A stretch of DNA of 64,000 nucleotides. Source: Lingula anatina (Eukaryota > Animalia > Brachiopoda). Each line of letters starts with the position of its first letter. Positions within the stretch are counted from its first letter, which is position 1. Shown one piece after another: positions 1 to 64,000 of this stretch. Location: positions 1,186,954-1,250,953 of the forward strand of contig CM120644.1 in assembly GCA_051362555.1 (NCBI GenBank), in the 5' to 3' direction. The notes under the pieces are model-generated. The model worked only from the letters and a program-made list of their open reading frames with translations. It made no database searches and was not told the DNA's origin. The position numbers were made by a program, and so were the translations under genes.

Positions 1-3000
1 GGAGAGAATCTGTCGCTATCCCTGTGGCTGCCACACTAAGACTGTCTATCTGTTGTAGACTCTGGAGACCTGAGAGACTATGGACCTGAAATGTAGGGCA
101 CAGTGACATAGATACATATATTATGTGTTAGGTGCTCAGGCTGCAAGTTACTGACTGTATGAGAGATCAAAGTTTGCAAGTAGAATCATGAATGAGTTCA
201 TACAAATTAATCAACTTAAGTGTATCTGCACCAACAAGATAATGATCCACTAGCACACTGTAATATGTAACACATTCTTTTTTCTCACATGTTCAAAATA
301 AACAAAGCTTCATGACTTTAATATAACAATAACTATATCTTCACCTGTGTTTGGTCTAAATTCAGACTTCTTAGTTTTTGTAATTCTGAAAAATACAAGC
401 AAAAACAAAATGCTTACTTAAATGAATTACTATCAGTAAAACAATGATCATATTTTATTACACAAAATAATATAATATTATAATCCACTACAGTTTTTAC
501 TTGTTACAGTAGAAGATAAGACAATCACCCTTGAGCTTACTTTGTAAACTAGAGAATATTGCATGTGTCACAGCAGTTTTATTGAGATTGAGGTTGACAA
601 GTTCTGCGGGTTCTGAGCTAGCGTAATCCTGCACGCCTTCATCTGTCACTTTAGTACCTTCCAGTATCAGTGTGACAAGCAGCGGAAACTCTGGAATGTA
701 CAGAAATACTTTATAAACTGATGGACATTAGGCTATCAGAAATTTTAACAAAGGGGAAGGCCAATCTTTGTAAAAAATCTTGTTAATGGTTCTAAATGAT
801 CTTTAAGTTTTCTAATGCCCCATACTGCATTCTTGTTGACAATGCATCCACTGCTTGAATAGCATAAATTCTCATCAGTAAACTAATTGCTGTAAGTTCA
901 ATTATATCAAAGTACCAAGCAGCTAGCTTGTGGTAATCTTTTATGTCTGACATTGAACCATTACTACTTTCCCAAAACACCCATTGTTTTACTCATCCTT
1001 ACCTTTAATGACATCAAAACAGCCATTGGTTATCTCTTCCTTACCTTTAATGACATCAAAGCTCCCATTGGTTATCTCTTCCTTACCTTTAATGACATCA
1101 AAGCAGCCATTGGTTATCTGTCCACAGCAGCTGAGGTTGAGATATTTCAGTTTTCTCAGAGTGACCAGAGGCTGAAGTCCCTTGTCTGTGATCAGTGTAC
1201 AGGAACAGAGACTGAGGTGAACCACACTGGTGTGAAATCTGGACAAATTACAGTATTGGTCAACACATTAACAGCTACACATAAACTTGAATGAATGAAT
1301 GGATGAATGAACGAATGAATTGTGCCTTAATTCATCGTTTTCATTGTATTATCAACTTGCTGCATTAATAAGGTGTGGAATCTGGGCAAGTAACAGTATT
1401 GGACAACATATTAACAGCAACACAAATTTGAAAGAATCAGTGAATGATTTTTGCCTTAATTCATCATTTGACTAATGTATTATCAAGTTGCTGCATTGAT
1501 CAGATGATAATACAATGGTCAGATGATGAACAAAAGGCAAAAATTTTCCATTTCACATGCATGTCTATAAGCTTGTTCCACACCACCTTACTATTATGTA
1601 CTGTACGTCATTACATGAATTCTATAAACTTGAATAAACAACAAACAACTTTGACAGTCACCAAAAAGTTGATTTAGAAGTGACCTCTCTTTCTGTAAAA
1701 TTTAAAATAAATAACATCCAATTGCAAATAATAAGAAATTTGATTTATTAACTTAAAATCAGTTAATCTTCATATGAGTTATGCAATGTATGTATCAGCA
1801 ATGATGTATATGTGATGAAATACTGAATGACTGAAAAAAGCTGGACATTTTTTCTACACGTCCACTCGTAAGGAAATATATATTTCACTTAAAATTTGAA
1901 ATTGCTTGTGAAATTCTCAAAAAACTTAACATTCCCCCTTCTTAACATGCTCAAATAACTGCCATTCCCAAAATTACTTTGCACAGAATTACAACTGACA
2001 AATTGATTGGAATAATCAGAGACAAACTGGCCCCTAATTGTTCAGATAACTCACCTCACTGCTGCTAACAGTTCATTTGTTGTATAGGGATAAAAATCAA
2101 ATACCAGTTGACGTAGATGGCTAAAACAGAGAAAATGTGGAGAAAAAATCAAGATGAAAACATGCAGTGATCCTCTCTCATCAATGGTGTTCAATTTGAC
2201 TCGCTGGAACTAACTCCCAAAGTTAAAACATTACCTCCAAGAAGCGGCATAACTGAAAATGTTATGGTTTTTATCTTTCATTTTCTGAGGATGTCTTCAC
2301 CAGACTTGTACTCTCAAAGAAACCAATCAAACTATAATCTTAACAGGTAAAACATCCAAACAGCAGGTCAAACTCACCAGGGTAAAAAAGCATTCAGAGT
2401 TTTTGGTTTGAGCAGTCTCTCCTTTAACACATATTGCAACAATTTCTCAGCCAGCTCTGTGGGTAGACACCCTAGGGGGGAGGTCATTGACATTACCCTG
2501 GGGTCACACAGGCGCTGGCTGACATGACGAGTACACTGTTGGAGGAGGGTATGGACTTGGGCTCCTCTTGCATGCTGCCTAGAAGGTGGCTCACTCTGGA
2601 GAGTGGATTGTGACTGTTCTTCTTGGTTTAGTTGTACAGGTTGTGTTGGCTGCTGTGGCTGATCTATCCTTTGTAAAGCTGCTGCAGCTGAAGTAGTGGA
2701 AATAAAAGCAAAATTATGAATGTGTCAAACAAATCTTTCCTCTGAAAGTTTCTAAGATTCCAAAACATACAAAATGTACCATGAACTAATGTCTAAATTA
2801 CGTGTTATTTTTTCATTTACTAACATGAAACAATTTTTTCCAAATCTCACCAACATTTTGAGAGAAATATTCCATTTTCCTGATCATGAATAATGATTAA
2901 TTCCTAACAATGAGGAAAACAATGAGGAACCTCAGTGAAAAAAAACACAATAATATGGATGAATTATAAGAATGTTAAACAATAAAGGAAATAATTATCC

Positions 3001-6000
3001 TTAAAAACTTCCTCATAACTGGTCAACAAGCATGTACCTGCAGCATTTTTAGCTAACTGAGCTGGAAGTTGTGGCACCACTGGTATATCTCCTGCCAGCC
3101 TCTGTCCCTCTCCCCACTGATGATGTCCTCCTCCTCCTACAATATTATATAATATGATACAGTTACTGGGATATCTCCTGCCAGTCTCTGTCCCTCTCCC
3201 CAATGATGATGTCCTCCTCCTCCTACAATATTATATAATATGATACAGTTACTGGGATATCTCCTGCCAGTCTCTGTCCCTCTCCCCAATGATGATGTCC
3301 TCCTCCTCCTACAATATTATATAATATGATACAGTTACTGGGATATCTCCTGCCAGTCTCTGTCCCTCATCCCACTGATGATGTCCTCCTCCTCCTCCTC
3401 CTCCAATATTATATAATATGATACATTAACAATATAATATGATACAGTTACTGGGATATCTCCTGCCAGTCTCTGTCCCTCTCCCCACTGATGATGTCCT
3501 CCTCCTCCTACAATATTATATAATATGATACATTAACAATATAATATGATACAGTTACTGGGATATCTCCTGCAAGTCTCTGTCCCTCTCCCCACTGATG
3601 ATGTCCTCCTCCTCCTACAATATTATATAATATGATACACTGACAACACACTATGATACAATAACATACATTAACAGGACATATCATACAATAAGACACA
3701 TTAACAATACAATGCAATAAAATATGATTCAATAATATGAAATAATAACACAGAATGAGAGACGATAATACAGTTTTAATCATGAAATTTAACTTAAATT
3801 AAGATGAAATCCTTGGGTACAGTAATCCTTAGCTACAGTAAAATTAATGTAAAACAATGTAATCTTTTTTTCTTCTTTTTTCTTTTTCTTTTTTTTTTTG
3901 TAATAGTTTCTTATCAAATATACTAGATATCTGTCATGTCCTAGTGCCAAATGCTTCTGACTAAATTTGACAGTTTTTCATTACTAGTACTAGAAATGAC
4001 ACAAAAATCAATGTGTTTTGAAAAACCAAAAACTAGTGTCGTTTTTCTAGAATTGTTGGATTGTGTGGGGGGGGGTGGGAGGATGAGGGTGAGGAGGGGG
4101 AGGGGGGGGGGCTTGGGCTCCCTCTGTTGTTTAAAGTATAGATTTTAATTTTACATTATTTTGTCCACATTATTCCAGTTCCTCACCAAACATAGGATGT
4201 GGTGGTAACATTCCTGGCAAAACTCCTCCTCCTGGAACAACATCATGTCCTTCTTCCTCCATCTCTTCCTCCTCCTCATCATCTGATTCTCTGGCAGCAT
4301 CAGCAACAATGTCCATAGGAGACGGACCTAAAATATGTGGGGTAGGAAACAACATAAAAGTTTTTGGTCAACAACTTCACTCTGCTTAAGTATTGCATAA
4401 TATTTTATATATCCCCAAGAACCTTTAATGTTTCTTATACAGGGTAATATTTCACACAGAGGGTAACAATTTTGGATATGAATTATGTCTCTTACAGAAT
4501 CAAAATCATATGGGGTCCAAAAGGGCATCCAACAGAATTCCTATATGAAGTCTCACAGAGTCCTGTATAATTCTTATATGGAGTCCCACAGAGTCCTGTA
4601 AGATTCCTTTAATAGAGTCCTATGCAGTCCTTAAAGAAATTTACATAAGTGAAGTTCAGAAATAGTTTTTTTTTTTATAAATTATATAAAACCATGTCTC
4701 CCCTCACTTTCTGCCTGTTCCTGTACTCCACTGTCCTCTTCTTCAGTGTCCATCCTGTGTCCAGCCCCACCCCAGGAATGCCCCACTGGACTTCTAGTGG
4801 CCCCACCAACAGCTTCCTTATTGACAACTTTAGCTGGAAGGGGTAGTAATGGCGGCGGTGGTGGTGATAGTGAGGTGGCGCCATCTGGTCGTGTGTTCAT
4901 GGCTATGTCTGAGCTGCTGGATGAGGCTATATGGAGAGAGGCAATTGATGTCTGAACTTAAAGAAGTTAATGTCATAAATTCAATGATTCCAGGTGAACA
5001 ATTTTTATTTAGTTTTGAAAGTTAAACTGCCTGGTTCTTTAGAATATATAAGCAAAAAATACAGTTTTTAACCACAGCTTAATTGATAATATCCTTGATA
5101 TCTAACTAAGAAATATTTTTTCATATTGCTACTAAGAAACAAAAACTGCCTCAAATTTAATTTTTCAAATTCTATGAATAAATAAATAAATAAATTAATA
5201 GATTAACTAATAAATAAATAAAACTGAAAACAATGTTACCAGTATCTTCAGAGGCAGTCTCCATTTTCTTCAGCACCAGGGACCCTGTAGGGGTAAGCCC
5301 CAACTCAGAGAGGGACCGTGTCAGATCCTCTCTAGTGAACTCCCGCCTGGGAAAGGGTTGCATGAAGGCCATGCCTGGATATATACATATATATGTTAAA
5401 GAATAACATGTAACTGGAAAAATATTATTCATTTAGAAAGCTAAAGGCGATCATCAGAATTAATCAAATTACATAATATTGATAGAAACATAAAGTAGTA
5501 GTAATACCAGGGCGGCTTGATCATCAAATGCAAAAATTTACATAAAAAACACTTTTTCCTAGAAAAATGCATTAAATTCAATATGAATACCAATAAATAA
5601 GTAATGATACAAATCAGGTTCATTGAGTCATACAGATTACCCATCCAACTTACTACTAATCAACTAGCATATTAACTGATGGATCTGTAAAAATTAAACA
5701 CAAGCATTAAAGTAAAAGAAAGGATTTTCTTTCATCTTGCCTGTGATACTGTTTTGCCCTTGTTCCTGCACCAGGTGCCAGACATCACTGAGAGTGGCGC
5801 CAGGACTGAAAGTGTGTCTCAGAACTCTGCCATTCATCAGACGGATCTGTAAACAAAACCAACATGTTAAACAGAAATAAATGAAACAGAACTTAATTAC
5901 AACTTGATTCATCATCCAGATGTGAGAGATCTCGAACTAGGCCTGACTGTCCAACAATGATGTCAGTGCCACTCAACACAAACTTATCAGCTCAAATACT

Positions 6001-7779
6001 TCTGAATCAGTCCCTTGTAAAGAAATTGTGGTAATAATAATAATAATAATAGTAATAATAATAATAATAGTAACTCAGCTGTTGTTGATTCAACAGTAAA
6101 ATTGGGCTCCCTGTTACTGTCCATAAAATATAAGCTTCACTACAGCTATTTGTATCAAGCAGTAATTATCATGGGTAAAACTTACCAGTATCGCGAGTGA
6201 AACGTTTTTTTTTTAAGTACTATACATCATTTTGGTTCAGAGAGTGGAAAATGATCAATCTCTTTCAGTTTTCTGAAGAAAAAAAATGTGTCACTCAAAA
6301 ATAAAAATGAGTTGAATAAACAATATCTGTCAGTGTGTCTAAAAGAAAATATTTACCAGACAAACTCCTCAAGACCACATTACCTGCAGTAAACATTTAT
6401 CCTGTGTGGAAGGTGCTGGTTTCAGTGGTGAAGTGGCTAATGTTGTGTCTTTGCTGTCCCTTTCTACTGCCTGTTGCCGTGGTGATGTAGGAGCACCTGA
6501 CTTCCTTTGTTTCTGAAGTTCACGGTCTTCAGCAATTTGTTTTAAGGCTTGCTCATGTGCCTGGAATAAATTTGACAAAATTACAAAAGAAAATAACAAA
6601 CTCTACATCATCATTTTAAACATCTCTGCATGTATTTTTTTTTTTTTTAATATTTTCAAGACATTACCTACATGCCCCTTTCAAACACAACTTGTTGTAA
6701 ACATGGACTAACAAAGCCACACCTCCATACAGCTAGGCTGCTCATGTGGTGCCCCCTTTTGCTTAAATTGAACATCACAGTGTGCTTTGTCGTTGTGAGA
6801 AAATACCAGTATTTGCCACTGTCAATTCTTAAAATTCGGATACAGCAGATATTGTTGTTGAACTTTCAACCAATTTCTTTTTCTTCTTTCTGGTTTTAGG
6901 TTTTCTAGTTTTAGGATCTCACTAACAAACATGACCATCAATTCATTAGCAGTAAAAATCTAAATGTATTTGCTTTATTATGAACTTTTCTGACATAACA
7001 CACCTATCAACACCTCTTACAACATATCATGATGATCATAATTTACAACATGCTTCCTAAACTTTACTTATCACATTTGTCTTCAGGCCTTACCTTCTTT
7101 TTTAATTTTTTCTCTGACAGTGCAGATTTTCTTGCCTCTTCTCTTTGCTTCTCTTCAAAAGTTTCTTTTATTTTTCTTTGTTCTTCACTCATCCTCATTC
7201 TACTAGCTAACTGCTCCTGGAGATAAAACTGATAACTTAAACTCAAAATAGCAACAGCAGTTTCTTACCAACAATTAAGCTATCGCCTATGCATCTACTT
7301 ACCTTCATATACACCAATGAAGGGTGTTTCATTTGTTTATGAAGAGAATTTATCAAAAACAATTTTCAACAATTCAGGTGGAATTGTCAGGATAATTACT
7401 TAAAAGAGAAGAGGAGGTGACTACAATTTCAACTGAATCCAGGTTTCTTTTAACTTTTACAACAATTTTTTAATTCAAATAACATTAATATTTTGCCTTG
7501 GTAGAGGTCTCTACTGGCAGAGTGCTTTCAAGTTGAACAAAACACCATTGGAATTTCAAATAAAATTGTTGAACATACTGGGATTCAACATGGAAATGAA
7601 TAAAAAAACTGTTTACTTTAATTCCTACCTCTTGTTTGTCTTCCTCTCCTAGCTGACTGGCAGCAGAGGGAGCTGTGACATGCTCAGGAATGGGAACTGG
7701 CTTCACAAAGCTAGCCATGGCACTGGGGGCTGTGTCCAGACTGCTGCCCTGGAACATGTATAGTTAACAATACTGCTGC

Positions 7780-7814
<35 letters not shown>

Positions 7815-8059
7815 TAGAGAGAGAGATAGGGGGCCGATCCAGATATATTTCCTGACAGTCTTCAAAATTAACTTTGTTGACCCATCTGCCATTTTTGACC
7901 ATCTTCCAACAGAAAAAATGAGATACTGGTCAATGTAAAACTGAAAATCTGACAGTCTTCTGGAAAACCTAGAAGACGGCCTAAATCCACCCCTGAAGAT
8001 AGAGAGAGATCAAGAGAGGAATACAAATATGTATGTGTGATGGCAAAATCATTTTTTTT

Positions 8060-8137
<78 letters not shown>

Positions 8138-9278
8138 CTATATACCTGTTGGGGTCTCAGTCTCAGCACTGAATTCCCAGGTAAAGCTGGAGCCGCCTGG
8201 GGTTTTCCTTGCAGTATCCTGAAATCATAATATCAGAAACATTGAGAGACATAACAACAGCTTACCAACAAAATAGGCTTCCAGCAATGGTTGTGGGAGT
8301 ACCCCTGTAATATGTTGTGAGAGTACTCCAGGAGTACCCCATTTCATCATGCAAATTAGTGTTGTCTCAGTACTCCCGCATACAGGGCCATAGCAATAGT
8401 TTGAAGGTTCATTGGACTGAATGTTCACTATAGAACCTTCGGTCCAATGAACCCTTGATTAAAAAAAAAAAAAAAATGATAATGATACCATTTTTCGGAC
8501 CACTGAACCTTTGGACCATTGAACCTTCGGACTTATATTGAGACGCCTCCCCCCCCCCCCCCCCCCCCCGCCCCCTGCAAACCTCCAGCAACATTTATGG
8601 GGATACTCTGGCAACACTTTAAAAGGACTAAAGCTAATAAAGCAATCTGAAAATACAACAAGCCCTGAAACACTTTAACTTAATTGGGGGGGGGGGGGGG
8701 GGGGGGGATATATTTAAAACTGACCACTCGACTGCCTCCTCTACTGTGAGTTTTCCTGCCTGGACAGCCTGCTGACCATCCGTGATCTCGAAACCCATGC
8801 TGACCAGTACAGCTATCAGGTCATCTACACTCTGAAAATAAAGATTTAAATTAAAATTTAATTCTTACCATATTTCACTTACAGTAAAACATACCCGACT
8901 TCACACAGAGGCCTCGCTCTTCAAGTTCCGCGGTGAAAGATCGTTCAAGGTAGTTTGGTCTAGATTTCATGAAGATTGATTTACTGTTCTGCATGATGAA
9001 TATCGCTTTGCGAGAATGCAGATGTTGATTTGTAATTCACAAACAAAAGAAAGGAATGGTAAAGCGAGTCAGGGAGAATAGAAGTGGATCAAAACAGTCC
9101 GACTTATTTTGGCGCCCGTACGAGGATAATCATGATCCTAAATATCAACAAACTGCTTCGTAATAGTTATTCCTGTAAAATGGAAAGGAAACTTTAGCGG
9201 TTACTCGCTCGCTCTTCTCTTGTGCGTCTTATTTTGAATAAAGGAAATGCCTCTTACTTGTGGAGCAGTCGACGCCAT
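1..9278 (-). CDS. Multi-exon UBA-UBX-LRR protein (putative p97/VCP cofactor); 3' end lies outside the window
   Basis: ATG at 9278 (MASTAPQ). Phase-consistent exons approx 9258-9278, 8725-8831 (UBA-like LVSMGF...AVEW), 8146-8218, 7629-7748, 7094-7216 and 6384-6560 (coiled coil), 5741-5846 and 5240-5374 (UBX: LQIRLMNG...F...FPRREF...LSELGLTPTGSL), 4693-4956, 4187-4327, 3038-3136 (HQWGEGQRL), 2378-2688, 2055-2120, then LRR exons 1087-1238, 541-690, 345-385, 1-85 (LxxLxLxxC/T repeats). Confidence 0.88.
997..1119 (-). repeat. 42-bp tandem repeat x3 copying an exon end plus its GTAAGG donor
   Basis: ccttacctttaatgacatcaaa(g/a)c(a/t)(g/c)ccattggttatct(ctt) at 997, 1039 and 1081; the 1081 copy is the real exon end. 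Confidence 0.95.
3078..3638 (-). repeat. ~86-bp (variable) tandem repeat x6 copying a splice acceptor plus the exon start
   Basis: gatgtcctcctcc core at about 3122, 3208, 3294, 3380, 3493 and 3600; the lowest copy overlaps the true exon 3038-3136. Confidence 0.92.
8063..8134. repeat. (GA)n microsatellite
   Basis: Pure GA run; produces the spurious ERER/LSLS ORFs. Confidence 0.95.
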
Positions 9279-9289
9279 TTTTTGTTTAC

Positions 9290-9345
9290 ATCGATGTGCG
9301 CATATTTCCTTTGCGCATGCCAGGGGCTTTATTTAAGGGGGGGGG
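9290..9345 (-). promoter_or_regulatory. Putative core promoter of the UBA-UBX-LRR gene with NRF1-like sites
   Basis: tgtgcgcata and tgcgcatgcc directly upstream of the ATG resemble the NRF-1 motif TGCGCATGCGCA; locally CpG-rich. Confidence 0.4.
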
Positions 9346-11909
9346 GAGCGTTAGATCGGATCGTTTGAGGAAGAAAACCACGGAACTACGAGTCCCACGC
9401 TAAATACTGGTAATGAGAGATGTGGGGCAGCAAGAAATCATGAAGAGTTTCAGCAATAAGAAGACATTGGGTCTTTCCCTTCTTTGTGATAACCAACAGA
9501 CTCTGGTAATCCCACAGCCACCAGTATTGTCTCGTTTTCATAAACTGTTCTTTTAATTTAGCAATTTTAATACATTTATGTAAAAAGTATTGTTTTTTAT
9601 TTTATTAATTTTTTGCTACATTTCGACATTTGTAGTTACGCAAATATACATAGGCCTATGAATTTAGGCCTATTTTAGGTCTAATTTAAGAATTTTTCAT
9701 TCACTTTTAAGTTAAAATTAGCTTGTTAGACCAGAACTATTTAGGAAAAATATTACAGAAGGAAAGAAAGAAAGAAAAAAAAAGAACAAAATAAAGTTAT
9801 TAAAGAGAAGAAGAAAGTATTTTACGTGTATATCATTAATGATTCCAATTTATTTATTTAATTCTAAATGTTTCCTAAAACGTTAAAAACCGTCACGGCT
9901 CCCTGAACGATAGGAATAGAAAATAAATATATGTACACCAGAAACTTTTATTTGAGGGATTATAATCGTTTTTTTTTTTTTTTTTTTTTTTTTTTAGGTC
10001 TTTAGCGGGAAAAATTAGTACGCGTAGCTTTCTAGAATATAAAGAAAATATCACTTTGGGCATATTATTATTATTATTATTCATTTATTATTATTATTAT
10101 TGCAGGGTTTAAAACTGAACTAACGCCATTATGACTATTGCCTGTGTCAGTTAATAAGGATGAAAGGGCCAAGAGAAGACAACATCTAAAAGTATACATT
10201 TTAAATTAAAAAAGAAATTGAAAAAAAAAAACAAGAAGTGTGGTTTACTTCCCACGTTGAACCACCATTTATTATGAATCCGTGAATTTCTTATACCCAG
10301 ACAAAACCGAATTAAATACACATCAGGTACATGTATAATGATGATAAATACCGTAGCAGCAAACTAGGCCAGCCATTGTGCATATACTTTTACGGTCTCT
10401 TTCATTGTTATGCAATATATTTGATATATTAAACTCTTTCCGCAAGAACATGTTACCCTATTTCCTCTATTATACTGGGTAAAGCTCCGGGACATGTGCG
10501 TATACCGTCGTTACTGAGGGACCGTTCACAATGGAATTTGTGGACCTAGCGCATGCGCACCAGCTCCACGGGGACTCTCGCTGAATGCAATCAGATTACA
10601 GGCTAATTACACACCTCCTGTTGTTCCCAGCGTACTCTTTTAATCACCGGGTTACAATATTCTACTCGACGTCAAAGGACATGCTCATTCATTGTCTGGT
10701 GGAATGTACTGTATATTATGAGATTTTTAATAAATTGTGACTAGACAAGTTAAGGTTTTGTCCTTTTAGTAGTCAAAGGGTCCGTCTCCAGGCTGAATCA
10801 GAATCGATCATATTGTCTTTTTTATATATTATATTTTCTGTGTTGATCACTCCCTATCGAATGCATGCATGTCCTCCGTAGAACTCTCTATACCGGGTAA
10901 GTACGGCCTACTTTTAATGTGAGCTTGCCGTAATTATAAACGTAAACGAAGTCCGTGCAAGGCTGATTTACCGATATTAGCTATACACATGGGAGCATCA
11001 CCTTCTTCTCTTAGCATCAAAATAGCCCCGTGTCCCTGTCCCTGTTTTACAACTTCACAAACGAAAGAAAAGGCAATATATAATATGAATAATAAATCAA
11101 CTGATGTATGTCGATTTAAATAGAGTCATCTCCCGCTTGCAGCAATGTCCCCATTTCCTCCGGCGATGTTGTCGCTAGGATGCCTTGCCAGATTTACATA
11201 TCAGTCAGAATAACAGTAGAGATGCAGTTTTGATAACGACCATTTGCCCAAGGCATCCGGGTATCCTTGATCCGTAAGTCGAAATTACCGAGGAGATTTT
11301 GTAGCTTGTTACGAAGAGAAAGATGGCCTAAAAAAGAATGTGAAAAGACATTACTATAGAAGAATGTATAGGGCAATAAAACAAAACAAACCAATAAAAA
11401 ACCCATATATGATATGAAAATGCATTACCATTTACCGTTTTTGCCTGTTCTTTGTTAAGCATGTTTTTTTTTAATGAGAAATAATAATACTTGATCATTT
11501 CAAATAAAAAAAAAAAAAAAACGTAAGCAGCTATAGTTATAATCTTTCGCAAAACTGTCTTACACACTGGAATTGAACGATACTACAAACACAAAAATTA
11601 CTTAGGTCAAGAAATTCTAGATAACATAAACTAAGAGTTCATATATATACCAAGCGGGTGAGTTAACTTCATATATCATTTGGATCATGCTCAGATTGTT
11701 GCTGCAGACGTTTGAAACGTGTTTAATTATTAAGCTTAATACAAATACGTAAGTCCTCACTTATAAACATAAATCAAGTTGAGATCCACTAAAAACCGCC
11801 AACATCACCAAAGGTGATATTAAAATTCCAGTTAATGTTGACTTGATATATTTTATAATAATATATACTGTATTATTCTGGATATGTAAGTAATATTATA
11901 TACTCACAA

Positions 11910-12341
11910 TTAAACGTATTTGTTTGGATAAATCTGTTGCTTTCCTTGTAGCACCCGCAACTCCTTGACAGGGTTTTCCTCATCAACGCTGGAAATCACG
12001 CGACGTAACACCTGAAATAGAGACCGCCTTTCCGTCCTTGTGACAGTAACGTTAATTGACCTCAAAGGAAATGCTCCTGCAGACTGGTCTGGTGTTTCTG
12101 GCACGCTTATGTCTATTTTAATGGTAGGGTTTTGGGTTGTGTAGAGCATAAATGTTAACTGGAGGACGCACACACTCAGCGCTATGATTGTCAAATAAAT
12201 TGTTATTAAATCGTAGTCGGTTAGTCCTTTACTTGTCTGGTCGAGGTCAGGTATCCCTTTCTTCGTCTGTTCTTCCGTCTCTGTGACGCCTCCTAAGGAA
12301 TTCCCTATGTTAAGTCTTGTCTCTTTTTCAGTGGGTGACAT
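11910..12341 (-). CDS. Possible small single-pass (type II) membrane protein, no recognisable family
   Basis: 143-codon ORF with a good context (caaacATG), one hydrophobic stretch (LITIYLTIIALSVCVLQLTFML) and higher GC than the flanks. No homology recognised. Confidence 0.35.
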   Translation of the reverse strand: MSPTEKETRLNIGNSLGGVTETEEQTKKGIPDLDQTSKGLTDYDLITIYLTIIALSVCVLQLTFMLYTTQNPTIKIDISVPETPDQSAGAFPLRSINVTVTRTERRSLFQVLRRVISSVDEENPVKELRVLQGKQQIYPNKYV

Positions 12342-13960
12342 GTTTGGTGCTCGGAGACAATTAGGGTGTAACGAAAGCGGTGTATCAGCTCACAGCTAGC
12401 GTGTGTTGTTCTACTGCTTTTCCCAGTTCAAAATTATGCGTCTGTCGGCCCGAGGAGATGGTCCTCGATGGCGCAGAGATCTGTTCCAAAGCGTCTTCTC
12501 TCAAAACAAAGTTCTTCGACGACTCGTTCAGCTCTCCGGTGTGACCCTTTTTTTAATTCTACTTCACTATGCGATGTCCTTAACCGCAGCACGTGAGTTG
12601 AACGCTATGGGACTAACTGGCCTCAGGCACCTAGTACGCTATATGGCAAATCTGTTGAAGTACTGTCGCAAACCCGCGGTAGCGAGGACAGATCATTCGC
12701 ATTACCTCCGATAAAAAAGCACCCAGTAGGCCTGTTCACACCTGCTTTTCAAATAAAACACAAGTCGGTTTCTCTGGGTTTATTTGCTAACGTGTCTTGG
12801 TGTCAGGTCAGCCTTTTGTAAGCCTTTAAAATACAGGTGAAGTCCCTGGATATTTGATACTGGAAAAACACGAGCCGTGATTTCTTTGTCCTGGTTATTA
12901 TTGCTTGTTGGTTTATTTTACAGTCATTTAGTGGCGATGTTTCTCCGAACTCCTCTGTGGTGTCCTCCGCGTCCCCAGTTTATCTTGTGCGTTCACCTAA
13001 CTGAGCGCTGTGACAATATAATATAAATACCAGCATAAAGGCAATAGATCCCAATCAGAGCGTATACTTATGCATTCTGTATACTGTAGATACACGTGTT
13101 AACACAACCGGGAGATGATCAGATTGCTGATTGAACGAAAGGGTATAATCAGAATATGGCGTAAAATGCTGGCGTTTATCTCTAATCTGTTTAATGCAAA
13201 TGAGGATTTTAATGTAGGAAGTGAACGCGGCTATTTTGCCTAGTTTAATACTTGTATTTCTATAAAGGTTTGGGGAAAGAGAGTCATAGAGGTGTACCAG
13301 TACAAAAACTCCTGGCGGAAATCACTTTAATTGGAATGGACACACAGACAAAGTGAAAGTAATTAATAATAATAATAATGATTTATTACGTACGAGCAGG
13401 TTTTTGTATTTATATACTCTCTTAATACAAAAAAAAAGGGAAAAACACAATTATGTTTCAACATATAGGGGCTTTTATCCTTTTTAATACTCTTTAATGT
13501 AGAGTAAAGAAGAACGCATTAATCCCCCGTAGATTTTTCCCCCATAAATGACTATAGGCTTCAGTATGGATATAGATATCCATACCTTTATATGTATGAC
13601 CCGTCCTATGCAAGGTGTTTGAAACCTTTAAGCTGATGAGGTTAAAGGAATCATTAGTTGGAATATAGCAGCTAGGGCCCAAGACAAAGTTATAATCTAT
13701 CCTAGATAGCAGGAACTAGACTCCAGATTGATATTATTTTTTTTTTTTGCATTTGTTTATTTCAGCCCCTTGCTTAGTTGCTTGTCCCCCACCCCCTCGT
13801 CTTACACCATACACACACACACACACACATAAAGCATTTCTGGCACCCTTTCGCTAAGCCCCCAGACATTATTATGAAGCCCACGGCTACGCGTTTTAAA
13901 CCTTTTGATAACTTGACGACCCCATTCACATAGACAATATCGGTCTACATACATCGATCC

Positions 13961-14118
13961 AACTCTGCAGAGACTCGCGCTGAGTGCAATCAGCTTTCTT
14001 GAATGAGTCGCCTCATCTTGTTTCCAACGTACTCGTACAATCACAAGCCTTTTCCGTAATCTACTTAACGTCAGAATCTGTTAAACTGATTGCATTCAGC
14101 AAGAACCCCCTCGGAGTT
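13961..14118. mobile_element. MITE (~160 bp) with imperfect TIRs; family shared with 50270-50434 and a half copy near 10563
   Basis: Left aactctgcagagactcgcgctgagtgcaatcag; right ctgattgcattcagcaagaaccccctcggagtt is its near reverse complement. Confidence 0.65.
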
Positions 14119-15518
14119 GAATAAATCCACGCAGACAGATTGTGTCTGTAGGAATAGAGCCTAAATATCATTTCAAGTTAGGCTAATATTTTGAAATGTA
14201 GACACACACACTAGCTGCCTGCTGTTGATTTATCTTGGAAGTATCATACAATTATGTTATCCTAATATATGTAACATTTTTCACGATGACGCCTTGATTC
14301 TAGTAGGCCTTACTAGTGTCATCGCTACATTATATTGCAACTATTGAAACTATTATGTCGACCTTATCATCTGCATCTTGCGCAAGTTCATTTGTATAGA
14401 CGTGACTATATATTAAACACTTTATTCATGTGCAACTCGATTCAAATTCTACTGTGACAGCTGTGTTGTTTTTGTTGATTTATTATTTATTTAGCATTTT
14501 TGTCTGATCTACCAGCATATGCTCACAACAGAATACATATTCATATAGCCACAAACACAGTCTGACTACTGCAGTAGTATTTCTGAATATCATATCATAT
14601 TTCCTTCCCAGCCAGCGTGTACTGTCACAAAAGGTGAAAGCAGCTAGGAAGATTAGAGATAAACTTGTGGTTTTTGAATATTTATACCTGAATAAGATGT
14701 TTTAAATAGTGAAGACGTGCATAGTAGGCCTACTACACGAATAACGCCAAAAAGTAATGCAGAAATCCAAAAACAAAGAGAAAGGTGGATCAGATGAAGT
14801 TGCAAAAAATAACACGTCACTTTCGCTTTTATACAAAGGTATTACCTGACTCTTGGTCAAATACAACCTTTTTTTATTAAAATATTCACCCGAGAGTAAC
14901 AAAAGGACATCGAGATTACAAATATATACATATAGCTTATGATAGGCCTACTTATCACAGTGGATATTAAATGACAATAATTCATATAGTAGGGCAAGCT
15001 CATGTAACAGCTGTAATAAAGTATCACGTAACATACATATTCATATATTAAAATGAGCCCAGTTTTGTTATGGGTCTTCATCTGACAAGATAAGGATATA
15101 AGTACTCATTTAAAGTAATTATTCCGATTATTTGCAAATTAGTCATTGATGTTCATGGTGACTATGTGGCAATCTTTATCAGTTTGTACACTTGAGTATA
15201 CGGGGTAAGTGATTTAGGCCTACATCAGTATTTTTTTTAGAACCAAACTTTTCACACCTGAGACACGTGCGGAGATGGGATTTAGTGAATGTGACACTTG
15301 GTGTTATTTAAAAGTTTGGAAATTATAGAATCTAAAATGGGTTTACATATTGTAATTTTTGATAGGATATAGGGCCAACTTTAGTGATAAAGGGGGGAGT
15401 GATATTTTTGCTGTGAAAGGTCTGCATGTACTAGTAGGCCTATGAGGCTTCATTATTACTCCATGGGTGTTGAACGGTTTGTGAGCCTATGTCCTTTAAT
15501 GTGTGTAATAATAATAAC

Positions 15519-15572
<54 letters not shown>

Positions 15573-15592
15573 CATCTTTGGTAGTAATTAAT

Positions 15593-15850
15593 GGTATCTG
15601 TATCTGTCCATGTACGTCTAGAGACACCAATACTGGTATGAAGTAGACGGGTAGAAGAGAGCGCATGGGAAACTTTAGTCAAATAGCAGTCCTGATCTAA
15701 AGCTTTCAACAGTTTCAGCGTTTTTACTTGTTGGTCACTGAGTCCATTCCAATCGGAAACTGTTCTGACGAAGAAAGAGTTTTTTCTGACGAATGTTTTA
15801 CAACGTTGTAAGCGAAAACAGCGACTGTTATTAGTACTATTCACAATGTT
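15593..15850 (-). mobile_element. 3' fragment of a CR1/L2-like non-LTR retrotransposon
   Basis: Translation NSFFVRTVSDWNGL matches the typical RT C-terminal SFFxRTxxxWNxL motif; short (GATACA)n tail; next to an (AAT)n microsatellite at 15507-15572. Confidence 0.6.
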
Positions 15851-16196
15851 TTCAGAGTCAAAGTCAGTGAAAGATTTAGCCCTTATACATGTACGACGTT
15901 TGTTAGAGACTGGAATTGAAATGGTTTGAAATTTAAGAGAAATTTAAAGCAGTCTAAAATAAAGCACCACAATTAACGGTCTGCAATTTATTTTAAATAA
16001 GTAACACACTTTATAGTCATGTTTTTATCATATCCAAATTAAAGAAACGATGAAGGCGTAGAACAAGAGAAAAATAAGAGACAGTACGGCGTGGAGAAAA
16101 GTAAACCCAAGAGAGGCCGAGCGAGAAAGCTACATCGATGTCAAGTTAAAACCCATCTTAGCTGAACCAGAAGTAAACACAAATAAGAAGACGAAG

Positions 16197-19100
16197 ATGC
16201 GGCATTTGTTCGGCGTGTTTATTACAGCGCTTTCGTGTGTTATCCCGATAGTCCAGCCTGAGGTATGAGTAGCTTTTATAACATAACAGAAAAACGACAT
16301 ACAGACATATTTGTGGAAGTTTTTCCCGTTCTTTCACCAAAACAGGGGTGTTTTGCTTTAACGTTGACGCTCTCTGGGTTTGTGCAGCTTACATAAGAGT
16401 GTGAGTGTCTCTTGTCCTAGTTTTGGCGTTACATGCCAGGTATATACCGCGAGTTGTTCACACTAACAGCACACCTAAATGTTATAAACATACGTGTATA
16501 GTTCCTCCTGTGCAGTATTAGCTGATGGCCCTTGTTGTTAGTGTTTCTGTGAGTTGGGGAGGGGGGGTCTGTCATCACCCAAGTCTTAGTACTGAAGTGG
16601 CCAGTAATTTACAGACATTTACTGGCTACTGCTGCGTTTGCTAACATGTGACATGGGGCCAACTGGTAGTTAGTGATTGTAACAGTGAAAACTATTTTAA
16701 CCTACAGACAGAGGGTTCCCCAGGCTTTGGAGTACAGGGAATACAAAATGTTGATCTGTAATTTTATCACTGATTTAAGGAAGTCCAACTACAAGTATAC
16801 CATTATTCTAGGTAAAAAATCATAAAACGTCCAGTCGTATTTGAAAATATAGACAGTCTTTTGAGGCCAGAGCCTGACCAAGTGATTGCTGGATATGGCT
16901 CACCAGGGAAAGCCTTACCTGATAAATGACATACGGTACAGATATATGCTAACTAATAATGCAGAGATCTAGGGCATCATAGGCCTAATGTGTGTGTGTG
17001 TGTGTGTGTGTGTGTATTGTCAGCAGTTTGATGATTCCACTTCACTTTCTGTAAATACTCTAGACTCAAGAATTTTTACTGCAGGTACTGAAATGGCGGC
17101 CGTACAAGATTGAAAATGAAGTCCTGCAAGCGCCTGCTGATTTTGTGAAGAGAGTGCATGTCATCTACATGAATCATTTAGGTAGATGTCAGCTACAGTG
17201 ATTTTAACTTTATTGCATTTTTTTTTTTTTTTTTTGAAAAAGTTTCATATTTTAAACTTGCAAGGCAATAAGCAGAATGGAAACTAAAAACAAAAATAAA
17301 AATAAAAAATAGTCAATTCCTCTTATTGCATTCTTTACCACCATTTATAATGTTAAAGAAAATTTTAATGATTTTGCATGAACCTGAGCAAGATATGCTT
17401 TATAATGTGAACATTATTTTTTAAATTTTAAAGATTTTATTTAAATATATTCTAGATGTGCTTTATATTATTATAATTCACTGTTAAAGAAATCTCAGAT
17501 TATTTCTAAATTTGTTCCAGATGTGGGCTATGATGGACTCTACCCTAAAGAGATTGGCTTCATTGACAATGTATTAAACAAGTATTTTGTGGAGTATTTC
17601 CCACGAGCCGTCCAGCTTGCTGACACCTTACGAAAAGGAGGTCACAATGAGACGTTTATTTACACCACACATCCCTGGCTGGTCAGCCTGTATATGGACT
17701 GTCCACAAGATTTGGTACTCCATGGGATAAGGCTGCAGGTTTGTATTTGGATCTCCCTTCTTTTTATTATTATTATTTTTGATTAATTAATGATCATGAA
17801 ACAAATACTTTTATAGCTAGAAACACTCTCAAAGAGTGCAGCTCTCTACCAAGACAGGTCGGCCCTTATTATAATAAAATTATTGACTAAATAATCAATT
17901 TCTGAGTTCTCATTATTAATTAATTAATTAATAATCAGTTCACATTCATTGAAGGTAACACATTCTCATTTATTAGCTGTCACATCTACTTTTCCCTCCT
18001 TTTAATTTCCAATGCCCCAGTGCCCAAATGCCTCTGCCCGTGCACACTTCATAGCAGCTGTTCAGCGTGGCGACATCACATGGCATGCAGGACCAATGAA
18101 CATGCAAGCGGAGAACTCGCCACTCTGGTTGTTCAACTTTGGCCTTGACCTTGGCGCTGATCTAGACAAGTTGTTTGGCATTGTGAGGAAGTATAGAACC
18201 ATGAGCCAGAGAGATGTACCAGGTAGGTGTGTGTATGTGTGTGTGTGTGTCTGTGTGTATGTCTGTGTGTGTTTGTATATGTGTATGTGTGCGTGCATGC
18301 ATGTGTGTGTGTGAGTGTGTATGTGTGTGTGTATTTGTATATGTGTATGTCTGTGTTCATGTGTGTGTGAGTGTGTGTGTGTGTATGTGTGTGTATGCAG
18401 AGAAGATAAAGACAGAGAAACAGGCAGACAGATCCATATGCAAACACATCTGCATACTTAAATAAGGTAAAAGAAGTAAATTAAGAGGGAGATTTCTGTT
18501 ATCCATTTTCTGTAAGGAAACTCCATTTACAATCGCCTTGTGTCGCAATATGTTCATTATCATATTATTGCTATCACAACTGTAGTTTATATCTCAGGTT
18601 ATGTAGTTATTGCTGAGGTCATATAGTTGATATCTCACCTTTTACTTATACCTCAGGTCTGACCCATGCAGCCATCCCCAGTCTTGTGGAGAAAGGAATC
18701 AAAGCACTGACAGTGGGTGTCAATGACATGAGTGCTCCCCCTGACGTACCTCACCCGCTGTTCAGGTGGCAGTATGGCAAGGCTGAGGTCCTGGCCACTT
18801 GGCATCCTGGTAAGGGAGTGTGTTAGATGTGACAGTGTGTTAGATGTGACAGTGTGTTAGATGTGACAGTGTGTGACAGTGTGTTAGGTGTGACAGTGTA
18901 AAATTTTATACTGGTAAGGCGTGACAATGTGGAAGTCATATTGTGCTAGGCAAACTGCTTAATGGCAAACGTCCTCAAAACAATAATTTAAAATGAAATT
19001 GATTCAGGTTTTGTTCACTATTTTCACAGTAGACACCAAAAAATACATAATAACTATTTTCCCTTGACCAGGTGGTTACCCTGACGACCCTGGCCCCACT

Positions 19101-22100
19101 CCTAAGCGACCCCGTGGTCTGAGCAGGAAGGACTGTGTTGTGGTTACTGGGTTTCCTGACGCCATGTGCTTTGCTTTTAGAACTGACAACTCTGGCCCTC
19201 CTGTAGATATCAAGGCAGGTTGATGAGTACAATATTTGTGATATGTTATTATGTTATTGATATTATGTAACAAAATAGGGCCCAACTCATGAAAAAAAAA
19301 AGACTCGAAAATCTGTAGAAGTATAAAATATGAAAATAATTGTAGAATTTTTCAAGACATTTTGCATATGTAAAGAACTTAATAAAATTATATTTTAATA
19401 TAGTCAACAGCACTTTATGATTGTTGCACATAATTTGAATATTGTCCATTTAATTGTAATTTTATTTTTAATTCATTTATGACACATAAACTATTATTGT
19501 TTTACTTAGTGTTTATTTTCCTTGGTGTTATTTTAAATCAGGAAATCAAACGATACTTCAGCATCTTACAAGCAGAATTTCCAAATGCAGTCATCAAGGC
19601 ATCCAACCTGGAGACCTTCATGGCAACCATTGAACCAATCAAAGCCAAGCTTCCTGTGGTAACCAAGGAGATAGGAGACACTTGGATACAGGGCACAGCC
19701 TCTGACCCCAGAAAGCAGGCAGAGTACAGGGCTATAGCTAGAGTACTGGGGATATGTCTGGAAAGAGGTAGATATAGAAAGCAGGCAGAGTACAGGGCTA
19801 TAGCTAGAGTACTGGGGATATGTCTGGAAAGAGGTAGATATAGAAAGCAGACAGAGTACAGGGCTATAGCTAGAGTACTGGGGATATGTCTGGAAAGAGG
19901 TAGATATAGAAAGCAGGCAGAGTACAGGGCTATAGCTAGAGTACTGGGGATATGTCTGGAAAGAGGTAGATTTAGAAAGCAGACAGAGTACAGGGCTATA
20001 GCTAGAGTACTGGGAATATGTCTAGAAAGAGGTAGATATAGAAAGCAGACAGAGTACAGGGCTATAGCTAGAGTACTGGGGATATGTCTGGAGAGAGGTA
20101 GAAAATATCCCAAATACCTTGAGATTTAGTGAGTTCTGGAAAATAATCTTCCTGTATCCTCTGCTACATTTTTTTTCAGAAGGATACAGGTACACTGCAT
20201 ATGTCAGTGGTGAGATAAGTTAACTATAAACTGTAAAACACTGGGTCTACGTACCCAGCATTTGCATCAGACTGAAAACAAAGTTGCACCATTACTCCAA
20301 ATCAGTGCTCTGCTACTTTTTTTATATCACAGACTGCTGTTTAAAAAGTAAACTTAAAAGTAATTAAGTGGCTCAATGAATTAGATTTAAATGATAAATT
20401 TAGATCTTTTTTATTAAGACATGGATCTATGAAAAAAATTTATTTTATGATTAATATCACAGTCATAATTTATTGAGTTAACACATTGTATTTTCCTTGA
20501 TACTATCTTAATTTAAAATCAGTATGGTATTTAAGATATAAACAGCTAGTGCAATAATAAACAAACACTACAAAGCAGACTTTTAAAGAACAATTATCCT
20601 TCTTGTTTGTACAAATATTTAACTTGTATTTTACCAGGACAGTGTAGTCTACAGGATCACCAGATCTTGTTGTATTTACAATGTTGTATCTTGTATTTTA
20701 CCAGGACAATGTAGTCTACAGGATCACCAGATCTTGTTGTATTTACAATGTTGTATCTTGTATTTTACCAGGACAGTGTAGTCTACAGGATCATCAGATC
20801 TACAATGCCAGCAGGTTCCTGCTGAAGTTGGGGGAACACACCTGGGGGCTCAGCACAGAGTGGGACTTTGTGCACTGGACAAATGCTGAATTTAGCAGGT
20901 TTAGATCCAGTAAGATCAACAAATAAGTTACTGAAACAGTATTATAAATACTAATTGTGTGCATGTGAAATTTACTGGAAAACAATTCCTGAGAAGACGG
21001 AGAAATCAATTTGTTTTTTAAACATAAATAAATAAATTGATTAGATTTATTTATTTATTTATCTTGTTTGTTTGTTTGTTTCAGATAAAAACTTCACAGA
21101 CTGTGAGAATTCTTGGAGGGAGCAGAGGTCATTCTCCAGTCTAGCCATGGAAGCTATGGCCCAGCATGTGATTATAGCTGATGTTGAAGAGGAACTGGCC
21201 CAGCTCAGACCAGCCAAACCACACCTGGAAGGTACACTTTTACAGCCTGTTTATTTAACATTTCAGACTAGTCTTCACTTAGACTTCAGAGAGCAACTTG
21301 TTCAATATTTAAAACTGTAAAAGGAAATTCAAAGATAAATGTAGCAGTGATAGGAGAACACAAACCACCGTAGTCTCGGCTTTTATCTTGTTAGTCCACA
21401 GAGTCTGAAGAAAATTACTTGTACTGTAAGGGGCTGTTCAGAACCACTTGATCCAGTGGGAGCAGATGTGGCATGCACTTGACAAGGATTCCCGCCTCCC
21501 ATGTGCCCATCTGTAGATCTGAACAGACCCTAAGACCTCATTAACTAGTCTGAAGACCTTGTAATTTGAAAACAATGTAAAATCATCACAAAATTGTTGG
21601 GGCAATCGTGTTAGTTAAAATGAAAAACCTGTATCTTCTGGTAAACTGGTTGGACTGTCATTAAATGCCCTTGTATCAGCTGGATTGCCAATATACGATA
21701 TTTGATAGAGATTATGAATTAAGTACATTTGCATTTCCTAATTGTTTATTCTGTGGATTTGGAATGGACTTTGAGTTTCTATATGATGTGGAGTATCGTA
21801 TTTCTTAATGATATGGAGTATAAAGTTTCTATATGATGTGGAGTTTAATTGTTCAATTTAATGCAATTAGCACTTTAATACCAATAAAACATTATTGCAT
21901 TATTGATTATTACTGATATTTTGTATTTTTATTTTCAATTTCATCAAGATTTTGAGAGGATAGATTTAACAAGGGGAAGTCCAGTGTTTAAATGCAAGAA
22001 CTTAGATCTTCAGTTTGGAAGTGACGGAGCTTTGACCTTGTTGATAGATCACAGAACTGGGGTATGTGGAACTGCTGTTTTTAGTCTAAATCATTTAAAC

Positions 22101-25100
22101 TAATCAATTTTAATATTTTAATATATATATATACTATATGTTTTTGACGAGCACCTTTTGTCTTTTTAAGACAAGTAGTTACAGTTCAAAATACTAATGT
22201 GAATGCTTACATCATTACAGCACTCAAATTCATGAATTGAAATGTTTCTGGTTAAATTACTTGTTGCTGGTGAAAACTTTCTTCTTTTTTTTTCGGTTTT
22301 TTGTTTTTTGTTTTCTTTTGTTTTGTTTTTATGAAAATACAAATAGATTATATTAGTAGATAACAATTTAGGCAGAATATACTGATGTTGCTTCAGTCAC
22401 CCTGATTAATTATAAGTTTGATGAACAGACACACGGTATATTTCAGGTCCAGTGGGCAGATGTCCTCCATCCTCTTGGTCAGTTTAAATACGTCACCTAC
22501 AACGAGACCGATTTTGTCACCTTCAACAGACAGTATGCGTATAACATCAGTAGAAATGTGGGAATCATGAAGATAAACTGTTCTAAGTATGCCCACCAAG
22601 AGAGTAAACCCTGGCATGTAGATATGGTACAGCTTTACAAGAGGAAAGGTAATTATATATGAAGATAAACTGTTCTAAGTATGCCCACCCTGAGAGTAAA
22701 CCCTGGCATGTAGATATGGTACAGCTTTACAAGAGGAAAGGTAATTATATATGAAGATAAACTGTTCTAAGTATGCCCACCCTGAGAGTAAACCCTGGCA
22801 TGTAGATATGGTACAGCTTTACAAGAGGAAAGGTAATTATATATGAAGATAAACTGTTCTAAGTATGCCCACCCTGAGAGTAAACCCTGGCATGTAGATA
22901 TGGTACAGCTTTACAAGTAATTATATATGAAGATAAACTGTTCTAAGTATGCCCACCCTGAGAGTAAACCCTGGCATCTAGATATGGTACAGCTTTACAA
23001 GAGGAAAGGTAATTATATATGAAGATAAACTGTTCTAAGTATGCCCACCCTGAGAGTAAACCCTGGCATGTAGATATGGTACAGCTTTACAAGAGGAAAG
23101 GTAATTATATATGAAGATAAACTGTTCTAAGTATGCCCACCCTGAGAGTAAACCCTGGCATGTAGATATGGTACAGCTTTACAAGAGGAAAGGTAATTAT
23201 ATATGAAGATAAACTGTTCTAAGTATGCCCACCCTGAGAGTAAACCCTGGCATGTAGATATGGTACAGCTTTACAAGTAATTATATATGAAGATAAACTG
23301 TTCTAAGTATGCCCACCCTGAGAGTAAACCCTGGCATGTAGATATGGTACAGCTTTACAAGAGGAAAGGTAATTATATATGAAGATAAACTGTTCTAAGT
23401 ATGCCCACCCTGAGAGTAAACCCTGGCATGTAGATATGGTACATCTTTACAAGAGGATAGGTAATTTTATGTCCAGGCTTGTAGCTGACAGCTACAAAGG
23501 GAGAGAGGGTCTTAAATAGAAAATAATGACCTTACATTGAGAAATGGCACTGAACCTAGACCAAAATTTGATTCAGATTGGACCCTTTAAAGCCAAAATG
23601 GTAGTTCTTTCTATTTTTTATATATCACATTGTGTCAGATTAGAGTAGCGAGTAGAAGAGAAATATTTGAATATTGCAGATTGCTAGATGAAAGAAGCAA
23701 ACGTTTGCATGTGCAAACTAAATATAAATATATTTTAAATAATGTAGTATTTAAATGTAGTCTACAATCTCTTTGAAATATCTTGGTAACTGATAATTAG
23801 CTGCATCATTTTTGTATTGGTTTTTTTTATTACAGATTTTTCATCATGTGAGTTCTATGTCCAGTTACAGATGAGGGACTATTTAACCCAGACATTTTAT
23901 GGTGCACCCAGAGAAATATGGCTGCATTACACTGAGGATACACCCCCTGGTGGTCAAGCTGGTCAGTATGGACAGCGATTTAGGGTCCTCTTCCTATTTA
24001 ATATTAATAATAATAATAACCAATTTATTTTGAGTCTAAAATCCATTATAACGTGTTCAGAAGACTTTACACATACATAAAACAATTACTTTAAAAATCA
24101 ATTATTAGGAATAGATAAATGAAAAATTACAGAGCTTAACAACAAAAATATTTAAGAGTATTCTAGATAAAACATACAGATTCTCACATAAGCACTTACA
24201 GTAAATAACTAAAATATGTTTGTTAAGAAAAAATAATCAGTTCTAGAATAAAAAAACAGCCTTATTTATACTTTATTTGTAGTTAGACAGTGATTAAGAT
24301 CTTTTTCACACCTAACAGGACAGTTTAAAGATACAAACTTAAAACACGCATTTAGAGGTCTTTACATGTAATTATGCTCTCCAGGGGGTATTATTCCCCT
24401 TCACAACTTCACCACAAGTTTGCTTCATTTTGTTAATTTATTGACCCTGCCTGGCTAGTGCAGAGGCTTTATTTAGGTGACTGACTTACATAACAGCCAG
24501 GCTGTGAAGTTGTCAAACTTTTGCAAAATACCCATACAGACTGTACTGCTGTGGCATGGAAAAATGAAACATTGCAAAACAAAAACTTACATTGAATGAA
24601 AAGTAGATTTATTGAATATTTCAACACAGATCATGCCATATGCCACTTAATTGTACTTCTCCATTTGAAAAGGGCCTTATAATTAGTCATAGTTCATTGA
24701 ATTATACTTCACTGTTTATAAATGATGAAAAGCAGCCATGTTGTTTTTGTTGCCCTTATTGAAAAAATGTATCATTTATATATTTATGATGATAAATATC
24801 TAATTTTTAAGCCTTTGTCAATATCACTTCTCTAAGGTTGTGAAACAATAAATCAACCCATGTATTTTATATGTATAATATATTTATATACATATGATAA
24901 AACTATGAAATAATACAAGCAGTACATATTTAGTGATCTTCACAATCTTCTCATCCAGGCTTGAACCTTGACCTTCAGTGGTTTGACAAGACTGTGACTC
25001 GTCTGCCAGAAGCACTGATGTTTAGTTTCATGCCACGCCAGCAGAGGGCACACCAGTGGAGAATAAAGAAACTTGGGCGTTGGATTGACCCCGTTAATGT

Positions 25101-25604
25101 GGTACAGAACGGCAGCAGCCTACAGCATGGTGAGGTTATACAATATCTACCTCTTTAAAAAAATGTCGTAATTTACATGGAAGTCTTGGAGGAAAGAAAC
25201 ATTTTATTTGCCTGTGTTATATAGTGGACATCAGCTCTCAATATTACAGACAAGTCAATATCAGTAAATTGTTTTGTTAGTTTTGATAAATAGACAGTAA
25301 CACATTTATCATTTAAGTTTTTTTTTTCTTCATTTCAGTGATTGACGATGTTCTTAGCTACGCCAAACAAAACTTTTCCTCTGGAATTCAGATCGCCAGT
25401 GTAGACGCCCCTCTAGTGGCGCCATCTACAGAAGGCAAGATGGCGACACCATTTCCTGCTCCTCTGACACCATTGAAAACAATTGACAGTATGAGCTTCA
25501 TATTGTACAACAACATATGGGGGACTAATTACATATTCTGGTATCCTTATCTTGACGAAGATAAGGATTTTAAGGCAAGATTTCAGCTGAGGTTTTTAAG
25601 ATGA
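16197..25604 (+). CDS. Secreted DUF5054-like / GH38-related putative glycoside hydrolase, 14 exons
   Basis: Signal-peptide exon 16197-16262 ([19 protein letters not shown]). Other exons approx 17085-17181, 17521-17738, 18021-18222, 18657-18808, 19072-19218, 19542-19768, 20772-20908, 21084-21231, 21950-22061, 22447-22648, 23836-23961, 24959-25129, 25338-25604. Motifs [56 protein letters not shown] and [15 protein letters not shown] are characteristic of DUF5054-type proteins. Confidence 0.85.
18817..18900. repeat. 17-bp minisatellite (gtgtgttagatgtgaca)n just inside an intron
   Basis: About 5 degenerate copies starting shortly after the donor at 18809. Confidence 0.85.
19711..20103 (+). repeat. 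66-bp tandem repeat x6 copying an exon end plus its donor
   Basis: agaaagcag(g/a)cagagtacagggctatagctagagtactggggatatgtctggaaagag|gtagatat; in frame, gives the ([22 protein letters not shown])n ORF. Confidence 0.97.
20623..20800 (+). repeat. 67-bp tandem repeat x~2.7 copying an acceptor plus the exon start
   Basis: cttgtattttaccag|gaca(g/a)tgtagtctacaggatca at 20623, 20690 and 20757; the last copy is the real acceptor. Confidence 0.93.
22567..23466 (+). repeat. 92-bp tandem repeat x10 (two 84-bp variants, 360-bp higher-order period) copying an exon end plus its donor
   Basis: Copies start at 22567, 22659, 22751, 22843, 22927, 23019, 23111, 23203, 23287 and 23379; most end AAAG|GTAATT. Confidence 0.97.
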
Positions 25605-27535
25605 TTTTGATCTGTGTTCCTATGATGAATATGCATGCACAGGATAACGTTTTAACTAAATTGTAAAAAATTAGTTTTCAATGTAAACTTATTGCCATAA
25701 AAACTCAAACTACTTTGTAAACCGATAAACCCTACACCAAGAATGTGTAACCATGGTAATGCCTTCTTGCCTATATTATAGACTGTTGCTATGTTGTTGC
25801 CAAAAGGTGTAGCTACCAGTTTAATTTATATAATTCATTGCGCAATAGTAACAAACATATTCTGCTGAAGAATTGTGTAATGGCTTATACAAGAGAAGAA
25901 TGTTTTGCTAGGACATGATCATGCATGTTATTAAGGCACACTGCACTAGTACATGAACATGCACTGCAGTAATGATACTGGTCGGTGCTCGTTGGTTTAG
26001 TCTGGGTGCTGAATGCAGTTATTGAATACATTACTCTCTTTTCCATCTATAGTAGTGTAAGTACCCTGGCCAAGGTAGTTACACGTGCAGTTGAATTCAT
26101 TAAACCGAATAGCACCTATCTCTCGCGAGTTAAATATTTGAGGTTCAAATATTGTGATAATGTTGTCGCACAAGGCAATCCTAGTGTCAACGTGTACTAT
26201 ATTGTTTTAGACATTTTTATGTCAGTTTGTTTCTTAAACTTTTCATTCCACTGTGTATCTCAGGAAACCACATTCTGATTTAAAATTTACGTCTGATGAC
26301 AAAATCTACAGATAATAAAAAATTCGTCTACAAATAATCGCTTAAATGTTCACTAATCCAATCAATTTTTAAAAAAAAATCTATACTGATAGACGCAAAA
26401 TCTTGGGTCACTTGAGTCTGACTTGTGGTTTATGCTACTCTGTTAATTGTTATATCAGGTTAACCGTGATTTGATTAAAATGTATCAAGGTTGTGCATTA
26501 CACGTATTTATCAAGCCTCACACTGCAGCTGCTTAAGAAAACTTGTCAGATATTTGTCATATCTTTTTCGAAAATTATGAATTAAGTTAACCATGGGTCT
26601 TTTTATCTATGATAAAGATAAAAGATGCGTCTACGATGGACGTTGAATTTGCTTGATCTGTATCGTGTTTCTTCTTGGGAGTATTGTCCAGTATATACAG
26701 TTTTATCGATATTGTTAACTGTCGTATAACCTAAGTTCCAGGTCTTACAAGGACCTTAAAAATGAATATATATTTATATGTAGAAATAAGAAATAAACTT
26801 TTGTTATCAAAAGTGATATGTATTTTTCTCTTTGTCATTATTTTATATGCAGTACTTGTACATCGCACCTTTTCAAAGTTTATATATTTAAACTTCCATA
26901 TTCGTAGTTTTATTTGTCTAAGACAGTTTGTTTTATAATCTCTTGCTTGTAAGAAAAAATGAATGAAATGCCCGCCCGAATACAAAATCAACAAAATGTC
27001 AGAAAACGTGAATGTTTTACAGTTCTTGATAACATTCAGAATTTTGAAAATTGGTAGAAAAAATTGATAAAAACTTTTTAAGTACATACCAACATCTGTA
27101 CCAACACCTTCATGGTCACGTAGGTCATCGAATCAGTCATTCAGCGCACCAGATATGTGCGTTTTTTGCATTTTTAAGATGTCATAACAGTTCAAATTGA
27201 TAGTAACAGTTTCATATCAATTCGTTGTTGATTGGCTATATAACTGTGACGAAAATCACCAAACACTAATTTACCGGGTACCATGGAGCTGTGACTATGA
27301 CGTACATGAAACAATTATGACGTTACAAAATACGGAGTGTCGTAAAATTTAAACGTTATGAGAAATGTTGTGACGTATAGGTGTTTATGACGTCGGACAA
27401 CAATGCACAGTAGAGTTACGTTTCTTACGTCAGCAATGAAAGACGTTACTAGGGAACGGCACGGCGTTGTTATGAGAAACCAAACAAACAAATACTATTA
27501 TCAACACTGCATAAGTACACGTAAGTCGGTGTGCC

Positions 27536-30500
27536 ATGCTTAAGCTTTTATGCACAAATTCCAATATGACTGAGGTTATGCTTTCACCCAACAGATATCT
27601 AAAAAGAAGCGCCGAATTTTTAAGTCCACGTTCCCGTAAAAGTAAGAGGATCGAAATTCTAGAGAGAAATTTGGGACCAAAATGGAATAATTTGGGATAT
27701 TTTTCCGTACTTCCTATAGAGATGATAACAGAACTCGTGCAGTACTTGGATACACCCAGTTTACTTCAATTGTCCTCAACTTGTAAAGTATTGCAGATTA
27801 TTTCAAAGGATCGTTATATATGGGAGCTTCATATAAAGGTAAAATTACATTCTCCTTCATCATGATTGACCAAAAATTATGGTGATAATGAGAAATTAAT
27901 GAATAAAATATTTAAGATACATGGAAAATTTAATGATTTAAAAAAAAGAAAATTCATTTCAATTTATTAATGAGAAATATATTCAATAAATAATAATGGT
28001 TTTGAATATATTAATGAGAAATATATTCAAAACCATTATTATTTATTGAAAAGCTTCCGATGCTTTTGTAAAAAATCTTTCAAAACTCACGCAATCAAAA
28101 TTTGATGAAAAGAAAGAATTCTTATTCCTAAATATCTGTTAAAGATGCATACAAAGTCAATTTTTTGTCACAAAAACCAACCAAATGCTAGCGTATAGTT
28201 TCAAGTAGTATAACTAAGAGAATTACCAAAAGGGATTGATTAATTTTACCCGAAAATGATGTTTGAATGGATTTTTCTGCTGGCATTCTAAGCTGTATGT
28301 CAATGGGGCAAGAAAGTAGGTCATGAAAGTAGGTTAAATTTACAACCATAAATTTAAAGAAAGGAGCAGTCTAAAGGTCTTTTATGGCTGATCGAGTGAT
28401 CTATTCAGTTTATCCCTTGGCATGTCGAATTTATTTGAGTCATATAAGAATCTAGTAGAAGTGGTTTACATGTGTTACTGGGAATCCATGCTCCACCGAA
28501 GCTCGGTTCGTATGTACCTTTAAAAGTATATACATGTACTTTATTTCTCTGCACGTGCTGCAATTTTAGGGAACTCATGGCAGGGGACTCGGGCGAGATC
28601 TCGCGAGAGTAGCCGCACCCTTTCTGAATCATAAACAATTGGCATTTCTCTTATACAAACTGAGCTATATTCGAAACTTAATCTTTCAAAGGGAATATAG
28701 AAATTTCCTGGAAAACATCCCCAGCATGATCACGTGTCTGTATGCGTTCGAGGAGACAACTCCTTTCTGGCAGAGAAACAAACCATACTTGTTAAGTCAA
28801 ATGGTGACGATCTTCATCCATCCGCTTGGGGCGCAGCATGGCCTGCAGTATATCATTGGTAACGGTTTTTTAACGGATTCAAAATTTAAACGAGATTTAT
28901 TTATTCCTCCTTCTATGTTTGGTAAAACGAACAAATCTGTTATTCGATTTTTAATGTACCAGTGCTTGTGTTAGCTTTCATTTCCAATTAATTAAATTTT
29001 TATAAGTTTTTTTTTATTATTCTGTGCCTGTGTTTTAATCATTGGAGATCATGTATTATATATGATAATTCCTTTGTAGTTTTGTTTTAAATACGCACTC
29101 AGTAACCTGTGTTATCACTAAATCAGTTTTCTTTGTAGCTGAAAGGATGATATTCTCTCAAAGCATGAAATATGTGTTATAAGGATACATGTAGCATTGT
29201 ATCTATCATCAACAAGATTTAAATGGACATGAATAAGTATTAAATGTATTACCAGTGAAACTTAAAGAAACTAGTATTTTTAAGACAACTGTAAAACAGC
29301 CACTATCGAGAGAGTGTGACTTCTAAAATCCTAGAAACGTGACTCTATATTTCATATTATTTATTTAATTCATCTTTTAAAAATTGTGTTCATCATTTAA
29401 AGATGGTTATATTTATTAACAAACAATTGCAGCACGTGTCCACCCCCCGGTACAACTTGAGATCACGTGGTCAAGTTTGCGCGCCATGCACCAAAGACGG
29501 ATGAAATCTCCCGCGCTCGCTGCTGATTTTCTAAAGAGATATGTACAGTGTCTTGTAGACAGTAAGTAATAATAGCACAACAGTTCCACAAACTGTGAAA
29601 TAACAATACACACTCAGACACTGCATTGGTTCATGGTTTGAAAACTACACGGTACGTTCAAAGATCCCCGTGTTCTGGGTGTTGCTAAATACGAAATGTT
29701 TTCATATGAAAAGCGGGGCAGTATTAGTATATTCTCATAAAGGGGTCAACGATGCTTAATCTTTTTAAATATATGTAGTTTCTTTGTTTTGGTGGACAAA
29801 ATTTCGGTCATGGTTTTAACTTATTTTGTTGCACTGGCTTCTGTACGTATATATTTCAGATATCAGCACTATTGAGAGCCTGTACGTGGAGTGTAGAAAT
29901 CAGCGTCCACTGAGGAGGCTAGCCAGACTGTTAGAGAGCCACAGAGCGTCCCAGACCGCAGTGTTCAAGGCTTTAAGGGATACGATTAAGGAAGGTGAGG
30001 GCCAGGGTTTTAATCAAATAAAAAATCAAATAAAGTAAAATAAATGTTAACAAATTTTGGCTATTGTTCATGTCTGTGCTATTGCTGTCCAGTGGTTATA
30101 AATGAGTGCTATCCAAAGGATAACTGTCTATAGGATAACAAGGATAACTGTCTGTAGGATAACTGTCTGTAGGATAACAAGGATAACTGTCTATAGGATA
30201 ACAAGGATAACTGTGTATAGGATAACAAGGATAATCATTTTATCCAGTGGATAGTGTTACCCACACGATAGCGTTATCCAGTGATGGCACTGGTCATCAT
30301 AGAAAGACAAGTCTTTCAATGTATAGGTGACCTCGTTTCTAATTACGTTTTCTTTACTGTTTACGTGTTTCAGACGGAGACGAGTTATCGGACTACTACG
30401 ACTTCGCCACGGCGTTGGAAACTCACAGCTCTATCGACCATCTGCTCGATCATATGTTCAGCACCCACCCTTTCCTGTTGGCGTACAGGAACAATGTGGA

Positions 30501-32013
30501 CAGCAGACACTATGGTAGGTAAAACTGCATTGAAAGTGCGCCAGCTTTAACACATTTGAACGTTTTTTTTAATTGCTTAAACTAAAACATCTTTAACGTC
30601 ATAGGTGATATCTTGGACATAATAAGAGATGTCCAAGGTGATTTTAAAGCAAAGCTCAGCTCAAAACAAAGCCATAGTACGACAAATAATCTATCTAGGA
30701 ACGTTCTGTGTCGGCTTCTCAAACAATTAAGGCCTTGTGAACATCATGAACTTCAACGTTCAATGAAAGACAATGTTCGGGGACTGGCGTTGTGCAGGAA
30801 GAATTACAGTTGTACGGCTCAAGTGCAACCGATCGTAATTGCAGACATACATGTGCATCCAAACTAGCCCGGCCCTATACGTGACAAAGTAGAAAGTTTG
30901 CATTTGATCTGTCGATTGCAACGAATCCTCCCTGGCTGCGTGGTAACTTCGCTGACCTGTACGCGGCTAGATATTACAGTACGGGTTCGAATGTCAGTAC
31001 GTCCACCGCAACTTTTGCTGCTAGAAACCATTTGTAAAAAATTGTTTGATTACTATAAAAGGAAACACGTAAGTATGGAGGTTGGCGGTACAGTCACGGC
31101 GCAATCGGTAGCGTGCACTGCTGCTACAAATATTCAAACCCATCATCTACCATGGTAACGGGTGTCACGAGGGAAGTCACGAGTTCGAGTCCCAGATGAG
31201 GCATGTCACCTCCCAACAGATACGAGCTGTCCTCGGGATCGGGAAGGCGCGAAAACGAATGCAGGCTCCACTGGGTCCGGGCAAAGTACCTTTTGCATAT
31301 AAAAACCGATATAGGTCAGCATAAGTGATTGATTTGACAACTTATTGCAGGTTGTTATCAAAAAGTCTGCGTCTCCCGTAATACTTCCTTTCTCTGTACT
31401 TAAATTTTTTTTTCAAATGATGCTTAGGCGGGGTTGGTCACTCATCTATATCCTTAACCAGCTATACAACAGATCAAACTTGAATTGAGTCAATTGCTAT
31501 AGCTGTTTTATACCCCTTCTCTCTGACCTTGCTTATCAAGACTGTTATGGACATATAGTACCCGGGGAAACTCAGTCGATATTTGAAATAGCAAAGACTA
31601 CTCAAAATTTAAACCGCCAAGGTGTGAACCGTTTTGGATCTCATCGTGCTCTATAACGTGACAGGTGAAGTCGAACGTTATCTCAGTGTAGAATAAAATG
31701 AAGATTAAAGGACCTGAATTCATCTGACTAGGAACGTTCCGGGCAGGGTTATCAATAAAAGCGACCAAACTTGAATTGATTCAGTAGCTTCCCCGGTATA
31801 GCACCACGTCATACAGTGGCGAATTCAGGGGTTTCTAAAACAACACTCTTATGTTTTTCTCTTGAAATGTTAAAACATTTTGACAAGCTTATTCATAGCA
31901 TTAAACCGTACTAAATTGCACTGTTAACCCTAAAACACCAAATTTTTAGGGCTCTTCAGCTGCCCCGAACCCCACCCCAAGGGGGGCGAGGGTCGGCTAT
32001 CAGAGGCCTTTCA

Positions 32014-32056
<43 letters not shown>

Positions 32057-33953
32057 GCCCCCCTTCGAATAATCCTGGATCCGTCGCTGCAATTATCACT
32101 TGTTAATAATGAATAAACATTTTTTCTTCTGCTTCAGATGTAGATCTGATCCTTCAGTACGCCGAAGACTGCGCCGATCTGTACAACGTCGTGGACGAAA
32201 AATACGAATCTTGGTACGTCACAGCTGGCTTCGAGCGAACCTCTGTGTACGCTCACCGCGAGACAGGCACGAGACCGGTAGACGTCCAGGCGCTTTTTAC
32301 GTCAATCCTCTTGATTCTCTCCTCCGAGAACCCTCCCGGGTCTCCTTGGAACCTCACCAAGGCCAAGGAAGACGCTGCCCGCGTGATGGATCAGTTACCG
32401 GTGTGTAACGACCCTGAGATCTTAGTCCGCCAGATGGCAGTCCGGAGGTTGGCCCACAGGAAAGGCTGGACTCACTTTATGGCCGAAATCGAGGAATCCG
32501 ACTATTACAGGTGGGTATTGATTTTTCATTTGGTGTGTAAACGTCTCTTTTCTTCCATTACCGAGCTGAGGTTCTTCTCTTTCTGTTCCACGTTTTCTTT
32601 TATTCTTTCGCTCTTGGGACCTCAAAGATAATTTGAAAAGAGGCAACACCGTTTCTCAGGCCTGTAGCCAGGAGGATTCGGGGGTTTGCTGGGAAAAGGT
32701 CCGCTGTGGGTAAAATTTGATCTAGGTACATGAAGTTTTTATGATAAAAGGGTCCACTTTTTTCCGAAAAAGACCCCCCCCCCCCCCCGCCTATTTGAAA
32801 TTGTCAGCTACGGGTCCGTTTTCTGCTAGTCTGATATTTTAAACTTTTGTAATCGCAATATAAAGCCGCTATAACCTATAATAGGCAAAATGTCGGATTG
32901 CAACTGGAGGGTTGGTGTTGATTGACACCATCACTGAGCAATCCCCCACCCCTCTCCTTTTTGCCTTTTTGTCTCATGTTTAAATATATCATTTACGACT
33001 GATTCGATGAAATATGTTTTTTGACATTTAAACATTATACTTTCTAGGCTTTATGTAGAGGCAGGTGCTCTGCTGAGTCCGGCCTCTTTGTCTAATCTCA
33101 AAGAGGAGGTGGCAAGGAGAGAGAAAGTCTACGGCTCATTCCGGGAAATGAACAGCGCTCTCAGAGTCCATTCATCACAGAGGCGGCTCGCTAAATTGCT
33201 CGTGCCGAGAGCTTGCCACCAGGATATCTCATGTTATGGTAAGGATAACCTTTGGCACGTGCTCTACAGGGCCCTTATTAATTTTAATTGTTTTGTTGTT
33301 GAAATACGAATAAATCAATTTCAGTGAAATGTCCCAATTTATATTTTATATTAATTATTTATCTAAAGAATTTTATTAAATTATATTTTACAATGTTGGT
33401 TACACTGTTTAAATCTTCATTCATATAGTTATTAAATTCATTAGCCACTTGAAATATTTCTTACTTACCATTGCAATTTTGTAATTGTCAAAATATTGGC
33501 CCTATTCCCGTCTGTGTACAGCAAACTCTCCCCCATCTTTATAACACAGGTGGCCCGGAACCTCACCCTCCCCGCATTCTAGCCGCACACTTCCGCCATC
33601 TTGCTTCCCTGGTCAGGAGGTATCTGTCCACTGGGAATGAGGACACCATGGACCGCATACAGAACTTCATCATGTTCAAACTGAGAGGCTTTGAAACTGA
33701 AAACGAGGCTGCAGAAGAAGGTGACAGTAATTCCGCTCCAGTCTCGACCGTGTCGCCGTCTATAGACATGATGTCAGACTCGACGCCGTCGCCACCTATT
33801 AAATTGAATTATTCCGATTCAAGTTTTATTGATGACGATGGTGTAACAAGCGACACCGATTTAAGTGATGGTGGAAATACCCAAGACAACACAGCCAACG
33901 TTTTGAGGCAGAACGCTGAAGGACTTATAGGCGATTTTCTTCGATGTGACTGA
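27536..33953 (+). CDS. F-box protein (~654 aa) with an uncharacterised C-terminal region, 8 exons
   Basis: F-box motif FSVLPIEMITELVQYLDTPSLLQLSSTCKVLQIISKD.YIW in exon 1. Phase-consistent GT-AG exons 27536-27838, 28570-28858, 29433-29561, 29860-29994, 30374-30514, 32138-32510, 33048-33238, 33550-33953 total 1965 nt with an open frame; acidic, Ser-rich tail. Confidence 0.8.
27982..28050. repeat. Perfect 31-bp inverted repeat with a 7-nt loop (intronic)
   Basis: ttcaataaataataatggttttgaatatatt / aatgaga / aatatattcaaaaccattattatttattgaa. Confidence 0.9.
30115..30265. repeat. Short tandem repeat of aggataac(tgtct/a) units
   Basis: About 10 ggataac units, intronic, flanked by tccagtgg motifs. 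Confidence 0.8.
31092..31300 (+). mobile_element. tRNA-derived SINE-like element (intronic)
   Basis: Pol III A-box-like ggcgcaatcggtagcg (31098) and B-box gagttcgagtccc (31181), followed by a GC-rich body; no complete cloverleaf. Confidence 0.55.
31814..32089. mobile_element. MITE with CAGTGGCG(G)AT(C)CAG-type TIRs
   Basis: cagtggcgaattcagggg ... cccccttcgaataatcctggatccgtcgctg; internal poly-A. Confidence 0.6.
32657..32818. mobile_element. MITE with CAGGCC(C)GTAGCCAG-type TIRs
   Basis: caggcctgtagccagg ... tcagctacgggtccg; flanks gtttct/ttttct resemble a TSD. Confidence 0.55.
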
Positions 33954-35769
33954 AGGACTAGATTTCAAAATGCAATTTTAAAGGAGAATAATTTGAAAAT
34001 ATTAAAACTTTATTTTTCTACAAGAATTTATAATTTAAATGTTTTATAATAACGCCTATATTTTTTATATTAAAGGATATTTATATATAAAAAATGAAAG
34101 CATATTCGCTATCGAAGTTCCTTGCCTGCTTACCCGTGTGAACGGTTTTACAGTAAACTCAATCAAGATTGATATGAAATCAATGCTGATTTTATAATAT
34201 CCTGCAAACCCCCCCCTCCCCCCCCCCCCCCCCCCCCCCCCCCCATCTCCGCTAAAATTTATATTCAGGCCACTCACTGCAATTTTACTTTTCTGTCAAG
34301 TTAATGTTTGGCGCCTGGCAATAAACGCATTTATGAAGCGTCCACTGAAACCGTCACGTGGTAGCGGCGATGTTTACAAGTGTCACAAGTTATCTGATAC
34401 GCTCCTATCGTGAACATACAAGGGACAGATAAGGGCTCTAAGAGGCCACGGTCCTTCTCTCCGGTAAGTCAAGTTGTCTTCTTTTGAGATAATATGGCAG
34501 GAAGCAGGTATGTGTAAAGTCTAGCGCCTTGTGATATTAATGTTATATATTTAAGTATTTTAAAGTACCTGGTATTATTGGCCACAGGATGGGAGAGAGG
34601 GGGGGGGGGGCGGTGCGTGATCTAGCTACTGGATCTATGTTGCAGACGAGTGCATTTAAAACATGTTTACAGTGATTAAACCGATCATATGCATAAGTCA
34701 GTTTGGACACGTATGGTTTGGCGACATTAGGTAGAGAAAAACAGAAAAGACAAAAACTGCCAATCTGAAGGACATTAAGACGGATTTGGAAGCAAAAATA
34801 TAAGAGAATGTCATATCTAACAAATGATCAGAAACACTATATCCGGTGTAAAAAAGAGTATATTAAAGAAAGCTATAAAACCTCTAATCCCACACCATCA
34901 GGTGGCCTACCTCCCCCCTCCCCCCCCCCCCCCCCGGGCTTAACCCCCGCCACTTCTTAAGTGCTAAACCTTTGAATACAAATCAAGCACCTATGACATC
35001 ACTGACGTGGAATCTATCAGCGGTGAAGATGACAGGATGGGGTCTATGCAAAGACACGGCTGTGCCTCCAGTGCTGCACTTGGGTATGTGGCATGCCTGC
35101 TGCTTATAGTGGAGTGGGGGGGGGGGGGGACACCTTACAAGGTATAAGAGGGGTAAATGTCTGCACTGTCCTCCTTAGAGCTACCATTGGGCTTCATGCA
35201 GCTGTTTCAGGAAAAATATATATGACTTGTTCATTTCAAGCTAAACCGGTATGAATATTACATGTATCTCTCGCCTCGCCACCCCCCTCCCCCTTAATTG
35301 GTGACAGCGTCGAACTAGTGGTCAGGTTACACCAAACAAACGTAGCTATGCTCATTTTAACAAATACTATATAATATTTTATTATCAAAAATTGATACAA
35401 TACAAAGCTTGAGTACCCCTAAGCCCCTCTGTCTCTTGTGATTTTGACTGAACCTCTTGAAATAGCCGGGGGGGGGGGGGGGGGGGGGGGGGGTGCACCT
35501 ACCATGTTTGTGAATCACGACGTTTAAATCTGTTGAATGGCTGACAGTTACTGTTGTTAAATGCAGGTCCATGCTCATGTAAAACGTGTCGCATTCCTAA
35601 CACCTCTTATCAGCTTACTTCACTACGATGACCTGTCGCTAAATCAACATTATAGACCAGACTAAAATTTTGGTCTTAGCGCTTACATCGGTCAGAACTT
35701 GTCTTGTAAGCAATAAACAAACAAACAAACACCATCCGCAAATGTAACAGATGTTTTTATATCCAGAGA

Positions 35770-38700
35770 ATGCCCAAAGGGTCGTTTGAGCTGAACGACA
35801 TGAAGACCAACGGCAAAGAGCGACAGGTAATCGTGCAAGACGACGTTCACGATGGCGCGACACCTGGCAAGCAAAATACCGCGTTGGACTCGACGTACGA
35901 AGAGGTCATTCCCCAGGGTCTTATGTCGGAGGGCACCACCCCCGGGGGAAATGGTCTGGATAATAAAGCGTTTGTGCACGATGAACAGGTAGAGTCATCC
36001 GTTTCTGAATGTTTTTTAAAACACCTGACATTGTAGAAGCATCGTGTTTGGGTACTGGTTGTGTGTTATACGTGTACTAGAATATTGTGGCTATCAGAAA
36101 AGAGACTAGAAAGTAACGACATAGCTTGCTTCTTTTTAAAAGAAATTGTTGCACTCTCTCTAAGTCAATTATTCTTCTACACGTAAATGTTTAAACGCTT
36201 AACAATTTAGAAGTATCGTCCTTTGGTCGATTTTATGATACATAGATCTGATCATCTCATGGCTTGCGAGATCAAAATATTAAAAGTTCTTTAGATAACA
36301 AACAAATTTGGCTGTCACCCGCTTTTCAGTACGAGGAACACACTCACAAAGATGTCAGAATTTCCATATACGAAGATGACGGAGAGGACGTGGAAGAGGC
36401 CATGTTTGAAGAGCTGATAGAAGATGGTGGAACTTCCTGTCTACAGAATCTAGAGAAACTACAATTAGGTAAATGGTCAATTACATAAAATGGGTAATGC
36501 TATTTGGTAAATATAAATTGCTGTCACGTGCACAGATTACACCATTAGAAGTATTTTGATCGGGGTTTCCACATTTTGTGATACTGACTTCACCTTCTTA
36601 AAAGGTTGCTGTTCGAGATTCTGAATTTCCATTCGTTTTTAAAAATAAAGATATAAGAAGAATTTAACATTTTCTGATAATTCATATACACGCTGAGTAT
36701 TATGCAATAAACACGGGGCCAATTGTAACCCCAACCATCGCCATCCCCAAAGAAAAAAATATTATCTCCATTTCACTTTTTTCAGCAATCTCCTCCTTTT
36801 TAAATTCACACAATAAAAAGCTGTGGCTGGCTCTGTACGCACTTCTCACAGCGGCCTATGCCGCCTACTTTGGCTATGCGATGTGGTATCAGTTTGGAGA
36901 CGAAGGCTCTATACGACTGCTGTGGGTATCATGCCTAGTAACCGCAGGCGTCCTGCTCTCCCTGATACTCGATAGATGGGGCGACGGGCTGTACCGGGCA
37001 TGCGTACACCTGGTTTCAGTATGTATAGAGAGAAGAGGACGGTACATACGCTGGTAGGTACGCAACTGCATCGGACCAATTTCACTAAAAATGAGCCGAA
37101 AGTAATTTCAGTTGGCCCTTAGACTACATAAATGAATGCCAGTTAAAACGTAGAGAGTTAAACAATTGCTGGACGACAGAGACTGCCTTTTTGCTAATTT
37201 ACACATTTTAGACTGCCAATTTAATTTCGTTAACATCAAAGTTTGTCATTTAGTGCAACAGTTACTGCAGTTTAATATTGATACATTTTAGATTTATAAC
37301 GAGTCATGTCTTAAATTCTTATGTCAGGGTCATAGGTATCGCTGCTGTATGTGGAGTTGTCGCCGTTCTTATTCTTGAAGTAGCTTTGAAGCAGCCTAGA
37401 AATCTGTACTCAGGGATAGGAATAATTGTGTATGTCAGTCTACTGTGGATATTCTCAAAGAATCCTGCCAGAGTAAGCCATTTTTTCTCTCTCTCTCTCT
37501 ATCTCTCTCTCTCTCTCAAACACACAAACACGCCCGAGCACACATACTGATCGATTCTCTTAGCCCTTCGAACTGAAATGGAATCAAACAAATAAGGTAA
37601 GATATTTTATTTGTTAAAATAACAATATCAACAAATCTGTATAGTTAAATATTAGAGAGTGAAAATAAAAAGTGATATTTTTGTACATTTTATAGTAATC
37701 TTAATTAAAATATATTTCTTTTTGCTTTTTATTTCACCTTCAGGTGAAATGGCGGCCTGTCCTAGTCGGGTTGCTGTTGCAGTTCACATTCGCTCTCCTG
37801 ATCCTGCGCACGCGCTGGGGGTTTGAGATTTTTAATTGGTTGGGAGCACGTGTCGCAGAGTTTCTGGCCCATACCGAGGCTGGAGCTAAATTCGTCTTCG
37901 TTAATCTCGAGCCGCACTACTTTGCATTCGCGGTACGTCTTCCGAGTTAAGAGTAGGTTCTCCACCGAGATAAAGGTAGATTAAGATAATTAAGCAATAA
38001 TAGGTATGATACACATGAGATACATGGAAAATGATACATGCCATATATACGTATAGGGGTTATAGGTAAACCCCCCTTAATATTACATTCCTTGCCCATA
38101 ACTTGGTGGAATCTTTGAGACATTTTACAGGTGGTTCGAAGAACGAAGCAAACCGGTAATTATTATATGATGAGGGTCAAGGAAATATAATTTCAACAAA
38201 TTACACGAAGAAAGAACAAGAGTGATATTTTCTGACCTTGTAGATTGTACATGTCGTTCGTTTTCTACATGTACCTAAAGAAACTGGAAGAATTCAAATC
38301 GAGTCCGAATGGAACGTGTAGAAGTGTATTTTAATATAAAATTTATTGTGATATTGAATTTTGTGTATTAAAATCTTGCAAAAGCAAAAAAAAAAAAAAA
38401 AAAATGTCCAAATAAAAAAGAGTAAATAAATAGACATTTGATGAAGAGCACAAAGGACGACCGTTTTCTCTCCTCCAGATCCTACCAATAGTTGTGTTCT
38501 TCAGCTCGTGTGTGTCAGTTCTGTTCTACCTGGGCGCTATGCAATGGTTGATAGGCAAGGTGGCCTGGGTAATGAGAGTTGCCATGGGAACCACTGCTGC
38601 AGAGTCCATGAACGCAGCCGCTAATATATTTATTGGACAGGTTGGTTTGTGCTTACTGTGACACTAAGTTCATTAATCCAGTAAACTTTGTTCAAAAGTA

Positions 38701-41700
38701 TTCGTTTATTGCGACAAGAGAGGTTGAGCTAACGAAACGATCATTCTTCACAAATTTTTAATTTTTTCTTTATGTTGTAACTATGATCAATACTTTCTCT
38801 ATGGCTTCTGCATTTATTACAACATTATATACAAGAGGTTTCTAAACTGAAATATGAAATTACTGAAATATGATAGAAGGTCGTCCAATTTTTGTCTTGA
38901 CGAAAACAGAAATAACGTGACGTCATACTTATCATTATCATAATCACAACGTCAAAAATGACGTCACTTACAGAGTGAAGCGCCGCTGGTGATCCGTCCC
39001 TTCCTGGCCAAGATGACGAGGTCGGAGCTGCATGCTGTAATGACGGGAGGATATGCTACCATAGCAGGGAGTGTGCTGGGGGCCTTCATCGCCTTTGGGG
39101 TAAGTAAAGAACGAATAGGAGAATATTTTCTGATTGTTTTAAAATTTAATGATGTGCCGTCTGACAGATAGAAATTAATGGCGCCCATTTAAGGGAGAGT
39201 AACATGTAATAAATAAACTTTTTCTCATGTTGATAAATAAACTTTTTCTTAATCCAAAAGATTTATGTCCCATAAATCAGTTTTAACTGGTACCCCAGTG
39301 CAATGAAGATGATACGTCCTCATATGTACTTAACAATCAATTGACAGACATTAAAGATCTATATAGAGATTGTAACGTGTATATACTTTGTAATATCAAC
39401 TGGGATTTTTATCATTGTTTTTTAAACAAAACATTTTAACATTGTGTTAAAACAGCTTTTTATAACGAAAGGTTCCAGCCAACCATCTACTGTCCGCCTC
39501 TGTGATGTCGGCACCGGCTGCTCTGGCCATGGCGAAGTTGTTCTACCCTGAGACCAGGGTTTCTATCACCACCATGGCTGATATCAAAAATATAGAGAAA
39601 AGGTACGCTACCCGCCAAACCAATTCGTACAATGTTTATTTTTACACATTTGGTTTCAAAAGTCAATGTAGGCTGCGTACTCTATCTACTTGTTACAGAA
39701 AATTGTATACATGTATCTTTGACATATGAAACAAATGGACAATGAGTAAACTTGAAACTTTGTCGATTAATGACATGTCAAACTGGTGAATTGTACATGT
39801 ATTCACAGAAGGCTTATTTAGAATTTACGTTCGCTGACAGGATCATCGGTCAACTGAAAATGTGGGAACTGATCTTAAGCCATCACCGAGGCAGCACCAC
39901 TCCGTCTTTGTTATATACTGGTGTTTATTAAACGCTAAATGTTACGCTTTAACTCATACTTAACATGCTTTAATCTTTCCAGCCCCGAGAGGAACGCCCT
40001 ACAGGCAGCCTCCAATGGGGCGTCTAACTCGGTCAAATTGGTGGCTAACATAGCTGTCAACCTGATAGCGTTCCTGGCACTGTTAGACTTTGTTAATGGA
40101 ACCCTCACCTGGATGGGGAACAGAGTGGGACTAGAGAAACTGACTGTACAGGTATGTGCGCGTGCATGTGCGCGTGCGTGCGTGTGTGCGTGTAGCACTG
40201 CATCACGGACTTGGGTGAGGCAAAGAATGATTGTACAAAATAACATATATCTCTATAGCTGGATGAAGATGTGCGAATATATGTTATAGATATGTGGGTA
40301 AGATACTATGGACAGGTTATCAGAAACGGCGCTGCAGCTGGAGATTTTTCCTCCCTTCCCTCTGCTTTTGAATCCGGTGTTCTTTGATGTTCAAACGCCG
40401 AAGACTAAGTATTTAGAGCGGTTTATGAAGCACGTTTTTTTGTTATCAGAAGCACTTTTTACACCATAAAAAAAAAATTGTTGAAACTTCTTGTAAGCTG
40501 AAATTGTTAGTCATAACCTAATAATCATATAGATTTCTGTGACACATAGTTATGTTTAAGCTTGTGTTTTAACACGATATAAAATTCGTTCTCTCATTTC
40601 AGATTATTTGTTCTTACGTTCTTTGGCCGTTTGCGTTTGTCATGGGGACTGATACAGTAGACTGTCGCAAGGTAGCAGAGTTAATTGGCATCAAAACGCT
40701 CGTGAACGAGTTTGCCGCATACGAAGAACTCGGGGTGTTGATTAATAATAGAAAGGTTTACAACACGTATAATGGAACCGTCATTGAAAACGGTGATGAT
40801 TTGTTCCTGGAAGGAATCAACAAGACGCTAATAGGTGGAGTTCTAATGGTAGTGCAAATGCTTTTTTTATTTATTTGTTTATTTTTCAATTATTAAAATT
40901 ACATACATAAAATTATATAAAAAATATTAAAATTATTTATTTATTTATTTATTTTCGTTTCATTAATGCAAATAAACTGGACGCTTTAAATGAAGGGCCA
41001 AAAATAAATTAACTAGTGTGCCGTAGAAGGACCAGATCATGATAAAAAAGCAATTTTTGCTCCTTGTCTAAACAGCTTGGGAAATTTCCCATCTATCATA
41101 TTCGCCCTATCAGTCCAAAGAATTAACATAACTTAATTGATACCAAAATCTTTGCCATCCCCAAGAAATGATTTCTCGTTAATTCTTTGTATTGCCAGGA
41201 ACGTTCAGAGGTTATCTCCACGTATGCACTGTGCGGGTTTGCAAACTTTAGCTCCATTGGTATAATGCTGGGCGCCTTTGCCGCCATGGCTCCACGCCGG
41301 AAGTCCGACTGCGCCAAGGTTGTCGTAAGGGCAATGATTGCCGGAAACGTGGCCAGTTTTACGACAGCTTGTATAGCAGGTACGTATTGTACAACAATGG
41401 ATTAATAGAAATACAGTTTATTTATTCAATGTGTTTGATTGATCTGTTTTAAGCACATAACTACCGGTAACCTGGCTACTTTTATTAACGGGGAGGGGTG
41501 TTATTTCCCTTTGCAAAACATTGTCATTTTTACCTGGAAGGAACGTTTGGGGAATTTGGGGAATTTTGTCGAAGAATGTAAAAAAAGTAAATGTACTTGA
41601 GTTATTTAAAATCTTTTGCAATATTTTGACAGATTTTATTTTTTTGTCAAATAGAACAGTGAAATTCGACTTTTTTGTGCAATCACGCTTAGTCAAAACC

Positions 41701-41945
41701 TGTCGGGAAACTCAAAGAGCACTGGAAACGGAAGAGACAGATAATAAAGCCACTTTCTTGTATTCCCTTTAACTTTGCTTAAGGTACCGGTACCTACGCT
41801 TTGCTTTACGTTAAACAACTAGCTTTTAATAAATGCCCGAAAATGATTTAAATCGTGACTAAAATATCCACAAAAATGAAACTGTATACTTGTGAACCTA
41901 TTCTTTGTCTTCCCAGGGCTCTTCTACGAACCTTCTCTCGGATGA
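35770..41945 (+). CDS. SLC28A3: Solute carrier family 28 (concentrative Na+/nucleoside cotransporter, CNT), 12 coding exons
   Basis: Exons approx 35770-35988, 36330-36468, 36786-37053, 37328-37471, 37744-37932, 38479-38640, 38973-39099, 39472-39602, 39983-40151, 40603-40848, 41199-41379, 41917-41945. CNT hallmarks [61 protein letters not shown] and [14 protein letters not shown]. The symbol indicates family similarity, not proven orthology. Confidence 0.95.
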
Positions 41946-44154
41946 ACCTCATCCGTCGTTACAGAGCAAATATGTCTTCAACAAAACAAGAAAGAAGAGC
42001 GGACAGCTTAGGATAGATTGACAAAGTCCATTTGATAAATACTTTTGCCATGGAAATATTGTTTTCTTAAAAAGTGTGACAGGAGAGCAGCTGTTTTATT
42101 TTAATCGTTTCACTCACAGATTTTTAACGTTCTGTCCACCAGTACGTGCAATGGCACCAGGACTGAAAGCAAAAAAATAATTATTTCAGATTCTTGACGT
42201 ACTCTATTATCAGTTTTTCACCACAATATATATATGTCACCAACGAAAACATAATTCGATAAATAAACACAGGGTTTTTTTAATCAAAGAGAACATGAAC
42301 TGTTTTTCATTTTTAAATTTTATTAAAAGTACATATATATATTTCTAAGATATTACTGACACTTTATGGAGCAGCGATTCATTTGGGGAAATTATTCAGC
42401 TTTACTAAAATTTAACATTAACATTGGCATGTCAGCCAATAAATTCAAATTGGGAAAAACAATGAAAATCTCAAGTTTTCCCACGATTTTTGGTCGGAGG
42501 TAGTCCCAGTAGATATTCTCTCGACTTAGAGTGTTGATTAAGGTTATTTGTCACCATGGTTCTGAGACAAAATACGGCATGGCCAGATCCCGTTCACTCT
42601 CCACAAGTTCCTAAACACGCATCCGCCACAGAGTGTGATTATGTAACCGGATTGATAAATTCCCTGACACAAAATGTTCGTTTTACGTCACTCTACTATA
42701 TATGAATGGACTGTGATGACTTTGCAATTAGATTGGATTTTATCAAAGACGTGAAATATTTGTGTATAACTCCTTGTTTTAGATTAGACGCATAGAATCT
42801 TTTCATACATGATGAAATCGATTAAGTGCCTAAATGGGTCGGAATGACTTGGCCAATAGTTGGAAATACTTAGGAAAAGGTTTGTATTGAGATTAAGGAA
42901 ATTTGTTCTTAATGAGTGTAACAAAAACGATCAATTGTCTAAATGACAGAAATGACTGGCCAAATGAAGAAACTGCGTCAGTAACGAGACACAAGATTGG
43001 AAGAATGCAGCGTAAATCCACTTGCCAAAATAAGAAAATTAATGCCAGGCATTGTTCAAGTTATTTGACCAAGTTAACACTTATAACAAAACCACTGTAA
43101 TGATTGCCAGCCTTTGTTAATAATGTTCGATTTCGTTGACGAGCCGTATCAATATCCGGACCACCATTGATCGGAACGTGCAATGAAAATAAAAAGCTAA
43201 GTAGCTACTCCATAGCCCCTTTAAATAATTACGAGGGAGTTTACGTTGAATTGATTGACATTTTCTTACGATTTTAGTGACCTGATATGTGCAAAAATAA
43301 TATTTCAGGCGCCAGACATACCTTTGTAGGGTGTCTGAGTTGGGAGGAAAAGAGAACGTTCTGGGAGAAAAAAAAAAAAAACAAACAAAAGCCAGGCTGA
43401 TTACCTGACTGACAGACAGAGGGATCGAAGATAGCAGGTGGAGAGCCAAGAGTTTTCTTGTCTGTCGACTTACACGGTTGGTCGAAACGATTTTTTTCTT
43501 CATTGTGAGGCCTACGTCAAGGGTTTTAGGACATTTGCTCTGAGTGAGTAGAACCAAAGAAACAGACAGTCAGATTGGCAAAAAGGTAGGCAGACAGATA
43601 GAAAGGCAGGAAGAAAGATACACATCGTGGCTGTCAGGGGTAAAACAAAGCAAGCCACAGGTTCACTAGACCAAGGTAAGACGCATCTACAGATACTAGA
43701 AGTTGGCCACAAACACGTACTTCAAAGACACATATCACAAAGATAACTCAATTGTAACTAGACGGTGTCCAGGCTGTGGGCAACCTGATACTACACTGAC
43801 ACCTGACACCTAGTGACAATGACGGGAAGCAGGTTGAATTGATCGTGATTTTCTTTAACGTTCAGCTAAGGTGCAATATAATAAATGAGAAGAAAAGCGA
43901 AGGGTAACATTTTTAAACATAAATGATCTGAATCGGCTGAGGGACTATTTTAAAACAGGAAAAAATATGTAAACGAATATATAAAAACAAAGATAAGTGA
44001 AATAAATCAAGCAGAAAGATTAACATTCTAAAAAAATAACTGACCAAAATGCGTCGAGCCTTAGGGTTTTGTGATTTGGAGATGAGAGAGGAAAGAGGTA
44101 TTTAAATGCTTCTTGCTTAGCTTTATTTGTAGTGTTTCAAAGAAAGTTGAATGA

Positions 44155-44195
<41 letters not shown>

Positions 44196-45042
44196 CGCGT
44201 GCACGTGCGAGAGAGAGAGAAAAAAAAAACCAATGTAGACATGCAACGAACTAATTTCGATCCAGAAAACATTACATATGAATCGATGCGCTGATCTGTA
44301 TGCATTTGTTTACCTTTTTCGTATACGGGACGATTATTACAATGTATAACCCCTGTATGAGTATCGAGCCACTCGTGATATTTCGTGATTATCGTCTCAC
44401 TAAAACCTAAGCAGTATTAACGGTGAGAAGAGTACCTGTGTTAATAAGAAACGCTACCCGTGCTCTCTGTCTGCCTGTCACTTCGCCTAGCTACCTGCAT
44501 AGCAACAGTAACAAAACACCTGTACCTGTGTTTTGGTAAAAGTGAAATTATTGAACGTGTTAAATCTGCCAGCAAATCATGTGATTTATGCTAAGTCATG
44601 GAGGGTCGATTTTAACTCCCAACGAAAGCTGATGTATTTAAAAAAAACTGCGCACACGTGTGATAAGATATTTCACGGTATATTTCCACTTCAGGGATTA
44701 ATACCCTAATTTTACTGACAAATCTACTAAATCACAGGATAAAATGCGACTTCATATGCAAATAAGATATTGCCAGTGACTTCATGGGATAATAAAGAGA
44801 AAGTTCCTATTGCCGGCCCCACGTTTTTTGCTGTCATGTCAGACAGCGTAACCCAGCAAACACTTATTACGTCATAGCAACGTGCTAGCCACGTGATCCA
44901 AACGTGACGTGTTTGTAAGGAAGATAATTGATTGTGTTTTTTTTACTGTATGTAATTTGATATGAGTAACCATTGCGCAATTTATGTCAATAATTTTGAA
45001 GCGTTATTTACAACGATTTTCGTTGGAGTTCTAAATAATTAC

Positions 45043-48000
45043 TAGTCTATGGGCCAATGTAGACCCCCCTCCCCCCCCTTAGTGATTTTCGTTCACTATG
45101 TTTTTCTGATAGCTTAGGTCCTAAGCTTTGATTTTCCGCTTGTTTGCCTTTAAACTGGTGGTGGGTGTGTGTGCTACAGCCGTTGCCATGGTAATGTCTG
45201 AGATTAAAAATTGAAATTTCTGAGACCAAAAAAATATTAAATTATTCAAATGTGTTAAGTGAATGGAATTCAAAATCCTTTCAGATGTATAGTTTAAGAG
45301 CTGCACTATACTTTATGATCCTCAAAATATTTCAAGATGGCTGTAAATTCAAGATGGCGGCCAATTTTAGCTAATTTTTTAGTAATTTCAATTATTTTTC
45401 ATATTTGAGTCTTTATTCAATTATTAAGGAATAAGAATGTGGGGTATGTTTTGATGCACCGGAATAGCATACAGTCTCTACTTGCTACCTACAGTATTTA
45501 TTTTAGATGAAACCTTTGAATTTTGTTGTAAAATCCTGAAATCCAGAATGGTGGCCAAAATATAAGTCTGCTGTCCCAACTGGAAAGATGCCAGATTTAT
45601 CATCAAAGTGTCATTCTTTATTACTTTTAATAAACTGAATTCGAACTTAGGACTTTTTAAAACAATTATGCATTAATTCTGATTACATTAAGACTTTCAA
45701 AATTCAAAATGGCCGCCAATATGCTTATACACACTGGCTAAAAGTGATATAATATATTCTTCCAACAGAATATTAATTTTAATTATCTCCCACCAACTTA
45801 GTCCCATTAGTTATTTTTGTTTACTATTATTTTCTGGTAGGTTAGGCCCTAAGCTTTTATTTTCTGCTTGTTTGCCATTAAACTGGTGGTGGGTGTGAGT
45901 AACAGAGCTGTTGCCATGGTAATGTCTGGGGTTGAAAATTGATATTTTTGAGACCATAAATAAAAATTAAATATTTCAAATGCATTTAAAATCATGGAAT
46001 TCACAATTATACCAGATGTGTAAATTAAGAAGTGTGCTATACTTCACAATCATCAAAATGTCCCAAGATGGCAGCAAATTCAAGATGGCTGCCAATTATT
46101 GCTCATTTTTTAATAATTTTGGGAATTTTTTTATATTTGAGTTTTTATTTAATTATTAAGAAATTGCAATGTGGCATGTGTTTTGATGTTCCATAATGGT
46201 AAAAAGCCTCTGCTGTCTGCCTAAAGTGCTTGTTGACGATTTAACCTTTTAATTTTGACGTAAAATCCTGAAATCCAAGGTGGCTGCCACAAAACATGTC
46301 TTTTACAAACGGCTGTCCTAACTGGAAAGATGCCATATTAATCATCCCAAATTACATTCTTTATTACTTTTAGGTATACTGAATATGGACCTAGGACCCT
46401 TTTCTATAAATTGTGTTAATTCAGATTGCATTATGACTTTCGAAATTCAAAATGGCCACCAATTTGCTTACACATGAAATGATATAATACATTATTCCAA
46501 TACAAAATAAAATTTAATAAACTTAAGCTAGCTCAGCCCTATTAGCACTTTTTATTTACTATGATTTTCTGATAGCTTGGGCCCTAAGTTCAAATATTCT
46601 GCTTGTTTGCCATGTAATAGTTGAAAGGTGTGACAGATTCAGCTGTTGCCATAGTAACACAGGGGTTTTAAAATTATAATTTCTGAGACCTTTAAATTGC
46701 CATGTATTTCAAATATATGAAATCGCTGTATTGTAAACTTTTTAAAAAAAATTAGACTTGGACCTCAGTTATCAATAAAATTATTTGAAAAAATTATCAT
46801 AGTTAAATTGCCAAAATGGCAGCCAATCCAAGATGACGATAGATTTATGTTAATTTTCTTCTTATTACTGAAAGTAGCTTTTTGTAAACTTTGAAAGCAG
46901 CATTGGAATTGAAAAATGTTAGGTTTTGGATATGCTGATATGAACAGAATTGCATAAGTACTGTTTACAGTGATTGTTACTCCTATATCCTCTTTTTTAA
47001 GTGTAATAAAACCTGAAACCCATGGTGGCCATCACAAAACAGGGTTCATACATATTGCTGTGCTGACCGAATATATATTACATTTTCGTTTCTTTTGCTC
47101 TTTCTGATAAACTGAATTAACCTATTAGCATATTATCTAAATATAAATCATTTCTATTCACTTTCAGCCAAATTATATTTACTTGGCTATTCCAAAATTC
47201 ACCATGGCCACAAATGGCCATGACAGTGCAGGTATGAATTTTGCTGCAATAATATTAAACAGTGCAACAAACAAATAATTCTAAAATTTGTGCAGTTAAT
47301 TATAATCAAATATGCCCTTTCTACACTGCTTTCACGGAAACACTTGTCCATATTTAGTAAAATATTTAGGATTAAGGCTTTTTGGAAATTGGATGAAATG
47401 TCTTGGCTGTAGTCTTTTTAATGAAGAATGTTCACTGGAAAGCCAATTTAAAATTGCTGTTATACCTCTGAAACTGAGTTTTTGTTACAATCTAAGATGG
47501 TGTTCATCTATATGAATAAATGGAATAAAACATTTACATGTATATGCCATAACTCAGCTTCAAACTGCTAGAGAGGTAAAATTATATCCACGTTTTGGAA
47601 AAATCAATATATCCACTAACTTTAACTGAATATATAATTTAATTTTTTATAACATTTTACTTAAAATATAATTGTTTAGAAATGCAAAATCGCCATCTAT
47701 ATTTGCAAACTAGTTGCCTTTCACTCAAAATCAGACTATTTTGTGTCATTCAACTTGCCCAATAGAAATAAAATGATAATTATAGGAATAACAAACACTA
47801 TAAGCCGTAAGTAAAGACTAAATACCATATGGATATCAAAATACTTAACATTTCTCGATCCCATTAAATTTATTAAATTTTTAACATTAGTCACTTTCAG
47901 TAGAAACAGGTTTAGAAATCAGCTTAAACCAGCTGCAATTTTGATATTGCTGCCATCTTGCAAAAAATCACATCATCTTGGATGTTCAAAGAATGGTTTG

Positions 48001-49359
48001 CCATCATACCACGAATACAGATGTCCTCTTAAGTTTACATTATTCTTGAAGTTAATATATTTGAAATGTATGAAATTTTCTTAGTCTCAGAAATGTCAAT
48101 TTCGAACCCCTGTGTTAGTATGGCAATGGCTGGGTTAATTGAATAGAAAACAAGCAGAAAATGGGATCTTAGGATATAAGCGATATATAATAGTAAATAA
48201 AAGTCGCTAAAGGGAGGTTCAGGTTAATAAAATCAATCTAAGTAACATTCTTTTCGAATATAATTTTCTATCAATTTTTTAGCAAGAGTGTATCATATTG
48301 ACCATAAATATATAGTCCCCTATACGCATTGACAGCCATTTCTTTCAAATGCGACAGAATACATTAGTATTTCAACTCAAATGTATTCCTTCCCATGTCA
48401 AATGTGAGTGATTAGCATGTACATGAAACTTTGTGTGATTTCTTAGGTCAAATGTGAGTGACTTGCATTTATTGGGGGGTATTATAGGTCTTTTATCTAG
48501 TCTAGGTTATTGTTGACCATTTGATCTTTCTTTTTTAATCATTTTACATGACCACACATCTAGTAGTGATCAGCACTATTAAAACATAAGTATTCATCCA
48601 AACTTAAGATAAAATTAGGAATATTGCTGTCATATTTTAGTCTACTGGTTACAAAGATGTAAATTCACGGTCATTGGCGGCCATTTTGAATTTTGAAAGC
48701 CATACTGTAATCCAAATTAAGTCAAGTAATTGAAAAGGGTTCTGTTTTTATATTCAGTGCACCAAAAGTAATGAAGAACTTATTTTGGGATGATAAATCT
48801 GTCATATTTCCAGACAGGATAGCTACATGTAAAAGACTTGTTTTGTGGCAGCCATGTTGGATTTCAGGATTTTTCATCTCAATAAAAAGATTGTACCTTG
48901 AACAAACACTACAGGCAGAAAGTAGAGATTCCATGCTACAATGGTGCATCAAAATATCTCAGATATTGCAATTCTTTAATAATTAAATAAGATTTAAAAA
49001 ATTAAAAATTATCAAAATTTCTGAAAAAACAGCAAAAATTGGCCGCCATCTTGGATTTGCCGCCATCTTGGAAAATTTTGTTCATCGTTAGGTATAGTGC
49101 ACATCTTAGACTACATGTCTAGAATGATTTTGAATTCTATTTAGTTTATGTATTTGAAATATTTTAGATTTTGTTGGGCTCAGAAATGTCAATTTTTAAC
49201 TCGTGTGTTACCATGGCAACGGTTGTAGCACACACACCCACCACCAGTTTAATGGCAAACAAGCAGAAAATAAAAGCTAAGGACCTAAGCTATCAGAAAA
49301 ACATAGTGAACGAAAATCACTAAGGGGGGGGAGGGTTTCGGTATTTGGCCCACGGACTA
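45043..49359. mobile_element. Non-autonomous foldback DNA transposon (4.3 kb), Academ-like
   Basis: Termini TAGTCTATGGGCCA ... TGGCCCACGGACTA, with a 3-bp direct repeat TAC on both sides (45040-45042 and 49360-49362). About 700-bp inverted arms; a ~730-bp unit occurs 3x on the left and about 2x inverted on the right; no long ORF. Confidence 0.85.
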
Positions 49360-50269
49360 TACATGTTTACTTCATATTCAGTGTTTAAATTATACTCTCA
49401 GTATGCTGGTGAAGATTTAAATGGGTTTCAAAATGGGCGACACAAGTGATATTTCCTCCACGTGGAACATCGCAAATATTGCTTGATATAATTTTTGATG
49501 AAAACACTTGAAATACAACCGAATGTATATACTTCGTTTGAAAACTGATGCCTGATTGGACATTATCTCATAAAAAACGCGTAATTTAAATATAGATGAA
49601 GGCGTCACGCACGGCGTATATAAGTATCGATAAAAGCTTAGTAGCAAAATCGGCGTCAATGGCTTTTATTTACTTACTAGTATATCAAACAATTTAAGCC
49701 CCTATACAGAAAAGACCTATTACCAATAATTGCTTAGTCGAGTTGTCACTTCTATCGTTGTTTACTTTTTTTGTCTTCGAGTTGATTACAATAAGCCTTT
49801 GATGAGAATTTAGCCAATCATAGTTTACTACAAGTGGTCCGAGTGTATCCGCTTTTTTATGTTATTTTCAAAGGACACACATTTTATTGTTCTCTTGTGT
49901 TTGGTCATTTACTTCTCTCTACGTTAAAGTAACTTCTCATCAAGACATAAAAAGGCATCACTTTAAAGTAATTTTACTTCACACACTTTTAATGAGAGAG
50001 AGAAGGGCACTTAACGGTCTCTAGGTATTGTTAATATATATTTGAGTAGCTCTCACTTAAAATATATCGATAATTGAAAAGGAAGCTAGGCAAACCTTTT
50101 ATACTTTTAATATCTGGCCCTTGCTCATTTACAGTTAATATCAACGCACGTAACAAGAGGTAGATGACCAGCAAACGTAAGGCAAAGAGTTTCAGAATCA
50201 AGGGCGCAGCATCGTTCAGTATAAGGTACCCTTCAGAAGGAATTACGTCATCCTAACTAGTGTGGTTTT

Positions 50270-50434
50270 ACTCCACGGGGACTCTTGCTGAATGCAATCA
50301 GATTATCAAATTAAGACTGCGCTTCTGGTATTGAGTAGAATACATAAAATACAGAGTTATTATATTAGTACGTTGGGAAACAAAAGGAGGATGGTTAGTC
50401 TGTCAATCTGATTGCACTCAGCAAGAGTTCCTGG
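50270..50434. mobile_element. MITE (~165 bp), same family as 13961-14118
   Basis: actccacggggactcttgctgaatgcaatcagatt ... aatctgattgcactcagcaagagttcctgg inverted ends. Confidence 0.7.
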
Positions 50435-50562
50435 TCCTCTCTAGCTACATGTAGGGCGGCCATACTCATTGCGAACTACCCCAAAGTCACATGTTTTTCA
50501 TTTGTAGGCAGAGATAGTAGAATACTCGGAGATGGTGGGAGAAACGGTGTGATAATTCCAAA

Positions 50563-51631
50563 ATGAATCACGTCGAGGATAATGACCCGTTTGCTGTCCA
50601 GGAGAACGTGAAATACGTGACCTTTACCAGAACCAGTTCCACAGTGCTGGACACGTCGCAGGAGAAACAAAACCATGGCAACGGCAAGAATACCGACACA
50701 AACGCCAACCTCCCTCTTAGTATATATCTCACGAACTTTGCCAACGAGGTCAGCATTTTAGGACTGAAACAAGCCATTAACCCGAAATTCTCTCTGTTCC
50801 GACGGTTTATATGGGGCCTCTGCGTCATGGGTGGAATGATCTGTATGTTCTACCATATATACAACCGCTTTGCCACGTTTGCTGGGAATCCGGTGTCCGT
50901 TAACATTGCTGTGCATCACAAGGACTCTCTACAATTTCCCACTGTGACAATATGTAATAATAACGTATTCAATGCCAGCTCCCTGTCCTCCAATAACGAG
51001 TCTAGCGTGGCATACATGTACCCGCCCCACCGCCTGACACCAACGCCGTTTGCCAGTAGTGTGAACTGGACAGATTTCCATATTAGGAATGGATATGAAT
51101 TCGAGAACATTTATGGTGGCGTAAGTGGCTTTTAGTTATTTTTTTCCTCAAAAGCAACTTCAAAATATTTTAATGCAACCGATAAATTATGGCATCCGTA
51201 ATATATAATCGTTTAAATTTTCATGGATATAACTCTTAAAAAAGAACCAAAATTCGATCCAAATGAGCACCACGTATGCTTTAGAGATATACAAATGAAT
51301 TTACATGTAAAAAGACATGTTTAAATCTGATTTGTTGGAGCAACATTCTTTTATATATTTTTATTAGACAAATAGAATCACAAGAATCTTTTAAAAAGGA
51401 ATTAAAAACTCATATTTTTAAGACATTTTATTCATGAATCTTAAATTTTACAATTTTAAAGAAACCTTGGATTTTTTACTTTTAATTACTGTTTATTACA
51501 ATTAAGTTAGTTTAGCTCTTATTTATATAAAATATATCTTATTTTTATTTATAAACTATCTATAAACTTCTTTGTATTTTATGTTGTACAGTCTATTGAA
51601 CATTTTATGGATTTTAGACTTGAAATAAATA

Positions 51632-51663
<32 letters not shown>

Positions 51664-54450
51664 CCGAAAGCATCCGATATGTCAAGCTTATAATGTTTCA
51701 TGAGAGAAGTTAATATGAAACCAACTGTACTTTTAATCAACGTTCATCTATTAGTTCTGCGCCTGGGGTGCTTCAAGCGGCTCGGTGTCCTCATGCTCGG
51801 CTGCCAATTTTACTCCCGTGGTCACAGAAATGGGGCTTTGCTATCAGTTCAACTGCGGTAGGTAGTTCTGTTGGCAACTAATGATCAGCTTTCTTTTGTC
51901 ATTCGTTTGGTTTTAGCATCTCAAAAAGTGCGCTTTTATTACTGTTTTTCTCAAATGGAGGACTGTTAGTGTCATTAATTATTTATAAAGAATTTTATGA
52001 CCAAATCACTTTACTATGTTTATTAGAGATATTGTTTAGATGAAATATCGGACTATTAGTTTTTCGTTCACTCCTTAATTAGCTCAATGAGCTTTACAAC
52101 AGGACATTAATTCGATATGCTTCAGCCCTAAGCCGCGTTTTAACGATTGGTCTCTAAGCTGCTGGTACCACAGGTAGTAGACGCGTAGTTGCACCTGTGG
52201 ATTCTGACTAAATTGACCACCTGTCTTGGAGTTACGAGTCCACTACTTAGGGTCGATAGGCTGTAGTGTTTTCTATCAAAACTGTCCTGCCGGTTGTATA
52301 GAAAATTCTATACTGTCACTTGTATTTAGAACAATTAGACATACGCCATTGTTTGAGAAACCTTCAATATTCATTTTCCATTTCAAAAATGCGTTAAAGA
52401 AATGCCTCATTTACGAATTAGTTTTTATTTTTCTAATCAGGCGATACCAACTTGAAAACGTGGGTAGAGGGGTCATCTAATGGCCTCACTCTTCATCTCT
52501 GGACCGCCCAAGAGGAGGCGCTGTCGTCGGTATTTACAGCGGGATACACGGTAATGTCGTCTGCTTTTTGTGAAGAATAACCAACAGTTTTATCGTTTTT
52601 TTAAGGTTAATTGCTCAGCACGCCATCAGTCAACTTGAAGTGACAGCTCAAATCGGATTACCAAGTCAAACATCGATTTTTGGAGTAAATAGGAGTGTTT
52701 TAAAACATTACATTATAGTGACATCAGGATTTAATTTCTGGTGTCATAGGAAAAGAAGTCCCACTCATATTTATGCCCGGATTTAAGTTCCCATTAGGAC
52801 TATTGCTCGTAAGGAATAGTGGTTCGTAGGATCTTGGTTCCTGGCGGACTGCATTCCGTTTACTCCGGCACTCCACGTACAGAAAAATTATCAACTTCAA
52901 ACCAGAACTTTCTTACAAGATGTTAGTTACATACATTAATGGACATGCAAAATTCCTGTCATGTGGGCACTCCCTTCACTAGTATCAACTTTTAACCAAA
53001 ATTTAGTTACAACATGTAAGTTATATTCATATTTGGACCTGTAAAATGGTTATGCATCTTGCCTCTTGTTTTTTTTTTTCTTAAATGCAGTTTTTATACC
53101 TTTAACGATATAAACATTGCTACAAGTATCAATTGAAGATATTTAATTGAACATTTTCATCAATTTAATGTGTATTTCCCTTCTCCCAATATACACCAGG
53201 TTCGCGTCCACAACCCTCACGAATTCCCAGAGATTCGGAGTCGCGGGCTCCTCGTGGCCCCCGGAGCCACTACCCAGCTGTCCATTAAACAGGCTCGGGT
53301 ACGGTAACAAGTCTTTAGTGTATACAGAACTGTATAGATGACCCGTTTATAGCGGGAAATGAGATGGCAAAACCGTCGCCAATTTATTGATTCTTTATTA
53401 TTAGCATATTAGGACAGGATTAACGGTTATTAAAAAAAACTATATCCTTTTGTACCTGTTCGTCAAGTGTATATGTAGATGGAAATTATTGATTTGTTGA
53501 AAATCAATCTAGGAATAAGTATGATGAATTAGGAAAAGGGCTGTTGGAGAGAAAATGTTCACTTATATTATTGATAACAAGCCTTTGCATCACTTGTAAA
53601 CTCTATGTTCTTCTGCTCCATTTAAGGCTCAGAATCTTCCGTCACCTTACGGTAACTGTAGAGACGGCAGTTTGACGTATTTCAGAGAGTACTCCAAGGT
53701 TAACTGCATGGCAGAATGCAAGTAAGTCCAGTACAAAACTAATAGCTAGCGAAGGTACACTGTATATCCAAAACTTGACGTAGCAATCGCTGTTGTAGAC
53801 AGTGCTGGGAAAGGCAGGAAATGTAATCCTTCATAATACTTTAATAAAAATTGGCTCTATCGAAAAATATAAAAAAATGTTTCTGATATGCCCACATTGA
53901 TTTAATTTTATTTGCATTTATTGAAATCTGTTTGTTCATTCATTTATTAATTTACATAATTATTTATTTCAGCCATAAAAACATAATGCAGAAATGCGGT
54001 TGTCGTCTGCACTACTATCCCCCAGTGGCGGGAACGAGGGAATGCTCCCCTTATGACGTCTACACTTGCGTTGGTCAACAGCTTGTCATCGACTCCGATG
54101 AGAAGGCGGCCGCTTTAAACTGCGACTGTTCAGAGCCGTGCAGCGGAGTATCATACCAGCACGGAGTGACACACAGCCGGATATCCGACTCCTACGCAAA
54201 TTACTCCGCGACTATAACTGGCAAGTCACCCGAATACGTGAATTCGAATTATGTCATCTTAAAAGTGTATTACTCTGATTTAAGTTACCAGGAAACTATA
54301 CAAAGTGCTTCGTACCCATTTCTGACACTTCTAGCAGATATAGGTGGCGCACTTGGGCTCGTCCTGGGCATGACCATGATGACTCTGGTGGAGGTGGTCG
54401 ATTTCTGCTTCCAGCTGTGCTGGCTGCAGTTCTACAAAAGGAAAACTTAA
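50563..54450 (+). CDS. DEG/ENaC (ASIC-like) ion channel subunit, ~480 aa, 6 coding exons
   Basis: Exons approx 50563-51120, 51755-51857, 52441-52550, 53200-53298, 53628-53722, 53973-54450. Motifs RRFIW-TM1, FPTVTICNNN, MGLCYQFN, LPSPYGNC, the Cys-rich thumb (C...C...CGC...C.C...C) and TM2 LLADIGGALGL. Confidence 0.93.
51560..51661 (+). mobile_element. Possible LINE/SINE 3' tail ending in aataaa-(ATT)n
   Basis: gaaataaatatattattattatt... tail typical of L2/CR1-type ends; no coding part seen. Confidence 0.3.
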
Positions 54451-55690
54451 GTTTTTTAAGGACAGTGGTGCACAATTGAGAGGTTTTCTTCTTGGACGAA
54501 GGTTTTACGACTCTGGAAAACACAGTCGAAAGTTGAATGTAAACATTATTCAGAAATAAGCATATAAACATTTTATAATGGCTGTAAAAGCACAATATGA
54601 TGACTTGATTAATCTGTTAAATACCGGTATATCCGTTATATATCTTCAAACTGAACTGAAAATAATGAATTGTGTCCCAAAGTGTCGTCTTTATATGAAC
54701 ATATGGTTGCGTTTTGCTTAAGGGTTCTATGTACATGTCCCAGTACGAGTGTATGTATGTCTCAGAACGTACTTTTGTTGTTTTGTTTTTTGTTATTCAT
54801 ATAAATCTCTTGTGTACTCGGACAACTTTTTTTACTTCTTTGCAATTTCACTCCCTATTTATTTCTCGGTGAAATTCATGTTGGCTTGTATCAAGACGTC
54901 TTTTCTGCATGTACATCTTTCATTTTTATAAAACGCATTATAAAGCACCAGCTTGTTTACGATTTTTCCCCTCTTATCATCATTAATATGGCAACACTGG
55001 CGCATGTTACGCAAATAGGTCTATAACTTGCATATTTCATTTTTTCACCATCCAAATACGTGCTGTTTTTTCTTTCAAACCAAAATCAGATATCTCTTAT
55101 TATTCAGATTGTACATCCATGACGACATAACAGAATGTGAAAGAACTTTCATGATATATTTTTATTATCCGAAACGAGGCACGAATCTATCATATGCTGG
55201 TTCTGTAATTGGTTGACTTTATTTTGTAGACATGCGTTAAAAGGATTTTTAATATGGCGACCTTAAATTTGTTCTTTGTATATTTGTACACATTTTTACA
55301 ACAGGGGTCAAGAAAACATATACCTTATATCCTCTACATGTCTTGCAGAGGGAGATTTTAATAAAACTAAAATGGGCGCACGGAAGTGATCCAAGCTGGA
55401 ATTTTGAATGCAATATACAAATATGGGATATGTAAAATATTTTGTATATACAGGATTTTCTATCTCCTTTCAATCAACCTGGTGTCTGTTATAGCAAAAT
55501 AAGTTCAATTAAACAAAGATAATCAATAAAAAGCACTGAATCGAATAGCATTTTAATCATCAGTTTTCTCTACAGACAATGAATATTGTAAATACAACAG
55601 AAAACTGAACATTCATCAAGTGTCTTGATTGACGTTACTCGCAGGCAACCAAGTTCACTTCATTAAACTGCTTTCCGTAATCTACCGAAT

Positions 55691-56459
55691 CTACCCGAGG
55701 ATTGCCGAGCAGCGACAGAAGTCCTTCGGGCAGTACCCTGCTGCGCAGTTAGACTGACACCAAGAGTCGTGAGCAGCGCCGTCCTGCTTGTTAGAGCCGA
55801 TGTAGACGCAGTTCTTCCCTCCTGACTGCCCGCCGCTGGTTTTTGGTGGCTCGGTACGTTTGGGAGGGACGGTGTGGGTGACAGGGGCCTCCGTCCGAGA
55901 TGTCACTGGACCGGTGGTGAACGGTTTAATGTTAATGGCGCCCTTCCCTAATTGGGAATTTAAAATACAACCAAATTAAAGTTTTACTCATAAAAACATA
56001 TAACCTAGAAATGTTATTTTTTTAATTGCAATCGTTCTGGTGAAAATAGGGTTTCCGTTACACCTAAGATGTAGGAAAAAAAACAGCTATTTATTCCATC
56101 CAACTTTTCGCCAGAAATAAAAGAAACAAAATGGTTATCATAAACGTATTTAAAGAAAGAAAAGGAGAAGTGCTGTATTAGTGTACTTGTGAAAGTAGTC
56201 CATGGTGCTATTTACCGATAGATACGTCCGCGCAGTTATAAAACTCCTCCTGAGGTCCGCATCCTAGGCAACCACGCCCATTAGCGTCCGTACCCCAGCT
56301 GTTACCTAGGTATAAATGAAACCATAAAGAGATGTAGCTCTGGGATATCAAATATAGGGATATCAAACTTCTGTTAATTGTTTAATAGGCTTTATATTGT
56401 ACTTTCCCTTTCAATAATTTCAGAGAAAAATGAATGTCAGCATAGCTGCATGTAAATGG

Positions 56460-56498
<39 letters not shown>

Positions 56499-58001
56499 TA
56501 AAGAGAGGGGGAGAGGGAGTAACTTCCGCATTATTTTAGGGTTTGCAACAAACCATGGAAGAGGAATTAAATGTGGGAGTTGGGCAAAGAAGAAATACCA
56601 ACTGAAATAGACAAGCACGAGGGTTCTCACCTGTACGATATTTCCACTGCATCACACACTGAGAGCAGGTGAGACCAGCAGGCAGCTTGTATTTCATTCT
56701 GTATGTGGTGGGTCCTTTATCAACCTGGGTGCGAGCACCGCTACCATCCGCTCTCTGGGAACAAGACATGTGACGGCTTTGGATTTGTTTCCCAAGCCAA
56801 TATGGTAAACGTACCTTTTTTCTCGTATTCTACTTCACACAAAGCTGTGCACAATATTCCCGTTTTTGTTCTAATCTCTTAACACGTGGATACTCTGAGT
56901 TTGTACAGAATATGCGTTTTGTTTCGTAAAAAGAAATCTTTTTTTTCAATTTTTTTTAAAATTATGGTCTAATTTTGAGAAATATGTAACTATTTACTCT
57001 TAAATATCTGCTATTTGGTCTCAGTTTTCTTTTTATTGTGGTTATTCTTTTCCTTAATCTTTGTAAAATTTGATAAACTCTTTATATGCTACTCAAAAGA
57101 ATGCCAAAATTTGATATCTTAACATAAATTCATACTATCCTATCAAACGATTATGGCGCGTGCAATATGAACATGTGATTGTGGGAAACAAAAGTCTTTC
57201 ACAAGCAAAAAAAAGTCCACATCGGCACTTAATTCAATACCAGCTAAATCTGTTCAAAAGAACAAGACACCGTGTAATATATGATATAGTTTACCTGCAG
57301 CAGGTACCTGTCCAGACAGGCCTGAGTGGCCGGGATACTGGGGTTGTTATGAGGACATAACCGGAACTCAAACCAGCCCTTATGCGCAGCCGTCAAATAG
57401 ACCTCGATGTCGATGACTTGACCGGTTTGATAAGAACGCACGATGGTGCCGGTTGCATAGCGACCGCCAGCTTCATGGTCACGTTTTCCGTCGTAGGGGT
57501 CGCCACAGATGCCGCATTTCCCACCGTTAGTGTTCCATTGCCTCTGTGGATAGGATGAATAGCACAAAAAGTGACCATTTTATAAAACGAAAAAACCATT
57601 GACTTAAAACTTCTTACCGCAAAATTATTTACCTAAACCATTTTTCCCTACCGAATTTTCACCATATTTAATTGAAATGGGCTGTATCTGCGATAGGGCC
57701 TACACTCTGCAGTGGGTAAAAACTAGCGTGCCTCAAAGAAGAGGGGTCGATCTTTAGATTCTTTCAAAGCGAAATAAAGAAAACAAACAAGCGAGTTTTT
57801 CCGGATGTATCTTTCATATTTAGCAATAGTTACCGAAAATCCCCCACAGTACAGTCCGTCATCGTCGTAATTGGTCGGAGTGCCGAACCCGAACCGCCAC
57901 GCGCAGTTCCTAGACGGTGGATTGGTCAGTCGGCCGTGACCTTTGACATAGTGGACAGCCAATAAGCTGACCAACGCACAACACAGCACGAGCTTCATCA
58001 T
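55691..58001 (-). CDS. AA15-type lytic polysaccharide monooxygenase (chitin-binding type-4 domain) with a Thr/Pro linker and Cys-rich C-terminal module; isoform using the proximal exon 1
   Basis: Exons 57834-58001 (signal peptide + HGRL..PP.R..AWR.G...NY.D..LYCGG), 57295-57543 (GKCGICGDPY, TAAHKGWFEFRLC), 56631-56754 (LP.GLTCSQCVMQWKYRTG), 56216-56305 (NSWG...GCGPQEEFYNCADV), 55691-55947. Confidence 0.93.
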
Positions 58002-58759
58002 TTCTGCGTCAGTTTTGATCGCGCTGCAGACGACATCGATGGGAAAGGTGTCGTCTGCTTACAGTCACATGGTGCCTCATGACCCAATTGACCTAGCCTT
58101 GAGACCGTCCTCCTACTGAAGTCACGCTTAATGTGTCACCAAGGAGTTTTGAAACAGGGGTTCAGAAACCCTTGTCTGCAGGGCTTGTCGGTAACTATTA
58201 TGCGCTTTTGCACAGCGATAGAGATTGACCTATAGGACCGGCGAGTTCTGCGTAGAGGACTTATGGTTCATCTTATAACCTTGGGAACCTTCACATTTGG
58301 GGAGTCTGCAAACTAATGCTGGCAATATTGATATGGCACATGTTTAACTTGGTTTCCTCGTGAACTCGTAGTGCAGCTTCACGTCATATTCAACTTCCCA
58401 TTTTGTTCATAGCTTCAATCTTATTATTAGATATTATTTTATTTATTTATTTATTGTGACAATTGTCTAAAGTAGACGACAGTTCAAAGTTTTAGAATAA
58501 ATTACCCGCAGTGAAAGTCGAAGAACTAGCTTCGCCGCACTAAGTTCCACAGTCAAATGCCACTAACAAATATTTTAAACGCCGCGCACTTTCACTTTTC
58601 AATTGAGACTCGTAGGTGTAAGTATTGGTAGTAATATCATGATTTAGTAAAGCGATCTTGCACGTTAGACCAGATGTCCTGAAGGGAAAACATTGAAACA
58701 ATTGCAAAAGTGTACACTGTCGGTTTAGGACAAACAATACTAGTACGTGTGTTTGTGCT

Positions 58760-58839
<80 letters not shown>

Positions 58840-58899
58840 TATGCAGGCAGGTATAAGAGATGTAAGCGCAGCTTAGACATAGATTACTGCAACCAATAG

Positions 58900-58944
<45 letters not shown>

Positions 58945-58954
58945 AAGAGCCTAC

Positions 58955-59122
58955 CCCCTTTCCGCCGCAGTACAGTCCGTTATCGCTGTAGTTGGGTGGC
59001 GTGTTGAAGCCATACCGCCAGGCACTGTTCCTGGCCGGAGGATCGGACATTCTTCCATGACCTCTGACCTCTTGGACAATCACTATGACAACCAAAACAT
59101 ATATTACGTTCAGCTTCGTCAT
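58955..59122 (-). CDS. Second (distal) first exon of the AA15 LPMO: signal peptide + His1 segment
   Basis: MTKLNVIYVLVVIVIVQEVRG/HGRMSDPPARNSAWRYGFNTPPNYSDNGLYCGGKG followed by GTAGGC; 168 nt and phase 0, the same length and phase as exon 57834-58001. Confidence 0.85.
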
Positions 59123-59269
59123 GGCGGTGCAAGGTCTATGATGTCGATTTCACCGAGTGTGGATCAGGTTTATGATATGTGAGGATTTATGTGGCGTTAG
59201 GAGGATGCAGGTTTGTACGTTCCCATCGATAAATGCGTAGAACAGTATACGAATCATTATCCCCACCCC

Positions 59270-59320
<51 letters not shown>

Positions 59321-60674
59321 TTGTTTACAGCATTTATGTATTACTACTAACAGTAGATCAAAAACCAGAAGATTGGGCGTTGCTACATGTACTTGTACCC
59401 TACCATTGTAAACGATCTTTTTAATACGGTGCAACAGTTTTGAAATCTAGTAAACATTTCTATATTGAATATAAATATGCAACAGTTTTTCGATGAAGAT
59501 TAATCTAAGCAGCGGATTAAGACAGGCATGCACGCTGTATAAGAGGCACGTGGCAGTTCTCACGCTGGTACACGCGCCACACCCCGAGTCACACAGTTAA
59601 CTGGGATCAACTCTCCGTTTTTAGCGTTCCTCTGTCTACAAAAGACGATGCGACAGGAAGGGAAGTCGCAGGAATGGAACAACGAGATTGCACTTGATGA
59701 ACAGGAGTTAGGGTTAGTCGGATGTAACATGGTAAGTTTTAGGGGTGAATGTCAGCTGTAATGAGGAACGGATTACCTACCCAGTGTGACGACGTTATTG
59801 GCTTGTCTTCTTTATGTTACGCGAGGTAGCAAATACGACTCGGTTATAGGCTTTCTTATGATTTATTAACTACTTTCCAGTTGTTACATGTGTAGCTATC
59901 GAACTGTCGTTCCTGCCACACCGGCGCACACTCCACCCAATGAGCTCAGCCATCCGTCACGTTGTGATGATCCTCGCTGCTACAGTGTTACAGTGACCAG
60001 TTGATGAAAACAATACAGCAGTGAATTATGGGTGTGTGGTAATTCCCCTGTGTGATAAGACCCAATACCCATAGCCACCATTAGTATACGTAGATTACCC
60101 CATCTCTGCGGGGGATCTCACTAAGTGCAAAATAAAATGTGAATGAAAGAAAAAATATACCAAATTAAAATTAAGGTCTTACACTTTTATGATCCACTCT
60201 ATCTTTTTTATGTAATTTTGAAATGTCAAAAATTAATGTCAAAATGACCTTGTCAAATACTCATGAAAATGTGTGTTTTAGCGTACTTCTGAAATACATT
60301 GCTACATTTCTAAAGTTGCAGTAAGGTGGCAACTGTGAAATTTTGTAATTGGGTACAGAAGGTGCCAGTTTAAAAAAGAAAGGCAACAATGCTTGTGATC
60401 AATATTTTGATTGCTTTATTCTTACATGCACTGTTGATTGAAAGAAGAATCTCACAGTGACTTGAGGTTGAAAGATATATTCATGAGCCCCTTCCTAAGA
60501 CAAGCTAATTATTCATGGTTGAAAAGGCATGAATATAAGGTGAGATAAATGTGAAAATCAGCTTGTCTGAGGGGTGGGCTTGATATCTACTCGAACTAAA
60601 CAGGGACATTTTCAGTCCATATGCTAGCAGTCGGTCAAGGGAAACTATGGATGAGCTATGGAGTTTAAATACAG

Positions 60675-63600
60675 TTTTTTTTTTTTTTTTTTTTTATTCA
60701 CAAAAAGACAAACAAAAATACATCTGTAGACACACACACTAACACACACACACACACAATAACACACACAAGACATTCATTATACATTAAGTAAACATGT
60801 AGATAGCCGGACTACGTACGAAACAGTATATTACAAGTGATGCTGCACATAACAAGATACCAACATTTTACATTTCACATAAGAAATTAGCGAAAAAGTA
60901 AAGTAAATTTATAAGTGGAGAAACTAGTCAAAAATAGAATCCCAGGTTCTCCACTCTGTAAGAAAATGGCCTAATTGAAGATTTTTTTGAGAAACATATT
61001 TTTCTAATTCGAATTTTGTTTTGATATATAAGAGAAGGGAAGGGAAGGTCGGCTGCATTTTTCTTTTAAAACAAGTATATATATAAAATTTGGAGACAAG
61101 AATAATGTAATTTAGAGGCTTGAAATTTGTTTTGGATACTCCAAAAAGTATATTTTCATCATAGAGTGTAATTCTTTCATCAGTTTTGTTAGCAATCAAG
61201 CGTTCCATTTCAGTCCAAATGTTTCTTATTCGATAGCAATTTAAAAATACATGTCGCAAATCTTCCCTCTCCGCTCCACAGATAAAGCATTTCTCTGACA
61301 CCTCAATACCGATTCTTTTCAGGTATGACCTAACTAGTAAGATTCTAAAAATTATTCTGTATTGGAACCATTGAAGTTTTGTTTCTCGTGTAACATAGAA
61401 ACAATTCTCGTAAACATACTTCCAAGTGATATTTATATTTAGATCTAGGTTCCATTTCCTTTCGTGTACCAAGTTTTCAGGAGCTTCACTCATGAGAACC
61501 TGATAGAAATCTTTACACCCATTTCGACTCTTTATAAGTAGCTGAACCGGCTGAGGAACATAAGGAAATAAAATATCTTCAAAAATTTCTTCATTGTTCT
61601 TTTCTTTTAGCCTACATTTTAAACTGTTACGTATTCCAAAATATTTTAGATCACATACTCTTTGAAATCCAAATTTCCTTTCCAGTTCAGCTTTGGTTAA
61701 AAATTTTCCTTCGTTGAAAAGATCGCCAATTATTCTTGTACCCTTATTGTACCATTCTTTGTCCAATATTGATACCCCACCCAATTTTACTTTTCTATTA
61801 TACCACAGAGGTTCAAGAGCAATATTGCTATTCATATCTTCTATACCGTATGTTAAATCTTTCCAGGAGATAATGACATCTTTCCAAAACCTGTTATTGC
61901 AATTGCGTAAGAGTATATCTAAATAATCATTTCCATAGTCAAATATATTCCAAATAGATTGTAAATCAAAGGTGCTCTGGAGAATAGTGTTATAAACGTT
62001 ATTTTTAAGGTATAGTCTTCTTATCCATGTACATTTTAATGCCGTTATGAATTTACTTAAGTCTGTCATTTTTAGACCACCATATTCATAATCCTTTACT
62101 ATCTGACCTCTCTTTACCTTATCAATTTTGCTACCCCAAATGAATTGGAAAAAAATGGAACTTAGTTTTTTTATGAATACTGGATCTGGATTTGGCAGAG
62201 AAATGAAAAGATGGTTCAGCATTGGGATGATAAGGGTTTTTAAGATATTAATTCTACCAATAGGGGTAAGTATTCTTCTATTCCAATGCCGAATCATACC
62301 CTCTATCTTCGGGATTTGTTTATCAAAGTTTAAAGTGACCATATCGTTTAAATTTACCGAGAATTCTATACCTAAGAGATTAAATTGAGTCGAACCCCAA
62401 TCAAGTTTCCATCTAACGTGGTGAAAAACTTCCCGACTATATTTTCTTGAGCCAATCCACACTGGTTTAGTCTTGCTATTGTTGATATGGAGACCTGAAA
62501 TTTTTGAGAAATAGTCTAATGTACGGAAAGATTCTAAGAAAGAAGACCTATTACCATCTAATATAAGGGTGGTGTCATCAGCATACTGGATTATTTTAAA
62601 TTCGGTGTCACCAAGTTTTATTCCGCAAATATCTTTATTATTCTTTATCATGATTGCGAGAATCTCAGCACAAAGCAGAAAGATATAGGGAGACAAGGGG
62701 TCCCCTTGACGACAGCCCCTCGAAATTTTGAAAGGCTCCGACAAGTGGCCGTTTTGTGTAACAGAGGCCTTGCTATCGTAATTAAGGATATAAAACCACC
62801 TTTTTATAGTTTCCCCAAAATTAAAAAAGTCTAAAACTTTATCAATAAAGCCCCAATCTACAGAATCAAAGGCCTTTTCAAAATCGATAAGAATGAGTAA
62901 AGCAGGAATATTTTTCTTTTCTGCGATATGCATTAGATCATAAATTAATCTTGTATTTTCCCCAATATATCTTCCGGCAATAAACCCGGACTGAGAATTA
63001 GAAATAATTTTATCAAGATAGAGTTTCATTCTTTCCGCTATGCAGCCCGAGATCATCTTGTAAATAACATTTAAAAGGGTTATAGGCCTCCAATTTTTTA
63101 TAAATTTTCTGATTTTATCGGCTTTTGGAATACAGGTTATAATCCCAAGATTTTGACTCGCCATCATTTTCTCATTGATGAAAATTTCATTAACTGCTCT
63201 AATTATAAAACTATGTAAATCATTCCAAAAAAAATTATAAAACTCTGCAGTAAAGCCATCAGATCCAGGCGATTTGTTATTTTTCATTTTTTTCAGCACC
63301 CTCAAAAGTTCCTTTGAGGTAATTTCGGTTTGTAAATATTCCTTATCAGGCTCGCTTAATTTGGGGACATCTAAATTTGCAAAAAATAATTCTAGGTCTA
63401 CCTCTTCTAATTGATTAGTTTTTGACGAGTAAAGGCGTTCATAAAATAACTTTGCTTCATTTAGTATAAGTTTTTGATCAAATATTGTTGTTCCGTCTGG
63501 TAGTTCTAAATTCTGAATAGTTTTATTGACATAATTTCTGGATTCAAGTGAACAAAAATATTTCGTAGGCTTCTCTCCTTCCTCAATCCATCTGCATTTT

Positions 63601-64000
63601 GCTCGGACGAGGACTCCTTTTAGTTTTTCTTGTCTGATATTTTTCAACGCCTCCCTCTTAGCCTCAAGTTCGTCCAAATAATTTTCATTTGGGTGGTTCA
63701 TTTCCATTACATAAATTTCTCTTTCTAGTTCTAATTCTTGCCTGTCCCTTTGTTTTTTCTTAACAGAGGAATGGGAAATTGTCATTCCTCTAATTTCCAT
63801 TAAAAGCATTTCTAAAAATAAGGAGTCATCAATAGTGAAAGATATTTGTTCGTTTGGAATTTCTGTAATATTTTCTTCGGCGTACACCGGAACTGCATAT
63901 TGAACTTTTGTTCTCTTAATTATGTCCTTCACTTTACTCACATATTCCTCATCTTTTAAGAGGGAACTGTTAAATACCCAAGTGCCTTTGCCCTTAATAA
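60675..64000 (-). mobile_element. L1/Tx1-clade LINE, 3' part with poly(A) tail; continues beyond the window
   Basis: Long ORF2, ~230-nt 3' UTR, AATAAA merging into a poly(A) tail (T-run 60675-60695 on the + strand). Confidence 0.93.
60924..64000 (-). CDS. LINE ORF2 (reverse transcriptase + C-terminal zinc-binding domain), 5'-truncated by the window edge
   Basis: Frame stays open to the edge (...KGKGTWVFNSSLLKDEEYVSKV). Motifs KSPGSDG, NWRPITLLN, DFEKAFD, GCRQGDPLSP, QYADD and CFIC..EDLRHVFLNC; no stops over more than 1000 codons. Confidence 0.95.
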   Translation of the reverse strand, partial: IKGKGTWVFNSSLLKDEEYVSKVKDIIKRTKVQYAVPVYAEENITEIPNEQISFTIDDSLFLEMLLMEIRGMTISHSSVKKKQRDRQELELEREIYVMEMNHPNENYLDELEAKREALKNIRQEKLKGVLVRAKCRWIEEGEKPTKYFCSLESRNYVNKTIQNLELPDGTTIFDQKLILNEAKLFYERLYSSKTNQLEEVDLELFFANLDVPKLSEPDKEYLQTEITSKELLRVLKKMKNNKSPGSDGFTAEFYNFFWNDLHSFIIRAVNEIFINEKMMASQNLGIITCIPKADKIRKFIKNWRPITLLNVIYKMISGCIAERMKLYLDKIISNSQSGFIAGRYIGENTRLIYDLMHIAEKKNIPALLILIDFEKAFDSVDWGFIDKVLDFFNFGETIKRWFYILNYDSKASVTQNGHLSEPFKISRGCRQGDPLSPYIFLLCAEILAIMIKNNKDICGIKLGDTEFKIIQYADDTTLILDGNRSSFLESFRTLDYFSKISGLHINNSKTKPVWIGSRKYSREVFHHVRWKLDWGSTQFNLLGIEFSVNLNDMVTLNFDKQIPKIEGMIRHWNRRILTPIGRINILKTLIIPMLNHLFISLPNPDPVFIKKLSSIFFQFIWGSKIDKVKRGQIVKDYEYGGLKMTDLSKFITALKCTWIRRLYLKNNVYNTILQSTFDLQSIWNIFDYGNDYLDILLRNCNNRFWKDVIISWKDLTYGIEDMNSNIALEPLWYNRKVKLGGVSILDKEWYNKGTRIIGDLFNEGKFLTKAELERKFGFQRVCDLKYFGIRNSLKCRLKEKNNEEIFEDILFPYVPQPVQLLIKSRNGCKDFYQVLMSEAPENLVHERKWNLDLNINITWKYVYENCFYVTRETKLQWFQYRIIFRILLVRSYLKRIGIEVSEKCFICGAEREDLRHVFLNCYRIRNIWTEMERLIANKTDERITLYDENILFGVSKTNFKPLNYIILVSKFYIYTCFKRKMQPTFPSLLLYIKTKFELEKYVSQKNLQLGHFLTEWRTWDSIFD

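What the first reader, a model, noticed from the sequence alone, without database searches (positions are those of the whole stretch)
57834..59122. LPMO gene with two interchangeable first exons, each supplying its own signal peptide, copper-binding His1 and part of the substrate-binding face
Seen: two intact 168-nt, phase-0 exons (57834-58001 and 58955-59122) each encode a signal peptide followed by HGR..., with 23/35 identical mature residues. Only ~950 bp of microsatellite-rich DNA separates them, with no copy of exons 2-5 in between, so both can only splice onto the single exon 2 at 57543. Established: His1 after signal cleavage forms the LPMO histidine brace. As I recall from the Thermobia AA15A structure, Tyr24 and Phe34 are surface aromatics on the binding face. 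Here both exons keep Y24, but position 34 is Phe in the proximal exon and Lys in the distal one. Inference: alternative promoters swap the catalytic N-terminus on a constant body and may tune substrate (chitin vs cellulose) or tissue. This would be a variable-first-exon LPMO, analogous to the UGT1A or protocadherin layout.
Basis: partly seen in the sequence, partly recalled or inferred. Interest (0 to 1): 0.82.

Follow-up and report, generated by a model that had tools for sequence, protein, structure and literature searches.

The report
Brachiopod chitin enzyme, two first exons
A lamp-shell (Lingula) gene for a copper enzyme predicted to cut chitin has two intact, long-diverged copies of its first exon in front of one shared body, so it likely makes two secreted versions with different copper-holding front ends, although only the farther copy appears in a database gene model and no RNA read yet shows the nearer one.

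Summary
Two 168-nt, phase-0 first exons (23/35 mature residues identical) precede one exon 2-5 body of an AA15 LPMO, Lingula anatina LOC106179736. Either exon gives a stop-free 295-aa frame. The copies are old (dS about 0.9, flanks unalignable), yet dN/dS is about 0.28 and both keep every near-invariant family residue, so both were kept by selection until at least recently. The distal exon is the supported one: RefSeq uses it, and one RNA fragment joins exon 2 to something other than the proximal exon. The proximal exon has no read among 8 laid, which is too few to decide. A chitin/cellulose switch is unlikely: the chitin-linked axial Phe lies in the shared body, and Phe34 is not named in the TdAA15A paper's main text. 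The exons differ mainly in charge beside Tyr24 (-3 vs 0). Best reading: two alternative first exons giving two chitin-type isoforms (about 0.7). The layout is a known kind, not found described for LPMOs. The scan noted similar layouts for other genes in this genome, none for an LPMO.

The parts
58955..59122 (-). Distal coding exon 1: signal peptide plus mature residues 1-35 (His1, Tyr24, Lys34); donor GGG|GTAGGC
   Evidence: matches the N-terminus of RefSeq XP_013418916.1 with 2 residue differences
59185..59191 (-). TATA-like CATAAAT starting 69 nt upstream of the distal ATG (candidate promoter element, consensus recalled, untested)
   Evidence: no such motif within 400 nt upstream of the proximal ATG
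57834..58001 (-). Proximal coding exon 1: signal peptide plus mature residues 1-35 (His1, Tyr24, Phe34, an extra Cys12); donor TCG|GTAACT
   Evidence: no transcript evidence
58002..58954 (-). 953-nt spacer: part of the distal intron 1 and presumed upstream region of the proximal exon; holds dinucleotide repeats, no exon 2-5 remnant
   Evidence: one sense-direction read pair at about 58247-58398 (not needed; geometry)
57295..57543 (-). Shared exon 2 (249 nt; second copper His, mature His89, and Ala87)
   Evidence: 100% identical to P0003; Pfam LPMO_10; RNA reads in X1 and X2
56631..56754 (-). Shared exon 3 (124 nt)
   Evidence: X2 reads lie on exons 2 and 3
56216..56305 (-). Shared exon 4 (90 nt; Trp163 and axial Phe181)
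55691..55947 (-). Shared exon 5 coding part (257 nt): Thr/Pro linker and six-Cys C-terminal module, stop codon

Best explanation
One Lingula AA15 LPMO gene carries two homologous coding first exons before a single shared body and likely splices either one onto exon 2 from separate start sites, which would give two secreted 295-aa isoforms, both predicted to be chitin-active. Each exon supplies its own signal peptide, copper-binding His1, the Tyr24 surface segment and Cys31, while His89, Ala87, Trp163, the axial Phe181 and the C-terminal module stay constant. Neither exon needs a switch mechanism: a first exon has no upstream partner, so transcripts started at the distal exon skip the proximal one. 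The isoforms would differ in where or when they are made (inferred) and in charge next to Tyr24 (residues 23-35: -3 proximal, 0 distal, with F34 vs K34). That likely tunes binding to different chitin matrices rather than switching chitin to cellulose. Shown: anatomy, frames, selection, distal isoform in RefSeq. Inferred: use of the proximal exon, separate promoters, chitin activity, the functional difference.
For: Both spliced frames are 295 aa without stops. The proximal donor matches the recalled U1 consensus at 6/9 positions, the same as the exon 4 donor and better than the distal donor at 5/9. Mature-part dS 0.92, dN 0.26, Fisher p=0.003. Flanks are unalignable (p 0.96 and 0.75). In 5000 neutral simulations per level, the proximal exon kept frame, start, donor and 13 conserved residues in 18% of runs at 0.05 substitutions per site, 2.9% at 0.1 and 0.04% at 0.2, so it cannot have been dead for long. 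Its profile score (95.3 bits) is close to the distal exon's (98.1), and 22% of the 85 homologues score lower. Distal exon plus this body is RefSeq XP_013418916.1, with 4 of 295 residues different, so likely another haplotype. One X1 read pair leaves exon 2 at the acceptor for sequence outside the laid stretch (geometry). Axial Phe goes with chitin-only activity in TdAA15B (PMC5823890, passages). Lingula makes chitin in mantle, gut and chaetae (PMC4595640, passages).
Against: No read lies on the proximal exon in 4 of 4 runs laid (8 reads in all, only 1 fragment informative). RefSeq lists a single protein without isoform suffix and its 90% cluster has 1 member, although a proximal isoform would be 91% identical. 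Searches with the proximal exon found no protein that carries it. The proximal exon has Cys12, seen in 0 of 85 homologues and likely unpaired in a ten-Cys domain. It has no TATA-like motif within 400 nt, and an upstream ATG lies 35 nt before its start. dS rests on only 35 codons. No second Lingula or brachiopod genome could be checked.
Confidence: 0.68

Rival explanations
1. Only the distal exon is used. The proximal exon is a recently silenced relic, either of an exon duplicate or of a tandem paralogue pair in which one body was deleted and the distal promoter took over the remaining body.
For: RefSeq has only the distal isoform. There are 0 reads on the proximal exon, and the one informative fragment is non-proximal. 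Cys12 is absent from 85 of 85 homologues. Tandem AA15 paralogues are common in molluscs, e.g. several on one Mizuhopecten or Argopecten contig.
Against: Silence must be recent. If loss of function fell at a uniform point on the branch, the chance of a still intact exon is about 0.06 (toy model). Rare residues are shared out evenly: the distal exon has M4 (1/85), S5 (0/85), S25 (2/85), K34 (4/85). The gene is barely expressed in the runs laid, so absence means little. In a deletion origin the proximal exon would keep its native promoter.
Confidence: 0.21
2. Both exons are used and the swap changes the substrate class, chitin for one isoform and cellulose or another glucan for the other.
For: Exon 1 holds Tyr24, which bounds the flat binding surface (PMC5823890, section 9). 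In AA10 enzymes a motif on loop L2, whose charge differs between chitin- and cellulose-active members, tracks specificity (PMC6771041, passages); its match to the AA15 Tyr24 segment is my inference, not an alignment result. The two exons sit near opposite ends of the family's charge range for residues 23-35: -3 vs 0, where homologues span -4 to 0 and only 4 of 85 have 0.
Against: Axial Phe181 and Trp163 are constant, and Phe is invariant at that column in all 89 aligned rows whatever residue 34 is. Both exons keep a polar motif after Tyr24, unlike the hydrophobic cellulose-type AA10 motif. Phe34 is not named in the main text of PMC5823890 or PMC9156745, and none of the 20 listed of 48 papers in a targeted search held both TdAA15A and F34/Phe34.
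Confidence: 0.07
3. Assembly artefact: two full paralogues were collapsed or misjoined, leaving two first exons and one body.
For: The spacer holds microsatellites and a LINE lies 1.8 kb upstream. No DNA reads were laid over the junctions.
Against: Exons with dS near 0.9 and unalignable flanks imply bodies too divergent to collapse. The RefSeq protein, which differs at 4 residues and so likely comes from another haplotype, already joins the distal exon to this same body, with exons 2-4 identical. The window has no N.
Confidence: 0.03

Closest known systems
CAZy AA15 LPMOs: TdAA15A (PDB 5MSZ) and chitin-specific TdAA15B of Thermobia domestica (PMC5823890; section 9 and passages read)
   Same: phmmer E 3e-62 over the whole domain. 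Foldseek E 5.5e-26, TM 0.94 by target, rmsd 1.0. His1, second His, Ala, ten Cys and Tyr24 are conserved; axial Phe as in TdAA15B.
   Different: Those are separate genes, each with one N-terminus. Here two N-termini share one body, with a C-terminal six-Cys module and Trp at the Tyr166 position.
Lingula anatina LOC106179736, RefSeq XP_013418916.1 (P0003)
   Same: The same gene: 291 of 295 residues identical to the distal-exon frame.
   Different: Annotated as one uncharacterised protein. The proximal exon is not represented.
[quoted passage not shown]
   Same: Homologous coding first exons in tandem before a constant region; 40 of 236 human events swap an N-terminal region. In UGT1 the variable part forms the acceptor-binding pocket.
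   Different: Only two exons are seen, each just 35 mature residues. The swapped piece carries a metal ligand that must be residue 1 after signal cleavage. Use of both exons is not yet shown.
Mizuhopecten yessoensis AA15 LOC110452820 isoforms X2 and X3 (XP_021357189.1, XP_021357190.1)
   Same: RefSeq isoforms of one AA15 locus that differ only at the N-terminus. X3's start matches the neighbouring model KP79_PYT16194.
   Different: They differ at 5 leader residues only and the mature enzymes are identical. They may be read-mapping mosaics of near-identical tandem paralogues (not tested).

Membership tests
AA15 LPMO | Cleavable signal peptide that exposes His1 | tested here: met
   Both leaders are 21 aa, strongly hydrophobic, and end V-x-G before His, as in 55 of 83 homologues. 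No dedicated signal-peptide predictor was available.
AA15 LPMO | Second brace His, neighbouring Ala and axial aromatic residue | tested here: met
   Mature His89, Ala87 and Phe181 align to His91, Ala89 and Tyr184 of 5MSZ.
AA15 LPMO | Ten conserved cysteines and the AA15 beta-sandwich fold | tested here: met
   Ten Cys in the domain of the distal isoform, eleven in the proximal. AlphaFold2 model of P0003, mean pLDDT 86.9; best Foldseek hit 5MSZ. The proximal isoform was not modelled.
AA15 LPMO | Copper-dependent oxidative cleavage of chitin or cellulose | not testable with these tools
   Needs an enzyme assay.
Variable-first-exon gene (UGT1A/GCNT2 type; tandem duplicated exon substitution) | Two or more homologous coding first exons of the same phase before one constant region | tested here: met
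   two exons only. DNA beyond the LINE (past 64000) could not be searched.
Variable-first-exon gene (UGT1A/GCNT2 type; tandem duplicated exon substitution) | Each variable exon kept by purifying selection | tested here: met
   Pairwise dN/dS about 0.28, p=0.003, and neutral simulations. A recent loss of function is not excluded.
Variable-first-exon gene (UGT1A/GCNT2 type; tandem duplicated exon substitution) | Each variable exon is spliced to the constant exon 2 in transcripts | tested here: inconclusive
   Distal: RefSeq model plus one fragment whose outer letters were not shown. Proximal: 0 of 8 reads.
Variable-first-exon gene (UGT1A/GCNT2 type; tandem duplicated exon substitution) | Each variable exon has its own promoter | tested here: inconclusive
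   A TATA-like motif lies upstream of the distal exon only. No start-site data. A shared non-coding leader is not excluded.
Variable-first-exon gene (UGT1A/GCNT2 type; tandem duplicated exon substitution) | Layout conserved in related species | not testable with these tools
   No brachiopod genome could be searched. Among 128 fetched AA15 proteins, no pair shared a body while differing this much in the first 35 residues; the nearest was 0.86 vs 0.95, between two Mytilus species.

The most novel reading that the evidence does not exclude
This is a first case of an LPMO whose copper-binding N-terminus and Tyr24 binding segment are swapped by alternative first exons on a constant body. It gives Lingula an acidic, Phe34 isoform and a neutral, Lys34 isoform for different chitin matrices (for example gut peritrophic chitin versus the apatite-bound chitin of shell or chaetae), a natural single-segment chimera pair that tests what sets AA15 substrate preference.
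Probability: 0.3. Interest if true: 0.68.

Novelty: new variant of a known kind. Interest (0 to 1): 0.45.

Why it matters
What sets substrate preference in animal AA15 LPMOs is open; PMC5823890 itself asks for more characterised members. Two natural isoforms that share 239 of 274 mature residues by construction and differ at 12 positions around His1 and Tyr24 would isolate the effect of that segment on binding and activity in one experiment. It would also add a metalloenzyme active-site ligand to the list of parts swapped by duplicated first exons. If the proximal exon proves silent, it is an ordinary partial duplicate.

Tried and rejected
Own-genome search: no whole genome is held, so further exon-1 copies past 64000 were not looked for. 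Run search: no RNA holder listed; 9 same-species raw RNA runs were offered. Read laying: 4 of the 9 runs, 6-25% of each read, on 56520-58400 only; X4 and X7 gave 0 reads and are no test; no joint or loose end reached the reporting threshold, and depth on the distal exon was not measured. Protein searches with the proximal exon: none among longer proteins, where even P0003 was missed, so the search is weak; one 57%-identical exon-1-like read-through from another source among 30-98 aa proteins (P0169). A sequence stretch at about 58680 that looks like an acceptor followed by a decayed exon 2 did not beat shuffles. The position of residue 34 on the surface could not be measured because no model coordinates were returned; the model only places it at the start of a helix that spans the exon junction. 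A profile search of PDB did not retrieve AA10 sequences, so the L2-motif correspondence stays unaligned. Pfam does not detect the 56-aa exons alone. Literature: no paper on Lingula or brachiopod LPMOs (0 papers with 4 of 5 terms); none on alternative LPMO exons in the listings, of which 23 and 45 were swamped by unrelated papers, and the one hit (PMC10507238) was seen only as a listing. A first gene-model script used a wrong exon-5 start and was corrected.

Full report
Observation. On the minus strand, 58001-57834 and 59122-58955 are each 168 nt, begin with ATG, encode a 21-residue leader followed by HGR, and end in a phase-0 GT donor. They share 23 of 35 mature residues and 113 of 168 nt. The body is exon 2 (57543-57295), exon 3 (56754-56631), exon 4 (56305-56216) and exon 5 (55947-55691). 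Either first exon gives a stop-free 295-aa frame. A six-frame profile search of the whole window found two exon-1 hits and one hit for each other exon. DNA alignment against shuffles found no remnant of exons 2-5 in the 953-nt spacer, in the 290-nt proximal intron or upstream of the distal exon; 1 of 22 comparisons reached p<0.05, at 0.045.

Identity. Exon 2 is 100% identical to Lingula anatina LOC106179736, XP_013418916.1. That protein begins with the distal exon and differs from the window's distal frame at 4 of 295 residues, so it likely comes from another haplotype; PMC4595640 reports 1.6% heterozygosity (passages). It is an AA15 LPMO: phmmer E 3e-62 to PDB 5MSZ; AlphaFold2 model of P0003 with mean pLDDT 86.9; Foldseek best hit 5MSZ, TM 0.94, rmsd 1.0. 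His89, Ala87, Trp163 and Phe181 align to His91, Ala89, Tyr166 and the axial Tyr184 of TdAA15A, and all four lie in the shared exons.

Age and selection. In the mature part, dS is 0.92 and dN 0.26 (Nei-Gojobori with JC correction, 35 codons; Fisher p=0.003); second codon positions match at 30 of 35 and third positions at 21 of 35. The 150 nt upstream of each ATG and downstream of each donor align no better than shuffles. 23 of 35 is about the median identity, 22, between any two of the 85 homologues, so the copies are as far apart as unrelated AA15 members. Both keep all 13 chosen family-conserved residues. In neutral simulations the proximal exon kept its frame, start, donor and those residues in 18% of runs at 0.05 substitutions per site, 2.9% at 0.1 and 0.04% at 0.2. 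It has therefore been under selection for most of its history. The test cannot exclude a recent loss of function, and it cannot tell exon duplication from deletion of one body of a tandem gene pair. The homologue counts use 85 of the 122 proteins then held: 99 matched the N-terminal pattern, 88 had a 35-residue segment, and the 3 from this gene were removed.

Transcripts. RefSeq has one protein, without isoform suffix, that uses the distal exon; its 90% cluster has one member, though a proximal isoform would be 91% identical. Two searches with the proximal exon found no protein carrying it; one search also missed P0003 and is weak. Four of nine same-species RNA runs were laid on 56520-58400, which holds exon 3, exon 2 and the proximal exon but not the distal one. 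Only 8 reads were laid: X1 4, X2 4, X4 0, X7 0. X2's reads lie on exons 2 and 3. In X1, two reads are only partly laid; by the depth table they stop at about 57544 and run on unlike the stretch for about 28 and 79 letters, with zero depth on the proximal exon (geometry). I infer one spliced fragment from exon 2 into the distal exon; its outer letters were not shown. X1's other pair lies unspliced at about 58247-58398 in the same direction as the exon reads. It may be distal pre-mRNA or a leader of a proximal transcript. So 0 of 1 informative fragments used the proximal exon, which decides nothing.

Signals. The proximal donor matches the recalled U1 consensus at 6 of 9 positions, like the exon 4 donor; the distal donor matches at 5 of 9. 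A TATA-like motif starts 69 nt before the distal ATG; none lies within 400 nt of the proximal ATG, which has an out-of-frame ATG 35 nt upstream. An acceptor-like CAG sits 22 nt before the proximal ATG; splicing the distal exon to it would reach a stop after four codons, so the two exons cannot be joined productively. A shared non-coding leader upstream of both is not excluded.

What the swap would change. PMC5823890 names Tyr24 and Tyr166 as the aromatics that bound the flat surface and does not mention Phe34 in its main text (supplements not read, and they may bear on this). PMC9156745 repeats Tyr24 and Tyr166 (passages). Position 34 is F in 62, Y in 10 and K in 4 of 85 homologues, so the distal Lys is the unusual state. 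The same paper links an axial Phe to chitin activity and shows TdAA15B active on chitin but not cellulose; PMC8393829 repeats the link (passages). That residue is constant here and invariant in the 89-row alignment. A chitin-to-cellulose switch is therefore unlikely. The clearest difference is charge: residues 23-35 carry -3 in the proximal exon (D25, D26, D27) and 0 in the distal one (S25, N27, K34), where homologues run from -4 to 0 and only 4 of 85 have 0. In AA10 enzymes an L2-loop motif of this kind tracks substrate (PMC6771041, passages); the match to this segment is my inference. The proximal exon also adds Cys12, found in 0 of 85 homologues, to a ten-Cys domain. This could be early decay or a tolerated change; the distal exon has equally rare residues, and the two profile scores are close, 95.3 and 98.1 bits.

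Mechanism and odds. Most likely two start sites each feed a first exon onto exon 2, giving two secreted chitin-type LPMOs that differ in expression and in the surface next to Tyr24 (0.68). Lingula makes chitin in mantle, gut and chaetae (PMC4595640), so distinct matrices exist. Rivals: a recently silenced proximal exon (0.21), a true substrate-class switch (0.07), an assembly artefact (0.03). A toy calculation gives about 0.06 for an exon that died at a random time still looking intact; I weighed this against the missing RefSeq isoform by judgement.

Comparison and novelty. Duplicated first exons on a constant body are a known kind: 40 of 236 human tandem-exon events swap an N-terminus (PMC9741552, passages), and UGT1, GCNT2 and PCDH clusters are the textbook arrays (PMC1885805, abstract). 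I found no description for an LPMO; the library lacks most subscription papers. Among 128 fetched AA15 proteins no pair shared a body with such different N-termini; Mizuhopecten LOC110452820 isoforms X2 and X3 differ only in five leader residues. Unchecked notes of this scan report multiple first exons for androglobin and two opsins in this genome, and for an ACE and a Gasp gene elsewhere; none of the 8 listed of 10 LPMO notes describes this layout. If those notes hold, the layout is recurrent in Lingula, which makes this case more plausible and less surprising. Verdict: real, old and probably functional; a new variant of a known kind; interest 0.45.

Noticed in passing
window 60924-64000, minus strand: LINE retrotransposon with an uninterrupted frame of at least 1024 aa (RVT_1, zf-RVT) and a poly(A) tail near 60697-60673, about 1.6 kb upstream of the distal exon; likely young. 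It hides whatever lies further upstream.
   Followed up: partly
window 50521-54450, plus strand: DEG/ENaC-type channel gene (Pfam ASC) lying tail to tail with the LPMO gene.
   Followed up: partly
window 19710-20102, plus strand: Six 66-nt tandem copies at 96% identity inside an open frame, repeating the end of an apparent coding exon (weak DUF5054 match, below cut-off). Each copy ends in GGTAGATAT, which may offer several alternative donors.
   Followed up: no
window 22567-23470: Ten copies of a 92-nt tandem repeat at 95% identity; other arrays of 86 and 107 nt at 3079-3660.
   Followed up: no
window about 58247-58398: One unspliced X1 read pair in the spacer, in the same direction as the exon reads: distal pre-mRNA or a proximal 5' leader.
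   Followed up: partly
P0016 and P0123 (Mizuhopecten LOC110452820 X2, X3): RefSeq isoforms of a scallop AA15 gene differ only in five leader residues; X3's start matches the neighbouring paralogue model P0008.
   Followed up: partly
P0037 (Lingula LOC106158689) and P0005: Other Lingula AA15 genes: one fused to a GH18 fragment (PF00704), one with a long Thr-rich linker that shares N11 and G28 with both exons here.
   Followed up: no
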